Source: Chloroflexota bacterium (lineage in GTDB: Bacteria; Chloroflexota; UBA11872; VXOZ01). Taken from it: 64,000 bases of DNA. Positions 1-64,000 of this stretch are shown here, piece by piece. The position numbers and the translations under genes were made by a program. The notes under the pieces are model-generated. The model made no database searches and had not been told where the DNA came from. It was given only the letters and a program-made list of their open reading frames with translations. The stretch is taken from the NCBI GenBank assembly GCA_963662335.2, contig CAXXVD010000001.1, forward strand, positions 256,001-320,000, in the 5' to 3' direction. Positions within the stretch are counted from its first letter, which is position 1; every line of letters starts with the position of its first letter.

Positions 1-1191
1 GATGCGGCCCCACCACTTGTCGTGCTTGCGGCCTTCCACCAGCACGTCCAGTGTGCGGCCCCGCAGCCGCGCGTTCTTGGCGCTTACGATGCGTTCCTGC
101 AAGGCTTCCACCGCCAGCAGTCGCCGGTGCTTCTCGGCGCGCGGCACGTCGTCGGCCATCTCCTCCCCGGCTTTCGTGCCCGGCCGCGGCGAGTACATCG
201 CGGTGTGCACCACGTCCAGTTCAAGTTGCCCCAGCATCGCCAGCGTATTCTCAAACTGCGCTTCGGATTCGCCGGGAAAACCCACGATGACGTCCGTGGC
301 AATCGAGGCGTGGGGAATATACCCACGAATGCGCGCCACCAAGTCCACGTAGCGGCGGGCGGGATAGCCGCGCTTCATGCGCCGCAATACCAGGTCGTCG
401 CCGCTCTGCACGGCAATGTTGAAGTGCTCGCAAACGTTGGGCAGGCTGCCCACCGCCTCGATGATGCGGTCGGACATGAAGAGCGGGTGCGAGGTGAGAA
501 AGCGGATGCGTTCCAGCCCCGGCACGCCGCTGCACGCCGTGAGCAGGTCCGCCAGGTCCGGCCGGCCTTCCAGGTCGCGGCCGTAGTCGTCCACGGTCTG
601 CCCCAGCAGGGTCACTTCCCGCGTGCCGTGGCGCGTCAACCAGCGCAACTCGCGCACCACCTCGGCAATCGGACGGCTGCGCTCCGGCCCCCGCCGGATC
701 GGCACGATGCAGAAGGCGCAGCGCATGTTGCAGCCGTAGATTACCGGCACCCAGCGGCACGGCCCGCCGTTCGCCAACGGCGAACCCTCCAGGCAGCCCT
801 CGTCCAACATGCCCCGGTTGCCGGCCTTTTGCTGGGCAAACTCCAGAATCGGTTCGTACTCCACCGGCTTGGTGAAGACGTCCACCTGCGGCAGGCGCGC
901 CTGCAAGCGCTCCAGGCTGTCGTCGCCCACCATGCAGCCCATCATGGCAATGCCGAGATCGGGATTCTTCTTCTTCATACCCGAGAGCCAGCCAAGCTGC
1001 CCCAGCGCCCGGTCCTCGGCGTTCTGGCGCACGGCGCAGGTGTTCACCACCACCAGATCGGCCTGCGCCGGCTCGTCGGCCCAGGCGTAGCCCAGCGCCT
1101 CCAACGAGCCGCCCAGCCGCTCGGAATCGGCCTTGTTCATCTGGCAGCCGTACGTGATCAGGTGGTAGCGCAAGTCCGTGCCGTTGGGCAC
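1..1191 (-). CDS. miaB: tRNA-2-methylthio-N6-dimethylallyladenosine synthase MiaB (3' end runs off window)
   Basis: Translated by hand on the minus strand (absent from the ORF track): GTG at 1191 after an AAGGA RBS; UPF0004 motifs YHLITYGCQMNKADSE and VVNTCAVRQNAE; radical-SAM motif YGCNMRCAFC. Confidence 0.93.
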   Translation of the reverse strand, partial: MPNGTDLRYHLITYGCQMNKADSERLGGSLEALGYAWADEPAQADLVVVNTCAVRQNAEDRALGQLGWLSGMKKKNPDLGIAMMGCMVGDDSLERLQARLPQVDVFTKPVEYEPILEFAQQKAGNRGMLDEGCLEGSPLANGGPCRWVPVIYGCNMRCAFCIVPIRRGPERSRPIAEVVRELRWLTRHGTREVTLLGQTVDDYGRDLEGRPDLADLLTACSGVPGLERIRFLTSHPLFMSDRIIEAVGSLPNVCEHFNIAVQSGDDLVLRRMKRGYPARRYVDLVARIRGYIPHASIATDVIVGFPGESEAQFENTLAMLGQLELDVVHTAMYSPRPGTKAGEEMADDVPRAEKHRRLLAVEALQERIVSAKNARLRGRTLDVLVEGRKHDKWWGRI

Positions 1192-1334
1192 CGCGAGGAT
1201 CCTTTTCCCTATATTCTAGGGTGATGAAACCGTCCCAAACGTCCGCCCTCCATTGTAGCAAGCGGCGGCAGCGGCGTGAAGAAGCCGCAGACAACCCCCT
1301 CCTGCCTGAGGTGTGGTTGACAGGGATTCGGAAA

Positions 1335-1428
1335 TGTCATTCCGAGCGCAGCGAGGAATCTAAAGCTGATGGCATACAGAGGCAGTGCCCTAGATTCCTC
1401 ACTCCGCTGCGCTCCGCTCGGAATGACA
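1335..1428. repeat. REP/MITE-like inverted repeat, TGTCATTCCGAGCG...GGAATCT family
   Basis: Left arm tgtcattccgagcgcagcgaggaatcta, right arm tagattcctc...ctcggaatgaca; other copies at 46000-46125, 47335-47362 (half), 49567-49691 and 54078-54228. Confidence 0.9.
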
Positions 1429-1572
1429 CGTTCAGTCGAACATAGAGTGCCCACCTCTGTCGTCAAGGTAAGGGAACTCATGTATTGCCCGGCTTCTCAC
1501 CGCAGGTTCGTTTCGGTTACACAAGTGTCTCCAAGAGAGAGGCAATTGGCTTCGCCAACGATTCGTCTCGTC

Positions 1573-2337
1573 CTACCGCGCCAGCCAGCCGCCGTCGATG
1601 GGCACGATCGACCCGTGCATGAAGTTGGACTCATCCGAAGCCAGATAGACCGCCAGTTTGCCGATGTCCGCCGCCGTTCCCCAGCGGCCGGCGGGCGTGC
1701 GCAGCCGGATTTCGGGCGCGCGCGCGGGATTCTGTTGTAGCGCCTCGGTCAAATCCGTGTCGATGTAGCCGGGCGCAATCGCGTTCACGTTGACCCCGTG
1801 CGGGGCCCAATCGGTCGCCAAGGCCCGCGTGATGCCGGCTACCCCGTGCTTGCTTGCCACGTACGGCGCGATCTGCACGCCGCCCTGGTACGACATGAGC
1901 GAGGCGATGTTGATGATCTTGCCCCGGCCTTGCGGCACGAAGTAGCGGCCCGCCGCCTGGCAGAGGAAGAAGACGGCGTTGAAATTCACCTGCAAAACCG
2001 TGTTCCAATCTTCTTCAGTCAGTTCCAACGCCGGCTTGCGGCACGTGACGCCGGCGTTGTTCACCAGGATGTCGAGCCTGCTGAAGTGCGCTGCCGTTTG
2101 GCCCACGAGCGCATTGAGGTCGGATACCGTAGCCGTCGCCAGGTCGGCTTGCAGCGAGAGATAGCGCCGCCCCGCTGCCTCTACCTGGGCCTGCGTCTCG
2201 GTGGACGCCGAACGCGACACGCCGGCCACGTCCGCGCCGGCCTCCGCCAGCGCCCGCGCAATGCCCTGTCCGATGCCCCGGCTCGCGCCCGTAACCAGTG
2301 CGACCTTGTTCGTTAGGCAAAATGCTGGCGCGGTCAT
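1573..2337 (-). CDS. kduD: SDR oxidoreductase, KduD-like (2-dehydro-3-deoxy-D-gluconate 5-dehydrogenase family)
   Basis: TGASRGIG Rossmann motif, NNAG, YVASK catalytic motif, KIINIASLMSYQGG and C-terminal IDGGWLAR typical of KduD; exact substrate uncertain. Confidence 0.75.
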   Translation of the reverse strand: MTAPAFCLTNKVALVTGASRGIGQGIARALAEAGADVAGVSRSASTETQAQVEAAGRRYLSLQADLATATVSDLNALVGQTAAHFSRLDILVNNAGVTCRKPALELTEEDWNTVLQVNFNAVFFLCQAAGRYFVPQGRGKIINIASLMSYQGGVQIAPYVASKHGVAGITRALATDWAPHGVNVNAIAPGYIDTDLTEALQQNPARAPEIRLRTPAGRWGTAADIGKLAVYLASDESNFMHGSIVPIDGGWLAR

Positions 2338-2469
2338 AGCAGAACTCTCCTTGTATCGGGCCTGTAGTCTCCGCTTGCATTGGTAAGCGCGGCCGCCGTG
2401 TTGTTGATGATTCGTCGCATTGAAGAGAATACCCTACGCGGCCCGGCGCTTCCCGCGCGCGCTCTTGCC

Positions 2470-2499
2470 TTGACGCGCGGCGCGAGTCCGTGACAGAAT
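2470..2499 (+). promoter_or_regulatory. Putative sigma70-type promoter for ileS
   Basis: TTGACG (2470-2475), 18-nt spacer, TG-n-CAGAAT extended -10 (2491-2499). Confidence 0.35.
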
Positions 2500-2695
2500 G
2501 CCATCTGTGAGAGTAGCTTGCGCGGGCCCTGCCTTGCGCCGCCGGCGCTGCTCTCCGGCTACGCGCATTCGCCCGCGCGCGGCTTTTTTCAATGCAACGT
2601 GACCCAAAGACACCTTCCGCGCCGCAATGGCCATGGGCTGGCGGTGACGGCATTACATAGTTCTACCGACTAGAAAGACGCTAACGAGGAGGCGC

Positions 2696-5600
2696 TTGGT
2701 GGCCGGGTTCAAGGATGTCAGCAGCAACCTCGACTTTCCCAGTATGGAGCATCGGATCCTAAAGTTTTGGGAGGATACCGATGCCTTCAAAAAGCTCGTA
2801 GAGAAGAACCGCGACAATCCGCGCTGGTCTTTCATCGACGGCCCCATTACCGCCAACAACCCCATGGGCGTCCACCACGCCTGGGGGCGCACCTACAAGG
2901 ACGTGTACCAGCGCTTTAAGGCCATGCAAGGCTACGCGCAGCGCTACCAGAACGGCTTCGATTGCCAGGGCCTGTGGCTGGAGGTCGAGGTGGAGCGCGA
3001 CCTCGGTTTCGACTCCAAGCACGAAATCGAGGAATTCGGCCTGGACAACTTCTCCCGCGAGTGCCGCAAGCGCGTCGAGCATTTTTCCACGGTGCAGACG
3101 AACCAGTCCATCCGCCTCGGCCAGTGGATGGATTGGGACAACTCGTACTACACCATGGACGATACCAACATCGAGCACATTTGGCACTTCTTGAAGCGCT
3201 GCCACGAGAAGGGCTGGCTCTACAAGGGCTGGCGCTCCATGCCGTGGTGCATCCGCTGCGGCACCAGCCTCTCGCAACACGAACTGGTCGGCACCGACAC
3301 GTACCGCGAGGTCACGCACCCCAGTATCACGCTGCGGCTGCCCGTGAAAGGCCGCGCCAACGAGTATTTCCTGGTGTGGACGACCACGCCGTGGACGCTG
3401 GCGGCCAATACCGCGCTGGCGGTGCATCCCGACCTGACCTACGTGGCTGCTGAAGCCGATGGGAACACCTATTACCTATCCAAAGGCACGTTCGAGAGCG
3501 TGGGACGCGGCAAACTCACCGCCGTCCGCGAGTTCGCCGGCGCGGAGCTTGTTGGTTTGGAGTACGTTGGCCCCTGGCATGAACTGCCGGCGCAGCAGGG
3601 CTTTCCCACCACCGTCGTCGGCTGGGACAGCGTGGGCGAGGAAGAAGGCACCGGCATCGTGCACATCGCGCCCGGCTGCGGCGCGGAAGACTACGAACTC
3701 TCGCAGGAGCACGGCCTCCACGTCATCGTGCCCATCGACGGCGACGGCAATTACGGCGACGGCTTCGGCGCGCTCTCGGGCACGAACATCACCGAGACCA
3801 ACGAGCCGATCTTCGCCGCGCTGGAAGAAGCCTGTCTGGTCTATCGCATCGAGGATTACACCCACCGCTATCCCGTCTGCTGGCGCTGCGGCGAAGAGGT
3901 GGCTTTCCGCTTGGTTGACGAGTGGTTCATCTCCGCCGACGAAATCCGGGAACGGATGCTGGCGGAGAACCAGACCGTCGCGTGGGCGCCCGAGTACGGC
4001 CGCAAGCGCATGGACGATTGGCTCAACAACATGGGCGACTGGTGCATCTCCCGCAAGCGCTTCTGGGGCCTGCCGCTGCCGTTCTACCACTGCGCGGACT
4101 GCGATCACGTCACCATCGTCGGCACCGTGGCCGAGCTAGCAAAGCGCGCCGTAGATCCCGCCAAGGTGCGCGCCCTGCCGGAACTGCATCGTCCCTGGAT
4201 CGACGAGGTCACCATCCGCTGCGAGCAGTGCCAAAGCGAGACGCCGCGCATCCCGGAGGTCGGCGACTGCTGGCTGGACGCCGGCATCGTGCCGTTCTCC
4301 ACGCTCGGCTACCTGGAGGGCAGCAACGCGTGGGGCAAGTGGTACCCGGCCGACTGGGTGAGCGAAATGCGCGAGCAAATCCGCCTCTGGTTCTACGCCC
4401 TCGCCTTCATGAGCGTCACCCTGGAGGACGTGCGCCCCTACCGCAGCGTGCTCATCTACGAAAAGGTCAACGACGAGCACGGCAAGCCGATGCACAAGAG
4501 CCACGGCAACGCCATCTGGTTCGACGACGCCGTGGAGAAGATGGGCGCGGACGTAATGCGCTGGCTCTACTGCGAGAGCAACACGCAACAGAATCTCAAC
4601 TTCGGCTACGGCGTCGCCAACGACGTCAAGCGCCGGCTCCTGCTCTTCTGGAACGTCTACAATTTCTTCGTCACCTACGCCCGGCTGGAGGAATTCGATC
4701 CCACCAAAGTTTCCGTGCCGCTGGAAGTGCGGTCGCTGCTGGACCGCTGGCTCACCGCGCTGCTCCACAAGCTGGTGCGGGACGTGACCGCCGACCTGGA
4801 ACGCTTCGACGCCTATAGCGTCTCGCGGCGGATCAATGACTTCATCGAGCAGTTGTCCACGTGGTACGTGCGCCGGGGCCGCCGCCGCTACTGGAAGTCC
4901 GGCCAAGACCGGGACACGCTCTCCGCGTATGTCACCCTTTATGAGGCGCTTACCACGCTTACGCGCCTCATTGCGCCCATCATGCCGTTCCTCAGCGAAG
5001 AGGTCTACCAAAACCTGGTGCGCGCAGTGGACGGCGGCGCGCCGGAGAGCGTCCACCACACCGAGTGGCCGCGCTACAATGCGGCCCTCATCGACGAAGA
5101 CCTGCTGGCGCACATGGAATTGGCGCAGCGCGTGGTCAGCCTGGGCCGCGCCGCCCGCAGTTCCAGCAAGATCAAGGTGCGCCAACCGCTGCCGGAGATG
5201 CTGGCGCACGTCAAGTCCGCCGGCGAGCAAGCCGGTTTGGAGCGCCTACAGGAGCACATTCTCAACGAACTCAACGTCAAGGCGCTGCGCTTCGTCGGGC
5301 CGGAAGAGGAGTTGGTTACCTACGAACTCAAGCCGCGCTTCAACCTGCTCGGCCCCAAGTACGGCCGCCAGGTCAAGGCAATCGCGGCGGCGTTGCGGCA
5401 GAGCGACGCCCAGGCCGGCGCGCGGCTGGCTGCGCAGGGCGAGTCAATCGCAGTGCAGGTGGACGGGCAGACGGTCGCACTTCTGCCGGAGGAAGTGGAC
5501 GTGCAAGCGCGGGAGCGCGCCGACTACAGCGTGGCGACCGAAGAAGGCTACCTGGTGGCGCTCCACACCGAGATTAGCCCCGCGTTGGAGTTGGAAGGCA

Positions 5601-5869
5601 TGGCCCGCGAGTTGATCCACCACGTGCAGAACCTCCGCCGCGCGGCAGATTTCTCTCTCTCCGACCGCATCGTAACGTACGTAACGGTTGCCGACGGCGC
5701 TGACGGCCGCGCGAGCCTGGCGGAGATGCTGGGCGCACACAGCGCCGCGGTCGCGCAGGAGACGCTCTCCCTGCGCGTGGAACCGGCCGTCGCGCCGGAC
5801 GAAGCCCACCAGGAAGTCGTCGATCTCAACGGTGTTGCGGTGGCGCTGGGCGTGGCGCGCGCTTCATGA
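2696..5869 (+). CDS. ileS: Isoleucyl-tRNA synthetase, type 2
   Basis: DGPITANNPMGVHH (HIGH equivalent), WTTTPWTL, GTGIVHIAP, DWCISRKRFWG, PMHKS (KMSKS equivalent), type-2 C-terminal EGMARELIHHVQNLRR; GAGGAGG RBS suggests the start may be the GTG at 2699. Confidence 0.96.
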   Translation: MVAGFKDVSSNLDFPSMEHRILKFWEDTDAFKKLVEKNRDNPRWSFIDGPITANNPMGVHHAWGRTYKDVYQRFKAMQGYAQRYQNGFDCQGLWLEVEVERDLGFDSKHEIEEFGLDNFSRECRKRVEHFSTVQTNQSIRLGQWMDWDNSYYTMDDTNIEHIWHFLKRCHEKGWLYKGWRSMPWCIRCGTSLSQHELVGTDTYREVTHPSITLRLPVKGRANEYFLVWTTTPWTLAANTALAVHPDLTYVAAEADGNTYYLSKGTFESVGRGKLTAVREFAGAELVGLEYVGPWHELPAQQGFPTTVVGWDSVGEEEGTGIVHIAPGCGAEDYELSQEHGLHVIVPIDGDGNYGDGFGALSGTNITETNEPIFAALEEACLVYRIEDYTHRYPVCWRCGEEVAFRLVDEWFISADEIRERMLAENQTVAWAPEYGRKRMDDWLNNMGDWCISRKRFWGLPLPFYHCADCDHVTIVGTVAELAKRAVDPAKVRALPELHRPWIDEVTIRCEQCQSETPRIPEVGDCWLDAGIVPFSTLGYLEGSNAWGKWYPADWVSEMREQIRLWFYALAFMSVTLEDVRPYRSVLIYEKVNDEHGKPMHKSHGNAIWFDDAVEKMGADVMRWLYCESNTQQNLNFGYGVANDVKRRLLLFWNVYNFFVTYARLEEFDPTKVSVPLEVRSLLDRWLTALLHKLVRDVTADLERFDAYSVSRRINDFIEQLSTWYVRRGRRRYWKSGQDRDTLSAYVTLYEALTTLTRLIAPIMPFLSEEVYQNLVRAVDGGAPESVHHTEWPRYNAALIDEDLLAHMELAQRVVSLGRAARSSSKIKVRQPLPEMLAHVKSAGEQAGLERLQEHILNELNVKALRFVGPEEELVTYELKPRFNLLGPKYGRQVKAIAAALRQSDAQAGARLAAQGESIAVQVDGQTVALLPEEVDVQARERADYSVATEEGYLVALHTEISPALELEGMARELIHHVQNLRRAADFSLSDRIVTYVTVADGADGRASLAEMLGAHSAAVAQETLSLRVEPAVAPDEAHQEVVDLNGVAVALGVARAS

Positions 5870-6028
5870 ACGGCGTAAAGCCGTGCGGCAAGAGTTGGCG
5901 GGTGTCGGGGCCACTCAGCGAGGCTTTGGCGCAGCCCGCACGCGCGGCTACCGCACGCGCAACGTGCTGAAAGCAAGAGGTGGCGCGCGCGAATCGTGCG
6001 CCCAAGATTACTTCGCAGCGAAAGGAGT

Positions 6029-6499
6029 ATGACCGTGCCTGAGAGTCAGAAAACCCTCCCCCGCGTTTTCAAGTGGTTCGGTGAAGGGAAAGTCGCCTCC
6101 TCCGGTTTCCCTGAAACCGAGGAGCAGTTGTGCGCGGTGGCGGAACAGGGCATCAAGCACATCGTTGCCGCCTCCCGCAAGACGCCGGATACCGAGACCA
6201 TCGAACGCCTCGGCATGACGGTCGACCGCTTCAGTGGCGTCAGCAGCGACGTGGCAACCCTGGACGCCGCCGTGGAGTCGCTCCACGCGGCCGCCCTGCG
6301 CGACGAGAAAGCCCTCGTCCACTGAGGCTCCGGTTTCGGCGGGGCCGGTACGGTCCTGGCAGGATACTTGGTGAAGCACGAAGGTTTTTCCCCGGCGGAC
6401 GCGGTGCAGGCGCTGCGCGATTTTCGCCCCGGCGACTTGAAAGGCGGTGAGGTGGACGCGCTCATTGCCGAGTATGCGGAGAGCCTCACGTCTGGGTGA
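6029..6499 (+). CDS. PTP/dual-specificity-phosphatase-fold protein with in-frame UGA (6323-6325) at the catalytic Cys position; candidate selenoprotein
   Basis: N-half WFGEGKVASSGFPET...QGIKHIV...KALVH then TGA; the same frame continues GSGFGGAGTVLAGYLVKHEGFSPADAVQALRDFRPGDLKGGEVDALIAEYAESLTSG to TGA at 6497-6499, matching the DSP C-terminal helices. Start is ATG 6029 or GTG 6035 (better spacing from AAGGAG). Confidence 0.75.
6341..6357 (+). promoter_or_regulatory. Candidate bacterial SECIS hairpin
   Basis: GGGGCCG-GUA-CGGUCCU: 7-bp stem (2 G-U pairs), apical loop starting with G 23 nt downstream of the UGA; folded by eye. Confidence 0.55.
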
Positions 6500-6521
6500 C
6501 ATGGCGCTAACTTTGAGTGAG

Positions 6522-6566
6522 AGAAGCCCGCTACGTTTGCCGTAGCGGGCTTCTATTTCTTCGTTT
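6522..6566 (+). terminator. Rho-independent terminator (possibly bidirectional)
   Basis: Perfect 14-bp stem agaagcccgctacg/cgtagcgggcttct with a 5-nt loop, then a T-rich tail; 22 nt after the read-through stop at 6499. Confidence 0.8.
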
Positions 6567-6619
6567 GTACTGCCCTATCGCGGGGAAAAGCGTTTGGCCC
6601 GGCATTCATCTGTGCCGGA

Positions 6620-6835
6620 CTATTCGCCCTTAGTTGGCGTATTGGCGTCCGGCCCCCTGGCGCTGGCAAAGTAGCCTTCCAACAAACCTTCGATGCGGGC
6701 TAGCCGCTGCTCAATGTTAGAAACGCGACTCTCAAGACTAGACATTCTTCCATCCAGGCTGCGGATTTGCAGCATGAGAAACCCGCCGACCGCAACGCCT
6801 GTGACAACAATGGTTGCAGCAGATTCCCAGTTCAT
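6620..6835 (-). CDS. Small single-TM coiled-coil protein
   Basis: 71 aa: N-terminal hydrophobic helix, then heptad LDGRMSSLESRVSNIEQRLARIEGLL; AAAGGAGAGG RBS upstream. Confidence 0.7.
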   Translation of the reverse strand: MNWESAATIVVTGVAVGGFLMLQIRSLDGRMSSLESRVSNIEQRLARIEGLLEGYFASARGPDANTPTKGE

Positions 6836-7040
6836 AGTCCTCTCCTTTGCTAGTTCACTTCAATATATCAAACAATGCGCGAGGGAGCAAACCTAGTTTC
6901 AGGGAAGCCCCATTTGGTAGGCCAATGCGCAATTGGCTTTACACCCAAAGATGGAACGATGCAAAAACCGTGACCGACGTTCTGCGTCGGCTCGCCAACT
7001 TGCCGGGCGGCCATAACCCAGAGAGACAATCTACGCTCCG

Positions 7041-8393
7041 CTAGCCCGTTGGCAAATCAGGATTCGGTTCCGGTCGCACGTGCTGCGCCAGAAACGCCGT
7101 CAACTCCCCAATCGGCACCCGTTCCTGCTCCATGCTGTCCCGGTGGCGCACGGTCACCGTGTGGTCGTCTTTGGTGTCGAAGTCCACCGTAATGCCGAAC
7201 GGCGTGCCCACCTCGTCCTGCCGCCGGTAGCGGCGGCCGATGCTGCCGCTCTCGTCGTAGAAGACGTCCCAGTGCAGTTGCAGTTCCGCCACGATCTCTT
7301 TGGCAATGTCGGGCAGGCCGCCCTTCTTCACCAGCGGCAGAATCGCCGCCTTGATCGGCGCGAGAAACGGATGGAAGCGCAGCACCACCCGGGTATCGCC
7401 TTTGGCGTCCTCGTCCTGGTCGTAAGCGTCCAGCAGAAACGTTAGCAGCGCCCGGTCGGCCCCGGCGGCCGGCTCGATCACGTAGGGCGAGATGTGCTCC
7501 TTCTTCTGCTCATCGTAGAAGGTCAATTCCTGGCCGGTAGCCTCACCATGGTTGCGCAGGTCGTAGTCGGTGCGGTTCGAGACGCCTTCCAACTCGCCCC
7601 AGCCAAAGGGAAAGTGATACTCGATGTCCCAGCAGTACTTGGCGTAGAACGCCAGTTCGTCGTCCCCATGCTGCCGTAACCGCAGGTTCTCTTCCTTGAC
7701 GCCGTACGCCGCGTACCACTGCCGCCGCGCCTCCAGCCAGTAGGCGTGCCAGCGGTCGTCCGTGCCCGGCTCGCAGAAGAATTCCAGTTCCATCTGCTCG
7801 AACTCCCGCTGGCGGAAGATGAAGTTGCCCGTCGTAATCTCATTGCGGTACGACTTGCCGATCTGCGCGATGCCAAAGGGCAGGCGCAGCCGCGACGACG
7901 TGAGCACGTTCTTGAAGTTCACGAACATGCCCTGCGCGGTTTCGGGCCGCAGATAGGCCACGGCAGAGTCATCCTCCACCGGCCCCACGAACGTTTTGAA
8001 CATAGTCAGGAAGCGGCGCGGCGCGGTGAATTCCCCGCCGCAATTGGGGCAGTCCTCGCCTTCCAGATGGTCCACGCGAAAGCGCTGGTGGCAACTCGTG
8101 CAATCAACCAGGGTATCGGCAAAGTGGGAAGCGTGGCCGGTGGTCTGCCACACGCTGGGATTCATGACCACGCCGGTCTCAATGCCCACCACGTTCTCGC
8201 GCGTGCGCACGGTATTGTGCCACCAGGCCTCGCGCACGTTGCGTTTCAAGGCAATGCCCAGCGGCCCGTAGTCCCAAAAGCTCTCGAAACCGCCGTAGAT
8301 TTCGCTGGAGGGATAGACGAACCCCCGCCGCTTGCACAGGCTGACGATCTCTTCCATAGTGTCGGTTTTCGCTGCCAACGTGATTCCCTTCAC
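7041..8393 (-). CDS. glyQS: Glycyl-tRNA synthetase, alpha2 dimeric type
   Basis: LCKRRGFVYPSSEIYGG, YLRPETAQG, YRNEIT, REFEQME, SIGRRYRRQDEVGTP; start overlaps the recO stop. Confidence 0.96.
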   Translation of the reverse strand: MKGITLAAKTDTMEEIVSLCKRRGFVYPSSEIYGGFESFWDYGPLGIALKRNVREAWWHNTVRTRENVVGIETGVVMNPSVWQTTGHASHFADTLVDCTSCHQRFRVDHLEGEDCPNCGGEFTAPRRFLTMFKTFVGPVEDDSAVAYLRPETAQGMFVNFKNVLTSSRLRLPFGIAQIGKSYRNEITTGNFIFRQREFEQMELEFFCEPGTDDRWHAYWLEARRQWYAAYGVKEENLRLRQHGDDELAFYAKYCWDIEYHFPFGWGELEGVSNRTDYDLRNHGEATGQELTFYDEQKKEHISPYVIEPAAGADRALLTFLLDAYDQDEDAKGDTRVVLRFHPFLAPIKAAILPLVKKGGLPDIAKEIVAELQLHWDVFYDESGSIGRRYRRQDEVGTPFGITVDFDTKDDHTVTVRHRDSMEQERVPIGELTAFLAQHVRPEPNPDLPTG

Positions 8394-9154
8394 GACTCTG
8401 TCTTCAACGCGCGCATACGCTCCAGAAAGGGTGTGGTCTTCAAGTCCTGTTCCGCAACGTAGCGCACGAACGCGTCCGCGGCCTGTTCCAGTTCAGTGGT
8501 TGTGGCCGGATCGGCCTGCAGGCGCTCCACGCTAGGCAGCGGCTCCCGCGCTAGCCACCGTAAGCACTTGATGGCGCGCACCCCAATGCGCAAGCCGGAA
8601 ACGCCCCCGCAGGAGGCGCACACCACCCCGCCAACATCCGGGCGCATGCGGCTGCCCTTTGCGGAAAGCGGCCCGCCGCACTGGGCGCACGCTTGGAGTT
8701 GCGCCTGGTATCCCAGGGCCGCCAATAGCTGTAGTTTATAGGCAACCAGGACCAGCGGCAAGGCGGCGCTCGCCGCCAGCGCGCCCAGCGCCTTGACGAG
8801 CAAGACGAATTCCGCGTACGCCTCCACCTCTTCCTCGACCAGGAGATGCGCGGTTTCGACCGCCTGGTAGGCGTACGGCAAGCGGTCGAGTTCGGTGCGC
8901 AGTTCCGGAAAAGTCTGCACGGTCTCCGCCTGCACCACCAGGTCCAGGCTGCGGCGGCGCACCACGAAGACCTTGGCCAACGTAAAGAGTTCCAGGTGCC
9001 CCGCCATGCGGCTCGTCGGCCGCCGCACGCCTTTCGCCACCACGTTCAGGCGTCCCCGGTCGGGCGTGAGCAGCGTCAGACGCCTATCGGCCTCATAGAA
9101 ATCCGACCGGCGCAGCACGATCGCTTCCGCAATGTAGGTGCGTTCTTTCGCCAT
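8390..9154 (-). CDS. recO: DNA repair protein RecO
   Basis: AIVLRRSDFYEADR OB-fold N-terminus, AKGVRRPTSR, Zn finger CAQC...CASC; adjacent to glyQS. Confidence 0.93.
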   Translation of the reverse strand: MAKERTYIAEAIVLRRSDFYEADRRLTLLTPDRGRLNVVAKGVRRPTSRMAGHLELFTLAKVFVVRRRSLDLVVQAETVQTFPELRTELDRLPYAYQAVETAHLLVEEEVEAYAEFVLLVKALGALAASAALPLVLVAYKLQLLAALGYQAQLQACAQCGGPLSAKGSRMRPDVGGVVCASCGGVSGLRIGVRAIKCLRWLAREPLPSVERLQADPATTTELEQAADAFVRYVAEQDLKTTPFLERMRALKTES

Positions 9155-9254
9155 GAGCGTTCAACGGGCCGGCGCGCGGGCGGTTCCCCGGCCGTCGCCC
9201 ACGCCGTCTCATGCTTTACCGGCCGCGGCCCGGCGGTGCGCGCAACCCCAGCGG

Positions 9255-10580
9255 CTAGCCGCTGCCGTTCCCTTCATTCGCCTCGGCGCCGCCTGCATCG
9301 GGTTCCGGGCGCGGCTCCTTGCGCACCAGCGCCTTCTTGATGCGCGTGCCTTCCACGGCGAGCACCGAAACCGTAATGCCGTCAAGCTGAATTTCGTCGC
9401 CTTCGTCCGCCATGCGGCCCAGTTGCGCGTAGATCACGCCGCCCAACGTATCCACCTCTTCGTTCTCCAGGCTGATGCCGAGCACGTCGTTGAGGTCGTT
9501 CATGCTAATCGCCGGGTCCACCACGGCCTCGAGTTCATTCACCACTTCCACCTGCGGCTCTTCGGCATCGTGTTCATCCTGGATCTCGCCCACGATCTCC
9601 TCCAGCACGTCCTCGATCGTCACCAGGCCGGCGACGCCGCCGAACTCGTCCACGCAGACCGCCGCGTGCACGCGCTTCTGCCGCATCTCTTGGAGGAAAT
9701 CGCTTAATTTCTTCGACTCCGGCACGAAGTAGGGCTCGCGCATCACATCCCGCACCAGGGTGTCCAGCCGGTTGGACTCCACGTAGGGCAGCACGTCCTT
9801 TATGTAGACCACACCCTTGATGGCGTCGATCGTCTCCTCGTAGACCGGAATGCGCGAGTAGCCGTGTTCTGAGGACGCGCGGATAGCGTCAACCAGCCTG
9901 CTGTCGCCCTCCAAGGCCACGATGTCTACGCGCGGAGACATGATCTCGCCCACCGTCAACTCGCCCAATTCGAAGACGCCGTGTATCATCTCGCGTTCGC
10001 CCTCTTCGATCACGCCCTCCTTGCCGCCGGCGTCCACCATCATCTTGATCTCTTCCTCCGTCACCGTGGGCACGGTGGTCAGCGCCTCCTGCCCAAAGCG
10101 GTGCGTGATCAGGTTGCTGGTACGCGAAATCAGCCAGACAAGCGGATAGAAGACCGACTGGATGACCCGTATGACCCGCGCCGAGAGAAGGGCAAAGCGT
10201 TCGGCGTGGGTGATGGCCATCGTCTTGGGCACGATCTCGCCCAGCACGATGCTGACGAAGGCGATGGCCAGGGTGATGAGAATGACGGCAATTACCTGGT
10301 TGCCAATGATTGCGCCCAGATCGTCCGCAAAGCTGACCGCGCCGATAGCGGAAGCGAGAAAGCCGACCGTCGTGATAGCGATTTGGATCGTCGTCAGGAA
10401 GCGCTCGATGTTCTGGTGAAAGCCGTGAACGATGCGCGCGTTGACGGAGCCGCCGTCCGCCAGTTGCTGGATGCGCGCGCGGCTCACGGATATGACCGAG
10501 GTTTCTGTCGCTGCAAAGAACCCGTTGAGAAGCGTTAGGATGAGAATGCCGAGAATCTGACCCCAACTTGACGGATCCAA
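9255..10580 (-). CDS. CNNM/TlyC hemolysin-family protein (DUF21 + 2 CBS + CorC_HlyC)
   Basis: NGFFAATETS, GEIVPK, YSRIPVY, DEFGGVAGLVTIEDVLEEIVGEIQDE. Confidence 0.92.
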   Translation of the reverse strand: MDPSSWGQILGILILTLLNGFFAATETSVISVSRARIQQLADGGSVNARIVHGFHQNIERFLTTIQIAITTVGFLASAIGAVSFADDLGAIIGNQVIAVILITLAIAFVSIVLGEIVPKTMAITHAERFALLSARVIRVIQSVFYPLVWLISRTSNLITHRFGQEALTTVPTVTEEEIKMMVDAGGKEGVIEEGEREMIHGVFELGELTVGEIMSPRVDIVALEGDSRLVDAIRASSEHGYSRIPVYEETIDAIKGVVYIKDVLPYVESNRLDTLVRDVMREPYFVPESKKLSDFLQEMRQKRVHAAVCVDEFGGVAGLVTIEDVLEEIVGEIQDEHDAEEPQVEVVNELEAVVDPAISMNDLNDVLGISLENEEVDTLGGVIYAQLGRMADEGDEIQLDGITVSVLAVEGTRIKKALVRKEPRPEPDAGGAEANEGNGSG

Positions 10581-10711
10581 AGTCGATTGCTCCTTACTAC
10601 GCTAACCGGACGCGCCGCGCGCGCCCGCCCTGCCTGCCGCCCTACCGCCGTCATCATACACGGAAGCGCCCATGAGATGCCCTTTGCGCGCCTCACGCGC
10701 CTTTCCGCATC

Positions 10712-12247
10712 TCATGTGCCTTGCCGCTCGTCCGTTCGGTTCTCTTCCCGCTTCTTGTTTGCCCGCGCGCCGCGCACCCGCGCCGGCACGCCGTAGGCCT
10801 TCGTTTCCGGCGGCACGTCCCGCGTGACCACCGCGCCGGCGCCCGTGAGCGCATTATCCCCCACCCGCACGGGCGCTACCAGCAACGTGCCGCTGCCAAT
10901 GAACGCGCCCGCGCCGATTTCGGTCTCATGTTTCGCCGCGCCGTCGTAGTTGCACGTGATCGTGCCCGCGCCGATATTCGCGCCGCTGCCAACGACCGCA
11001 TCGCCAAGGTAGCTTACGTGGTGTATCTTGGCGCCGGCGTGGACACGGGTGTTCTTGAGTTCCGCGTAGTTGCCTATTTCCACGTCCCGGCCCACCACGG
11101 TGCCCGGCCGCAGGTGGGCAAAGGGGCCGATGCGCACGTTCTCGCCTACCGCCACGCCTTCCAGCACGGACTCCATGACCGTAACGTTAGCCGCAAGCCG
11201 CGTATCCTGCAAGCGCGTACTGGGTCCTAGCGTACAGTTGTCCCCGACGTGGGTATCGCCGTAGAGGTGGCAATTCGGCAAAACCGTAACATCTTGCCCG
11301 AAAGTGACCGTATCGTCGATCCAGACGGTCGCCGGGTCGGCCAGGGTCACGCCGCGTCGCAGCGCCCGCGCGCGTATCCGCGCGCGCAGCACACCCTCCG
11401 CCCGCGCCATATCCCCGCGGTCCGCAACGTACAGCAACTCGCCGTCCCCGCCGGCAGGGCATACCGTCTCGATTGTGTCTCCCTCGGCAACCGCCAACGC
11501 GGTGAGAGTGGTGACAAAATCCTCACTATGCGCGACGAAATCTTCACCTTGCGCCAGGAAGGCGTCCCGATGCTCCCAAAGCCACGCGCGGGAAACGCAC
11601 ACCGCGCCGGGGCTTGCGGCCTCCGCCGCCGCACCCTGACCAGGCGCATCCGCCGCGGGGCCGCCGCACATTACGCCCTCACCCTGTACAGAAACGCCAA
11701 TTGGCGCTCCCTCTCCCTGGGGCGGGCCGCCAATCTTTACCCCCTCTCCCTGGGGAGAGGGCCGGGGTGAGGGGAAATCTCCACCGCGCCGTCCATCCTG
11801 CGCGTGGCCGTCAGCGTTTCGCCTGGAACTGTCCGGGGAGTGAGCGTTGAGCACAATAAGCGGACCGGACGTCTCTCGCTGCCGACGGACAAGCCGGGAG
11901 AGTGTTTCAGAAGTAAGGAGCGGCATAGCGCCGGAGACAATCAATACCGAACTCACGGTCTCCGGAATAGCGGAAAGAGCCGCCTCCAGCAGGCCCATGC
12001 TCGTCTCTGCCACACACACAGTTGCCGAAATAAGGCCATCGCGCAGAGCCGCCGCCTCAGGGGCGCAGGCCACCACCACCGGCGCGCAGCCGGCCGCGCG
12101 CGCCGACCGCGCCGGATAGTAGCCCAGGGGGCGGCCCGCCACCGGATGCAGGACGGCGGCGCGCCGCGACCGCATCCGCTCTCCCCGGCCGGCGGCCAGG
12201 ATGATGGCGGCAGAAGGTTGGTGAGGGTCTGGGTCGCTCTCTGTCAT
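10712..12247 (-). CDS. glmU: GlmU-like protein: intact acetyltransferase LbH domain, degenerate uridyltransferase domain with a repeat-derived insertion
   Basis: IILAAGRGERM N-terminus; IGPFAHLRPG, HHVSYLGDA, NIGAGTITCNYDG C-terminus; downstream of tRNA-Gln. Confidence 0.85.
   Translation of the reverse strand: MTESDPDPHQPSAAIILAAGRGERMRSRRAAVLHPVAGRPLGYYPARSARAAGCAPVVVACAPEAAALRDGLISATVCVAETSMGLLEAALSAIPETVSSVLIVSGAMPLLTSETLSRLVRRQRETSGPLIVLNAHSPDSSRRNADGHAQDGRRGGDFPSPRPSPQGEGVKIGGPPQGEGAPIGVSVQGEGVMCGGPAADAPGQGAAAEAASPGAVCVSRAWLWEHRDAFLAQGEDFVAHSEDFVTTLTALAVAEGDTIETVCPAGGDGELLYVADRGDMARAEGVLRARIRARALRRGVTLADPATVWIDDTVTFGQDVTVLPNCHLYGDTHVGDNCTLGPSTRLQDTRLAANVTVMESVLEGVAVGENVRIGPFAHLRPGTVVGRDVEIGNYAELKNTRVHAGAKIHHVSYLGDAVVGSGANIGAGTITCNYDGAAKHETEIGAGAFIGSGTLLVAPVRVGDNALTGAGAVVTRDVPPETKAYGVPARVRGARANKKREENRTDERQGT
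11676..11774 (-). repeat. CCCTCACCCC...CCCTCTCCC...GGGAGAGGG palindromic repeat plus two partial copies inside glmU
   Basis: Full copy at 11742-11774 (translated PSPRPSPQGEG); partial copies near 11709-11722 and 11676-11686 (PQGEG, VQGEG). Confidence 0.8.
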
Positions 12248-12375
12248 AGGTAATCAAGCAGCGCGGCTCACGCATCGGCGCCGCGGCCCACTCCGTGCCG
12301 CCAGGCGTTCCCGCCGGCTTGCGGACACAGCCCGCCTACCCTCTGCCTCCTTCAGCGCCGCACGCATTCCCGCGG

Positions 12376-12447
12376 CTGGGGCGGTAGGATTCGAACCTAC
12401 GAATGCGGGCTCCAAAGGCCCGTGCCTTACCGCTTGGCGACGCCCCA
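12376..12447 (-). tRNA. tRNA-Gln(TTG), CCA not encoded
   Basis: Reverse complement TGGGGCGTCGCCAAGCGGTAAGGCACGGGCCTTTGGAGCCCGCATTCGTAGGTTCGAATCCTACCGCCCCAG folds as a cloverleaf with anticodon TTG. Confidence 0.96.
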
Positions 12448-12710
12448 CCAAGTTCAATCTTAATCTGCGCACTAGAGGAGCGTCAAGTACCTTTCCAGTC
12501 AGGGTGCCATCTTGCCGGGGCACAACCCTACGAAATGAAGTAGGGCAATTTGCGCCTCTTGGCAATCTAATCGCTAACCAATTGCAAAAGGACTTGCGAC
12601 TAGGAGCAAGTTAACGACTGCTCTCGGAATGAGCCTAGTGATCCCAACCAGAGATGGCAGGCCAGTAGCGCGGCTAGAGTCCACCAGTACGGCCTTGCAA
12701 GCAAATGGGT

Positions 12711-13415
12711 CTATCTAATCGGACAACCCTTACTGCTAAACCAGTTGCCCACCACTTCATCTGTATGTCTGCAATACAACTTCACCAGACTATACATGTC
12801 CTGCAAATCGCTCGGGGCGCCAAGCGTGAGGCTTTCGCCGTGTGCAATCTTATTCCGTTGGTCTACCATTTGATTCACCATATTGACACAAGGCCTAAAG
12901 TTGCTCTTTAGACGGCTTCCCAACTCGCCTTCAAAGTTTTCGAAGCCAAACCGCCCAAAGAAACCCTTGATGTTGCTGTGGTCCGGTGTAGCAAAGTTAC
13001 CGACAAACATTTCAACTAGCAGTGGTTGCGAGAAGTGTGCGCTGCCATCCCAAATGTGAATGTCTCTTCTGACGAGATTCTCTATTTTGAGTGCCAGCCC
13101 CTCTTTGTCTGAGGTATTCTTGATCTCATTGATTATGTCACGAGAAAAGTAATACCTAAACTTCCGGGCAATCGAATTCTTAGGGATCGACCTTTCGGCA
13201 AGTTGAACTACCGCGATTCTCCCCAGAGCCTCTATGTAGCCCTCCAAATGGCTACACAGAAGTACAATGCCCGCTCTACTCAAGACATTTGTCCGAGTCA
13301 AATGGTCTCTAGGTCTCGGCCTCTGCCCATCTACCTCACGAGCCAAAGTCAAAATGGACTCGATCTCTTCCATACTGCGTATTAGATCGGAATAGGCAGA
13401 AGAATACCTGGCCAT
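12711..13415 (-). CDS. HEPN-domain protein (MAE_28990/MAE_18760 / RiboL-PSP-like)
   Basis: RAGIVLLCSHLEGYIE N-terminal helix and RNKIAH RxxxxH motif; AT-richer than its neighbours. Confidence 0.85.
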   Translation of the reverse strand: MARYSSAYSDLIRSMEEIESILTLAREVDGQRPRPRDHLTRTNVLSRAGIVLLCSHLEGYIEALGRIAVVQLAERSIPKNSIARKFRYYFSRDIINEIKNTSDKEGLALKIENLVRRDIHIWDGSAHFSQPLLVEMFVGNFATPDHSNIKGFFGRFGFENFEGELGSRLKSNFRPCVNMVNQMVDQRNKIAHGESLTLGAPSDLQDMYSLVKLYCRHTDEVVGNWFSSKGCPIR

Positions 13416-13422
13416 GACTCAA

Positions 13423-14520
13423 TTAGAATAAGCCTGAAGTGACTTTCTCTGACCAAAGTTCGAACCGCCGATTTGTCCTAGACTTGTGGTCGATGGATCG
13501 GGTAATCAGGTCTTCAAATTCAGCATTCCTAAGCAGGTCTACATACCTCTCGTAGAACCTCTCCCTCTGGTGTTCGACAACTTCAGAATCTACACGGGCG
13601 AGACTGTACATAGTTAGGTCCATCAAGGCTCTATTGATTACACTTCGACCATTTGAGGGCAGTCTACGAAAACACTCTTCAGGTCTAAAGACCAGAAGGC
13701 ACCTGTCTATAGTTTGCTTCCAAAGCTGGCCAAGACGCCCTATGTTATCAGGACTGTAATTGCGTCCAATACTTGCAGCGTCATTGAGCCAGTTTTTTTG
13801 TGGAGTTCTGTAGTTTCTTTGACCATGAATTTGAAATGCAAAGAAGCGCAGAATCAACTCCTGGTCCCTCATTCTCTTGTCTGGCTTCCCACGATTGAGA
13901 ATCTTAAGCCAAGCGGGATATTCCGCAAGTTCACCAAGTAGATCGATTAATGCACCCCGGGCAATGCTATTCCTCAGCTCTTGTGCATTAAGTGGCACAG
14001 TGTTTGAATTCAGCCTCTCGAATACCTCGAATCTGATATCAGGGTCTGAGTCATTGGTCACAATCACGCAACGCAGAGAATAAGTCTCAATCTTTCGTTG
14101 CAGAGTTTGAGGCAACTGAAAAAACCTCTTCTTGTTGTGCTCTGCTAGGACATCCAGGTCCGAGAGCGCAAACTCATTATTAACAAATCGGTAGATTGAA
14201 TAAATCCTCTGCTGGCCGTCGATTACGTCTAGCTTGTAGTCCTCATCCTGAGCAAAGTAGCAGGGCGGTATGGGTACGTTAATCAGAATGGATTCTATTA
14301 GCTTCGAAGCCATGTCATCTTCCCAAACATACCAGCGCTGTGATTCAGGTCTACCACTGAGCTGCCGAAGATGCACGGTTCCATCTTCAATCTGGTCCAT
14401 CAATGAGGTCACTACCAAATCGTACGGCTGTGTAAACAGCTTAGGGTTGGAGATTTGATCCCGCTGTGGATCACGTTCTTGCTCTTTCTTCTCATCTTCA
14501 AAAAGCCGAACTTCAGCCAT
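13423..14520 (-). CDS. DUF262 (GmrSD/ParB-like) protein
   Basis: QRWYVW, SKLIESILINVPIP, VIDGQQR, VFERLNS motifs; 7 nt upstream of the HEPN gene. Confidence 0.9.
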   Translation of the reverse strand: MAEVRLFEDEKKEQERDPQRDQISNPKLFTQPYDLVVTSLMDQIEDGTVHLRQLSGRPESQRWYVWEDDMASKLIESILINVPIPPCYFAQDEDYKLDVIDGQQRIYSIYRFVNNEFALSDLDVLAEHNKKRFFQLPQTLQRKIETYSLRCVIVTNDSDPDIRFEVFERLNSNTVPLNAQELRNSIARGALIDLLGELAEYPAWLKILNRGKPDKRMRDQELILRFFAFQIHGQRNYRTPQKNWLNDAASIGRNYSPDNIGRLGQLWKQTIDRCLLVFRPEECFRRLPSNGRSVINRALMDLTMYSLARVDSEVVEHQRERFYERYVDLLRNAEFEDLITRSIDHKSRTNRRFELWSEKVTSGLF

Positions 14521-14786
14521 TGTTATCCACTCTCTATCACTGGCGACTATCTGAGGTTCAAGTGTGCACGAATTCGTTATCCATTTGGGCCATTGTGTTC
14601 AAGCAAGTTCCCATTGTACATGAGCAACTCCACTAGCCTACTAGAACTCGCTCCAATTCACGCCAATTAGTGATAATACCGGCGAGTACCAAATGCCGGC
14701 ATCCAAGTCCTGATCCTTTGCTACCTGACTCAGTTGGCCCTATTGCGGCAACCAAAACCAACAAGCCAAGACCTGTCAATCTTGAT

Positions 14787-15860
14787 TCAGTTGATCACCA
14801 CCGCTTCTTGCCCGGCGATGCTGATCTGCTGCGCCACCGCGCCGGCAACTTCGCGGTAGACGGCGGCGATGGCCGAGTCGGGTTGGGTGGCGGCTATTGG
14901 TTTGCCGTTGTCGCCGCCTTCGCGAATAGCGACATTCAGGGGCACCTCGCCGAGGAAGGGCACGCCCATGGCTTCCGCCGCCTGGCGCGCGCCGCCGTGG
15001 CTGAAGATTTCCGTGCGTTTGTCGCAGTGGGGGCAGAGGAAGTAGCTCATGTTTTCCACGATGCCCAGGATCGGCACGCGCAGTTGTTGGAACATGCCGA
15101 TGGCCTTGCGGGCGTCGGACAGTGCCACGTCCTGCGGGGTGCAGACGATCACCGCGCCCGCGCCGGGGATGGACTGCGCCAGGCTCAGCGGCGCGTCGCC
15201 GGTGCCGGGCGGCAGGTCGACCACCAGGTAGTCGCGCTCGCCCCAGTGCACGTCGCCAAGGAACTGGGTGAGCAAGCGGTGGACGATCGGCCCGCGCCAG
15301 ATAATGGCCTGTTCCGGCTTGATCACGAATCCCGCCGACATAATCGTAATGCCGTACGCCTCGGCGGGAATCACCTTATTGCCCGCGCCGCGCAGTTGCG
15401 CCTGCGACCCCATCATCTGGGGCACGTTCGGGCCGTAGACGTCGGCATCCAGCAAGCCCACTTCCGCGCCGGACTGCGCCAAGGCGATTGCCAGGTTCAC
15501 GGCGGTGGTGGACTTGCCCACGCCGCCCTTGCCGCTGGCCACGAAGAGCACGTTCTTCACGTCGGTAAGGATGTCCGCTGATTCCGGCGCCATGCGCTTG
15601 GCCACCTCGGAGCGCGTGTCGATCGCCACGGCCTGCACGCCGGGCACCGCCAGCAGCGCCTTGCGGCACTCGTTCTCCAGGTGCTCTTTCATGGGGCAGG
15701 CGGGCGTGGTCAACACCAACTGAAACGCCGCCGTGCCCTTGTCAAACGTCATCTCCCGCACCATGTTCAGCGTGACGATGTCCTTGTGCAGATCGGGGTC
15801 CTGCACCACGCGCAGCGCGTCGACCAGGTCTTCGGTTCGGGGGGTCCCATTCGTTGCCAT
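14787..15860 (-). CDS. mrp: Mrp/ApbC (NBP35-family) Fe-S cluster carrier ATPase with N-terminal DUF59
   Basis: LTTPACP, ASGKGGVGKST, DADVYGP, WRGP, DLPPGTGD, ENMSYFLCPHC. Confidence 0.94.
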   Translation of the reverse strand: MATNGTPRTEDLVDALRVVQDPDLHKDIVTLNMVREMTFDKGTAAFQLVLTTPACPMKEHLENECRKALLAVPGVQAVAIDTRSEVAKRMAPESADILTDVKNVLFVASGKGGVGKSTTAVNLAIALAQSGAEVGLLDADVYGPNVPQMMGSQAQLRGAGNKVIPAEAYGITIMSAGFVIKPEQAIIWRGPIVHRLLTQFLGDVHWGERDYLVVDLPPGTGDAPLSLAQSIPGAGAVIVCTPQDVALSDARKAIGMFQQLRVPILGIVENMSYFLCPHCDKRTEIFSHGGARQAAEAMGVPFLGEVPLNVAIREGGDNGKPIAATQPDSAIAAVYREVAGAVAQQISIAGQEAVVIN

Positions 15861-16223
15861 GCCGTCTCACCTCTCTAGCGGCGTTGCGTTGCCTGCATTT
15901 CTACGACTGGCACGGGAAGAAGAGCCACTCGGGAGGGAGTCGCGCAGCGCGCATCCCTCCCGGTATTGCCGGCTCGCAACTACCGCGCTCCCATAACTTC
16001 AATTCTTGTAGTACTGTCCTTTCTCTACGGTAGCATGGCTGAAATCGCGGCGCAAAGGACTCTCTAGCCGTCACTTCTTAGTCGTGCGGGCGCGACACCG
16101 TGGGCATCGCATTCGATTTCGCGTCGTAGAGTACAATGGTTCTAAGCGAGGGCGACGCGCGGGGATAGATTTCGCGCGTGTTCTCGCGGCGCGGAAGTTC
16201 AAATACGTAAGGATAATGCATCT

Positions 16224-17489
16224 ATGTTCGAGAAGGCCACGTTGGAAAACGGTATGAGGGTTGTGACCGCCACACTGCCCCACACGCGCTCGGTATCGGT
16301 TATCCTGCTGGTGCGCGCCGGCTCGCGTTACGAACACGACCCCGAGGCCGGCATCGCCCACGTCTTCGAGCACATGCTCTTCAAGGGCAGCACGCGCTTT
16401 CCCACGGCGCAGATCGTCAGCGAGTCGATCGAGGGCGTCGGCGGTTCCATGAACGCCGCCACCGACAAGGAGACCGTGGACTACTGGTGCCGCGTGGCCC
16501 AGGACCATTACCCGCTGTCCATGGAATTGCTGGCCGACATCTTCCTGAACCCGCTGCTGGATCACGATGAACTCAAGCGCGAGCAAGGCGTAATCCTGGA
16601 AGAGTTGCGCATGTACCACGACGACCCCCGCAGTTGGGTGAGCATCCTGAGCGACCAGATTTGCTGGCCGGGGCATCCCCTGGGCCGGGACATCGGCGGC
16701 AGCCCGGAAACCGTCCAGGGCATTACGCCGGAGATGATCCACGACTACCGCGGCCGCATGTACAGTCCGCAGAACACGGTGCTGGCGGTGGCCGGCAACG
16801 TCACCCACGAGCAAGTGGCCGCCGACGCGGCGCGCCTCTACGGCGCGTGGACGAACGGCGCGCCGGCGGACTACGCGCCCTGGCAAGCGCCCGCGCCGCA
16901 GCCGCAGGCCGTCGGCGAAGGACGGGAATCGGTGGAACAGATGAGCCTGCTGCTCTCCTTCCCCGGCATCTCGATGTTCGATGAGGACCGCTACGCCTTG
17001 GGACTGCTCAATACCGTGCTGGGTGAAGGCATGAGTTCGCGTCTCTTCCTGGAGGTGCGCGAGAAGCGCGGCCTGGCGTACAGCGTCGGCTCGTTCCCGC
17101 ATTACCACCAGGATACCGGCCTCTTCACCGTCTACGGCGGCGTCGATCCCGACCACGCGCCGGACGCCCTGCGCTGCATCATGGACCAGATCGGCGGCCT
17201 GCGCGAACCCGTGCCGGAAACGGAAATGCGCAAGGCCAAGGAGTTCACCAAAGGCCACCTGCTGCTCCGCATGGAGAGCACCCAGAGCGTGGCCGGCTGG
17301 GGCGGCGCGCGCGAACTGCTGCACGGCGAACTCATCACGCCCGATGAGGCCGTAGCCCGCATCGAGGAGATAACGGCGGACGACATCCAGCGGGTCGCCG
17401 CGCGGCTCTTCACCGCCAACGCGGCCAAACTCGCCGTCATCGGCCCGCGCGATAGCAGCCAAGAACTCCTGCCGCTGGTGACCCAATAA
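16224..17489 (+). CDS. M16 family Zn peptidase
   Basis: AHVFEHMLFKG (HxxEH), GMSSRLFLEVREKRGLAYSV. Confidence 0.94.
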   Translation: MFEKATLENGMRVVTATLPHTRSVSVILLVRAGSRYEHDPEAGIAHVFEHMLFKGSTRFPTAQIVSESIEGVGGSMNAATDKETVDYWCRVAQDHYPLSMELLADIFLNPLLDHDELKREQGVILEELRMYHDDPRSWVSILSDQICWPGHPLGRDIGGSPETVQGITPEMIHDYRGRMYSPQNTVLAVAGNVTHEQVAADAARLYGAWTNGAPADYAPWQAPAPQPQAVGEGRESVEQMSLLLSFPGISMFDEDRYALGLLNTVLGEGMSSRLFLEVREKRGLAYSVGSFPHYHQDTGLFTVYGGVDPDHAPDALRCIMDQIGGLREPVPETEMRKAKEFTKGHLLLRMESTQSVAGWGGARELLHGELITPDEAVARIEEITADDIQRVAARLFTANAAKLAVIGPRDSSQELLPLVTQ

Positions 17490-17507
17490 GGCGCGAGTGA
17501 GGGTACC

Positions 17508-18020
17508 ATGCCTTCGAACGGAGAAGCACCCCTACCGCAACGGAACCACCCTCTTGGGCCGCTGCGCGCGTTGCCATACTTCCTGCTGCTCACGTGCGCC
17601 CTCCTGGCCGGCTGCCTGCCCGGCGGCGAAGACGACCGCCGCTTGGCGTTTGCAGGCGGCGTGCGTCTGGATAGCGAAGGGAGTGCGGAAATAACCATTG
17701 TGGCGCGCAACGTCAGCGACCGTCTGTTTGCCCAAGACGACCATCTCGACGGGCGCGGCGAGGTGTTCAACAGCGCCCAGCAATTGCTGGATCGATTCAC
17801 GCAAGAGTCCATTGCCAAACTCACCGCCGGTGAAGAAACCACAGTCGCCACCTGGCAGGGCGTCCTGGAACCGGACACATACGTCATGCGCTGGACGACG
17901 GCCCGTTACGGCGGCGTGGAATTGGAATTCACGCTGCTGAAGCGCTTTGGGGTGTTGGAAGTCAGCAACGTGCGGGAGCGGCAACTCGCGCCCGAGCCTG
18001 CCGCGCAGTCCCCCGGCTAA
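17508..18020 (+). CDS. Hypothetical lipoprotein
   Basis: Hydrophobic signal ending in lipobox LAGC; co-oriented 18 nt after the peptidase. Confidence 0.65.
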   Translation: MPSNGEAPLPQRNHPLGPLRALPYFLLLTCALLAGCLPGGEDDRRLAFAGGVRLDSEGSAEITIVARNVSDRLFAQDDHLDGRGEVFNSAQQLLDRFTQESIAKLTAGEETTVATWQGVLEPDTYVMRWTTARYGGVELEFTLLKRFGVLEVSNVRERQLAPEPAAQSPG

Positions 18021-18038
18021 GCGCGCAGCCGCTCACGC

Positions 18039-18863
18039 TCACCCCGGCTTGCGCGCCTTCAGCACCAGGCCGACGGAAGCGGTCTCAGTTGTGCGCGCCG
18101 GATTCGGGTCGTCGAACGCATACAGCAGCCGCCGCGCCCACGAGGAGAGGCGAGAGCCTTCCTCCGCACCGAACCGGTTGCATGACCCGCAGACTCCCCG
18201 CTCGACCAGGTTCTTGCCGATGCCGTAGAGGGCGAAGTGCGCAAACGGCAGGCAGCGCGGGGTGGTAAACCACACGTTCTCGACCGCAAACCCGGCAGCG
18301 CGCACCGCGTCCGTGAGTTCCGCAGCCGTGTAGAGCCGCACGTGGTCGGCCCAGATGCCGGCGAGCCACCAGATATGGGCGGGCACGTGCGCGCCAAAGG
18401 CGCGTTCCAGTATCCAGTTGAGCGGATCCCACAGAAATGGATACCGCCGGTGGGGCACCGAGATGAGGAGCAGCCCGTCGGCGCTGAGCACGCGGCTGAT
18501 TTCGCTGAGGGCGCGGTCGTCTTCCACGATGTGCTCCAGCACCTCGGAGCAGACGACGGCGTCGAACGCGCCCGCGGGAAAGGGCAGCGTGCGGGCGTCG
18601 GCGCGGGCGAAGTTCGCGGCCGGCGCCTGCGCCCGCGCTACCGCGAGATGAGCGGGGCTATAGTCCACGCCGACCACGGCGGCGCGCGGGTAGAGCGCGG
18701 CAATGGCCCGGGCGTAGAAGCCGCGGCCGCAGCCCACGTCGAGAATGCGGCCGGCCCCGGCCGCACGCACGTGGCGCAGGAGCAACGATGCCCGGCAGGC
18801 AAACGCCGGATCGATCTCGCGCGCTAGGAGAGCGGCAATATCCGCATCCAAAGAGGTCTTCAT
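18039..18863 (-). CDS. Class I SAM-dependent methyltransferase
   Basis: ILDVGCGRG, FDAVVCSEVLEHI motifs. Confidence 0.9.
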   Translation of the reverse strand: MKTSLDADIAALLAREIDPAFACRASLLLRHVRAAGAGRILDVGCGRGFYARAIAALYPRAAVVGVDYSPAHLAVARAQAPAANFARADARTLPFPAGAFDAVVCSEVLEHIVEDDRALSEISRVLSADGLLLISVPHRRYPFLWDPLNWILERAFGAHVPAHIWWLAGIWADHVRLYTAAELTDAVRAAGFAVENVWFTTPRCLPFAHFALYGIGKNLVERGVCGSCNRFGAEEGSRLSSWARRLLYAFDDPNPARTTETASVGLVLKARKPG

Positions 18864-19156
18864 GGTGAGATAGTGTGCACGATGCCGGCGAGCGGCGCTA
18901 GAGCGCGCACGAATGGGCGTGGGGTCGTTGCCGCTCTTGCGTGCGACGGTCTTTACGCGGTTCTTACCGGCGGTGACGCGGAACGAGAACCTGTCGAGAC
19001 CAGTCTACTCCACGTTACCCGCCGCGCGCTCACCGCGCGCGTTCCGCTGCCTTGATCCCCCGGCCGCGTCCCGCTGCGGCGGCGTTTCCTGCCGTGAAGA
19101 TGACACGGGCAAGCCAAAGACGTATCGTAGAGTGAGCGCGTCCGGCCGGAGCGATT

Positions 19157-20362
19157 ATGCGAATCCTCTATCTGACAACGTACTATCTTCCCCACAGCAG
19201 CGGCATCACGGCCTACATGCACCGCGTCGCCCGGGGGCTTGCCCAGCGCGGCCACACCGTCACGGCGCTCACGTCCCAGCACCACCCGTCGCTGCCGGCG
19301 GAGGAGTGGCTGGAGGGCGTGCGCGTTGTGCGGCTGCCGGCGCTCTTTCGCGTGAGCAAGGGGCCGGTCATGCCCGCGTTCTTTACGGCGCTGAGCCAGC
19401 ACCTCGCCGCCCACGATGTTGTGCACGTCCACCTGCCGTACTTCGAGGCGGCGTACGCGGCGCTGCTGAACCGGGGGCGCAGACCGCTCGTACTGACCGC
19501 CCATACCGACCTCTACCTGCCGGCCGGCATCGTCAACCGGGCGGCGAGCGCCGCCGTCAATCTGATGCAAGGCATTGCCGCGCGCCGCGCCGACTGGCTC
19601 TGCTCCTATACTTGGGACTTTGCCGCGCACTCCTATTTGCTCTCCCGATTTCTTGAGAAAGCGCTCGTCATCCATCCGCCGGTGGAGATAGAGACCGTGA
19701 CCGCGGCGGACGCCGCCGCTTTCCGCCGGGACTATAACTTGGAAGGGCCTATCATTGGCTTTGCCGGTCGCTTTGCCGAACAGAAGGGCCTCCACGTCCT
19801 GCTCGAGGCTTTCGCCGCCGTGCGCCGCCGCGTGCCGCAGGCGCGCCTGGTCATCGCCGGTGAGTACCGCAACGTCGTCGGCGAGAGCTACTACGCGCGG
19901 TTGCGCCCCCGGCTCGAGGCGTTCGGCGACCGCGTCGTCTTGCTGGGACACCAAGAGGGCGCGGCGCTGGCCGCCTTCTACGCCGCGTGCAACGTGCTCA
20001 CTTTGCCAAGCGTCAATCCCATGGAGTCATTCGGCATCGTGCAGGTGGAGGCCATGCTCTGCGGCACGCCGGTGGTCGCTTCCGACTTGCCGGGCTGCCG
20101 CCAAGCGGTGCGACTCACCGGCATGGGACGCATCGTGCCGCCGGGCGACGGCGCCGCATTGGCGGAGGCGTTGCTGGCGGTGTTGGCTGATCCCGCGCGC
20201 TACGCGAAACCGCGCGACGAGGTAGCACGAGTCTTCGACTACGAGCGCACGGTAGACTTGCATGAAGAACTCTATCGCACGAACCAAATCGTCCACGATG
20301 ACCGCGCGCCCGAGCTGGAGACAGCTTCGCAGGCGGCGCGCCAAACGCTGGAGGTGGAATGA
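19157..20362 (+). CDS. Glycosyltransferase family 4
   Basis: FAGRFAEQKG, ESFGIVQVEAMLCGTPVVAS (EX7E). Confidence 0.92.
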   Translation: MRILYLTTYYLPHSSGITAYMHRVARGLAQRGHTVTALTSQHHPSLPAEEWLEGVRVVRLPALFRVSKGPVMPAFFTALSQHLAAHDVVHVHLPYFEAAYAALLNRGRRPLVLTAHTDLYLPAGIVNRAASAAVNLMQGIAARRADWLCSYTWDFAAHSYLLSRFLEKALVIHPPVEIETVTAADAAAFRRDYNLEGPIIGFAGRFAEQKGLHVLLEAFAAVRRRVPQARLVIAGEYRNVVGESYYARLRPRLEAFGDRVVLLGHQEGAALAAFYAACNVLTLPSVNPMESFGIVQVEAMLCGTPVVASDLPGCRQAVRLTGMGRIVPPGDGAALAEALLAVLADPARYAKPRDEVARVFDYERTVDLHEELYRTNQIVHDDRAPELETASQAARQTLEVE

Positions 20363-23300
20363 GTCGCCGCGCCGCTTCCGCACGATCGCGCAGATCTTCC
20401 CGCCGCTCCACACGGGCCGCGCCGCGGTTCATGTCGTTCTTCACCCTCTCCGCGCTTCCCCGGCACGGGCCGTGGCTGTTGCTCGCTCTGTTTCTCCTGG
20501 TGGGCGCGTGGTTTCGCTTCACCGGCCTGGACTGGGATTCCGGCGCGCATCTCCATCCGGACGAGCGGCACATCACCATCACACTTGCGCAGGTGCAATG
20601 GCCGGACTCCATCCCCCAGTACTTCGACGCGGCGACCTCGCCGCTGAACCCCTATAACCAGGGCATCGGTTCGTTCGTCTACGGCACGCTGCCGCTGTTC
20701 ATCACGAAGGCTGTGGCCGGGCTTGTAGACAAAGACGTCTACGACGGCGCGCATCTCGTCGGCCGCTTCCTTACGGCCGCGCTGGATGTGCTCACGATAC
20801 TCTTCGTCTTCCTCATTGCGCGGCGTTTGGGCGGCCTCTGGGCCGGGGCGCTGGCCGCCGGACTCTATGCCGGCGCGGTGCAGGCGATCCAGCAGGCGCA
20901 TTTCTATACCACCGACATCTGGGTGACGTGCTTTGCCACCGCCGCGCTCTGGTGGGCGCTGCGCTGGCAGGAGGAAGGGCGCTGGTACAACCTTGTCGGC
21001 GTCAGCGTCGTCGCCGGCCTGGCTCTGGCGAGCAAGCTGGGCGTGGCGATGCTGGCGTTCGGCATTGGCGCCGCCTTCCTGCTGCGGGCCTGGCGCGAGA
21101 CCCAGCCGACTGCGTCGAAGGCGCCCCCGGCTTTGGCCCTCACCACGCGCCTGCTGGCGCGTCTTGGCGGACACCTGCTTCTGGGCGGCATTCTGGTCTA
21201 TGGTGTCCTCCGCCTGCTCTTGCCCTACGTCTTCCGCTCGCCCTTCTGGTGGGATCCCCGGCCCGATGAGCGCTACACTCACGATATCGAGACGCTGCGC
21301 TTGTTGGCGGGAGGCACGGTGGACTTTCCCCCGTCGTATAGCTGGGCGCTGGCGGACTACGCGCTCTTTCCCCTGGAACAAATGTTCTTCTGGGAGATGG
21401 GCTGGGCCTTTGCGACCATAGCCTGGCTTGGATTGCTGTGGGGCGCGTGGCGCATTGCGCGGCACGGCGCGCCGGTGTTCGTTCCCGTCGTCGTGTGGGT
21501 GAGCGTTCATTACGTCTATCAAGCCATCCAATTCGCCAAGCCCGGCCGCTACTTCCTGCCCATCTACCCGGCTTTCGCCGTGCTGGGCGGGGTATTTCTC
21601 TGTTGGCTGGCGTACCAGATCGCACAGGGCAACGCGCACGCCTGGGCGCGACGGCTCATGTCGTACCTGCGTCCTTCCCAGGCAGAGAGATTCTTGCGTA
21701 ACTTCGCCACGCAGGCGGGATTGGGCCGCCTTGCGAAGATTCACCCTCACCCTCTCCCTCTCCCTCGAGGGAGAGGGGATTCTTCCGCTTCTGACCAAGG
21801 GTATGCACAGCATGCCGCGAACCCCAATGCAAAGGCTTCCGCAGGTGAGAAACCGCCATCCCGTCATTCCCGCGAAAGCGGGAATCCATCCTCCCGCAGG
21901 CGCTTCCTGCCCCACCTAGCCGTCGGCGTCGCCGCGCTCGTACTGCTCGGCACTTTGGCCTGGGCCTTTGCCTACACCCGCATCTACACCCAACCGACCA
22001 CGCGGGTACACGCCAGCCAATGGATATACCAAAACGTCCCGGCCAACTCGGTCCTGGCGGTAGAGCATTGGGACGACGGGCTTCCCCTGCGGCTGCCCAC
22101 GCCGGGCGTAGCGCCGGAGCAGTTTCGGTACGTCCAGCTTCCCGTCTTCTATCCCGACAATGCCGGCAAGCTGGATGAGATGATCGCGGCGCTGAATCAG
22201 GCGGACTACGTCGTGATTAGCAGCGGCCGCACCCACACCACGCTCTCAGGCCTGCCGGCGCGCTTCCCTATGATGGCCCACTACTACCGCCATCTCTTCG
22301 CAGGCAGCCTGGGCTTCGCGCGAGCGCAGGCCTTCACAAGCTATCCCCGGCTCTTCGGCTGGGAGATCAACGATAGCCGGGCGGAAGAGCAATTCAAGGT
22401 CTTCGACCACCCGGCGGTCTATCTCTTTAGGAAAACCGCCGACTATGATCCGGCGCGGGTGCGCACGCTGCTGGCGCCGCACCTCACGACGCTGCCCCAA
22501 GCGCTCGCGCCTCTACAGTTGACCTACAACGGCCTCTTGCTCACCGACGCGCGGCGCGCGGGACTCGAAGCCCAGGGCACGTGGTCCAGCTACTTCAACC
22601 GGGACAGCATCGTCAACGCCGCGCCGTGGCTGGTCTGGTGGCTGGCGGTGCTCTTCCTCGGCTGGATTGCGTGGCCGCTGCTCTGGCGCATGCTGCCCAT
22701 GCTCCCGGACCGCGGCTATCTGCTGGCGAAGAGCGTCGGGCTGCTCCTGCTGGCGTACCTGCCCTTCCTATTAGGGAGCAGCGGCGCGCTGACCGCCGGC
22801 CGCGCCGGGACGTGGCTCACGCTCGCGCTGCTCGCCTGCGCAGCCGCTTGGGCCGCGCGGCGCGCGTGGGCGCCGTTCACCGCGTTTCTGAGAGAACACC
22901 GCGCGGAAATCCTCATCAGCGAGGCGATCTTCAGCGGCGCCTTTCTCTTCTTCCTCTGGGTGCGCCTGACCAATCCCGACCTCTGGCACCCCTACTTTGG
23001 CGGCGAGAAGCCCATGGACTTTGCCCACATGAACGCGCTCGTCAAAGCCGGTCAGTACCCGCCCTACGACCCCTGGTTCGCCGGCGGCTACATCAACTAC
23101 TACTACATGGGACACCAGGTGTTCAGCACCCTGATTCGCCTGCTCGGCATCGTGCCGTCCGTAGCCTATAACCTGGTCGTGCCGCTGGTGGCGGCGCTGT
23201 TCGCGGCGAACGTCTACACGTTTGGCAGCGCGGTGTGGCGCCAGGCGGAGCGCGGCCTGCGGCTGCTGGCCGGAATCGGCGCCATCGTCTTTGCCGCGCT

Positions 23301-25011
23301 CCTGGGCAACGCGGACGGCGCGCTGCAATGGTTCTCTCGCCTGCGCGGTGAGGACGGCGCCGCGCCCGCCGGCCTCGCGTGGCTGGGAGAGGCCCTGGGC
23401 AACATCCTGCGGGGCGAGCCGCCCCCGGGCTTCGACTACTGGCACAGCACGCGCCTGATCGAGGGCGCAATCCATGAGTTCCCCTTCTTCAGTTTTCTCT
23501 ACGGCGACCTCCACCCCCACGTGCTGGCGCTGCCGTTCACCATGCTCATGCCCGCGCTGGCGCTGGCATTCGTCTTGAGCTACCGCAATGACCAGGACGA
23601 CGCGGCGCGGGCCGCCGGCTCCTCCGTGCTGGCGTGGCTGCGTCCGCTGCTGCGCTTTCCCACCTTGCCGCTGCTGCTGCTCGGCGGCTTCATATTAGGC
23701 TTCCTGCGCACGGCGAATACGTGGGACTACCCCACCTATGCTCTCCTAATTGGCGGAGCGGTGGTGTTGGTGGAGCGCCGGGGGCTGCTGCGCCTGGAGA
23801 TACCGGCGTGGGTGCGCGTGGGAACGGCTGCCGTCGGGCTGTTTCTGGTCGGACGCATCGCCTTTAGCCCCTATCTGGACCACTACCAAACTTTCTTCCT
23901 GGGCGTGGTCGGCGTGGACGAAAAGACTCCGCTTTGGGAGTACCTTGTCATTCACGCCGTGCCCCTCTTCTTCGCGGCAGTCTTCCTGCTGTGCACGCTG
24001 CCCCGCTGGCGCGCCACCGTGGACCTGCGCCTGGTGGGCGGGTTGGTCCTGCTGCTGGCGGCGCTTGGCATCTGGCTCGTGCAGCGGCCGCTCGTGCCGG
24101 CGCTCCTCGTCACCTTGGCGCTGGCGCTGGTGGTGGCGTTAGCGCCTCACGCCGCCCCGGACGCCCGCAGGACGCCGCCCCGCTCGGGCAAACGACGGCA
24201 GAGAACGCCGCAGCCCTTCCCACCTCTCGGCGCGCGTCCCGCGCGCCTGCTGGCCGGCATGGTAGCGCTAGCGGCGCTGCTGGGTATCTTCCCGGAGTTC
24301 TTCGCCATCGAGGGTGACGTGGGGCGCATGAACACGGTTTTCAAGTTCTACTTGCAAGCCTGGAACCTGCTGGCGCTCGCGGCCGCCGCGTCGCTGCCGC
24401 TGCTCTGGATGCGCTTCCCCGCAATTGCGCGGCGCGTTCTCGTGCCAATAGGCGCGGCGCTCGTCCTCCTAGCGCTCATCTATCCGCTCTCGGCTATACC
24501 CGACCGCGCCGAGCAGCGGTTGGTACCGGGACTGCGGACGCTGGACGGCGCGGCATTCATGGAGGAGGCCGTTATAGTCGACCAGGGCCGCCAAATACCG
24601 CTCACGTGGGACCTGGAGGCGATTCGCTGGCTGCAAGACCACGTGGCAGGCACGCCCACGGTCTTGGAAGCCACAATTCCGTATTTCCGCTGGGGCGCGC
24701 GGGTCGCGATTCATACCGGCCTGCCCACCGTGCTGGGGTGGGACTCCCACCAATGGCTCCAACGCGCGGAATACCGCCCCATGATCGAGCAGCGCCGGCA
24801 GGACGTGCAGACGATCTATGAGACCGCCGACCCATCCGAGGCGTTGGCGCTGCTGCGGCAATATGGCGTGGACTACCTCTATCTGGGCGACCTGGAACGC
24901 GCCTACTACACGGGGCCGGGCCTTGGAAAATTCGAGCAAATGGCGGAATTTGGCGTCATTCCCGTCTTCCGCAACGAGCGGGTGACGATCTACCGCATAG
25001 AACGGAGTTGA
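20359..25011 (+). CDS. Large membrane protein: PMT/ArnT-like GT-C domain fused to DUF2298 (Chlor_Arch_YYY) domain
   Basis: LHPDER loop, many TM helices, GGEKPMD, GYINYYYMG, IHEFPFFSFLYGDLHPH, NTWDYP, RMNTVFKFY, TGLPTVLGW; the start could also be the ATG at 20431. Confidence 0.85.
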   Translation: MSRRAASARSRRSSRRSTRAAPRFMSFFTLSALPRHGPWLLLALFLLVGAWFRFTGLDWDSGAHLHPDERHITITLAQVQWPDSIPQYFDAATSPLNPYNQGIGSFVYGTLPLFITKAVAGLVDKDVYDGAHLVGRFLTAALDVLTILFVFLIARRLGGLWAGALAAGLYAGAVQAIQQAHFYTTDIWVTCFATAALWWALRWQEEGRWYNLVGVSVVAGLALASKLGVAMLAFGIGAAFLLRAWRETQPTASKAPPALALTTRLLARLGGHLLLGGILVYGVLRLLLPYVFRSPFWWDPRPDERYTHDIETLRLLAGGTVDFPPSYSWALADYALFPLEQMFFWEMGWAFATIAWLGLLWGAWRIARHGAPVFVPVVVWVSVHYVYQAIQFAKPGRYFLPIYPAFAVLGGVFLCWLAYQIAQGNAHAWARRLMSYLRPSQAERFLRNFATQAGLGRLAKIHPHPLPLPRGRGDSSASDQGYAQHAANPNAKASAGEKPPSRHSRESGNPSSRRRFLPHLAVGVAALVLLGTLAWAFAYTRIYTQPTTRVHASQWIYQNVPANSVLAVEHWDDGLPLRLPTPGVAPEQFRYVQLPVFYPDNAGKLDEMIAALNQADYVVISSGRTHTTLSGLPARFPMMAHYYRHLFAGSLGFARAQAFTSYPRLFGWEINDSRAEEQFKVFDHPAVYLFRKTADYDPARVRTLLAPHLTTLPQALAPLQLTYNGLLLTDARRAGLEAQGTWSSYFNRDSIVNAAPWLVWWLAVLFLGWIAWPLLWRMLPMLPDRGYLLAKSVGLLLLAYLPFLLGSSGALTAGRAGTWLTLALLACAAAWAARRAWAPFTAFLREHRAEILISEAIFSGAFLFFLWVRLTNPDLWHPYFGGEKPMDFAHMNALVKAGQYPPYDPWFAGGYINYYYMGHQVFSTLIRLLGIVPSVAYNLVVPLVAALFAANVYTFGSAVWRQAERGLRLLAGIGAIVFAALLGNADGALQWFSRLRGEDGAAPAGLAWLGEALGNILRGEPPPGFDYWHSTRLIEGAIHEFPFFSFLYGDLHPHVLALPFTMLMPALALAFVLSYRNDQDDAARAAGSSVLAWLRPLLRFPTLPLLLLGGFILGFLRTANTWDYPTYALLIGGAVVLVERRGLLRLEIPAWVRVGTAAVGLFLVGRIAFSPYLDHYQTFFLGVVGVDEKTPLWEYLVIHAVPLFFAAVFLLCTLPRWRATVDLRLVGGLVLLLAALGIWLVQRPLVPALLVTLALALVVALAPHAAPDARRTPPRSGKRRQRTPQPFPPLGARPARLLAGMVALAALLGIFPEFFAIEGDVGRMNTVFKFYLQAWNLLALAAAASLPLLWMRFPAIARRVLVPIGAALVLLALIYPLSAIPDRAEQRLVPGLRTLDGAAFMEEAVIVDQGRQIPLTWDLEAIRWLQDHVAGTPTVLEATIPYFRWGARVAIHTGLPTVLGWDSHQWLQRAEYRPMIEQRRQDVQTIYETADPSEALALLRQYGVDYLYLGDLERAYYTGPGLGKFEQMAEFGVIPVFRNERVTIYRIERS
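21744..21888 (+). repeat. Two different REP-like palindromes inside the YYY gene
   Basis: ccctcaccctctccctctccctcgagggagagggg at 21744-21778 (PHPLPLPRGRG) and ccgtcattcccgcgaaagcgggaatcca at 21861-21888 (RHSRESGNP). Confidence 0.85.
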
Positions 25012-25031
25012 ACACGCGCCCGGGGTGTGCG

Positions 25032-25198
25032 GTCTCCGCCGGGCGTTACCTCGCTCACCGGTGTGACCGTAGCGCGGGGGCTTGTCCCCCGCTTCTTGGG
25101 CCGAACATGCGCCCAGGGTTTGCCGTCTCCGCCCGGCGCTAGCCGCTCACCGATGTGACCGTAGCGCGGGGGCTTGTCCCCCGCTTCTTGGGCCGAAC
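25032..25198. repeat. Near-tandem duplication (about 75 bp, period about 93 bp) carrying the GTAG-type REP gtagcgcgggggcttgtcccccgct
   Basis: Units at 25032-25106 and 25125-25198; the same REP occurs at 47268-47291 (reverse) and 53788-53812, with degenerate copies near 47309, 53933 and 57627. Confidence 0.88.
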
Positions 25199-25419
25199 GC
25201 ACGCGCCGCGCCGGGAAGGCGCTCAGACGCGCATCTACGCGAAGCGTCCGGGCAGGCGCGTCTGAACCTTGCCGCCTCGACTCTTTCGGTTTCCCATGCT
25301 CTCTCCGCGTGCGCGCGACCGGCCCTTTCACGGAGTTGACGCTTGCGTTAAAATGATAAGAGTAGGGCTTTCTCTATTTCTCGCATTTCACCCAGCGCAT
25401 TCATGAAGGAATCGGCAAC

Positions 25420-25905
25420 GTGGCAACGGTACGACTCATCGACACTGGCACGGCGGAGCGGGCGCAGGTAGCGGACGTGCCCGCGATGAAGCAAATCATC
25501 GACTACTACGCCAAGCAGAACCGCATGCTCTTCCGCTCGCTGGCGGAGCTTTACGGCGGCATCCGCGACTACGTGGTCTGGCGGCAAGACGGCGCGGTGG
25601 CCGGCTGCTGCGCCCTGCACGTCATGTGGAAGGACCTGGCCGAAGTGCGCGGCCTGGCGGTGCTGCCGGAGTACCAGGGTCAGGGCATTGGACGCCAACT
25701 CGTTGACGCCTGCGTGGCCGAAGCCCGCGAGTTGGGCATCAAGACCGTCTTCACGCTGACGCTGGAACCGCGCTTCTTCGAGAAGTGCGGCTTCCGGCGC
25801 GTGGAACGCGATACGCTCTCCATCAAAGTGTGGCAGGAGTGCTACCGCTGCCCGAAGTTCTCCAAGTGCGACGAGATCGCCATGATTCGCACGCTGCGCG
25901 AGTGA
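25420..25905 (+). CDS. GNAT N-acetyltransferase, short ArgA (N-acetylglutamate synthase)-like
   Basis: MLFRSLAELY, GCCALHVMWKDLAEVRGLAV, QGQGIG, KVWQECYRCPKFSKCDE. Confidence 0.85.
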   Translation: MATVRLIDTGTAERAQVADVPAMKQIIDYYAKQNRMLFRSLAELYGGIRDYVVWRQDGAVAGCCALHVMWKDLAEVRGLAVLPEYQGQGIGRQLVDACVAEARELGIKTVFTLTLEPRFFEKCGFRRVERDTLSIKVWQECYRCPKFSKCDEIAMIRTLRE

Positions 25906-26128
25906 CGCGAAAGCCGCCCTGCCACGCGGGTTAACACGGTCTTGCCGTGATTTGAAGAGAAATACCGTTGCGTTCTGCGGCCCGCCCTTCCAGATTCATA
26001 CTTTCTTTGCAATTCACACGTACGCTTAACTGTCAGAGCGCCAGAGCGGGCAGGAGTACACCCGCCAAGGGCCCCGGAGAGCGACGAGAGGTAAGCGTCC
26101 GCCACTGCGGAAGTGAAAGGTGCGCACT

Positions 26129-27619
26129 ATGTCCATGACGCGACGGTCGTTTCTACGTATTGCCGGCGGCGTGCCGCTGGCGGCAAGTCTCGCTTCCGGC
26201 TGCGGCTTCTTCGAAGACCTGGTCGGCGGGGACTCCGGCGACAAGACGGTCAACGTAGCGGTCTTCATTGCCCAGGGACAGGGGCAGGGAGGGAATTTCC
26301 AGGCGGCGCAGGCCGGCAACATCCTCGCCAACGTCCAGTCCGCGATCAACGAGATCAACGACCAGAATCTCGGCTTCCAGATGGACGTAAACCTGACGGT
26401 CGTGCCGCCGGGGCCAAACTTCAACTTTGCCGCCTTCTTCGGCCAGGCCAATAGCGCCGAACCAACGCCCACCCCCTTCAGCCCGATTGCCGAAACGCTT
26501 AACGAGGCCGCGGCGAGCGGGGCATTGGCCAGCGGCGATCCGCTTCCGGATCTGCTGATGATCAGCGACATGCGCGAACTGCCGCTCCTCTACGATGAAC
26601 GCATCATCGAGCCGTTCGAGCAGGCCACCCGCGTGGACGGCAGCATCGACCTCTCGGCGTTTGCCCCGGGCGCGCTTGAGGCCGTGACGTGGCAGGGGCA
26701 GGTGCTCGTCCTGCCGCTCTCCAGTTCCATCAACACCCTTACCTACGACGAGACTCTCCTGACCGACGCCGGCGTGCCGGCGCCCACCAGCGCCTGGACG
26801 TGGAACGAGATGATCGAGGCCGGCAAGCGCTTGACCTTTAGCGACGATACGGGCGGCCAGTGGGGAACGTACGCCCACGCCTCGGTGCCAATGCTGCTCA
26901 GCCTCATCTGGAGCCACGGCGGCGAGGTGTTCGACGCCCAGAACGGCGCCGTGCGGCTTTCCGAACCCGCCGCAATCAAGGGCATAGAAATGTGGCGCGA
27001 CATGATAACGTTCCACCAGATCGCGCCGAATCCGCCGGCCGGCACCTTTGCCTTCATGCGCTCCACCCGCAACGGCATGCAGGTAGTGAGTTTCGATGAA
27101 CTGCCCCAGCGCGGCGGCGGGGGTGGCGGCGGGGGCGGCGCGCAGCCCAGCGCCACCGCGCGCCTGGCAACGGCCGTGCGCTCCGGCGGCGGGCAGGGCC
27201 TGGGCGCGCAGCAAATCCACGCCGCGCCCTTGCCGGTTGATGCGCGCCAGGCCACCCAAGTGGCCCCGGCCGCGGGCATCGGCGTGGGCGCGCAGGCCAA
27301 GGATACCGGCCTGGCGGCACAGGCGGCAATGGTGCTCTCGCGGGAACTCTCCCAGTTGCCCGTGTCATTCTTCGGCTACCCGGTCTATAACGTCAGCGGC
27401 GAGCGCATCAAACAGGTGCGGCCCGGCTTGACTATCGAAGACGCCACCATCATCGCCGATGCGCTCGGCTACAGCCGCGGCCTCCCGCCCTTGATTGCGC
27501 CCTACTTGCAGTCCCTGTTCATGCAGCACCTCATGAACCCAATCTTGAGCGGCGAGAACACGGTGGCCGACGCGGCCCAGCAGATGTCGATCGCGCTGCA
27601 GGAGATGCTGCGGCAGTAG
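26129..27619 (+). CDS. Tat-exported lipoprotein, family 1 (sugar-type) ABC solute-binding protein
   Basis: TRRSFLR twin-Arg motif, lipobox ASGC, PDLL, LTYDETLL...P..WTWNEM SBP motifs. Confidence 0.8.
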   Translation: MSMTRRSFLRIAGGVPLAASLASGCGFFEDLVGGDSGDKTVNVAVFIAQGQGQGGNFQAAQAGNILANVQSAINEINDQNLGFQMDVNLTVVPPGPNFNFAAFFGQANSAEPTPTPFSPIAETLNEAAASGALASGDPLPDLLMISDMRELPLLYDERIIEPFEQATRVDGSIDLSAFAPGALEAVTWQGQVLVLPLSSSINTLTYDETLLTDAGVPAPTSAWTWNEMIEAGKRLTFSDDTGGQWGTYAHASVPMLLSLIWSHGGEVFDAQNGAVRLSEPAAIKGIEMWRDMITFHQIAPNPPAGTFAFMRSTRNGMQVVSFDELPQRGGGGGGGGGAQPSATARLATAVRSGGGQGLGAQQIHAAPLPVDARQATQVAPAAGIGVGAQAKDTGLAAQAAMVLSRELSQLPVSFFGYPVYNVSGERIKQVRPGLTIEDATIIADALGYSRGLPPLIAPYLQSLFMQHLMNPILSGENTVADAAQQMSIALQEMLRQ

Positions 27620-27674
27620 CTGCGGCCGGTTCACGGCGCTGTGCAGAACGCGGCTTTCGTTGCGGCACGAAAAG

Positions 27675-27706
27675 AGGAAGGGGCGGTTTGCGAACCGCCC
27701 CTTCCT
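27675..27706 (-). terminator. Hairpin terminator between convergent SBP and thuA-like genes
   Basis: 14-bp stem aggaaggggcggtt/aaccgccccttcct with a 4-nt loop; followed by CTTTT on the minus strand. Confidence 0.65.
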
Positions 27707-27741
27707 GAGTCTGCGCTTCTGAATATGGAGCCGCCGCGCAA

Positions 27742-28479
<738 letters not shown>

Positions 28480-28696
28480 CGTTGCTGCTCCCTTGCGAAT
28501 GCGGCGCGTCTTTCTGCGCTGCGCGCGCAGACGCGCCAATAATCGAACTGAAGTCTGTTAGCTAGCGAAGAGACTTTCGCTATTGGGCACAGTAGCATCA
28601 TACACAACCATAGGACCGCACACACCCTCAAGAATCCAAGCGCTACGCCTGCAGGCAAGACACTCTCAGGCGCAGTGCTATAGTAAAGGTCTGCGT

Positions 28697-29248
28697 CTAG
28701 GCGCACGACAAAGTGGCAAGGGAAACCCTTGGCCCAACGAGTGTGTTGATAGTTATGTTCCCGTACTCTTCGGGCTCGAAGATCCGGTCCGGCCCTACCT
28801 TTACAGGCTGCTTGTCAAACTTGGGCGACAGTTTCTCGCCAATGCAAAAGTACCGGACGCGCACATCTGAATGGTCGGTCTCATTGCCGTACTCGATGTC
28901 ACAGACCGAGCGTAGATACTCCAGAAACGGCAGTGACCGTCGTAACTGTTCTCTGTAACTGGTGTCGTTGCTCAAAGTCTTCTTCAATTCGATTAGCACC
29001 GCATAGTTGTCGCCGTTCAAGGCATAGACGAGCAGATAGTCGCAGACTTGCTTCAATGAGCCTTCTCTTAGAGCTGAAAGATGACTAAACTTACTAAGGC
29101 GAATTGCCGCAATCGAATCGGAAAGCTTCACCACCGAGACTTCCATCTTGGACTTTGGGTCACGCTCACGAAGGACAATGGTGTCGCCTATTCGCGGCTC
29201 CAACACGCGCTGAGCCAAGACATCCGTCAACTTGCTACTCAGCGACAT
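28697..29248 (-). CDS. Hypothetical protein with PD-(D/E)xK-like nuclease motif
   Basis: CDYLL...VLIELKK...EQL pattern; overlaps the end of the upstream ATPase; AT-richer. Confidence 0.6.
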   Translation of the reverse strand: MSLSSKLTDVLAQRVLEPRIGDTIVLRERDPKSKMEVSVVKLSDSIAAIRLSKFSHLSALREGSLKQVCDYLLVYALNGDNYAVLIELKKTLSNDTSYREQLRRSLPFLEYLRSVCDIEYGNETDHSDVRVRYFCIGEKLSPKFDKQPVKVGPDRIFEPEEYGNITINTLVGPRVSLATLSCA

Positions 29249-30722
29249 CTGACGTTTCCACGTCTTCTACTAGTCGCGACGCCAGTTCGTTGGCGACGTT
29301 GTTGATACTATCGATAGTCTCGTCGAAGACCGGCATGTCGATGCCAAATGTATCCACTTCGCATTCGCGCAGCGTGCTGTCTTCAGCAACGTATGCCCGT
29401 ACAGTCTCTGGTGCAAGGAATTCGTCATCCTGATACTTTAGCCTCTTGACAACATCCCCTTTCTTTGGAAAGGAGTTGCTGAGCATAATGAGGTTGTTAA
29501 ACTCCTTAATGAGATAGTCACTGTGTGTCGTGATCAAGACTTTCAAGCCGGCACGCACGCAGCGTGCGAGCAGCCGAGCTAGCTGAATCTGGTTCGCTGT
29601 GTCGAGATGACTTTCCGGTTCATCTATGATGAGTAGATGGTTCTTCTGCGCAATGTGCCTAAGAAAGAAGTACAGGTCAGAAAGTCCGCGAGACGACGAC
29701 GACGCGCGATGCAAGGGTATTGTAAAGCGCCGACTCTTGCGCGCCTTGGAGATGAAACGTGTGCCATCGTCGGATGCCCTATAGTAGCCCTCCATCATAT
29801 CCTTAATGAAGTCGAACAGTTTTTCTTCGTAGAGTTCGCTCCTCTGATTCAGGAAATCGGGAATGCTTCTGGTGTAGTCAATGTTGTCCTTAATGGGCAG
29901 CGCATATCGGCTTGTCGTGCGGTCAATTATGAAGAATGGCGAGTACCGCTCACTATTCTTGTCGTCTCCCATCTGCTGCAACAATTCCACGAGCTTATTC
30001 TTGGTGAAGTCAAGCTCCCTGTAGAATAGCGAAATGCCAAAGCGCTCTGCGGAGAGCACGAACGGCTCATAGGAAAGTTCAGGAAGCAGAAACTGAAGGT
30101 AGAGGTGGGCGAGGTCTGTTCTGCTCTGAGCAGTTTCTTCAGGTCGTTTCTTGGCCGACCCTCTAGCCATAACTACATCGTTGCCATCGTATCCTATCGA
30201 AGTTACATCGCCTGTCGGGCTAGTAAAGCTAAGCACTCTTTCGCCGGCGGGAAACCCATCGGTCAACTCTATTTCAATCAATGCTTCTTTGAAGTCGTCC
30301 TGGGAAGCGCTAAGTGTGTCTGCTAGGGCTATCTCAGAAAAGGCGCTGGCCAAGAATTGAGCAGTTGCTCTCCTGACATCATCAAGTGTCCTTCGATTCA
30401 CCGCACGCTTGGCAATACCCTCTTCTATCGCATCCCCGGCAAGCCCTAGTCTGTAGAAATACGCCTCATCTGTTGCTTGGGGGTCTTTTCCGTTTTCGCC
30501 GGTGTCTTCATCGTCACCGAATAGGAAATTCTCAGTATACGGCCACCACTTCCACATCTTTAGGAATCCATACAGCGTATACACCAAATAGGTCTTGCCG
30601 GTATTGTTGTGACCGGCAATCACCGTAAGATCGCCCAATTGCAATTCAGCCTCATCTATGGGGCCAATGTTTCGAAAGCGAAACTTCGCCCGGCTCGACG
30701 GCGGCTCATTGATTGATGACAT
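29235..30722 (-). CDS. AAA_15/AAA_21 ABC-type ATPase (PARIS/Septu/OLD-like class)
   Basis: FRNIGPI, Walker A GHNNTGKT, divergent signature ASSSSRGL, Walker B LLIIDEPE, H-loop ITTHS; no TM helices. Confidence 0.88.
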   Translation of the reverse strand: MSSINEPPSSRAKFRFRNIGPIDEAELQLGDLTVIAGHNNTGKTYLVYTLYGFLKMWKWWPYTENFLFGDDEDTGENGKDPQATDEAYFYRLGLAGDAIEEGIAKRAVNRRTLDDVRRATAQFLASAFSEIALADTLSASQDDFKEALIEIELTDGFPAGERVLSFTSPTGDVTSIGYDGNDVVMARGSAKKRPEETAQSRTDLAHLYLQFLLPELSYEPFVLSAERFGISLFYRELDFTKNKLVELLQQMGDDKNSERYSPFFIIDRTTSRYALPIKDNIDYTRSIPDFLNQRSELYEEKLFDFIKDMMEGYYRASDDGTRFISKARKSRRFTIPLHRASSSSRGLSDLYFFLRHIAQKNHLLIIDEPESHLDTANQIQLARLLARCVRAGLKVLITTHSDYLIKEFNNLIMLSNSFPKKGDVVKRLKYQDDEFLAPETVRAYVAEDSTLRECEVDTFGIDMPVFDETIDSINNVANELASRLVEDVETSDVAE

Positions 30723-30827
30723 TGTGCTTTCTCTTGCCGGTCTACAACGCTCCAAGTAGAGCGAAGATTTCCGTACTCAATGCTCTTTCCGCCGTTAACA
30801 CAGCTAAATCCTAACGCTTGAGCGTTC

Positions 30828-31271
30828 TTACCGCGCGGCGGCTTCCTTATTCAACCGCGTGAAGAACTGCTTCATCAGCAGTTTGGCCGCTTGGAGCATC
30901 AGGCGTTGGCCCACGCGGGCCAGGGTGCCGCCGGCTTGGCCTTCGCCTTGCACGTGGATGGTGGTGACGCCCGCTTTCTTTTCGGTAAGGGCAAAGGCGC
31001 CCTCGCCTTTCACGAAGCCCGGGCCGCCGCTGCCCTCCACGATCATGCGGTAGCCGTTTGGCGGATCGCGGTCCGCCACCGCCACCGTGCCCTGGTAGCG
31101 TCCTTTGATGCCGGCCACACCCACGTTCAGAGTCGCCGCGTAGGTATCCGCGCCGGTCGGTTCCAGCTTCTCGCAGCCGGGAATGCACGCCGCCAGCACG
31201 TCCGGGTCTTGCAGCAACTCCCAGACGCGGTCTTGCCCCGCCTTGATCGTAAACGTGCCTTCTACCTTCAT
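30828..31271 (-). CDS. coxG: CoxG/SRPBCC family protein
   Basis: VWELLQDPDVLAACIPGCE, GGTLARVGQRL; divergent from coxS. Confidence 0.88.
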   Translation of the reverse strand: MKVEGTFTIKAGQDRVWELLQDPDVLAACIPGCEKLEPTGADTYAATLNVGVAGIKGRYQGTVAVADRDPPNGYRMIVEGSGGPGFVKGEGAFALTEKKAGVTTIHVQGEGQAGGTLARVGQRLMLQAAKLLMKQFFTRLNKEAAAR

Positions 31272-31440
31272 GCGCCGTTCCCTTGCTCGGAATGCGTGGC
31301 TGTCAGTTTCTCCAATGATACCGCCAATGCCGGTCGGCATTCCAATCAGCGGTACCCCGGCAGCCGTTCACGAGTATTGGTTTGGCGATGGCGCTCATAT
31401 CGGAACTCGCCCTACCGATCATATTCCGCGATGCTCGCCC

Positions 31441-31477
31441 AACCGTTCACGCTTCGACAGGCTCAGGGCGAACGGTT
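31441..31477. repeat. REP-like palindrome, CTTCGACAGGCTCAGGGCGAACGG family
   Basis: aaccgttc...gaacggtt hairpin; a related inverted pair is at 44327-44438. Confidence 0.75.
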
Positions 31478-31503
31478 GGCGGGCGCTCCTGGGAACACAC
31501 GGT

Positions 31504-31654
31504 GGGCTGCTGCGGGATAGATGGGCTGCTGCGGGATAGGTGGGTTCTTGCGGGATAGGCGGGCTGTTGCGGGATAGGCGGGCTGTTGCGGGATAGGTGG
31601 GCCGCGGCGGGATAGGCGGGCCGCTGCGGGACTTGGCGGGCTGTTGCGGGATAG
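31504..31654 (+). repeat. Tandem array of 8 x about 19 bp (GGGCTGYTGCGGGATAGGY)
   Basis: Units read directly; no spacers; lies in the coxG-coxS intergenic region. Confidence 0.92.
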
Positions 31655-31785
31655 AAGCCAAGCAAACTCAACTCTTGGACAGTCCCGCGTGTGCAATTGA
31701 AACGCACTTGGTATACTAGTCCCATAAATTGGCGCATCGTGCTTATCTGCGCGCCCACGCGCGCATTGCAAAAGGGGGTAGCAGT

Positions 31786-32262
31786 ATGCCCAATGAAATC
31801 ACGGTAACGGTGAACGGCGCCCGCCACACGAGCAGCGTCGAGCCGCGCACGTTGCTGGCGCACTACCTGCGTGACGAGCTCGGTCTCACCGGCACGCACG
31901 TGGGCTGCGACACCAGTCAATGCGGCGCGTGCACGGTGGTGGTGGACGGCGCCGCGGTCAAGTCCTGCACCATGCTGGCCGTGCAGGCCGACGGCAGCGA
32001 GGTGGTCACGATCGAAGGCCTGGCGCAGGATGGCGAACTCCATCCGGTGCAGGAGGGCTTCTGGGAAGAGCACGGCTTGCAGTGCGGCTTCTGCACGCCG
32101 GGCATCATCATGACCCTGCATCAGGTCCTGGAAGAACAGCCGGACCCCAGCGAGCAGGAAATCCGCCACTCGCTGGCCGGCAACATCTGCCGCTGCACCG
32201 GCTACCAGAACATCGTGAAGGCGGCCCAGTATGCCGCCCAGCGCATGCAGGAGCAGGCGTAG
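31786..32262 (+). CDS. coxS: (2Fe-2S) small subunit, CoxS/CutS-like
   Basis: [28 protein letters not shown]. Confidence 0.93.
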
Positions 32263-32463
32263 CGCGCGGCCCACGCAATGCCCGTTGCACGACCGCAGGA
32301 GCATTGCACGTTAGCAAACAAGCGAGTCTCTAACCAATAGGGCCTTCGCCAATGCAGACCGCAAGCGCTAAGACTCCGTCCACATCTTGAGCGAGTCTTA
32401 CGCGAAAGCGGCCTAAAGTGAAGCGGCAAAGGCCGGGTGCGTACTCAGGAAAGGAGCGAAGCG

Positions 32464-34845
32464 ATGGTCGCGGGCCAGATATCGAAATTGATCGGTTCGC
32501 GCGTGAAGCGCAAGGAGGATCCTCGCCTCATCACCGGCGAGGGCAAGTACACCGACGACGTCATCCTGCCGAACATGGCGTACTTCGCGGTGCTGCGCAG
32601 TCCCTACGCCCATGCGCGCATTAATAGCATTGACACGGCGCAGGCGGCGGCACACCCCGACGTGTTGGGCGTCATGACCGGCGCGGAAGTCAACGAGCGC
32701 TGCAGCGAGCCGTTCCCGCTCTTTGCAATTCTGGACGACATGAAGTATCCGGAACGCTGGCCGATGGCGGCGGCGAAAGTCACCTACGTCGGCGAGCCGG
32801 TGGCGGCCGTGGCCGCTTCCTCGCGGGCGGCCGCCCGGGACGCGCTCGACCTGATCGATGTCGACTACGAGCCGCTGCCGGTGGTGACGGACATGGAGAC
32901 GGCGGCGGACGCGGGCCAGCCCCTCATCCACGAGGAACTCGGCACCAATCTCTGCTACGAGGCCGCCGACCAGGCCGGCGACCCCGACCGCGCCTTTGCC
33001 GAGGCCGACGGCGTGGTGGAAGCCCGGCTGGAGCAGCCCCGCCTCATTCCCAATCCCATGGAGACCCGGGCGGCGGTGGCCGACTACGAGCGCAGCAGCG
33101 GCAACGCCACCTTGTGGGTCACCACGCAGAATCCGCACATCGAGCGCATGGTCGCGGCCCGCATGTTGGGCATGCCGGAGAACAAGCTGCGCGTGATCGC
33201 CATCGACGTGGGCGGCGGCTTTGGCTGCAAGATCAACACCTATTCCGAGTCCATCATTGCCATCGCGCTGGCGGAGCGCATCGGCCGTCCCGTGAAGTGG
33301 GCGGAAGACCGCACCGAGCACTTCGTCTCCACCAGCCACGGCCGGGGCCAGGCGCAGTACGTGGAAGCCGCCTACAAGAAAGACGGCACGCTGCTGGGCA
33401 TGAAGCTGAAGATCTACGCCGACCTGGGGGCGTACGCGCAGGTCATCTCCCACGTCATTCCCACGCTCACGCCCTCGCTCTCGCCGGGCGTCTACGGCAT
33501 TCGCGACATCGGCTGGACGACGATCGGCGTCTACACCAACAAGATTCCCTACGACGCCTATCGCGGCGCGGGACGGCCGGAAGCGGCCTACATCATCGAG
33601 CGGGTGATGGACTTGATTGCCGACGCCACCGGCAAAGACCCGGTGGCGGTGCGGCGCAAGAACTTCATCCCCAAGGACGCGTTCCCCTACGAAACGCCCA
33701 CCGGCATGGAGTACGACTCCGCCGACTACGACGCGGCCCTGGACAAAGCGCTGGCGATCGCCGACTACGACGGCCTGCGCGCCGAGCAAAAGGCGCAGCG
33801 CAAGGCCGGCAACCTCATGGGCATTGGCGTGACCGTCACCACTGAGGTCTGCGGGTTCGGCCCCGCCGCCGCCATGGGCGGTTTGGGCGGCTTCGAGAGC
33901 GCTACCGTGCGCGTGGACCCCATGGGCAAAGTGACGGTCCTTACCGGCGCGTCGCCTCACGGGCAAGGCGAAGAAACGTCTTTTGCGCAAATCGTAGCCG
34001 ACGATCTCGGCGTGCCGTTCGAGGACGTGGAGATCATCCATGGCGATACGAGCATCGTCGCGCGGGGCGTCGGCACCTTTGGCAGCCGCACGTTGGTGGT
34101 CGGCGGCACGGCCATTCTCAAGGCCAACGAACAGATCAAGGACAAGGCAAAGCGCATCGCCACGGCGCTCCTGGAAGACAAGATTGGCGATACGCTCGCG
34201 CCGCAATCCATTACGCTGGAAGACGGCCTGTTTGCCGTGCAGGACATGCCCGACCAGTACGTGACCTGGGCCGAGGTGGGTTCCGAAGCCTACGACGGCC
34301 AGTTGCTGCCGGAAGACGAGCAACCCGGCCTGGAGGCGGTATCCTTCTGGGAGCCGCCGGGGCTCACGTTCCCTTTCAGCGCGCACATCGCCGTGGTTGA
34401 AATCGACCAGGATACCGGCGAGGTCAGCTTGAAGCGGTACGTTTCCGTGGACGACTGCGGCACGGTGATCAACCCCACGCTCGTGGAGGGGCAGATCCAC
34501 GGCGGCCTGGCGCAGGGCATCGGCCAGGCGCTGCTGGAGCAGGCGGTCTGGGACGACGAAGGCCAGCTTGTGTCCGGTTCGCTCATGGACTACGCCATGC
34601 CGTTCGCCCAGGAATTCCCCATGTTCGAACTTGACCGCACGGTGACGCCGAGCCCGGTCAACCCGCTGGGCGCGAAGGGTATTGGCGAAATGGCGACCAT
34701 CTCCGCCACGCCAACGGTCGCCAACGCGGTGGTGGATGCGCTCTCGCACCTGGGCGTGACCCACGTGGACATCCCCATGACCGGCGAGCGCATTTGGCGC
34801 GTGCTGCAGAAACATGGCCGTAGACGGCGAGGAGGCCGCTCATGA
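32464..34845 (+). CDS. Molybdopterin large subunit, form II CoxL-like
   Basis: RKEDPRLITG, VGGGFGCK, active-site AYRGAGRPE (form II, not AYxCSFR), PHGQGEET, GAKGIGE. Confidence 0.92.
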   Translation: MVAGQISKLIGSRVKRKEDPRLITGEGKYTDDVILPNMAYFAVLRSPYAHARINSIDTAQAAAHPDVLGVMTGAEVNERCSEPFPLFAILDDMKYPERWPMAAAKVTYVGEPVAAVAASSRAAARDALDLIDVDYEPLPVVTDMETAADAGQPLIHEELGTNLCYEAADQAGDPDRAFAEADGVVEARLEQPRLIPNPMETRAAVADYERSSGNATLWVTTQNPHIERMVAARMLGMPENKLRVIAIDVGGGFGCKINTYSESIIAIALAERIGRPVKWAEDRTEHFVSTSHGRGQAQYVEAAYKKDGTLLGMKLKIYADLGAYAQVISHVIPTLTPSLSPGVYGIRDIGWTTIGVYTNKIPYDAYRGAGRPEAAYIIERVMDLIADATGKDPVAVRRKNFIPKDAFPYETPTGMEYDSADYDAALDKALAIADYDGLRAEQKAQRKAGNLMGIGVTVTTEVCGFGPAAAMGGLGGFESATVRVDPMGKVTVLTGASPHGQGEETSFAQIVADDLGVPFEDVEIIHGDTSIVARGVGTFGSRTLVVGGTAILKANEQIKDKAKRIATALLEDKIGDTLAPQSITLEDGLFAVQDMPDQYVTWAEVGSEAYDGQLLPEDEQPGLEAVSFWEPPGLTFPFSAHIAVVEIDQDTGEVSLKRYVSVDDCGTVINPTLVEGQIHGGLAQGIGQALLEQAVWDDEGQLVSGSLMDYAMPFAQEFPMFELDRTVTPSPVNPLGAKGIGEMATISATPTVANAVVDALSHLGVTHVDIPMTGERIWRVLQKHGRRRRGGRS

Positions 34846-35714
34846 TCCCCCAAGCGTTTGATTACTACGCGCCCACGTCTGTTGCCGACGCCCTGCGGCT
34901 GCTGCGGCAGCACGGGGACGAGGCGAAACTGCTGGCCGGCGGCCACAGCCTGCTGCCCATCATGAAACTGCGGCTGAGCACGCCGGAGTGTCTGATCGAC
35001 TTGGGCAGGATTGAGGAACTGCGCTTCATCAACGAGGCCGACGACGGCTCTCTGGCGATTGGCGCCATGTCCACGTACCACGACATCAAGAATTCGGCGC
35101 TCGTGCAGACGCGCGTGCCCGCGCTGGCGGCAGCCGCCGGTGAGGTGGGCGACGTGCAGGTGCAGAACAAGGGCACCATCGGCGGCAGCCTGGCCCACGC
35201 CGATCCGGCGGGAGACTTCCCCGCTCTGGCGCTGGCGCTGAACTTCGAGCTTGTCACCGCGACGGCCCGTTCCGGCCGCACCATCGCTATCGACCGCTTT
35301 TTCCGCGACCTCCTGACTACGGCCCTGCGGCCCAACGAGATTCTGACCGAAGTCCACGTTCCCGCGTTACCGCCTCGCACCGGCGTTTCCTACCAGAAAC
35401 TGCCGAACAAGGCCTCCCACTACGCCGTGGTGGGCGTGGCCGCGTCTATCACGCTGGATGACTCCGGCGTGTGCACGGAAGCGCGTATCGGCGTGACCGG
35501 CGCCGGCCCCAAAGCCGTCCGCGCGCGCAGCACCGAGCGCATCCTGAAAGGCAAGCACGTCGACGCCGCCGTCATCCGCCGCGCCGCCAAACGCGCCGCC
35601 GCCAACGTCGAGGACTTCAACGACGACCTCCACGCCTCGGCGGAGTACCGCGAGCACCTGACGACGGTGTTTGCCGAGAGGGCAATTGAGGAAGCCTTAT
35701 CGCGGGCCGGATAG
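34842..35714 (+). CDS. coxM: FAD-binding medium subunit, CoxM/CutM-like
   Basis: LAGGHSLLPIMKLR, GTIGGSLAHADPAGD; ATGA overlap with the large subunit. Confidence 0.92.
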   Translation: MIPQAFDYYAPTSVADALRLLRQHGDEAKLLAGGHSLLPIMKLRLSTPECLIDLGRIEELRFINEADDGSLAIGAMSTYHDIKNSALVQTRVPALAAAAGEVGDVQVQNKGTIGGSLAHADPAGDFPALALALNFELVTATARSGRTIAIDRFFRDLLTTALRPNEILTEVHVPALPPRTGVSYQKLPNKASHYAVVGVAASITLDDSGVCTEARIGVTGAGPKAVRARSTERILKGKHVDAAVIRRAAKRAAANVEDFNDDLHASAEYREHLTTVFAERAIEEALSRAG

Positions 35715-35791
35715 CGGCAGTTGCACCTGAGCGGGGCGGTCTTCGCCAGCCGGATCGCGTTGCAGACTCCATGACGCGAAATGACGAATGG

Positions 35792-35819
35792 GTAGGGGCA
35801 CGATATATCGTGCCCCTAC
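35792..35819. repeat. GTAG-type REP, perfect palindrome gtaggggcacgatatatcgtgcccctac
   Basis: 28-bp perfect inverted repeat with GTAG/CTAC ends. Confidence 0.85.
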
Positions 35820-35834
35820 GTTTGTGAATCTACT

Positions 35835-36563
35835 ATTTCAGCAAAGCCCGTACTCGTCTCGTGGTCATCGGGTAAGGATTCGGCGTGGGCGTTGCACGTG
35901 CTGCGTCAGCAGCCTGAGCGGTACGACGTGCGCGGTATTTTCACCACCGTGACGCCGCACTTCGACCGCGTGGCGATACAGGCCACGCCGGTTTCGGTGC
36001 TCCGCGTGCAGGCCGAGCGGTTGGGCTTGCCGTTGTACGAGATTCCCATTCCGTATCCGTGTTCCAATGAAGAGTATGAGGCGGCTATGGCGCAGTTCCT
36101 CGATATGGTGCGTGACTTGCCGCCGCGCTTGACAGCCAAGACCTTTGCCTTTGGCGATCTCTTCCTGGAGGACATTCGCGCGTACCGGGAGTCGAAGCTG
36201 GCGGGCACGGGTTTTCACGCCATCTTTCCGGTCTGGGGCCTGCCGACGGCGGAGTTGGCACAGACCATGTTGCGCTCCGGGCTAAGAGCCATCGTCACGG
36301 CGGTGAGCCCGACCTCCAAGCTCGACCGCAGCTTTGCCGGGCGTTGGTTCGACCAGTCATTCTTAGACGATCTGCCCGATGGGACGGACCCACTCGGAGA
36401 AAACGGCGAGTTTCACACCTGCGTCGTGGCCGGCCCCATGCTCAGCCGGCCGATTGCCGCGCGACCTGGTGAAATCGTCGGCCGGCCGGTCGGCCGCAAC
36501 CACGACGGCACCGTCGGCACGGTCACCGCTTGGTACGCGGACGTGGAATTGCTGAAAGAGTAG
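35835..36563 (+). CDS. PP-loop ATPase, DUF71/diphthamide-synthase-like (no canonical start codon)
   Basis: In-frame SAKPVLVSWSSGKDSAWAL lies upstream of the track start; FGDLFLEDIRAYRE and DPLGENGEFHT; only ATT (35835) or ATA (35805) are available as starts before the PP-loop. Confidence 0.75.
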   Translation: MSAKPVLVSWSSGKDSAWALHVLRQQPERYDVRGIFTTVTPHFDRVAIQATPVSVLRVQAERLGLPLYEIPIPYPCSNEEYEAAMAQFLDMVRDLPPRLTAKTFAFGDLFLEDIRAYRESKLAGTGFHAIFPVWGLPTAELAQTMLRSGLRAIVTAVSPTSKLDRSFAGRWFDQSFLDDLPDGTDPLGENGEFHTCVVAGPMLSRPIAARPGEIVGRPVGRNHDGTVGTVTAWYADVELLKE

Positions 36564-36657
36564 TGCATGTTGCCAGCGAGTGACGAAAAGACAAGGAAGC
36601 GAAGCTATCCGCTGAATGGACCGCCCACACGTCGCGTCGATACCTCCTGCATCACCA

Positions 36658-39243
36658 CTACGGGAGCACGATGCGAAGCACGGCCCCCCCGAAAGTGAGC
36701 ACGTACACCTCGCCATCGGCATCGGTGCCGAATGACGAGACCGACCGCGGACTCACGGCAACCTCAACCACGTCGCCGCCATCCGGAGGCAGCGCCCACA
36801 GTTGCCCGCGGCAGAAGTCCGAGAAGAGGTAGTGCCCGACGAGCGCCGGGATGGCTTTCCCACGGTACACCAGGCCGCCCGTAACCGAGCAACCGAGGTG
36901 GTGGCCGTACTCCACCACAGGCAGGACGGTGCCGTCCGTATCACACCCCGTCGGGGGACTGTTGCAACGTGTGCCTTCAAGACGGTTCCAGCCGTAATTG
37001 CCACCGGCCTCAACGCGGTCGATCTCCTCAATGTCTGCTCGTCCCACGTCGGCCGCCCACAGCACGCCGGTTGCCGGGTCGAACGCCATGCGCCACGGGT
37101 TGCGGAACCCGTACGCCCAGATCTCGGGTCGCGCCCCCGGTACATCGACGAACGGGTTATCGGGCGGGATGGCGTAGGGCGAGGCTGTTGAGGCTTCACG
37201 GACGTCGATGCGGATGATACTGCCCAGCAGGGTTCCCAGATCCTGGGAATTGCGGTCGAACGAGCCGTCGCCCAACCCGAGGTACAGCATTCCGTCGGGC
37301 CCGAAGCGGATGCTGCCGCCGTTGTGGTTCGCGAACTGCTTTTCGATTTCCATGACCACGAGTTCGGAGCCGGAATGCACCCGTCGCAGGTCATCGAGGT
37401 CCACCGAGAAGCGCGAGAGCCGCGTCCTGCGCGGCGCACCCTTCACTGAGTAGTAGACCCAGAGGTGGCCGGTCTCCTCGAAGCGTGGGTCAAGGGCGAC
37501 GCTGAGGAAACCCTCCTCGGTGCCCGCCAACGATACGCGGTCAGTGATGTCGAGCAACTCAACGGCCTCGTCGCCATCGGGGTGCAGCAGCAGGATACGG
37601 CCTTCCCTCTCGGCTACGAACGCGCCGGGGCCGGCTTCGCCGGATGGCCCGATCGGGTACGCGCCAATCTCGACCGGCTGCTCGAACTCCCGTCCGCCGA
37701 ACACCTCCTGGAGTGCGACCGCGAGCAGAACCTGGGAGGGCTGGGGGGCCGTGGCCGGCGGCGTGACACGAACCGGTACCGGACTGCCCGGAATCTCCCC
37801 GCTCAGTTGGTTCCCGTGGAGGCGCAGGTCCGTCAGTTTGGCAAGGCTAAGCAACCCCGGCGGAATCTCGCCGCTCAACTGGTTGTTGTGGAGCCACAGC
37901 CGTTCTAGATTCGCGAGGTGAGCCAACTCCGGCGGTATCTCGCCGCTCAACCGGTTGTAGCTGAGCTTCATCTCTCTCAGGTTGGTTAGGTTTCCCAGTT
38001 CCGGCGGAATTTCCCCGTTCAACCGGTTGTCACCGATCCTCAACTCTCTCAGGTTGGCGAGATTGCCGAGTTCAGCCGGAATCTTCCCCCTCAGTTGGTT
38101 CCGGTGGAGCCTCAGCAAACCCAGGTTCGCGAGGCTGCCCAGTTCCGGCGGTATCTCCCCGCTCAACTGGTTGTTGTGGAGGTACAGCCCCGTCAGATTG
38201 GTGAGGCTGCCGATTTGCGGAGGTATCTTCCCACTCAGCCCGTTTTCCTGGAGGTACAGCCATCTCAGGTTCGCGAGGCTGCCCAACTCCGGCGGTATTT
38301 CCTCGGTCAGCCGGTTGCTGTCGAGCCACAGCACGGTGAGGCTGGCAAGGCTGCCCAACTCCGGCGGTATCTCCCCGCTCAACTGGTTCCGGTGGAGGCG
38401 CAACTCCTTCAGTTTGGCAAGGCTGCCCAGTTCTGGCGGAATCTTCCCGCTCAACTGGTTGTTGTCGAGCCACAGCCGATTCAGGTTGGCGAGGCTGCCC
38501 AACTCCGGCGGTATTTCCCCGCTCAACTGGTTTCCGCTGAGCCACAGCGATGCCAGGTTTGCGAGGCTGCCCAACTCCGGCGGAATCTCCCCGCTCAACC
38601 GGTTATTATCGAGCTTCAACTCTCTCAGGTGGGTTAGGTTCCCAAGCTCTGGCGGCATTTTCCCGCTCAACTGGTTCCGGTGGAGGCGCAGGTACGTGAC
38701 GCGTCCCCTTGCGTCAACGACAACGCCATACCATTCTCCGATTGGCGCACTGCTCAGCCACTTGCTGCTGTACTTCCACTTTTCGCCGCCCGTGGCGTTG
38801 AACAGGGCGACGAGCGCCTCTCTGTCCCGCGGCACGGCCGTTGCGGTCACGTCAGGTGTTGGTCTCGGAGGCGGGGTTGAGATGGGAATAGGGGTAGCGA
38901 CGCTGCCACCGGGGGCGTAGTCGGCTTCCCATGGGAAGCGTTCGGTATTGAGGCGCTGGACGAGGCCGTTGGGGCCGTTGATCCAGGTGCGGTAGCCGTC
39001 GGTGAAGGCGGTCCAGTTGTCGGCTTTGCGCCAGGCGAGGAGGCCGCCGGTGGTATGCTGCAGGGCATCGCCATTGGCGCCGTGGTGCTGGTTCTCCAAG
39101 CACTCACCGACGACCTCGTGGCCGATAAGATCGCGCAGGGTCTTGAAGCCCAGCACAAACTCGCAATTGGCGGCGTGAACCGCACTCGGCGCGAGCAGCG
39201 CCATGAGAAGACCGAGAATGAGCAGACTAAGGCGTTTCAACAC
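36658..39243 (-). CDS. Secreted multidomain protein: N-terminal Cys-containing domain, 13 plant-type LRRs, PQQ glucose/sorbosone-dehydrogenase-type beta-propeller
   Basis: Signal peptide ending VHA-A; 24-aa repeats LxxLxLxxNxLSGEIPPELGxLxN; C-terminal NHNGGSIRFGPDGMLYLGLGDG, EIWAYGFRNPWR, GGNYGW. Confidence 0.9.
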   Translation of the reverse strand: MLKRLSLLILGLLMALLAPSAVHAANCEFVLGFKTLRDLIGHEVVGECLENQHHGANGDALQHTTGGLLAWRKADNWTAFTDGYRTWINGPNGLVQRLNTERFPWEADYAPGGSVATPIPISTPPPRPTPDVTATAVPRDREALVALFNATGGEKWKYSSKWLSSAPIGEWYGVVVDARGRVTYLRLHRNQLSGKMPPELGNLTHLRELKLDNNRLSGEIPPELGSLANLASLWLSGNQLSGEIPPELGSLANLNRLWLDNNQLSGKIPPELGSLAKLKELRLHRNQLSGEIPPELGSLASLTVLWLDSNRLTEEIPPELGSLANLRWLYLQENGLSGKIPPQIGSLTNLTGLYLHNNQLSGEIPPELGSLANLGLLRLHRNQLRGKIPAELGNLANLRELRIGDNRLNGEIPPELGNLTNLREMKLSYNRLSGEIPPELAHLANLERLWLHNNQLSGEIPPGLLSLAKLTDLRLHGNQLSGEIPGSPVPVRVTPPATAPQPSQVLLAVALQEVFGGREFEQPVEIGAYPIGPSGEAGPGAFVAEREGRILLLHPDGDEAVELLDITDRVSLAGTEEGFLSVALDPRFEETGHLWVYYSVKGAPRRTRLSRFSVDLDDLRRVHSGSELVVMEIEKQFANHNGGSIRFGPDGMLYLGLGDGSFDRNSQDLGTLLGSIIRIDVREASTASPYAIPPDNPFVDVPGARPEIWAYGFRNPWRMAFDPATGVLWAADVGRADIEEIDRVEAGGNYGWNRLEGTRCNSPPTGCDTDGTVLPVVEYGHHLGCSVTGGLVYRGKAIPALVGHYLFSDFCRGQLWALPPDGGDVVEVAVSPRSVSSFGTDADGEVYVLTFGGAVLRIVLP
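37789..38700 (-). repeat. 72-bp coding tandem repeat (13 LRR units)
   Basis: Recurrent ggctgcccaactccggcggtatctccccgctcaactggtt-like units with a 72-nt period. Confidence 0.92.
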
Positions 39244-39543
39244 AGCACCCCATTTACGGCGCGTGGAAACCTGCCGCTTGTCACAGCAGCGGCGCTCGTG
39301 TTGTGAGCCGCAAGCGAATACGCACGTTTTGAGACCAGTCGTCCCTGGAGGGAGTTATTGCATAGACCATCCACATTCTAGCATAGGTAGACATAGAACG
39401 GAGTGGTTAGAGCGGGAGGCAGTAGCGGACTAGGACGTTTCCTCTCGGTGAGACCTTTGCGTAACTTTGCTAATCTGCCGGCGCAATGCGGGCGCCCACT
39501 CACTAGAGAGGGCTGGAAGAGGCAACAGTTCGCCGCTTCGCTC

Positions 39544-40374
39544 TCACGCAGGTGCCAGCGGCAAATCGAGGAACTCCGCGAAGGTCTCCAGATACGCTTC
39601 GCCGCCCACGTAATGCACGTCGTTGTGGTCGGCGCCGCGGACGATGTAGCGTTGCTTGGGCTCGTTGGCGATGGCGTAGAGCGTATCGGCGTGGTTAGGG
39701 GGCACGGTGCGGTCGCGGTTGCCGTGGATGATGAGCACCGGCACATGAACGGCGGCCAGGTGCTCGCGGTTACTGTAGCGCGTGTAGAGCAGGGGGCCCA
39801 GCGGCAGGAACGGGAGCAGTACCCTCGCCATGTCCGGCGAGGACGTGAACGCCGATTCCAGTATCAGCCGGTACGGCGCTTCCTCAGTGGCAAGGCGCGA
39901 CGCCACCGCGCCGCCCAGCGACCGGCCGTAGTAGACGATGCGCGCCGAGTTCACGTCGTCGCGAGAGTGAAGATACGCCAGCGCGTCGCGGGCATCCTGG
40001 TAGAGGCCCTCCTCAGAAGGCGTGCCGGCGCTCCTGCCATACCCGCGATAGTCGAAGATGAAGAAACTCACGCCCAGCCGGTCGTGCAGCCGCTTGATGA
40101 ACTCCACCCGCCCCGGGTGCGACAGATTGCTGGCATTGCCGTGAAACCACAGGACGGTTACGTCCGCGCGGCCAGGCACGAACCACCCGTGCAACCTCTC
40201 TCCTTCCCCAAACCAAACGTCCTCATACGCAAGCCCAATCTCAGCGGGCGTCATATGGGTCTCGCGATCGGGAAAGTAGATGAATTTGTCTTCCAGCCGC
40301 AGCACGCGCGCCAATAGCAGCAGACCGGCCAGGACGAGTACCGCGATGAGAATGCTCGTGCCCATGTTCCGCAT
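39544..40374 (-). CDS. Membrane-anchored alpha/beta hydrolase (ABHD13/Bem46-like)
   Basis: FHGNA, DYRGYG, GRSLG nucleophile elbow, HGNRD, ADHND. Confidence 0.92.
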   Translation of the reverse strand: MRNMGTSILIAVLVLAGLLLLARVLRLEDKFIYFPDRETHMTPAEIGLAYEDVWFGEGERLHGWFVPGRADVTVLWFHGNASNLSHPGRVEFIKRLHDRLGVSFFIFDYRGYGRSAGTPSEEGLYQDARDALAYLHSRDDVNSARIVYYGRSLGGAVASRLATEEAPYRLILESAFTSSPDMARVLLPFLPLGPLLYTRYSNREHLAAVHVPVLIIHGNRDRTVPPNHADTLYAIANEPKQRYIVRGADHNDVHYVGGEAYLETFAEFLDLPLAPA

Positions 40375-40395
40375 GATTCAATTGACTTCTGGCCG

Positions 40396-41289
40396 TTAGC
40401 CCCTATCGGGGATGTGCTGGTTGGCAAACCAGAAAGAATCTTCCGTAAGCGGCTCCGGTGACTGCTGCATGGAGTTGAAATCCTTGAGCGCCGGGCGCAC
40501 GTCGTCTTCCCAGATGTCCTCGATGTCCGCGAAGGTCAGGGTCTTCCGCGCCGGCTGCACGCGGTCGTATTCCGCCAGCAGTTCCTTGGCGCTGGCGCCG
40601 AGGCTGGCCACGATGTCGGCGTGCATGCGTTCGCCGGCGCGGCGGTCGGACGCGGTGGCGTCATCGCCCATGGCGAAGTGCGGCCCCGGCGTGCCGGTCG
40701 GCGGAATGCGGGTCAGGTCCACGCCGCCCGGCGTCACCGACCAGAGCAGCGACGTTTCACCGCGCCCCGCGTGACCGCCCATGCCTTCATCATCCTCGAA
40801 GCGCGACTCTCCAGTGCCCATGCCAATGGGCATGTGGCAGTGCAGCCGGGTAGCCACGTGCCGCTGCATGATCTCCAGAAACGCCGGAATGTCCGGGCTA
40901 TGCGGCCCGGCGTGGCCGGAGAAGATGATGGCCCCGTGAAAGCCGTGGGCGTCCACGGCGCGAATGTGGTAGCTCATGTTCTTGAAGAACATCCACGGCG
41001 GCACGGACGTCAGCCACGTGCGGTTGTTGCCGATGGTGCGGTCTCCCCAGTTCGCGGAAGTCCCGGCCTCGTGGCAGTGCCAGTACGTGGTCGGCATCAC
41101 CACGCCGCCGTATTGTTCCGCCGCCTCGCGCATATGCCCCTCGGGTCGCAGCGCGTCACACCCCAGCACGTTCTGCGGCCCGTGCGGCTCGCACAACCCA
41201 TAGGGCATGTACACCACCGGAAACGCCGCAATCGCCGCTTCCAACTCGTCGCGGAACATCAGTTCCCAACGCACTTCTCGCCGTTGCAT
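40396..41289 (-). CDS. Creatininase-family amidohydrolase
   Basis: PYGLCEPHGP...GCD, SGHAG, GHAGRGETS metal motifs. Confidence 0.85.
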   Translation of the reverse strand: MQRREVRWELMFRDELEAAIAAFPVVYMPYGLCEPHGPQNVLGCDALRPEGHMREAAEQYGGVVMPTTYWHCHEAGTSANWGDRTIGNNRTWLTSVPPWMFFKNMSYHIRAVDAHGFHGAIIFSGHAGPHSPDIPAFLEIMQRHVATRLHCHMPIGMGTGESRFEDDEGMGGHAGRGETSLLWSVTPGGVDLTRIPPTGTPGPHFAMGDDATASDRRAGERMHADIVASLGASAKELLAEYDRVQPARKTLTFADIEDIWEDDVRPALKDFNSMQQSPEPLTEDSFWFANQHIPDRG

Positions 41290-41508
41290 AGTCCAAGACT
41301 CCTTTTTGCAAGCCGATGCTGACCCTAGTCAGCGCGACCCATTCGTCTTATACTTATTTTAGCGCCAATTCACGCTGAGACTATCTGCCAACTGTTCGTC
41401 AACTGGCATTGTGTAGCCCCATGGTGCCTATCAACTCTGGCCTCAGTCGCCCTCACTCCTTGTCCACACATCTGTTAACTCCTATGAGTCAAGGGCCAAA
41501 ACGATGCG

Positions 41509-42357
41509 TCACGCGCTCTTCTGCAGCTCCCAGACGATCACGATGGGCAATCCCTTCACCGCGGTCTCAGTTAAATCGGGCATTTGCTCAGCGAATCCCA
41601 TTGTAGCGATCTCTCGATTTCCCCAGAGAGGCTCTCGGCATTGCACGACATCGAGACCTGCATTGCTGAAGGCGGTCAGATAGTCCGCTGCCAGGTGGAC
41701 ATGGTTCTTAACAACCCCGTACTCCGTTTGACTTAGCCGGTAGCCACCATGCACACCGAGCAGCACCATCAGGGTATGAACGTCGGAAATGACGACATGC
41801 CCGCCGGGCCGCACGACCCGCGCTAGCTCTCTTATGGGCGGACCCAGGTCGGCACAGTGGGTCAGCGCAAGAGTGCAGACAGCGCAATCCATCGCCCCAT
41901 CGGGCAGAGGGATATCCAGTAGATCGGCAGTCTCAAACTGCGCTGACGGTACCCTCGCCCTAGCCTTCTCCAACATCTCGGCCGTGGCGTCGATGCCCGT
42001 CACCTGATGGCCCAATGCGGCCAGGTAAGCGGCATGCCTGCCGGTGCCGCAGGCTGCGTCAAGTGCCGCGCCAAGGGGGTACCGCGAGAGTAGCTCGTGC
42101 ACTACCGGCTCTTCGGCGAGAATGATCGGGTTGCGCTCAGTGTCGTAGCCAGCGGCCCATTCGGCATAACCGGCAGTGACGGTACGTTCACCCACAGCGA
42201 TGGGGTTCGACCAGGGAGCATCTTCGTACTCTTCGGAAATCTCTAGAATCTTCTGCGCTCTAGCTCTGACGGTGGCTAGATCCAGCATCCAGGACCGCAG
42301 AATCGCAAGCCCTTGTAACCCCAGGATGAAGTCACCGAATTTGGCTTGGTCGGCCAT
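41509..42357 (-). CDS. Class I SAM-dependent methyltransferase
   Basis: LDAACGTGRH, ELARVVRPGG. Confidence 0.9.
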   Translation of the reverse strand: MADQAKFGDFILGLQGLAILRSWMLDLATVRARAQKILEISEEYEDAPWSNPIAVGERTVTAGYAEWAAGYDTERNPIILAEEPVVHELLSRYPLGAALDAACGTGRHAAYLAALGHQVTGIDATAEMLEKARARVPSAQFETADLLDIPLPDGAMDCAVCTLALTHCADLGPPIRELARVVRPGGHVVISDVHTLMVLLGVHGGYRLSQTEYGVVKNHVHLAADYLTAFSNAGLDVVQCREPLWGNREIATMGFAEQMPDLTETAVKGLPIVIVWELQKSA

Positions 42358-42402
42358 GGTTGGGTCTCCTTTGGCTAGGGGCGTTCATATTCAACGAAAG
42401 CT

Positions 42403-43116
42403 CTATTCGATTAGGTCTGAGAGCGACCTGATGGTCGTGTCCGGGCGAACTGTGGTCCCATCCGGAAGACCGTTTCCCCGCGCGTCCATCCATACAGCGT
42501 AGATGCCCACCTGCTGCGCGCCGCGTATGTCGTTTTCCAGGTTGTCGCCGACCATCCAAGCTTCGGAGGGCTCTGCCCCCAAAGCTTCAAGTGCGTTTCG
42601 ATAGACTCTCTCGTCCGGCTTGCCGATCCCGTACTCCCCTTCAATCTGAATGTGGTCAAAGAACTCTCCTAAGGAGAATCTCTCAATCTTAGCTCGCTGT
42701 CCTTCAGCGCTGCCGTTCGTGATCAGACCTAAGCGAATGTTTGCCATCCTCAGCCGCTGCAGGGTTTCTATTGCTCCCGAAAACGGTCGCATCGCCTCAT
42801 TCCTGATTTGATTGTAACGCTCACCCATGCGGGTTACGAGCGGCGAATCGGGAATGTCGAACCGAGCAAAGGCACGCAGCAAGATATAGCGCCGAGCCAG
42901 TTGGAGATCGAGACGGCCCCTTCGCGCGCGCTCCACGTCGCTCCAAAACCAGTCCCGGGCTTGAAGCACGGCAGCCTGGAACTCCTCTGCGGGTACGTCT
43001 CCCAGACTGCCGGCAAACTCGCGGCAGAGATGAAGCCATGCCTCATCGGGGCCTATGTACCAGTCCAGAATCGTGTCGTCGAGATCGAGAAGGATTGCTT
43101 TGGGCAGATTATCCAT
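42403..43116 (-). CDS. HAD-family hydrolase (YjjG/YfnB-like)
   Basis: DLDDT, LITNG, KPD, MVGDNLENDI. Confidence 0.92.
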   Translation of the reverse strand: MDNLPKAILLDLDDTILDWYIGPDEAWLHLCREFAGSLGDVPAEEFQAAVLQARDWFWSDVERARRGRLDLQLARRYILLRAFARFDIPDSPLVTRMGERYNQIRNEAMRPFSGAIETLQRLRMANIRLGLITNGSAEGQRAKIERFSLGEFFDHIQIEGEYGIGKPDERVYRNALEALGAEPSEAWMVGDNLENDIRGAQQVGIYAVWMDARGNGLPDGTTVRPDTTIRSLSDLIE

Positions 43117-43373
43117 GTGGGAGATTATAGTTGCAAAGCCAGGATGAAGCTATAGGAATGGTCGCTCAAGTGCACATTGAGGGCGCGGTGACACGCCACC
43201 TTGGCGTTCGGCTATACTGCACAGAACAGTGTCACTCCAAGCAAGTACGTTTGTGCAACAATGTAGCGTGTTACGCGATGACTAACTGGCGTCTGGCATT
43301 GAATTGCAGCCTGGAGTAGAGCACTTTGCCCGACGGAAGCAGCTTGAAGTAAAGCAAAAGAGGATGATCGAGT

Positions 43374-44282
43374 ATGGCAACCCTAACGTACGATGCCGAA
43401 AGCTGTGTCTACACGTTCGAGACTTCTGAGTTGCAGGGCGCGCTGCGGGCCCACTCGCCGGACCCGCAGGTGGATATTCGGCATGGCATCAGCGATTTGG
43501 CGCACAAGCCGAGCGGGGTGTCCATCATTCATCCCAAGTATTCGGCGCTCAATCTCTTTCGGCTTTTCGCGACGCACTCGGGTCTGGGCGAGCCGCGCCT
43601 CTTCGAGCGGACGGCGAGCGTGGACGGCGACACGCTGACCGTGCATTGGGGCCCGGCTGACGAGCATTTTGCCAGCATTGAGGCGGTCTATCAGGTCAAG
43701 GAGCCGAACCTCATCGACCTGACGATCACGGTGTGCGCGGAAGCCACCTACGAGAGTTACGAAATCTTCCTTTCCAACTACTTCGATCCGCCGCTGCTGG
43801 CGCACGTCTATCTGGCGACGGAACGCTACACCAAGGAACCCGGCGAGGAGGAACTGGTCGCGCCCCAGGAGAACCCGGTCTTCAAGGGCATGGGGCTGGT
43901 GTACACCCGGGACGCCCACGCGGCGCGGCGCTGCGTGGACGGCCGCTGGGAGCGCAAGGAGATGGGGCATCCCACGGCGCAGTTCCGCCCGCAGCGCGAA
44001 TACGCCGCGCCGGTGGCGTTTCAGGCCGATATGGAAGAGCGCGTGGCGGCGGTGCTGATGTCGCGGCCCGCGGACTGCTTTGCCGTCACCAGCGGCTACA
44101 ACACGGACGACCCGGAAGACGCCTGGAAGGCGCAGAACCCGCTCTATCTTTCCCTGTTTGGGAACGATTTCGTGCCGGGCACGGTGCGCACGGCCCACGT
44201 GCGGCTGGCGATCACGGCGCTGGATGACGAGATGTCCCAGCCGCTGGCGCTCTACCGGCAGTTTCTGGCGGACGTGGGTTGA
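43374..44282 (+). CDS. Hypothetical protein (predicted beta-rich; possibly galactose-mutarotase-like)
   Basis: 302-aa ORF with GAGGA RBS and host-like codon usage; fold is a guess. Confidence 0.7.
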   Translation: MATLTYDAESCVYTFETSELQGALRAHSPDPQVDIRHGISDLAHKPSGVSIIHPKYSALNLFRLFATHSGLGEPRLFERTASVDGDTLTVHWGPADEHFASIEAVYQVKEPNLIDLTITVCAEATYESYEIFLSNYFDPPLLAHVYLATERYTKEPGEEELVAPQENPVFKGMGLVYTRDAHAARRCVDGRWERKEMGHPTAQFRPQREYAAPVAFQADMEERVAAVLMSRPADCFAVTSGYNTDDPEDAWKAQNPLYLSLFGNDFVPGTVRTAHVRLAITALDDEMSQPLALYRQFLADVG

Positions 44283-44326
44283 TAGGGTGAGGGCGTGTCT
44301 GTTGAGGGGCCGTTGATGATCGTCGT

Positions 44327-44438
44327 CCGTTCGCCCTGAGCCTGTCGAAGGGTGCAACCGGCAATGGCGAATCTTGGTACACACCCCTTCCGCTCATGCT
44401 TCGACAAGGGCTTCGCGAAGCCCACTCAGCACGAACGG
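44327..44438. repeat. Inverted pair of CCGTTCGCCCTGAGCCTGTCGAAG-family REPs
   Basis: ccgttcgccctgagcctgtcgaaggg ... cttcgacaag...ctcagcacgaacgg. Confidence 0.75.
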
Positions 44439-44466
44439 GAGTGAATAGGGGAAAGGGCTACAGAGC

Positions 44467-45675
44467 ATGAAGAAGCTACGCATCGCCGTAATCGGCGCAG
44501 GCTCCGAACCCGGCGCGCGGGCGCGGGGGTGGATAGAAACCGTGGCGAAACTGACCGACCACTTCGACCTCTGCGCCATTTGCGACATCAACCCGGCGGT
44601 AGCGGAGGAAATCTCCGCGAAACACGGTGTCCGGCAGTCATTCACCAGCGTCGCCGCCACGCTCGATGAAGCCGCGCCGGATCTCGCGCTCATCCTGGTG
44701 CCCACCGACGGACAGTCGGCAGTGGCCGTGGAAGCAGCCAAGCGCGGCATCAACATCATCACCGAAATCCCCTACGGCATCACCCTGGAAGTCGGCGACG
44801 CCATCCGCGACGTGTGCCGGCAGCACGGCGTGGTTTGGGAAATCGCCGAGCAGGTCTGGCTCTGGCCGCAGGAGCAACTCAAGGCCAAGATTGTCGAGTC
44901 CGGCTACATCGGCCCGGTCTCCATGTCCCGCCTCTGGTATGCCAGCGGCGCGTACCACGGCTTCAACGCCGTGCGCATGATCCTGCGCGATTCCGTGCGG
45001 CGCGTGCTGGCCTACGTGACGGAATCGCCGACCGATCAATACCTGACCTACGGCGGCGAGCAGTCAACGACGGTGGTCTGGGAGGCCATGTGGATCGAGT
45101 ACCAACGCGGCGCCATGTGCCTCTACGAGCGCGCGCCGCGGCCGTTCTCCAAGCATTCCCGGCCCAATCACTGGGAAATCGAAGGCGCCAGCGGCCACCT
45201 CGCCGGCCGGGACGTGGTGCTGCTGGCCGGTGAACCCGACCAACCGCAGACGATCCGCGAGCAGTATCTGAACGACGGCGGCGAGCAGGTCTTGGACTAC
45301 GTGTACTTGGACGGCGTCCCCGACTTGCGGTGGGAAAATCCCTACCAGGCGTACCGCGTCGGCAACTTAGACGACGTGGCGAAAGCGGAAATCCTCACGA
45401 GCACGCACCGGGCGATTGCGGATGGCGCGCCCGTGCAGTACGGGCCGGAGGGCGCCCGCGCCGACCTGGAACTCTCCTTCGCCATGGCCGAGAGCCAACG
45501 CCTGGGGAACACCTGGGTGGACGTGCCGCTGCCGGGACCTACGGAGCTTTCGGAGCGCATCGAGCGTCTGTTCGTTGAAACCTACGGCCACGACCCAATC
45601 GCCGGCAGCCGGGAACTGCTCGAGGTGCCGATTGGCCGCAAAGGGGTCTGGTGGCCGGCGGCGCAGTGGCTGTGA
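44467..45675 (+). CDS. Gfo/Idh/MocA family oxidoreductase
   Basis: LRIAVIGAG Rossmann start, AICD, IITEIP (EKP equivalent). Confidence 0.85.
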   Translation: MKKLRIAVIGAGSEPGARARGWIETVAKLTDHFDLCAICDINPAVAEEISAKHGVRQSFTSVAATLDEAAPDLALILVPTDGQSAVAVEAAKRGINIITEIPYGITLEVGDAIRDVCRQHGVVWEIAEQVWLWPQEQLKAKIVESGYIGPVSMSRLWYASGAYHGFNAVRMILRDSVRRVLAYVTESPTDQYLTYGGEQSTTVVWEAMWIEYQRGAMCLYERAPRPFSKHSRPNHWEIEGASGHLAGRDVVLLAGEPDQPQTIREQYLNDGGEQVLDYVYLDGVPDLRWENPYQAYRVGNLDDVAKAEILTSTHRAIADGAPVQYGPEGARADLELSFAMAESQRLGNTWVDVPLPGPTELSERIERLFVETYGHDPIAGSRELLEVPIGRKGVWWPAAQWL

Positions 45676-45678
45676 TTG

Positions 45679-45963
45679 CGCAGGTTACAAACCCGCGCTA
45701 CCGGAAACGCAGTTGCAAACCTGTGGCGCCTGAGCCGTAAGTTTCAAGTCCGCCCTGCCAAAGACGCAGGTTGCAAACCTGCGCTACCGGAAACGCAGTT
45801 GCAAACCTGTGGCGCCTGAGCCGCAGGCTGCAAATCCGCCCTGCCGAAGACGCAGGTTACAAACCTGCGCTACCGGAAACGCAGTTGCAAACCTGTGGCG
45901 CCTGAGCCGTAAGTTTCAAGTCCGCCCTGCCGAAGACGCAGGTTACAGACCTGCGCTACCGGA
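45679..45963 (+). repeat. Higher-order tandem repeat: 3.3 x 86 bp built from REP cgcaggttgcaaacctgcgctac
   Basis: Units start at 45679, 45765, 45851 and 45937; each contains three related 28-29-bp subunits; single copies at 53841-53884 and 57517-57560 (reverse). Confidence 0.9.
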
Positions 45964-45999
45964 GGGAGGGTACGGCCGAACGCGGCGCCTCTACAACTA

Positions 46000-46125
46000 T
46001 GTCATTCCGAGCGCAGCGAGGAATCTAGGGCGCGCTGCGAAAATGCAATAGTCCGTACCTCCAGCGGCGCCATCGCGTCCCGCACGGTAGACTCCTCACT
46101 CCGCGGCGCTCCGTTCGGAATGACA
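46000..46125. repeat. TGTCATTCCGAGCG...GGAATCT family inverted repeat
   Basis: Same arms as 1335-1428 with a different interior. Confidence 0.88.
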
Positions 46126-46149
46126 GTCACGTGACGCAGCACACCCACT

Positions 46150-47196
46150 TCAAGCGCCGCTTGGGGCAGACACAGTCTCAGCCGCGAATGCATACTCTTT
46201 AAACTCATTCTCGCAGGGACGCCCCCGCGCGATGAGCATGCGGCGTTCGGCCGGTAACATCACGTAGCCGATTACGGTGTGCATCACCGGCCCGTGCTGG
46301 CAGATTGACGTGGGGTCGGCGTGCGCCCGCGCGATCGCGATCACCTGCTCCAGGGAGTGCGGCTGCTCAGCCGTCAGTTGCGCCAGCAGGTCATAGCGGC
46401 CGTGGCTGTTGGCCATGAAGGTCTCGTTGTTCGCGCGCAGCATGGGCTTCACGTCATCGACCAAGCAATGGTTGGAAGCCCACAGAGCGTGGTCGTCCAG
46501 AGGCCGCACGCCCATGGCGGTCGGCGTGCGTTCGACCACCGCGCCGCTGCCGGCCGCGTCGGTGAACACCAGGTTGTGGCCGTGGGACATGATCGGCGTG
46601 CGCTCGACCAGGGCTAGCGCGCCGTCCACGTCGGCGGGGTACTGCAAGAAGTAGCGCAAGGCGATGTTGGCGGGAATGCCCGCGTCCCAGTCGCTGTCGG
46701 CGTTGGGCAGGCTGCCGCCGCCGTAGGTAAGTCCGGCCTCGTTGACACCGGCGTTCATCCAAACGGTGCCGGCCCACGTGGCGCCGATGAAGTCGCGGCC
46801 GGTCGCGGGATGCGCCTCCAGATAGACGTGGAACTTGAGGGCCTCCAGGCTCACGTCGTTTGACTTGTAGTGCACGACGCCGTGGTCGGGCGTGACCAGC
46901 ACGAAGTTCGTGCACCCTTGCTGCATGCGTCCCAACTCCTGACAGGAGTTGTAGGCCAGCAGGTCGTCGTAAGGCACACCGGCGCCGTCGGCGATGCCGC
47001 GCAATTCTTCCAGCGCCTCCGGGAAAACGGCCCCCAGGTTGCGCTCCACCTGCGCCAGCACCCGCGCCGAGTGCGCCGCCGTGAACCGTCCCTTCGGGAT
47101 TACCATCTCAATAGCCGCGGCCACCAGGTCGCCGAAGGCCTCGCCCTGCTGGCGGCCCATCTCGTACGGCGTCCCGCTCAAGACTACTTTACGCAT
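46150..47196 (-). CDS. Peptidase C45 / acyl-CoA:6-APA acyltransferase-like Ntn hydrolase
   Basis: LSGTPYEMGRQQG, EELRGIADGAG, GCT autoproteolysis site, GVNEAGL. Confidence 0.88.
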   Translation of the reverse strand: MRKVVLSGTPYEMGRQQGEAFGDLVAAAIEMVIPKGRFTAAHSARVLAQVERNLGAVFPEALEELRGIADGAGVPYDDLLAYNSCQELGRMQQGCTNFVLVTPDHGVVHYKSNDVSLEALKFHVYLEAHPATGRDFIGATWAGTVWMNAGVNEAGLTYGGGSLPNADSDWDAGIPANIALRYFLQYPADVDGALALVERTPIMSHGHNLVFTDAAGSGAVVERTPTAMGVRPLDDHALWASNHCLVDDVKPMLRANNETFMANSHGRYDLLAQLTAEQPHSLEQVIAIARAHADPTSICQHGPVMHTVIGYVMLPAERRMLIARGRPCENEFKEYAFAAETVSAPSGA

Positions 47197-47267
47197 TGCT
47201 CTGCTCTCCTCGTCTGCAAAATGCTTCGTGCCCTGCCTACGCTTATGTCCACCTCTTTCGCCAAGAG

Positions 47268-47362
47268 GCGGGGGACAAGCCCCCGCGCTACGTTAATGAG
47301 GCAGTATTGGGGGACGAGCCCCCTTGCTACGCCCTAGATTCCTCGCTGCGCTCGGAATGACA
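47268..47362. repeat. Cluster of two GTAG-type REPs and a half TGTCATTCC repeat
   Basis: gcgggggacaagcccccgcgctac (47268-47291), gggggacgagcccccttgctac, tagattcctcgctgcgctcggaatgaca (47335-47362). Confidence 0.85.
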
Positions 47363-47435
47363 TAGAAGGTCCACTCCGGCAAGCAAAATCGCGTATCAGT
47401 TTATCCTTCTCTTCGCACGGAATCCAGCCCTGCGG

Positions 47436-48644
47436 CTACGCGACAGCCAGATACGGCGCCAGCGCGTCGCCCAGCAGCGTTTCCAGATGCGGCGTCACGT
47501 TCCAGAACGCTTTCAAGCGCTGGTACTCCTGTGCGGCGGCGCTATCGCCCGGCGCGCGCGACTTCACGGCGCGGATGAGCAGGTTGCGCGTTGTGTGCTC
47601 CGGCGAGACGAACTCCACCACGTCCGCGCGGTAGCCCATGATACGCAGCACGAGGGCGCGGAAAGCGTCGGTGAGGATGTCCGCGGTGCGTTGCTTCAGG
47701 ATGCCGTGCCGCAAGACCGGCTGGAAGTCCGGGTGCCGCACCCGGTCGTGCAACTCGTGTTGGCAGCAGGGGGCCGCCAGAATCACCTGGCCGCCCCAGC
47801 GGATGCCTTGGGCAAGCGCTTCGTCGGTGGCGGTGTCGCAGGCGTGCAGGCTCAGGACAACGTCCGGCGGCGCGTCCGGCGCGAACGCCGCAATCGTCGA
47901 CTCGTGAAACGCCAGGCCCTCCCACTGCAAGGTCTCCCGGAGCCGCCGGCACTTGGCGATGGCTGCCGGGTCCGAGTCAACGCCAATCACCTGCGTGGGG
48001 CGGCCTTGCAGGTGGGCGCAGTAGTGGTACGCGCCAAACGTCAGGTAGGCGCTGCCGCAGCCGGCATCGACAATCGTCAAGGGGCGCTCCGCCGTTTCCG
48101 CGGCCGGCAGCACGTGGCCAAACAATTCTAAGAAGGTATTGACCTGCCGGAACTTGCCGCGCATCCCCGGGCGCACGTTGCCCTCCCGGTCCGTGATGCC
48201 GCACGTCCACAGGAACGTATCCGGCTTGCCCACGGGCAGCAGATGCCGTTTCGTCCGATCATGGGCCAGATCTGGCCGCGCATCCGAGCGCGAGGGCTTG
48301 CCGCGGGAGATCAGCGCCTTGCCCTTCTTGGTCAGACGCACGTGAAGATCGCCGCTGGTCGCTTGCACGTGATACCGGCCAAATGAAGCGGCCAGCACCT
48401 CATCCAATTTGGCCGAGGAGTCCGCGCCGTTGAAATTGCGCGTGTGGCCCTGCTTGCCGTCGAAATAGGTGAATTGCAGCCGGCGCTCGCCCTGGACTGC
48501 CACGGGACGCACCGCCACTTTCCGCCACGGCGGCGCGCCGCCGCGCGCCTGCCCGCTGGCGGTGAACCGGAGGAAGGTCTCTTCCCGCCGCACCGCCGCG
48601 CGTATCGCCGCGCGGTAGTCTTCTTGTGGTGGCTCAACAGACAT
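47436..48644 (-). CDS. SAM-dependent methyltransferase (Methyltrans_32-like)
   Basis: HDRTKR, KFRQVN, VDAGCGSAYLTF, LHACDTATD, APCCQHEL. Confidence 0.88.
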   Translation of the reverse strand: MSVEPPQEDYRAAIRAAVRREETFLRFTASGQARGGAPPWRKVAVRPVAVQGERRLQFTYFDGKQGHTRNFNGADSSAKLDEVLAASFGRYHVQATSGDLHVRLTKKGKALISRGKPSRSDARPDLAHDRTKRHLLPVGKPDTFLWTCGITDREGNVRPGMRGKFRQVNTFLELFGHVLPAAETAERPLTIVDAGCGSAYLTFGAYHYCAHLQGRPTQVIGVDSDPAAIAKCRRLRETLQWEGLAFHESTIAAFAPDAPPDVVLSLHACDTATDEALAQGIRWGGQVILAAPCCQHELHDRVRHPDFQPVLRHGILKQRTADILTDAFRALVLRIMGYRADVVEFVSPEHTTRNLLIRAVKSRAPGDSAAAQEYQRLKAFWNVTPHLETLLGDALAPYLAVA

Positions 48645-48682
48645 GGGTAGGGAAGAATCGCGCCGCACGCGCGGCGCCAAAG

Positions 48683-49339
48683 CTACGGGGCGGTCTCTTC
48701 GAGCGCTTCCGGCGTGCGGTGCGTGCGGATGTACTCCAGGCTGCGGCGGTATTGGTCTTCAGCGATGAGTTGCTTGGACATGTAGAGGTTGAGCATGACC
48801 TCAAGCCGCAGGATTGGATAGAGACTGTACCCGTGGCGCTTCAGGCGCGCCTGGCCGCCCTGATCCCGGTCCACCAGGACAATCGCGTCGCGCACCACCA
48901 GTCCGGCCTCTTCCAGGATTGCGGCGGTTTGTAGAATACTGCCGCCGGAGGTGATCAGGTCGTCGATGATGAGCACGGTCTCGCCGGCCTCATAGCGTCC
49001 TTCGATGCGGTGTTCCCCGCCGGCGCCGCGCGCGTAGATCATAGGGACATTGGTCGCCAGCGAAAAAGCGGTCGCCAGGTGCAGCCCGCCGAACGGCACG
49101 CCCGCCACCAGCGTGAACGGGTGAATCTTCGGATGCCGCATGGCCTGCCCGGAACTGGTCTCCTGCGCGATGAGTTGGGCGGCGGCGCCAAGCGCCCGCG
49201 GATTGCTCACCAGCACCCGGGGATCGATGTAAATTGGCGAATGCACGGTCGTGCGGCCCAGGGTATAGTCGCCAAAGCGCACGCCGCCCAGCCGGAAGAG
49301 ATTCTCCGCCAGCCACAAGTTCGAGACCGGTTGCTCCAC
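48683..49339 (-). CDS. pyrE: Orotate phosphoribosyltransferase
   Basis: FGDYTL...SPIYID, AGVPFGGL, PRPP motif LIIDDLITSGGS, VLVDRDQGG; GTG start at 49339. Confidence 0.82.
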   Translation of the reverse strand: MEQPVSNLWLAENLFRLGGVRFGDYTLGRTTVHSPIYIDPRVLVSNPRALGAAAQLIAQETSSGQAMRHPKIHPFTLVAGVPFGGLHLATAFSLATNVPMIYARGAGGEHRIEGRYEAGETVLIIDDLITSGGSILQTAAILEEAGLVVRDAIVLVDRDQGGQARLKRHGYSLYPILRLEVMLNLYMSKQLIAEDQYRRSLEYIRTHRTPEALEETAP

Positions 49340-49566
49340 GCTACTCCCTTTCCCGTGGCTACCGTTGGTGTCGGACACACTATTATCCGATAGGGGCGAT
49401 TGGAATGTCAATTGGGCGGCAAGACGGCGCGAGAACATGCGACCGTAGCCTCAGTGGGCAAGCGAGACGCTCCACTTCGACTCTCGCCCAAGCCGGCTCC
49501 TCAATCCGTCATCCATATCCTCAATCCGTCATCCGGAGCCTCAACCTGTTATCCGGATCCTCGAGC

Positions 49567-49691
49567 TGTCATTCTGAGGAGCGCAGCGACGAAGAATCTA
49601 GAGCGCAGTGACGAAGTATCTCTATCGAAACAGAGCGACAGAGTATCTCAAGCTCCGCGACTCCAGATTCCTCGCTGCGCTCGGAATGACA
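49567..49691. repeat. TGTCATTC...GAATCT family inverted repeat (variant left arm)
   Basis: tgtcattctgaggagcgcagcgacgaagaatct ... agattcctcgctgcgctcggaatgaca. Confidence 0.85.
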
Positions 49692-49724
49692 GTCACGCAC
49701 GTCGCGCAGATGCCACGAACGCAC

Positions 49725-49797
49725 AGCCAGCGTAGAGGCCAAGCCAACATAGAGGTCGAGCCAGCGTAGAGGTCAAGCCAACGTAGAGGTCAAGCCA
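49725..49797 (+). repeat. Tandem 4.3 x 17 bp (AGCCARCGTAGAGGTCA)
   Basis: Units at 49725, 49742, 49759 and 49776, partial at 49793. Confidence 0.9.
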
Positions 49798-49937
49798 CCG
49801 AACGTTGATTCCATCGCTTGGCTGATTTCTTCGCTCGTCCCGCTTGTGCGTACGTGTATATCGTGGTATAGTATGTAGCCGCTATTGGGAACAATTCGCA
49901 ATATACACGTAGGCGCAGCTAGCGAGCGAGGCAGGGC

Positions 49938-52900
49938 ATGGCAGCAGCACAACAGGCCGATTCCGTACGCACCAGTTGGCGTCTCGCGCGCCTGACCCAA
50001 GGCGTGCGCGGCCGCATTGTCCTGGCCGCGCTCTTTGGCCTGGGGGCCGTTACCACCGGCGTGGCGCGCCTCTCCCTCTCCGGCACGGCCGTCGCCATGG
50101 TCTTCGAGCAGAAGCCCTTCGCGGAAATCATACTGATCTTGCTCGGCGTGCTCTTCCTGCCCATGCTGCGCATCGTCTTCACGATGGCGCAGCAGTTCAT
50201 CGCCCACGAGACGGCGGCCAAGATGAAAGTCACGCTGCGCACCAAGCTCTACGCGCACCTGCTGCGCCTCGGCCCCGGTTTCACCCAGAAGCAGCGCACC
50301 GGCGAGGTGGTGGTGAAGGCGGTAGATTCCGTGGAGCAGCTTGAGACGTTCTTTGGCCGCTACCTGCCGCAGCTTGTGGTGGCCGGCATCGCCCCGGTCG
50401 GCATTCTCATCTTCATGACGATTCTCGATTGGCACTCGGCCCTCATCTTCCTGCTCTTTGCCGTGCTCACGTATATCGCGCCCACGTTCTTCCGCCGCGC
50501 CACCTACCGCGCCAGCCGCGGCCGCTGGCAGGCGAACCGCGCGCTGAGCGCCGACTTCATCGACGCCATCCAGGGGCTTGCCACCCTGAAGATCTTTGGC
50601 CGCAGCGGCGAGTGGGGCCGCATGTTGGCCGGCCGGGCGCAGGCGCTCTCAACCTCAACCATGAAAGTGCTGGGCATCAACATCGCCTCCGGCGGCGTGA
50701 GCATGCTCTTCATGAGCCTCGGCGCGGCGACGGTGCTCGCCTGGGGCGCGGTGCGCGTCGATCAGGGCACGCTGGACCTCACCCCACTCATGATCGTGCT
50801 CTTCCTGGGCGTGGAAATCTTCCGCCCCCTGCGCGAACTGAACCAGCTCTACCACACCGGCCTGCTCGGCACCTCGTCCGCCATCGGCATGTTTTCCCTG
50901 CTGGACGAGCAGCCTGAGGTCGTGGATGTCGCCGACCGCCCCAACGCAGACGGCAGCGCGAAAAAAACCGGCTCCGCCGTCATTCCCGCGAATGCGGGAA
51001 TCCATCCTGATTCCGTCTCCCCCGAGAGCAACGGGGCCGCGACTCACGTGAGTGAAGCAATCCTCGAACCCAGCGTGGACTTCAAGAGCGTCACCTTCAC
51101 CTACGAGCAAGGCGACCGCCCGGCCCTGCACGAAGTCTCTTTTGCCGTGCCGGCCGGCTCCACCCTCGGCATCGTCGGCCCGTCCGGCGCGGGCAAGACC
51201 ACCGTCACCAACCTGCTGCTGCGCTTCTTCGATCCCCAGGCCGGCGTTATTCGCCTGGGCGGCCGCGACGTGCGCGAAATCCCGTTGGACGCCCTGCGGC
51301 GGCAGGTTTCGATCGTCGCCCAGGATACCTATCTCTTCCACGGCACCGTGCTGGAGAACATCCGGCTCGCCCGGCCCGAGGCTACGGACGAAGAGGTGCT
51401 GGCCGCGGCGCGGGCGGCGAACGCCCACGAGTTCATCCCGAAACTCCTCGACGGCTACGCCACCATCATCGGCGAGCGCGGACAGAAGCTCTCCGGCGGT
51501 CAGCGCCAGCGCCTGGCAATCGCGCGCGCCATTCTCAAGGACGCGCCGATCCTCATCCTGGACGAAGCCACCTCCCACGTGGACAGCGGCAACGAGGCGG
51601 TCATCCAGGAGGCGCTGGAGCGGCTGATGCAAAACCGCACCACGATCGTCATCGCGCACCGTCTCTCCACCGTGGCCGGCGCGGACCAGATTATCGTGCT
51701 CGACCAGGGCGCGTGCGTCGAACGGGGCACGCACGGCGCGCTGATGGCGCACGACGGCGTCTACGCCCGGCTCGTGGCGGCGCAAACCCGGCTGCCGGCC
51801 GGCGCAAACGGCGAGCCGCACGGCGCATTCAGCGCGACCAACGGCGAACCGGCGGCAAGCCGCGCGTCGGGCGCGGCGGCCCCCAGCCCGGACTCTCAAA
51901 CTGACAAAACAGGTTACGGCGAGGGCCACCTGCTGCGCGGCGCTCGCCATGCCAAACCGATCGAGCCGGTGCTGCTCGGCGCGTGGCCAACGACTGTGCG
52001 CCTCATGCGCCTCATCCGCCCGGAATGGCTGGAGTTTGCCGTCACCGTGGGCAGCGGTTTGGTCAAGGCCGGCGCTACCATTGCGCTTGGCGTGGCTAGC
52101 GCCATGCTCGCCGGCAGTGTCGCCACCGGCGGCGGCCTCGGCGCGCTCATTCCCGTCGTGCTCGCGCTGGCGGTCACGGTGGCGCTCTTCCACTGGATCG
52201 AAGCCTGGATTTCCCACGACATGGCCTACCGCATCCTGGCCGACATGCGCATCAAGCTCTTCGCCACCCTGGACCGCCTCGCTCCCGCGTACATGTACAG
52301 CCGCCGCAGCGGCGACCTGACCAGCATCGTCACCTCGGACATCGAGACCGTCGAGTCGTTCTTCGCCCACGCCGCCGGGCCGATACTGGTGGCGATCATG
52401 GTGCCGCTGGTGGCGCTCGTCTTCCTGCTCAACATGTCCTGGCTGCTTGCCCTCGCGCTGGTGCCCTTCCTCATTCTGGTGGGCCTGAGTCCCCACTACA
52501 TCGGCCGCCACACCGACCGGCTGGGCAACCGCCTGCGCGCGGAACTGGGCGAGGTGAACGCCCACATGGCGGATAGCGTACAGGGCCTGCGCGAAGTGGT
52601 GGTCTTTTCCCAGGATGGCCGCCGCTTGCGGGAAATCCACGATAAGAGCGCGGCGCTCACGGGACTCCAGGTGCGCTACGGCAAGCAACTGGGCTTCCAG
52701 CAGGGCGCGATCGAGGGCATCCAGGCCGTCGGCGCGCTGGTGGTGCTCATGCTCGGCGCGTACCTCGTCAACGAAGGGCTGCTCACGGCGGCGGCCTTGC
52801 CGGTCGCGACGATGCTGGCCCTGACCTGCTTTACGCCGGTGGCCGAAATCGCCCGCATCGTGAAAGAACTGGCAAACGCCTTCGGCTCCGGCCGCCGCGT

Positions 52901-53699
52901 CTTTGCCGTGCAGGACGAACCGCCGCCGGTGTCCGACGGGCAGGCCGTGCCGCCGGACACCGCCGCCGCGCCGGCGCTGGCGTTCGACGACGTCCACTTC
53001 AACTACGGCCCCGGCGAGCCCCAGGCCCTGAGCGGCGTCTCGTTCGCGGTCGAGGCCGGCCAGACCGTGGCCGTGGTCGGGCCGTCCGGCGCGGGCAAGA
53101 CCACCGTGGCCCACCTGCTCATGCGCTTCTGGGACCCGCAAGAGGGACGCATCACGTTTGGCGGCCGCGACCTGCGCGACTTCACGCTGGACGACCTGCG
53201 CAGCCGCATCGCGCTGGTCTCCCAGGACATCTACCTTTTCAACATGAGCATCCGGGAAAATCTGCGCCTGGCGCGGCCCGACGCCACCGACGCGGAGATC
53301 GAGGAAGCCGCCAAGCTGGCGAGCGCCCACGAGTTCATCCAGGCCTTCCCGCGCGGCTACGACTCCGTGGTTGGCGAGCGCGGCACGTCGATCTCCGGCG
53401 GCCAGCGGCAGCGCCTTGCCATCGCCCGCGCCCTGCTCAAGCAAGCGCCGGTCCTCATCCTGGACGAAGCCACCTCGCACCTGGACACTGAGAACGAACG
53501 CGAGGTGCGCGCGGCCATCGGCGAACTCATGCGGGGCCGCACCACCCTCGTCATCGCCCACCGCCTCTCCACCGTGCGCGACGCGGACACCATCATCGTC
53601 CTGGACGAGGGGCGCGTCAGCCAACAAGGCGCCCACGACGACCTTCTTGCCGCCGCGGGCACGTACGCCCAACTCGTCCGCGTCCAGGCGCAAATCTGA
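49938..53699 (+). CDS. Fused heterodimeric ABC exporter (TMD-NBD-TMD-NBD), CydDC/IrtAB-like
   Basis: Two GPSGAGKT Walker A motifs, LSGGQRQR/ISGGQRQR, two ILDEATSH; CydD-like YLPQ and CydC-like SHDMAYRILADMR. Confidence 0.9.
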   Translation: MAAAQQADSVRTSWRLARLTQGVRGRIVLAALFGLGAVTTGVARLSLSGTAVAMVFEQKPFAEIILILLGVLFLPMLRIVFTMAQQFIAHETAAKMKVTLRTKLYAHLLRLGPGFTQKQRTGEVVVKAVDSVEQLETFFGRYLPQLVVAGIAPVGILIFMTILDWHSALIFLLFAVLTYIAPTFFRRATYRASRGRWQANRALSADFIDAIQGLATLKIFGRSGEWGRMLAGRAQALSTSTMKVLGINIASGGVSMLFMSLGAATVLAWGAVRVDQGTLDLTPLMIVLFLGVEIFRPLRELNQLYHTGLLGTSSAIGMFSLLDEQPEVVDVADRPNADGSAKKTGSAVIPANAGIHPDSVSPESNGAATHVSEAILEPSVDFKSVTFTYEQGDRPALHEVSFAVPAGSTLGIVGPSGAGKTTVTNLLLRFFDPQAGVIRLGGRDVREIPLDALRRQVSIVAQDTYLFHGTVLENIRLARPEATDEEVLAAARAANAHEFIPKLLDGYATIIGERGQKLSGGQRQRLAIARAILKDAPILILDEATSHVDSGNEAVIQEALERLMQNRTTIVIAHRLSTVAGADQIIVLDQGACVERGTHGALMAHDGVYARLVAAQTRLPAGANGEPHGAFSATNGEPAASRASGAAAPSPDSQTDKTGYGEGHLLRGARHAKPIEPVLLGAWPTTVRLMRLIRPEWLEFAVTVGSGLVKAGATIALGVASAMLAGSVATGGGLGALIPVVLALAVTVALFHWIEAWISHDMAYRILADMRIKLFATLDRLAPAYMYSRRSGDLTSIVTSDIETVESFFAHAAGPILVAIMVPLVALVFLLNMSWLLALALVPFLILVGLSPHYIGRHTDRLGNRLRAELGEVNAHMADSVQGLREVVVFSQDGRRLREIHDKSAALTGLQVRYGKQLGFQQGAIEGIQAVGALVVLMLGAYLVNEGLLTAAALPVATMLALTCFTPVAEIARIVKELANAFGSGRRVFAVQDEPPPVSDGQAVPPDTAAAPALAFDDVHFNYGPGEPQALSGVSFAVEAGQTVAVVGPSGAGKTTVAHLLMRFWDPQEGRITFGGRDLRDFTLDDLRSRIALVSQDIYLFNMSIRENLRLARPDATDAEIEEAAKLASAHEFIQAFPRGYDSVVGERGTSISGGQRQRLAIARALLKQAPVLILDEATSHLDTENEREVRAAIGELMRGRTTLVIAHRLSTVRDADTIIVLDEGRVSQQGAHDDLLAAAGTYAQLVRVQAQI
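50977..51008 (+). repeat. GTCATTCCCGCG...GCGGGAATCCA palindrome in the ABC exporter linker
   Basis: Matches 21861-21892 at 31 of 32 nt; translated here as VIPANAGIHP. Confidence 0.88.
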
Positions 53700-53713
53700 C
53701 GCTCCGCATCCTG

Positions 53714-54228
53714 CCCCCCTCTCCCGGCGGAGAAAGCCCGGGCAAGGGGCGGCATCTCCGCTTCACTCCCAGAGCGATTGCCGCAACGTAGCGCGGGGGC
53801 TTGTCCCCCGCTGGAGCCATTGAAACTGGCACGTTAAGGATTGACCTACAAGATTCGCAGGTTGCAAACCTGCGCTACCGGAGATGCGAGGCGTGGTTCA
53901 CATCGCCATTTGAGTTTAATGCGACAGCATTAGGGCTTGTCCCCCGCCGAGGGCTGCGCCGCGCCTCAGCGGCAAGAGTGGATTGCCGCATTTGCGGCAA
54001 CTGTACGTGTTGACCGGTTCGTTAACCGGATCGCTTGATGACGTGACGAAACGGGCGCGACGCATTGCTGTCCCTAATGTCATTCCGAGCGAAGCGCAGC
54101 ATGTCATTCCGAACGAAGCGCTGCATGTCATTCCGAACGAAGCGCAGCGCAGTGAGGAATCTAGGGCGCTGCGCCTACAGCGCTCACTTTCATTCAGCCC
54201 TAGATTCCTCGCTGCGCTCGGAATGACA
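53714..54228. repeat. Composite REP cluster with at least four families
   Basis: Degenerate CCCTCTCCC type (53714-53749), GTAG type (53788-53812, about 53933), cgcaggttgcaaacctgcgctac (53841-53884), TGTCATTCC element with triplicated 24-bp left arm (54078-54228). Confidence 0.85.
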
Positions 54229-54434
54229 GGAGCTATGACCTCTCGCTAGCGGAATCGGATTCTGTCTACGAACTAGCCAACACTCACGGAGATGAAGGAT
54301 GGAATTCGCCGCCGGTTGCAGGGCGGCGCGGCGGCAACATATAATGGCAGAAGGTGGTCAAGGACCTGCGTCCCGGCTTGGGAGCGCGGCGCGGCGGCCC
54401 GCAGCGGCCAGTGCGCCGCAACGAGCCTGAGCCA

Positions 54435-54519
54435 GCCGAGGTGGCGAAATGGAAGACGCATGGGACTTAAACTCCCAGGAGCTCTAACGCTCGTGCCGGT
54501 TCGACTCCGGTCCTCGGCA
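54435..54519 (+). tRNA. tRNA-Leu(TAA), CCA not encoded
   Basis: Acceptor GCCGAGG/CCTCGGC plus A, anticodon arm TGGGA-CT TAA AC-TCCCA, long variable arm, GGTTCGACTCC T-arm. Confidence 0.95.
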
Positions 54520-54536
54520 CCGTAATCACACCTTTC

Positions 54537-54619
54537 TGCTTCCGGCGCAGGTTGGCTGGGCGTAGCGTGCGCCCTCCAAGCGGCGACCGGAGGCAAACCC
54601 AGAGGAAGGAAACACCTCT
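54537..54619 (+). promoter_or_regulatory. Candidate structured rpsF leader (S6:S18 autoregulation)
   Basis: Stem tgcttccgg/ccggaggca enclosing a gggcg/cgccc hairpin, then CCC and an agagg/cctct hairpin around the RBS. Confidence 0.35.
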
Positions 54620-54979
54620 ATGCGCCTCTACGAGCTTGTCGTCATCTTCCACCCGGAGATCGACCCCGATACCCTGGCGGCCCTCAGCGGCCGCATCGTC
54701 TCCGCCATCACCGACCACGAAGGCGAGGTGGTTGCGCGCCAGACCTGGGGACGGAAGCGTCTCGCCTATCCGATCAAGCACCTCCGCGACGGCTACTACG
54801 TGCTCTGGCACTTCCGCGCCGACGCGCCGACGCTGGTGAACGAGATCGAGAGCATGCTCATGATCTCCGAGCCCGTGCTGCGTTACCTGACGGTGCGCGC
54901 CGAGGGTCTGCCGCCGCTCACGCCGGATCAGGAGCCTGAACCCGCGGCCGCCGCGGCCGCAGAAAGCAAGGAAGCGTAA
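54620..54979 (+). CDS. rpsF: 30S ribosomal protein S6
   Basis: MRLYELVVIFHP, WGRKRLAYPI, VLRYL. Confidence 0.96.
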   Translation: MRLYELVVIFHPEIDPDTLAALSGRIVSAITDHEGEVVARQTWGRKRLAYPIKHLRDGYYVLWHFRADAPTLVNEIESMLMISEPVLRYLTVRAEGLPPLTPDQEPEPAAAAAAESKEA

Positions 54980-54981
54980 CT

Positions 54982-55410
54982 ATGGCAAACCTCAATAAGG
55001 TTATGATCATTGGACGCCTGGGCCGAGATCCTGAATTGCGCTACACATCGTCTGGAACGCCCGTGTGCAACTTCTCGGTGGCGGTTAGCCGTCGTTGGAA
55101 TAGCCGTGATGGTCAGCAGCAGGAAGAAACCGAATGGTTTCGTGTCTCCGCTTGGGAAAGGCTGGCCGAAACCTGCGCCAATTATCTTACCAAAGGGCAG
55201 CTAGTCTATATAGAAGGTCCGGTTAAGCTCGAACGCTGGACTGGCCGGGACGGGCAAGAGGGCGCCAGCCTGACGGTTAGAGCCTACACGATGCAGATGC
55301 TCGGCTCGCGGCGCGACCAGGGCATGTCCGGTTCCGGTGACGCGCCGGAAGAAGCCGGCGCGCCCGCAGACGCGGAAGAGCAAATCGACCCGGACGACCT
55401 GCCCTTCTAG
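54982..55410 (+). CDS. ssb: Single-stranded DNA-binding protein
   Basis: LNKVMIIGRLGRDPELRYT, ETEWF, C-terminal DDLPF. Confidence 0.97.
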   Translation: MANLNKVMIIGRLGRDPELRYTSSGTPVCNFSVAVSRRWNSRDGQQQEETEWFRVSAWERLAETCANYLTKGQLVYIEGPVKLERWTGRDGQEGASLTVRAYTMQMLGSRRDQGMSGSGDAPEEAGAPADAEEQIDPDDLPF

Positions 55411-55467
55411 GTCGTCAACAACCGCACGGCATCATTTACAATACAGCACACGAATTGAGGAATTCCC

Positions 55468-55827
55468 ATGATGGATCGCAATGGACGCGGCGGCGGCGGT
55501 GGCGGTGGTGGCGGCCGCGGTCGCCCGGGCGGCGGACGGTTCGGCGGCGGTGGCGGCGGCGGGCGCTTTGGCGGCCGGCGGCGCGGGCCGGGCGGACGCG
55601 GCCCCCGGCGGCGGCGCTCGTGCTACTTCTGCGGCAACGCGATCAAGGTCATCGACCACAAGAACGTCGATCTCCTCTGGAACTACCTGGACGATCGCGA
55701 AAAGATCGTTGGGCACCGCCAGAGCGGCACCTGCGCCAAGCACCAGCGGCGGCTGTCAACCGCCATCAAGCGCGCGCGCACGCTGGCCCTGCTGCCCTAC
55801 ACGCCCGAACACTCGCGCACGCGGTAG
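55468..55827 (+). CDS. rpsR: 30S ribosomal protein S18 (Zn-binding type) with Gly/Arg-rich N-terminal extension
   Basis: CYFC, IDHKN, SGTCAKHQR, AIKRARTLALLPY; rpsF-ssb-rpsR synteny. Confidence 0.94.
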   Translation: MMDRNGRGGGGGGGGGRGRPGGGRFGGGGGGGRFGGRRRGPGGRGPRRRRSCYFCGNAIKVIDHKNVDLLWNYLDDREKIVGHRQSGTCAKHQRRLSTAIKRARTLALLPYTPEHSRTR

Positions 55828-56031
55828 GCGGCCCGGCGCACGCCTGGGGCGTCTCTCCTTGCCGCGTGCAGCGAGCCAGCCGGAGGCCGTTCGCCGCACG
55901 CGGCGGCGCAAGCGCCTGCGCGAAGCGCTCTCCGCCGTTCGCGCCGCGGCCGGCAGCCGCCGCAACCCGGCGGGCGCGCCCATACGCGCCGCCCGGCCTT
56001 CTGTACGCTTTCTAAACGTTAAGGTCTCTCG

Positions 56032-57402
56032 ATGCCACGAAGAAAATCCGGCCAATCGCGCCGCCGCGCGCAACGCATCATTGCCCGTCCGCTGGAGCAC
56101 CCGGCGGAAGAGGGCGAGCCGCTGATATTCGGCTGGGGCGCGCATCTCTCGCGCCGCGAAAAAGACCGCCTGATGCGGCGGGCCGTAATGGCGGGGGCCG
56201 GTTTGATTGTCGGCGTCATCGCCCTCATTCTGCTCTACGCCTACCTGGACGAGTACGTGCTGCAAGCGCGCGCCGCCGTCGCCCGCATTGGCCCGGACAC
56301 GCTCGACGCCAGCGCCTACGCCGCGGATTTGGGCGCGGATCTTGCCCACCGCATCTACTACGCGGGCCAGGTACAGCGGCTTCTTCCCAAACTCGTTAGC
56401 GAAGAGGGCGCCGACGCTGCCGCCTTGAGCAACGGGGCGAGCCGGTTGTTGGCCCAACAGGAACAGCAACTCCAGTTCCTCCCCAGTGTTGTCCTAGAGC
56501 AGATGATCGAGGCCGTCATCGTGCGCCAGGAAGCCGCCGCGCGGGGCTGGACGTACACGGAAGCCGAGCGGGATGAGGCCGTCGCCGCCTACCTCGACGA
56601 GTTCAGCGAAACGCAGGTGCGCAGCCGCATCGAGGCCCTCATCCCGCCGCCGCTGCCTGAGCCCACGCCGATTCCCGGCGAGGCGGAGATACGGCAATCA
56701 GACCAGATGGTGGCCCGCGCCGATCTTGCCGCCGCGGCCACGGCTACGGCAACCGCCCCGACACCCACGCCGGCGCCAACCGCGGCTCCCCAGACGCCCA
56801 CGCCGGTCGTGCCCACGCCCACACCGGCGCTCGCGGCGCGCGTGGATGACTACCTGGCGGGTACCGGCATCGCGCGCGCGGACTTCGAGCGGCGCGTGCA
56901 GGACGCCTGGTGGCGGCAGCGGCTGGAGCGGGAGTCCATCGACGCCGTGCCCGCCAGCCAGGCGCAAGTCCGCGCCCGCCACATCCTGGTGACCAATGCG
57001 GAAGACGCCGCGCTCGTCAAAGAGCGGCTGGACGCCGGTGAGGACTTCGCCGAACTGGCCGCCGAGATGTCCCTGGACACCGGCACGAAAGAGAAAGGCG
57101 GCGACCTGGGCTGGTTCCCGCGCGGCGTCATGACGTCTGCGTTCGAGGAGGCGGCCTTTGCGCTGGAACTGGGACAGATTAGCGAGCCGGTGCAGACGCC
57201 GTTCGGCTTCCACATCATCGAGGTGCTGGAAAGAGCCGACGACGTGCCGCTGACAGAGAATGTCCTCTCCCAACTGCAACTCCGCGCCTTCAGCCAACTC
57301 CTCGCCGACCGCAAGGAGTCCCTGGGCGTGGAACGGCTGCTGACGCAGGAGATCGTCACCTGGGCCCAGCGCCACATGCCCCAACTGCCGGGAACACCGT
57401 AG
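56032..57402 (+). CDS. Membrane-anchored PpiC/PrsA-type peptidyl-prolyl isomerase
   Basis: N-terminal TM, Pro/Thr linker, VRARHILV, GEDFAELA, GGDLGWF, QTPFGFHII. Confidence 0.9.
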   Translation: MPRRKSGQSRRRAQRIIARPLEHPAEEGEPLIFGWGAHLSRREKDRLMRRAVMAGAGLIVGVIALILLYAYLDEYVLQARAAVARIGPDTLDASAYAADLGADLAHRIYYAGQVQRLLPKLVSEEGADAAALSNGASRLLAQQEQQLQFLPSVVLEQMIEAVIVRQEAAARGWTYTEAERDEAVAAYLDEFSETQVRSRIEALIPPPLPEPTPIPGEAEIRQSDQMVARADLAAAATATATAPTPTPAPTAAPQTPTPVVPTPTPALAARVDDYLAGTGIARADFERRVQDAWWRQRLERESIDAVPASQAQVRARHILVTNAEDAALVKERLDAGEDFAELAAEMSLDTGTKEKGGDLGWFPRGVMTSAFEEAAFALELGQISEPVQTPFGFHIIEVLERADDVPLTENVLSQLQLRAFSQLLADRKESLGVERLLTQEIVTWAQRHMPQLPGTP

Positions 57403-57450
57403 CGGCCGCTTCGGCCAGACGTGCCCGGGCTGGTGGAAGTCCGACGGCGG

Positions 57451-57642
57451 GTAGGGGCGGGTCGCGAACCAATGCCGTCGCCTTGAACAGAATGACGGCA
57501 AGACTTGCGAACAAGCTCTCCGGTAGCACAGGTTTGCAACCTGCGTCTTGGTAGGGTCAAGATGTTGGCATCGTCTGCCGGAGGGAGACTTGCGGCGATC
57601 GCCCTGCGTGCCTTGCACACCGGCGGCGGACAAGCCCCCGCT
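57451..57642. repeat. REP cluster between convergent PPIase and dinG genes
   Basis: gtaggggcgggtcgcgaacc (57451), gtagcacaggtttgcaacctgcg within 57517-57560, ggacaagcccccgct near 57628. Confidence 0.7.
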
Positions 57643-57705
57643 CCCTCGCGTGAGAACACAGGGCAAACCTGGCGCAAACGGCACCCACCAGCGCAGGCAC
57701 GCCGC

Positions 57706-59673
57706 TTACCGCAAGAACCGCTCCACCTCGCCAAAGTCCCGCGCCCGGCGGGCCGGCGGCAGCGAGTTGAGAATCATCCGGCCATAGAACTTGGTGTGGA
57801 TGCGGGCGTCCAGCAGCGCCATCACGCCGCTGTCCGCCGGACTGCGAATCAGGCGGCCAAAGCCCTGCTTCAGGTCGATCACGGCTTCCGGCAGCATGAG
57901 GTCCCGGAACCAGTTGCCGCCGGCTTCGGTCACGGCGTCCAGCCGGGCCTGGGAGAGCGGCGACGGCGCGGCAAACGGCAGCCGGTCGATCACCACCAAG
58001 GAGAGCGCCTCGCCCGGCACGTCCACGCCCTGCCAGAACGACTTGGTGGCGCAGAGCACCGCGTGGCCGTCTTCCATGAAGACCCGCAGCAACTCCCGGC
58101 GCGGCATCTCCCCTTGGCGCAGTAAGCGCAACCGTTCGCCAACGCGCCGCGTAAGCTCCTGGTAGCAGTGTTCCAGCGCACGGTAGCTGGTGAAGAGCAA
58201 GAACGCGCGTCCGTCGGAGGCGGTGACCAGCCGTTCCAGGCGGTCTACCAGAGCGGCCAGGTAGGCGTGCGCCTCGTCTCCCTCCCAGCGGGACGGCGGC
58301 GCGGGCAGTTCGCGCGGGCCCGGCGCCCAGATGAGCGCCTGCTCCTCGAACAGGAAGGGGCTGGCGCACGTGCGTTCGCGGTAGTCGCGCGCGCCCACCC
58401 GCGCGGCGAAGAAGTCCATGCGGCCCCCCACCGCCAGCGTCGCCGACGTGTAGATCGTGGCCTCCGTCCGCTCCGCCAGCGCCGCCAGGTGCTCCGAGAC
58501 GTCAATCGGCGTGTAGTGCAACTGCACGCCGCCGCGCCCTTCATCCACGTAGCGCAGATTGCCCCGCAGCGTCGGCGCGCAGAAGCGCTCCATCCGGTTG
58601 ACCGCGTTCTCCACCTGCTCGATGCGCTTCTCCAACTTCGCCTGCGCCTCCTCGCTGGGCATCTGGGGCAAACGCTCTTTGAGCGCCTGGTAGTAGCGAT
58701 TGAGCGCGCGCGTGACCGGTCCGCCGTCGAACGTCATAGTTTCCGGTACGGCCAACTGGCGGCTCCCCCAATCGCCCCGGCCTCGTTGCATGAGCAGCGC
58801 CGTGAACTGCTCCCAGCACGCCGCGACGCCCCGCTGGAGTTCGTCGCGCACGCCTTCCAAACCGGGTTCGTCGGGGATGAGGCGCGTCAGGCTGCGCGGC
58901 GTCAACGTATCGGTGAACGCGGAGTAGGCAAAGTTCTCCAGTTGGTGCGCCTCGTCGATGATGAGGAAGGCGTGCTGCGGCAGAATCCCGGCGAGTGTGC
59001 TCAGGCAGAGCAGCGCGTGGTTGCAGATGACCACGTCCGCCCGGCTCAACTGCTCGCGCATGGCGTAGTACCAGCACGAGCGGTCGTGATAGTAGCGGCA
59101 CCGCATCCCGATGCAGTCCGTGTCGGAAGCGACCGCGCGCTCGCGGAGTTCCGGCGCGAGCGCGAAACGCAGTTCGTCCACGTCGCCGGTAGTAGTTTCT
59201 CCCAGCCACTCCACCATACTCGCCAGCCCGTCCGGCGGGACTAAGCTGCCCGTCGTTTCATCCAGCTTGAGCTTACAGGCGTAGTTTCCGATACCTTTCG
59301 CCACGATGGCCGTAAACTCGATGCCAAACGGGGCCAACAACGCCTGCACGGCCGGCACGTCTTTGGTGAATAGTTGGTCTTGCAGCACCTTGGTGGCCGT
59401 GGAGATGATGATCGGGCCGCGCTTGGGGTCGGCGCGCCGGGCCAGGACCGCCGGAATGAGGTAGGCGAGACTCTTGCCCACGCCGGTGCCCGCTTCCACG
59501 ATGAGGTGGCGGCTCTCCGCCAGCGCCTGCCACACCGCCACCGCCATGTCCCGCTGTCCGGGTCGGTGCTCCCAGCCCTTCTCCGCCAGCAGGCCGCGCG
59601 GGCCGTAGGCGTCGGCAATGGCGGCGCTTTCCAGGCTGAAAGACGGCGCAAGCGTCGGTTCGGCGGGGGACAT
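57706..59673 (-). CDS. dinG: DinG/YoaA-family Fe-S ATP-dependent DNA helicase
   Basis: EAGTGVGKS, four Fe-S Cys, IIDEAH, TSATL, LFTSY, FWQGVDVPG, QGFGRLIR. Confidence 0.9.
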   Translation of the reverse strand: MSPAEPTLAPSFSLESAAIADAYGPRGLLAEKGWEHRPGQRDMAVAVWQALAESRHLIVEAGTGVGKSLAYLIPAVLARRADPKRGPIIISTATKVLQDQLFTKDVPAVQALLAPFGIEFTAIVAKGIGNYACKLKLDETTGSLVPPDGLASMVEWLGETTTGDVDELRFALAPELRERAVASDTDCIGMRCRYYHDRSCWYYAMREQLSRADVVICNHALLCLSTLAGILPQHAFLIIDEAHQLENFAYSAFTDTLTPRSLTRLIPDEPGLEGVRDELQRGVAACWEQFTALLMQRGRGDWGSRQLAVPETMTFDGGPVTRALNRYYQALKERLPQMPSEEAQAKLEKRIEQVENAVNRMERFCAPTLRGNLRYVDEGRGGVQLHYTPIDVSEHLAALAERTEATIYTSATLAVGGRMDFFAARVGARDYRERTCASPFLFEEQALIWAPGPRELPAPPSRWEGDEAHAYLAALVDRLERLVTASDGRAFLLFTSYRALEHCYQELTRRVGERLRLLRQGEMPRRELLRVFMEDGHAVLCATKSFWQGVDVPGEALSLVVIDRLPFAAPSPLSQARLDAVTEAGGNWFRDLMLPEAVIDLKQGFGRLIRSPADSGVMALLDARIHTKFYGRMILNSLPPARRARDFGEVERFLR

Positions 59674-59891
59674 TGGCGGCGCTTTCCCTTGCGTGCGTAT
59701 GGCAAACCGCAGGCGCGGCTAACCCATTCTAGCACGACCGCCCGTCCGGCCCGCGCCGCCGGGTGGCGGCGCGGGCGCGCATGGGGCGCGTTTGCGGCCG
59801 CAACGCGTACGAGCCGCCGACTACTGTGGTAGCTTTAAGGGAAGCGGCGCGCGGGGGAGCGCCAACAGGGATTGGTCGAGGAGAGCGTGAC

Positions 59892-61421
59892 GTGTCCACG
59901 CGGCTCTACGTAGCGGTATTGACAACCGGCATCCTTGCCGTTGTGCTGTGCGCAATGGCCGCGGCCGCCTACGGCGCGCTTGCCTACAGCCTGCGCGCGC
60001 AACTCGATGAGAGCATCGCCGCCGAGGGCGAGCAGCTAAGCCACTTCTTCTTGGCCGCAGCAGACTCGCCGTTCGCCGGCAATGCCTTGCCGGTCTCCGC
60101 GTCCCCGTTTGAAGCGGTTGCGCCGTCCGGTTCGGCTTTCCGGCTGGTGGCGGCGGACGGCCGCGTGTTGGCCCAATCGGCCGGCAGCGTCAACGCTCCC
60201 CTGGGCCGCAGCGCCTACGGCGCGGGCGGGGCGGGCCTGACCGCGGCCGCTTTTGAAACCGTTACCCAGGTCGGCGCGCGCTACCGCGTCTACTCCCTGC
60301 CGCTGCTCCTGCCCGCCCACGCGCCGGGCGTGCTCCAGATAGCGCGGCCGCTGACGCCGGTGGAACGGACCCTCTCCCACCTGCGCCTCGTGCTCATTGC
60401 CGGGGCGGGCGTTGGGTTGCTGGCGGCGGTGGGCATCGGCCTGCTGGTCGCCCACGTGGCGGCCAAGCCCATCGAAGACGTAGCCAGCGCCACCGCCCGC
60501 ATTCGCGCCTTTGGCGCGCAAGACGAACGCCTCGCCGTGCCGGGACATCTCCAGGAACCGCATTGGCTGGCGCAAAGCCTCAACCGGTTGCTCGATCGGG
60601 TCGCGCTGGCGGAAGAAGCGGCGGGCGAGGCGGACTCCGCCGGGGACGCGGCGCAGCGAGCGCGCCAGGAGCAGCGCGCGCAGGTTACGGCCTACGTCCA
60701 GCAGCAATTGGGACGGCTGCTCGCCGAGCAGCGCAGCCTGAATGAGTTTCTGCGAACGGAATTGCGGCCGGATGACGCCCGCGCGGGCGCGCCGGAATCT
60801 CAAGAACACGGCGCGCTGCAAGGCTTCTTGCGCACCGAGCCGCGCCGCTGGACCGAGGCCTACGATGACGTAGTGGCGTGGTTGGAAGCGCAGTCGGACG
60901 CGCTGGAGCGCTGGCTTGAGCGCCTGCCGCTCGCCCTTGGCGCGGGGGAAGAATCCCCGGTTGGGCACGCCGCGGTCTCACTGGCGCCGTTGCTCGCGCA
61001 GATTTGCCGGTCTCCGCGCGCCAATAGCGAAAAGCCTCTGGAGATAGCGTACCAACCAGAGGGCGCGCCGGTGGTGCGCGGCGAGCCCCGCAGCCTGCGC
61101 ATTGCCCTCGCCACGCTGGTGGAGCACGCCCGCGACCGCACGCTGCCGGGCGGCACGGTGAGCGTCCACCTGCGCTGCGACGAGCATACCGTCACGTTGT
61201 CGGTCGCCGATGCCGGACCGGACATCGCGCCGGACGACCTGCCGCGCGTCTTCGCGCACGCGTACGAGGCAGGAAACTCGGCCGGCGACCGCCGCCTCGG
61301 CCTGCCGTTCGCACACGACGTCATCGTGCGGCACGGCGGCGCGATTGCGCTCGAAAGCGCGCCGGGCGAAGGCGCCACGTTCACCGTGCGCTTGCCCCGG
61401 GACGGAAACGGTGGAATATAA
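59892..61421 (+). CDS. Degenerate (pseudo) sensor histidine kinase, 2TM-HAMP-DHp-HATPase
   Basis: Architecture like MprB/CssS, but the H-box reads YVQQQLG, the N-box LVEHA, G1 DAGPDI and G2 RRLGLP; GTG start at 59892. Confidence 0.75.
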   Translation: MSTRLYVAVLTTGILAVVLCAMAAAAYGALAYSLRAQLDESIAAEGEQLSHFFLAAADSPFAGNALPVSASPFEAVAPSGSAFRLVAADGRVLAQSAGSVNAPLGRSAYGAGGAGLTAAAFETVTQVGARYRVYSLPLLLPAHAPGVLQIARPLTPVERTLSHLRLVLIAGAGVGLLAAVGIGLLVAHVAAKPIEDVASATARIRAFGAQDERLAVPGHLQEPHWLAQSLNRLLDRVALAEEAAGEADSAGDAAQRARQEQRAQVTAYVQQQLGRLLAEQRSLNEFLRTELRPDDARAGAPESQEHGALQGFLRTEPRRWTEAYDDVVAWLEAQSDALERWLERLPLALGAGEESPVGHAAVSLAPLLAQICRSPRANSEKPLEIAYQPEGAPVVRGEPRSLRIALATLVEHARDRTLPGGTVSVHLRCDEHTVTLSVADAGPDIAPDDLPRVFAHAYEAGNSAGDRRLGLPFAHDVIVRHGGAIALESAPGEGATFTVRLPRDGNGGI

Positions 61422-62790
61422 GCCGTACGATCCGCTGCGCGGGGGCAAGCGGACGTGGCGGAGCCGCCTGCTGGTGCCGGGGGCAATCGGCGTTCTGCTG
61501 CTGGTGGTAGCCGCCGGCGCCGCGCTGACCGTGATTGGCGTCATGCGCCTGCTGGACAGTCCCGGCGCGGACACAACGGAAAACCGGCCCATCGTCCCGC
61601 TGCCCACCGTTGCGCCCACGCCTGCGCCCACTGCCGTGCCTACCGTCGCCCCCACCGCCGTGCCGACAGTCCCGCCGACTCCGGTTCCCACCGCCGCGCC
61701 GGCGCCAACTCCCGCGCCAGCGCCGACGGCCGCAGTCGCAGATAGCGTTGGCAACCCAATCGCGGACGTGTTCCTCCGGCTCAAGGGCAGCGTGGTGCGC
61801 ATCTCTACGGCGTCCGCGAACGTCGGCATCGGCCAGCCGTACGGCGAGGCCGGTTCCGGCTTCGTGATCGATGAAGACGGGCACATCCTGACGAACTACC
61901 ATGTCATCCAGGACGGCCGGGACCTCTACCTCACCCTGGACGACGGCACGCCGCTCACGGCGCGGCTCGTCGGCGTTGATCCAGGCTCGGACGTGGCACT
62001 GCTCCGGGCCGACATTCCGGCGGATAAGCTGGTAGTCGCGCCGCTTGGCTCCTCCGCCGGGGTCAGAGTTGGCGACCAGGTGATCGCCATCGGCAGCCAA
62101 TTCTTCGTCTACCAGAACACCATGACACCGGGCTACGTCTCCGGCCTGGGACGCCACTACGCCTTTTCCGGCCGCACGATTACGGGCATGATCCAGAGCA
62201 ACGCGGCCATCAACCGGGGGAGTTCCGGCGGGCCGCTCATCGACTTGGCGAAGGGCGAGGTGGTGGGCATCAACACGGCCATCCGGGGCACCACCTTTGC
62301 CGGCATCGCGCTGGCGCTGCCCATCGACCGCATCAAGCGCATTCTGCCCGACCTGCTAGCCGGCGAGACGCCGAAGCACGCCTGGCTGCCCGTCCACGGC
62401 GCCAGCATTACGCCGCAACTCGCGGCGCAATGCAAGTTGCCCGTAGACTACGGCGTCATCGTCTACGGCATCCTGCCGGGTTCGACGCTCACCGCCGAAA
62501 CTGATGTAACGAAGACGTTCAAGACCGGCGCCAACGGCGACATCATCGTCGGCATTGACGACCGCGCCGTGAGAGCGCTCAATGACCTGAGCGAGTACCT
62601 CGACACCCACAAGCAGCCCGGCGACGTTGTCGAATTGCGAGTCTACCGCGAGCGCAAGACCAACGAACTCTTGACGATAACGCTGGAAGAGTGGCCGAAC
62701 AAGGACGTGCAACCCTTGAGGCGGGTCGTAGACTGCTCCCAACCAACGAGCGCGCGGACTAGCGCGCTAACGGTCGGCAGGAAGATCTGA
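61411..62790 (+). CDS. htrA: HtrA/DegP-family serine protease with TM anchor, Pro/Thr linker and PDZ
   Basis: GSGFVI, LTNYHV, SDVAL, INRGSSGGPL triad motifs; GTG start overlaps the kinase stop. Confidence 0.88.
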   Translation: MEYKPYDPLRGGKRTWRSRLLVPGAIGVLLLVVAAGAALTVIGVMRLLDSPGADTTENRPIVPLPTVAPTPAPTAVPTVAPTAVPTVPPTPVPTAAPAPTPAPAPTAAVADSVGNPIADVFLRLKGSVVRISTASANVGIGQPYGEAGSGFVIDEDGHILTNYHVIQDGRDLYLTLDDGTPLTARLVGVDPGSDVALLRADIPADKLVVAPLGSSAGVRVGDQVIAIGSQFFVYQNTMTPGYVSGLGRHYAFSGRTITGMIQSNAAINRGSSGGPLIDLAKGEVVGINTAIRGTTFAGIALALPIDRIKRILPDLLAGETPKHAWLPVHGASITPQLAAQCKLPVDYGVIVYGILPGSTLTAETDVTKTFKTGANGDIIVGIDDRAVRALNDLSEYLDTHKQPGDVVELRVYRERKTNELLTITLEEWPNKDVQPLRRVVDCSQPTSARTSALTVGRKI

Positions 62791-63996
62791 CCCCCGCAGG
62801 ATGCGCGCCGCCTGCAAGGTCAAGAGCACCGTGCCGAAATTGAGCGCGCCGGCCAACACAAAGGGAACCGGCGCGGCCAGCCCGATGAGCACGCCGGCCG
62901 CCATCGTGCCGCCCAGATTGCCGAACGTCCACGCCGCCTCGGTGATGGCGGTGAGACGCCCTTGCTCGTGCCCCTCGCCCGAGACGCGCACGAGCGACGG
63001 CATCAGAGACGCCAGCCACTGGCCGCCCAGGCTGGTGAAGATCGCCGACGCGGCCAGCAACAGCGCATCGTCCACGAAGAGCGCGCAGCCCAGCGGGCCG
63101 AGAGCAAGCGTGAGACTGCTGGCGATCACCGGCGCGGCCCTGCCAATGCGATCGGAAAGCCAACCGACAACGAGTCCGGTAGACCCCGTCACCAACGCGC
63201 TGAGCGTGGCGTACAGGGCCACCGCCGTTACCGACTCCGTCAGGCGAAAGATGAGCAGCGGCAGCAGCACCGAACTCGTGCCAAGCCACCACGTGGGGAG
63301 AAAGCGAATGCCGATGAGGCGCAGGATGAGCGGCCGCCGCCACAAGTCCTGATAGGAGCGCAGCATCTCCCACGCGGACGACTGCTGGATCTGTTCCAGG
63401 CGGATTTGCGGCAGGAAGAGCACGCCGAAGAACACCAGCAGGAGATTGCCCGCCAACATCCCGATGCCCAAGGCGCGAAAGCCAAGTTGATCGGCTATAG
63501 GCCCCGCCGCCGCGTTGCCCAGCGCGCTGCCGATGGTTGGCCCGGCAAAGTAGAGCGCCCCCATCAATCCCATGCTCCCCAGCGGCGCGACCAGGGCCAG
63601 GTACGCGCGGGACGACGTGGTGCGCAGCGTGAAGAGCGCGCCGTAGAGCAGCGCCAGGAGCACCAGCAGCCGCGTGTCCGACACCATGAACATCAGCCCG
63701 CCGATGCTCACCGCCGTCATGCCCAGCAGCAGCAGGTACTTGGCGCCAACCCGGTCCGCCAACATGCCGCCGATGAAGAGAATGGCAAGCCGGATGGTGT
63801 TCTGCAAGGAGAAGAGCGTGGACGTGAGAATGGGCGAGCCGCCGAGCACTTTCTCCACATAAACGGGAAACAACGTGCGGCCGGGCGTGCCCAGCGTGGA
63901 GTTGAGGAAGAAGATCGCCAGAAAGAGAATAAGCGGCTTGAGATAGCGGTGTTCCGAGAGAGGGGAACGTGGGGCTGCGTTGTCGGGTGAGGCCAT
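62767..63996 (-). CDS. MFS transporter
   Basis: About 12 TM helices; motif A GMLADRVGAK and GWLSDRIGR. Confidence 0.9.
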   Translation of the reverse strand: MASPDNAAPRSPLSEHRYLKPLILFLAIFFLNSTLGTPGRTLFPVYVEKVLGGSPILTSTLFSLQNTIRLAILFIGGMLADRVGAKYLLLLGMTAVSIGGLMFMVSDTRLLVLLALLYGALFTLRTTSSRAYLALVAPLGSMGLMGALYFAGPTIGSALGNAAAGPIADQLGFRALGIGMLAGNLLLVFFGVLFLPQIRLEQIQQSSAWEMLRSYQDLWRRPLILRLIGIRFLPTWWLGTSSVLLPLLIFRLTESVTAVALYATLSALVTGSTGLVVGWLSDRIGRAAPVIASSLTLALGPLGCALFVDDALLLAASAIFTSLGGQWLASLMPSLVRVSGEGHEQGRLTAITEAAWTFGNLGGTMAAGVLIGLAAPVPFVLAGALNFGTVLLTLQAARILRGSDLPADR

Positions 63997-64000
63997 GCGC

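Follow-up and report, generated by a model that had tools for sequence, protein, structure and literature searches.

The window analysed here, the whole 64,000-nucleotide stretch of DNA from a Chloroflexota bacterium, contains an open reading frame whose annotated-style end is ...KALVH-TGA. Past this codon, the same frame stays open for 57 further codons (GSGFGGAGTVLAGYLVKHEGFSPADAVQALRDFRPG...) until a second TGA. The locus raises the question of whether the first TGA ends a short protein or encodes Sec in a longer protein with a PTP fold, and what chemistry such a protein would perform. The evidence indicates that the gene is very likely a genuine selenoprotein with a PTP fold. The insertion of Sec is inferred; there is no direct evidence of insertion or of expression, and no RNA run was found to contain the locus.

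Gene structure and conservation of the in-frame TGA

A single gene with an in-frame TGA and a read-through product of 154–156 aa was identified, and this gene structure is shown (Table 1). The database entries for the gene are truncated products of 96–99 aa, called 'hypothetical protein' where they are named. Elsewhere, TGA serves as an ordinary stop: the upstream 1057-aa ORF ends in TGA, as do six of the 26 orthologues. A gaaagga element is located about 15 nt 5' of the start codon in 16 congeners, and GTG 6035 is favoured over ATG 6029 because it puts this element 15 nt ahead of the start, matching the congeners. An intrinsic-terminator-like hairpin follows the second stop, and no terminator-like site was found after the first TGA. 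A similar ...agcccgcta-loop-tagcgggct... hairpin is present past the true stop in most congeners (14/17 genus rows, counted by eye). The preliminary description, made from the sequence alone, had placed the ORF stop at KALVH-TGA with 57 more open codons, the terminator after the second stop and not the first, a hairpin with its loop G 23 nt past the UGA, and a competing hairpin at 6326–6346; all of these claims held. Its ATG start was corrected to the more likely GTG.

Table 1. Positions of the gene, its codons and its predicted RNA elements in the window
Feature	Position	Strand	Description
Shine-Dalgarno-like gaaaggag	6020..6027	+	15 nt ahead of GTG 6035, only 1 nt ahead of ATG 6029
Selenoprotein CDS (very likely)	6029..6499	+	Start ATG 6029 (earlier reading) or GTG 6035 (more likely)
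In-frame TGA, read as Sec (inferred), residue 99	6323..6325	+	P-loop nucleophile position, H-U-G-S-G-F-G-G-A-G-T
SECIS-type hairpin (candidate)	6340..6358	+	Within P-loop coding sequence; 8-pair stem, apical loop GUA
True stop TGA	6497..6499	+	Orthologue stops: TAG 17/26, TGA 6/26, TAA 3/26
Intrinsic-terminator-like hairpin	6522..6554	+	After second stop; 14 pairs, T-rich tail

All 26 orthologues have the TGA at this codon; they come from species-level genomes (many of them single-contig assemblies) of two families, comprising 17/17 genomes of genus g1 and 9/9 of g5, a genus in another family. Protein identity is 76–86% for the g1 orthologues and 41–48% for those of g5. The parts before and after the TGA are both under purifying selection, with median dN/dS values of 0.114 (upstream) and 0.125 (downstream) over 136 pairs in g1, and of 0.196 (upstream) and 0.188 (downstream) over 36 pairs in g5. 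In g1, dS is lower downstream (0.57) than upstream (0.91). The column of the TGA is occupied by Cys in 51/51 aligned homologues, and in the g5 genomes a canonical Cys paralogue with the motif HCAAGLGRTGT is present as well. The TGA is unchanged in Logan contigs of four runs from three samples; the strain differences in these contigs, at 6334, 6364 and 6373, are synonymous (codons read by eye).

The candidate SECIS hairpin has a stem running from C6340-G6358 to G6347-C6351 (8 pairs, two of them G-U) and the loop G6348-U6349-A6350. The loop G is the 23rd base past the UGA, with GGU at +24 to +26 relative to the U of UGA; the spacing rule of the bSECISearch model is 16–37 nt. The hairpin is part of the predicted minimum-energy fold in 25/26 orthologues. 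The competing hairpin (about 6326–6346) can form and is the minimum-energy fold in the remaining one (L023). With its position shortly past the UGA and the G in its apical loop, the hairpin at 6340–6358 satisfies the SECIS criterion, with support that comes from conservation and not from energy. The codons GGG GCC GGT ACG (+6 to +9; 6341–6352), all four-fold degenerate and located at the hairpin apex, are identical in 26/26 orthologues. Among 45 degenerate columns with an invariant residue, a single codon is used across all 26 in only five, namely His-1 and the four consecutive apex codons, and 40 of the 41 columns outside the apex vary. The frozen codons include the non-preferred Gly codons GGG and GGT. 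As the third positions of the four apex codons are frozen in all 26 orthologues, the RNA itself is under constraint. The GGAGT peptide is also invariant, so the nucleotide conservation is partly at the protein level and the third-position invariance alone is RNA-specific.

The folding energy of the hairpin does not exceed chance (z = -1.45 against shuffles, 16/200 of which fold equally well); the TGA and the synonymous positions, by contrast, are conserved beyond chance. No compensatory base changes were found in the stem among the 26 orthologues, where the hairpin is nearly invariant. At paired positions, the only change is the replacement of a G-U by a G-C; in g5, A.A stands in place of the lowest pair, C-G. 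An Rfam scan of 6200–6560 (E ≤ 10) identified no SECIS-type family and returned only weak terminator-like chance matches.

A complete Sec machinery is shown in the genome. It comprises SelA (E 1.3e-136; SelA is present in all 26 carrier genomes), a SelB wing domain (7.6e-19) within a 623-aa frame, SelD (1.1e-113), itself with one TGA, and a tRNA-SeC with anticodon tca. At least five other TGA-containing selenoprotein genes were found in this genome; besides selD, these include fdhA and three AhpC/TSA-like genes. Of the checks that the preliminary description had proposed, those on Sec machinery, a conserved TGA, Cys homologues, selection on both sides and the TGA in contigs of sequencing runs were all favourable.

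In g1, the gene is flanked by a long ORF on one side, which we take to be isoleucyl-tRNA synthetase from a reading of its sequence only, and by a class II aaRS gene (Pfam) on the other. In g5, the neighbours are a DUF2961 gene on one side and, on the other, a gene for a 505-aa secreted-looking GxSxG protein followed by a Gfo/Idh/MocA oxidoreductase gene. The neighbours in the window are housekeeping genes. The two genera do not share a gene neighbourhood, so no functional clue was drawn from it.

Predicted fold, replaced catalytic residues and distribution

The read-through protein is predicted to be a single-domain PTP fold of about 155 aa, of the DUSP23/VHZ-SsoPTP type. It matches Pfam PTP-SAK (PF22784; 55 bits, cut-off 27) over residues 11–125 and DSPc (PF00782; 38.6 bits, cut-off 33.5), both across the TGA. 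Neither DUF442 nor Rhodanese is among the five Pfam families matched at E ≤ 1. The single NCBIfam match is sub-threshold (17 bits against a cut-off of 505), so no curated family was assigned. Profile matches to the PDB entries 25xa, 2img and 4erc are continuous over the TGA (E 1.8e-20 to 9e-10). The AF2 model of the read-through protein has a pLDDT of 92.9, and its top Foldseek match is 2img (DUSP23), with an E of 3.2e-12 and TM scores of 0.80/0.84. Tk-PTP and SsoPTP were also matched, and the TM scores range from 0.77 to 0.85. In the phylogenetic tree, the Sec forms cluster with four truncated fragment lineages in one clade (SH-aLRT 99, stem length 0.72), separate from 58 Cys homologues.

The loss of phosphatase motifs in this clade is shown by comparing the motif columns of 51 aligned Cys homologues with those of nine Sec forms. 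The CX5R P-loop, the general-acid Asp and the Q-loop Gln are defining catalytic motifs of these enzymes, and the P-loop signature is (H/V)CX5R(S/T) (bioRxiv 10.1101/2025.03.26.645524). The Sec forms, with H-U-G-S-G-F/Y-G-G-A, do not meet this signature. The P-loop Arg is present in 51/51 homologues and is replaced by Gly in all Sec forms; the following column is T in 47/51 homologues (T or S in 48/51) and Ala in all Sec forms. No P-loop lacking Arg was found among the 150 best representatives. In the IPD/WPD loop, which is three residues shorter in the Sec forms, the column of the general-acid Asp (D in 41/51) contains Ser (8) or Thr (1); against VHZ, HMMER aligns the invariant Gly70 with this Asp instead. 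An acidic residue, D/E74, persists one to four positions past the lost Asp and could possibly serve as general acid. The Q-loop reads 'S-I-E-T-x-x-Q' in DSPs, whereas it reads 'D-L-K/P-G-x-x-V' in the Sec clade: Gln (50/51 homologues) is Val in 9/9 Sec forms, and the preceding Glu (44/51) is Lys or Pro. The E-loop Glu (38/51) is Arg (4), Gln (3) or Ser (2). The Sec forms contain no second conserved Cys. Invariant residues specific to the clade include Lys15, Asp54, D/E74, Asp79, Lys94 and Asp136.

These losses had been overlooked in the preliminary description, which had matched the downstream part to the canonical VHCxxGxGRT; the match failed at Arg and Thr, which are Gly and Ala here. Its proposal of a Sec-containing PTP-fold protein is supported, whereas the phosphatase activity that it implied is not shown and is doubtful.

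In a phylum sample of 401 genomes, TGA-bearing matches were found solely in the genus of the window (12 genomes). Another 22 genomes of this sample had matches without TGA, one of them with TAA; the sample included an unpublished genome (G264), in which the match is an ordinary stop-free homologue. A scan of genome collections retrieved 22 loci from Chloroflexota MAGs, which genome searches had already yielded, and one from Acidobacteriota. One of the two patterns used was back-translated with Cys and not TGA, and Sec forms of other phyla may therefore have escaped the scan. The Acidobacteriota locus was rejected as a Sec form, being an ordinary Cys DSP (HCGMGLNRS). When metagenomes were scanned with a degenerate pattern covering the Sec codon and its surroundings, the only match was one contig (L103), a near-copy of a congener, which added no new lineage. 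The four truncated lineages in the tree (P0008, P0010, P0012 and P0140) are more divergent and known from fragments only, in which the TGA and the P-loop are not seen.

Proposed mechanism and alternative explanations

In the mechanism that we propose, SelB with Sec-tRNA(Sec) would recognise the hairpin, 15–33 nt past the UGA, Sec would be inserted at codon 99, and translation would run on to the second TGA. The catalytic-Cys site, at the bottom of a glycine-rich loop that binds anions, would then be occupied by a selenolate. The Sec clade would be a neofunctionalised offshoot of Cys dual-specificity phosphatases, in which Sec was gained on the long stem branch. On the same branch, the P-loop Arg and Thr, the general-acid Asp with its shortened loop, the Q-loop Glu and Gln and the E-loop Glu would have been replaced.

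Since the P-loop Arg and Thr and the Asp, Gln and Glu residues are replaced, the protein is probably not a classical phosphatase. We lean towards the view, without strong confidence, that phosphate-ester hydrolysis was lost and that the Sec nucleophile acts on a less anionic substrate; this chemistry is inferred from the absent residues and by analogy. Candidate reactions may be sulfur/selenium (persulfide/perselenide) transfer, or a peroxide- or oxyanion-reducing redox cycle that would be completed by an external thiol. A bolder reading combines several statements, and their conjunction may equally well prove right or wrong. It holds that a DUSP23-like scaffold has lost the Arg, Asp, Gln and Glu with which it handled phosphate and presents a selenolate in a Gly-rich cradle. 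This protein would catalyse a reaction new to the fold, e.g., sulfur/selenium transfer or the reduction of peroxide or a neutral oxyanion. As part of the same uncertain reading, the family would be limited to a few uncultured Chloroflexota lineages and at least four divergent metagenomic lineages.

The alternative that survives best is that the protein, although a true selenoprotein, still acts as a phosphatase. The selenolate, being more nucleophilic and a better leaving group, would together with the backbone amides of the Gly-rich loop and D/E74 make the Arg, the IPD Asp and the Gln dispensable. This remains possible, though less likely. The protein has the fold of DSPs and falls into their Pfam families, and the Sec forms keep His98, the nucleophile position, Gly102, Gly104, Gly107, Thr108, Arg130 and Arg133. 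An acidic residue is conserved at position 74, and the higher nucleophilicity of Sec might offset the missing Arg. Against this alternative, every Sec form has lost the usual residues at five signature positions where the 51 Cys homologues are near-invariant, and these positions include the defining motifs named above (bioRxiv 10.1101/2025.03.26.645524). Nearly all natural Sec enzymes known perform redox or chalcogen chemistry, which also speaks against it.

A second alternative is that the UGA is a true stop, giving a 98-aa product, or is read through as Trp or Cys by a standard tRNA, with the downstream conservation reflecting something else. Gene callers do give products of 96–99 aa, and no experiment demonstrates Sec insertion. 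This alternative is nevertheless very unlikely. The downstream part is under in-frame selection (dN/dS 0.125 and 0.188) and has no start codon or ribosome-binding site ahead of it, both halves are needed for the domain and the predicted fold, and the stop falls exactly on the column of the catalytic Cys. Sec insertion is favoured by the frozen synonymous positions at the apex of the hairpin and by the presence of a complete machinery for it. That the gene is a pseudogene carrying a nonsense mutation, or that the TGA arose by an error in sequencing or assembly, is all but excluded: nothing except the presence of the stop codon supports either, and against both stand the same TGA in 26/26 species-level genomes of two families and in contigs of four runs from three samples, and the intact downstream selection.

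Significance and comparison with known systems

The PTP superfamily provides textbook examples of cysteine-nucleophile catalysts, and the oxidation of that Cys is a much-studied regulatory switch. A natural Sec version of the PTP fold, as inferred here, would be a ready-made test of the effect of selenium on nucleophilic catalysis and on oxidation resistance. The joint loss of all other phosphate-handling residues suggests that the fold was recruited for new chemistry. With this family added, the annotation of these Chloroflexota would be corrected and the bacterial selenoproteome would grow.

No selenoprotein with a PTP fold or of the phosphatase type was found in the main text and tables of the selenoprotein reviews and database papers searched. 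Supplementary family lists were outside this search, and a prior listing is not excluded. Within the literature searched, the selenoprotein family is thus previously unlisted, and the earlier remark that it was unfamiliar among standard bacterial selenoproteins held to the same extent.

The hairpin resembles those of the fdhA and Prx-like genes in the same genome, which are also located 3' of the UGA with an apical GGU/GU 21–29 nt past the U. It differs from these SECIS elements in that its apical loop is just 3 nt (GUA) and closed by G-C, and a bulged U is not evident.

Human DUSP23/VHZ, the archaeal SsoPTP and Tk-PTP and the bacterial DSP 25xa, all atypical dual-specificity phosphatases, share with the window protein a single-domain PTP fold of about 150 aa, with the nucleophile after the invariant His at the start of the P-loop. 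Unlike in these DSPs, the nucleophile of the Sec clade is UGA-encoded, and the clade is set apart on a long, well-supported branch.

Among known selenoproteins, rhodanese-related sulfurtransferases are predicted prokaryotic selenoprotein families (PMC9312934). In these proteins, as inferred for the window protein, a small alpha/beta domain has an anion-binding loop with Sec instead of the catalytic Cys at its base, and in both cases the function is predicted only. The fold of the rhodanese-related selenoproteins is of the rhodanese/Cdc25 type, whereas that of the window protein is of the class I PTP/DSP type, without a Pfam relationship between them.

The DUF442 domain of Blh is a PTP-fold domain that has been shown to be a thiosulfate:cyanide sulfur transferase (PMC5823870). 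Unlike the window protein, it has Cys and not Sec, is fused to a persulfide dioxygenase and is encoded in a sulfide-oxidation operon. As a PTP-type fold used for sulfur transfer, it provides a precedent, by functional analogy only, for the chemistry proposed here.

Gene structure and predicted domain

The ORF on the + strand halts at ...KALVH at an in-frame TGA, and the frame then stays open for 57 codons up to a second TGA. The first TGA is the codon directly after the invariant His, i.e., the catalytic-cysteine position (putative selenocysteine, Sec, at residue 99). A terminator-like hairpin follows the second TGA, and no comparable structure was found after the first. In most congeners (loci L012-L027), the terminator hairpin (...agcccgcta / tagcgggct...) is kept 20-60 nt past the true stop with varying loops, suggesting that the real transcript 3' end lies there. 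The preliminary description had reported this ORF end, the 57-codon extension, a hairpin and a terminator after the second stop only, and all of these observed parts were confirmed. Its start codon, ATG 6029, was corrected. This ATG lies just 1 nt from a Shine-Dalgarno-like gaaaggag. In congeners, the gaaagga element is located 15 nt before the start, a spacing that is matched in the window by GTG 6035. GTG 6035 is therefore likely to be the true start, and the N-terminal length is then as in congeners. TGA also serves as an ordinary stop, since a long upstream ORF and the gene under study itself both end in TGA. Between the terminator and a class II aaRS gene there is a 71-aa ORF without a match in Pfam; its N-terminus includes a hydrophobic stretch, and its C-terminal half is heptad-like.

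Features of the candidate selenoprotein gene and of other genes with in-frame TGA codons in the same genome
Feature	Location	Strand	Details
Gene under study (probable GTG start)	6035-6499	+	in-frame TGA 6323-6325; second TGA 6497-6499
Putative recoding hairpin	6340-6347 with 6351-6358	+	8-pair stem, GUA loop; loop G is the 23rd base past UGA
Terminator-like hairpin	6522-6554	+	14 pairs, T-rich tail; 3' of second TGA
71-aa ORF	6620-6835	-	
selD (locus L007)	G000:C1:382996-383925		outside window; one in-frame TGA in N-terminal Gly-rich loop (...CAGUAGKLG...)
Formate dehydrogenase alpha (fdhA)	C5:266479-268341		outside window; one in-frame TGA
AhpC/TSA-like gene	C5:322270-322620		outside window; one in-frame TGA
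AhpC/TSA-like gene	C1:107706-108068		outside window; one in-frame TGA
AhpC/TSA-like gene	C1:156732-157091		outside window; one in-frame TGA

The read-through protein exceeds the curated Pfam cut-offs of PTP-SAK (55 bits vs 27; residues 11-125) and DSPc (38.6 vs 33.5). A profile built from nine orthologues matches the solved dual-specificity phosphatase 25xa (E 1.8e-20), human DUSP23/VHZ structures 2img and 4erc (E 5e-18), and SsoPTP, ShufPTP and Tk-PTP (E 1e-9 to 2e-8) in the PDB. The AlphaFold2 model from a 60-row alignment has a mean pLDDT of 92.9 and a pTM of 0.88, with DUSP23 (E 3.2e-12, TM 0.80/0.84), Tk-PTP, ShufPTP, PTPMT1 and SsoPTP as its best Foldseek matches. On the basis of the Pfam, PDB profile and Foldseek matches, the read-through product is predicted to form one domain spanning the TGA. 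NCBIfam contains no model for the TGA-containing family.

Conservation, selection and phylogeny

An orthologue with exactly one TGA was identified in all 17 genomes of the window's genus (g1, window's genome included) and in all nine genomes of a second genus (g5), which belongs to a different family of the same class and whose proteins are 41-48% identical. The TGA occupies the same alignment column in 26/26 extracted orthologues, inside H-U-G-[SGA]-G-[FY]-G-G-A-G-T, and all 51 aligned homologues have Cys there. Median pairwise dN/dS is 0.114 upstream and 0.125 downstream of the TGA in g1 (136 pairs), and 0.196 and 0.188 in g5 (36 pairs), indicating that the sequence beyond the 'stop' is as strongly constrained by purifying selection as that before it. 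In Logan contigs from four runs, drawn from three samples of one study, the TGA codon is covered with zero differences. Nearby, the contigs differ at 6334, 6364 and 6373, all silent third-position changes by reading of the codons, and at 6377, where His becomes Tyr, the residue found in congeners.

In a class-wide search of 98 genomes, the Sec form is restricted to g1 and g5 and absent from the 72 others (0/72 at E <= 1e-15). SelA is encoded in 86 of the 98, so the Sec trait is far wider than this gene. TGA-bearing matches in a phylum sample of 401 genomes are confined to the window's genus. In addition to the Sec form, a Cys paralogue with canonical motifs (HCAAG[LR]GRTGT, PV-x-D-F-AAP and SVETxxQ; 32-37% identity) is encoded at a separate locus in each g5 genome (L037-L045); the same searches recovered the Sec form alone from g1 genomes.

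A profile search with the orthologues against 1.84 billion representatives gave 2877 matches at E <= 1e-3. The best matches are of two kinds: Cys proteins of full length, and fragments of 96-99 aa ending ...[VL][LI]-H, the latter labelled 'hypothetical protein' or unnamed in their sources. Fragments P0003 and P0004 are from g1/g5; P0008, P0010, P0012 and P0140 are more divergent. In a tree (quick search, midpoint root, Sec column kept in), nine full Sec forms group with the four divergent fragments in one clade (SH-aLRT 99, stem length 0.72), separate from 58 Cys homologues including the g5 paralogue. This single clade suggests that the Sec family arose once and comprises, at the 50% level, six or more lineages. 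The top full-length match, P0002 (603 aa), has four tandem DSP domains, the first without the HC motif and the rest with HCxxGxGR[AT]G.

Selenocysteine machinery and putative recoding hairpin

The window's genome (5 contigs, 3.23 Mb, 96% complete) encodes SelA (E 1.3e-136), SelB (a 623-aa frame identified via the wing domain), SelD and a tRNA-SeC with anticodon tca. Judged from sequence alone, the organism very likely has the capacity for selenoprotein synthesis. Its selD has an in-frame TGA, which makes SelD one of the organism's selenoproteins. The UGA contexts in fdhA and the AhpC/TSA-like genes are WU-x-C, TU-PVC and GU-INC (U-x-x-C type). The in-frame TGAs imply a selenoproteome of at least seven genes.

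The hairpin after the UGA is present in the minimum-energy fold of 25/26 orthologues. Its energy is ordinary for G+C-rich sequence (z = -1.45; 16/200 shuffles fold equally well), no compensatory base changes were seen across the 26 orthologues, where conservation is too high, and Rfam has no matching model for the region. Synonymous sites were examined in 45 columns with a residue common to all 26 proteins and a degenerate codon. At least two codons are used in 40 of these. The five single-codon columns are His-1 (CAC) and the consecutive four-fold-degenerate GGG GCC GGT ACG (6341-6352), which run from the upper 5' arm through the loop into the beginning of the 3' arm. Codon bias does not explain the fixed GGG and GGT, because other Gly columns are mostly GGC. 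In g1, dS is lower downstream (0.57) than upstream (0.91). The fdhA and Prx-like genes of this genome have post-UGA hairpins with apical GGU/GU 21-29 nt after the U of UGA, and the gene under study is alike, with GGU at +24 to +26.

Catalytic signature and proposed function

Four motifs define the PTP group: the (H/V)CX5R(S/T) P-loop, the IPD-loop Asp, the Q-loop Gln and the E-loop Glu (bioRxiv 10.1101/2025.03.26.645524). The preliminary description had matched the residues after the TGA to a canonical xxGxGRT. This was corrected; the actual residues are GSGFGGAGT.

Residues in signature columns of the 60-row alignment (51 Cys homologues, 9 Sec forms)
Column	Cys homologues	Sec forms
P-loop Arg	R 51	Gly 9
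Residue after P-loop Arg	T 47, S 1	Ala 9
General-acid Asp	D 41, N 6	Ser 8, Thr 1; next three columns deleted
Q-loop Glu	E 44	Lys 6, Pro 3
Q-loop Gln	Q 50	Val 9
E-loop Glu	E 38	Arg 4, Gln 3, Ser 2

The P-loop replacements are present in 26/26 orthologues. Among the best 150 representatives, no Cys protein with an Arg-less P-loop was found: 156 HC-x5 motifs have Arg, and the four without it lie outside the P-loop by reading of the strings. The Sec forms retain His98, three P-loop glycines, Thr108, Arg130, Arg133 and an acidic residue at position 74, and the orthologues have no second conserved cysteine.

The gene, its purifying selection, the Sec machinery, the frozen hairpin and the motif losses are shown, and the fold is predicted by model. 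The checks proposed in the preliminary description (Sec machinery, TGA conservation with Cys relatives, selection on both sides, TGA in reads) all came out in favor of its Sec-containing PTP-fold protein; the phosphatase signature, however, is lost. This is very likely a genuine PTP-fold selenoprotein gene, with Sec insertion and function inferred. SelB would bind the hairpin and Sec would be inserted at codon 99, placing a selenolate at the base of a Gly-rich anion cradle. We lean towards an enzyme that does not hydrolyze phosphate esters, because the ester-binding/activating and water-handling residues were replaced together while purifying selection persists; this chemistry is inferred, without activity data. 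The substrate of the Sec may be less anionic: the protein could carry persulfide/perselenide, or reduce a peroxide or oxyanion in a cycle completed by an external thiol.

The main rival, that the Sec protein is still a phosphatase, is possible but less likely: Sec reactivity and D/E74 would make up for the lost residues. Gene neighbors are not conserved between g1 and g5 and give no help on function. In g5 (L093:3514-5031 and equivalents), a protein of ~480-505 aa is encoded ~40 nt after the Sec gene behind an AAGGAGG site, with a signal-peptide-like N-terminus, a G-L-S-G-G-G nucleophile-elbow-like motif and no match in Pfam. DUF2961 lies upstream of the Sec gene, and a Gfo/Idh/MocA oxidoreductase follows this protein. 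The Sec gene and downstream genes may form an operon in g5, an arrangement not conserved in g1.

The word 'phosphatase' is absent from the main texts of the 2026 prokaryotic selenoproteome review (PMC13188914; supplementary family lists outside scope), the deep-Sep paper (PMC12013277), a 2022 review with a family table (PMC9312934), the 'Eight unexpected selenoprotein families' preprint and the BSepDB paper (PMC13326102), and the GOS paper uses it solely for PP2C domains fused to Prx (PMC2398784). A full-text literature search, not covering subscription journals and supplementary lists, found no relevant link of selenoproteins or selenocysteine to dual-specificity or tyrosine phosphatases. Within the literature searched, the selenoprotein family is new and, as a branch of the DSP family, aberrant; it does not amount to a categorically new system. 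A PTP-fold 'phosphatase' without the phosphatase signature is the result added to the preliminary description. For the non-hydrolytic reading, rhodanese-type sulfurtransferases are among predicted selenoproteins (PMC9312934), and DUF442 of Blh, a PTP-fold domain acting as a sulfur transferase (PMC5823870), is a precedent for sulfur transfer on this fold as proposed for the Sec protein.
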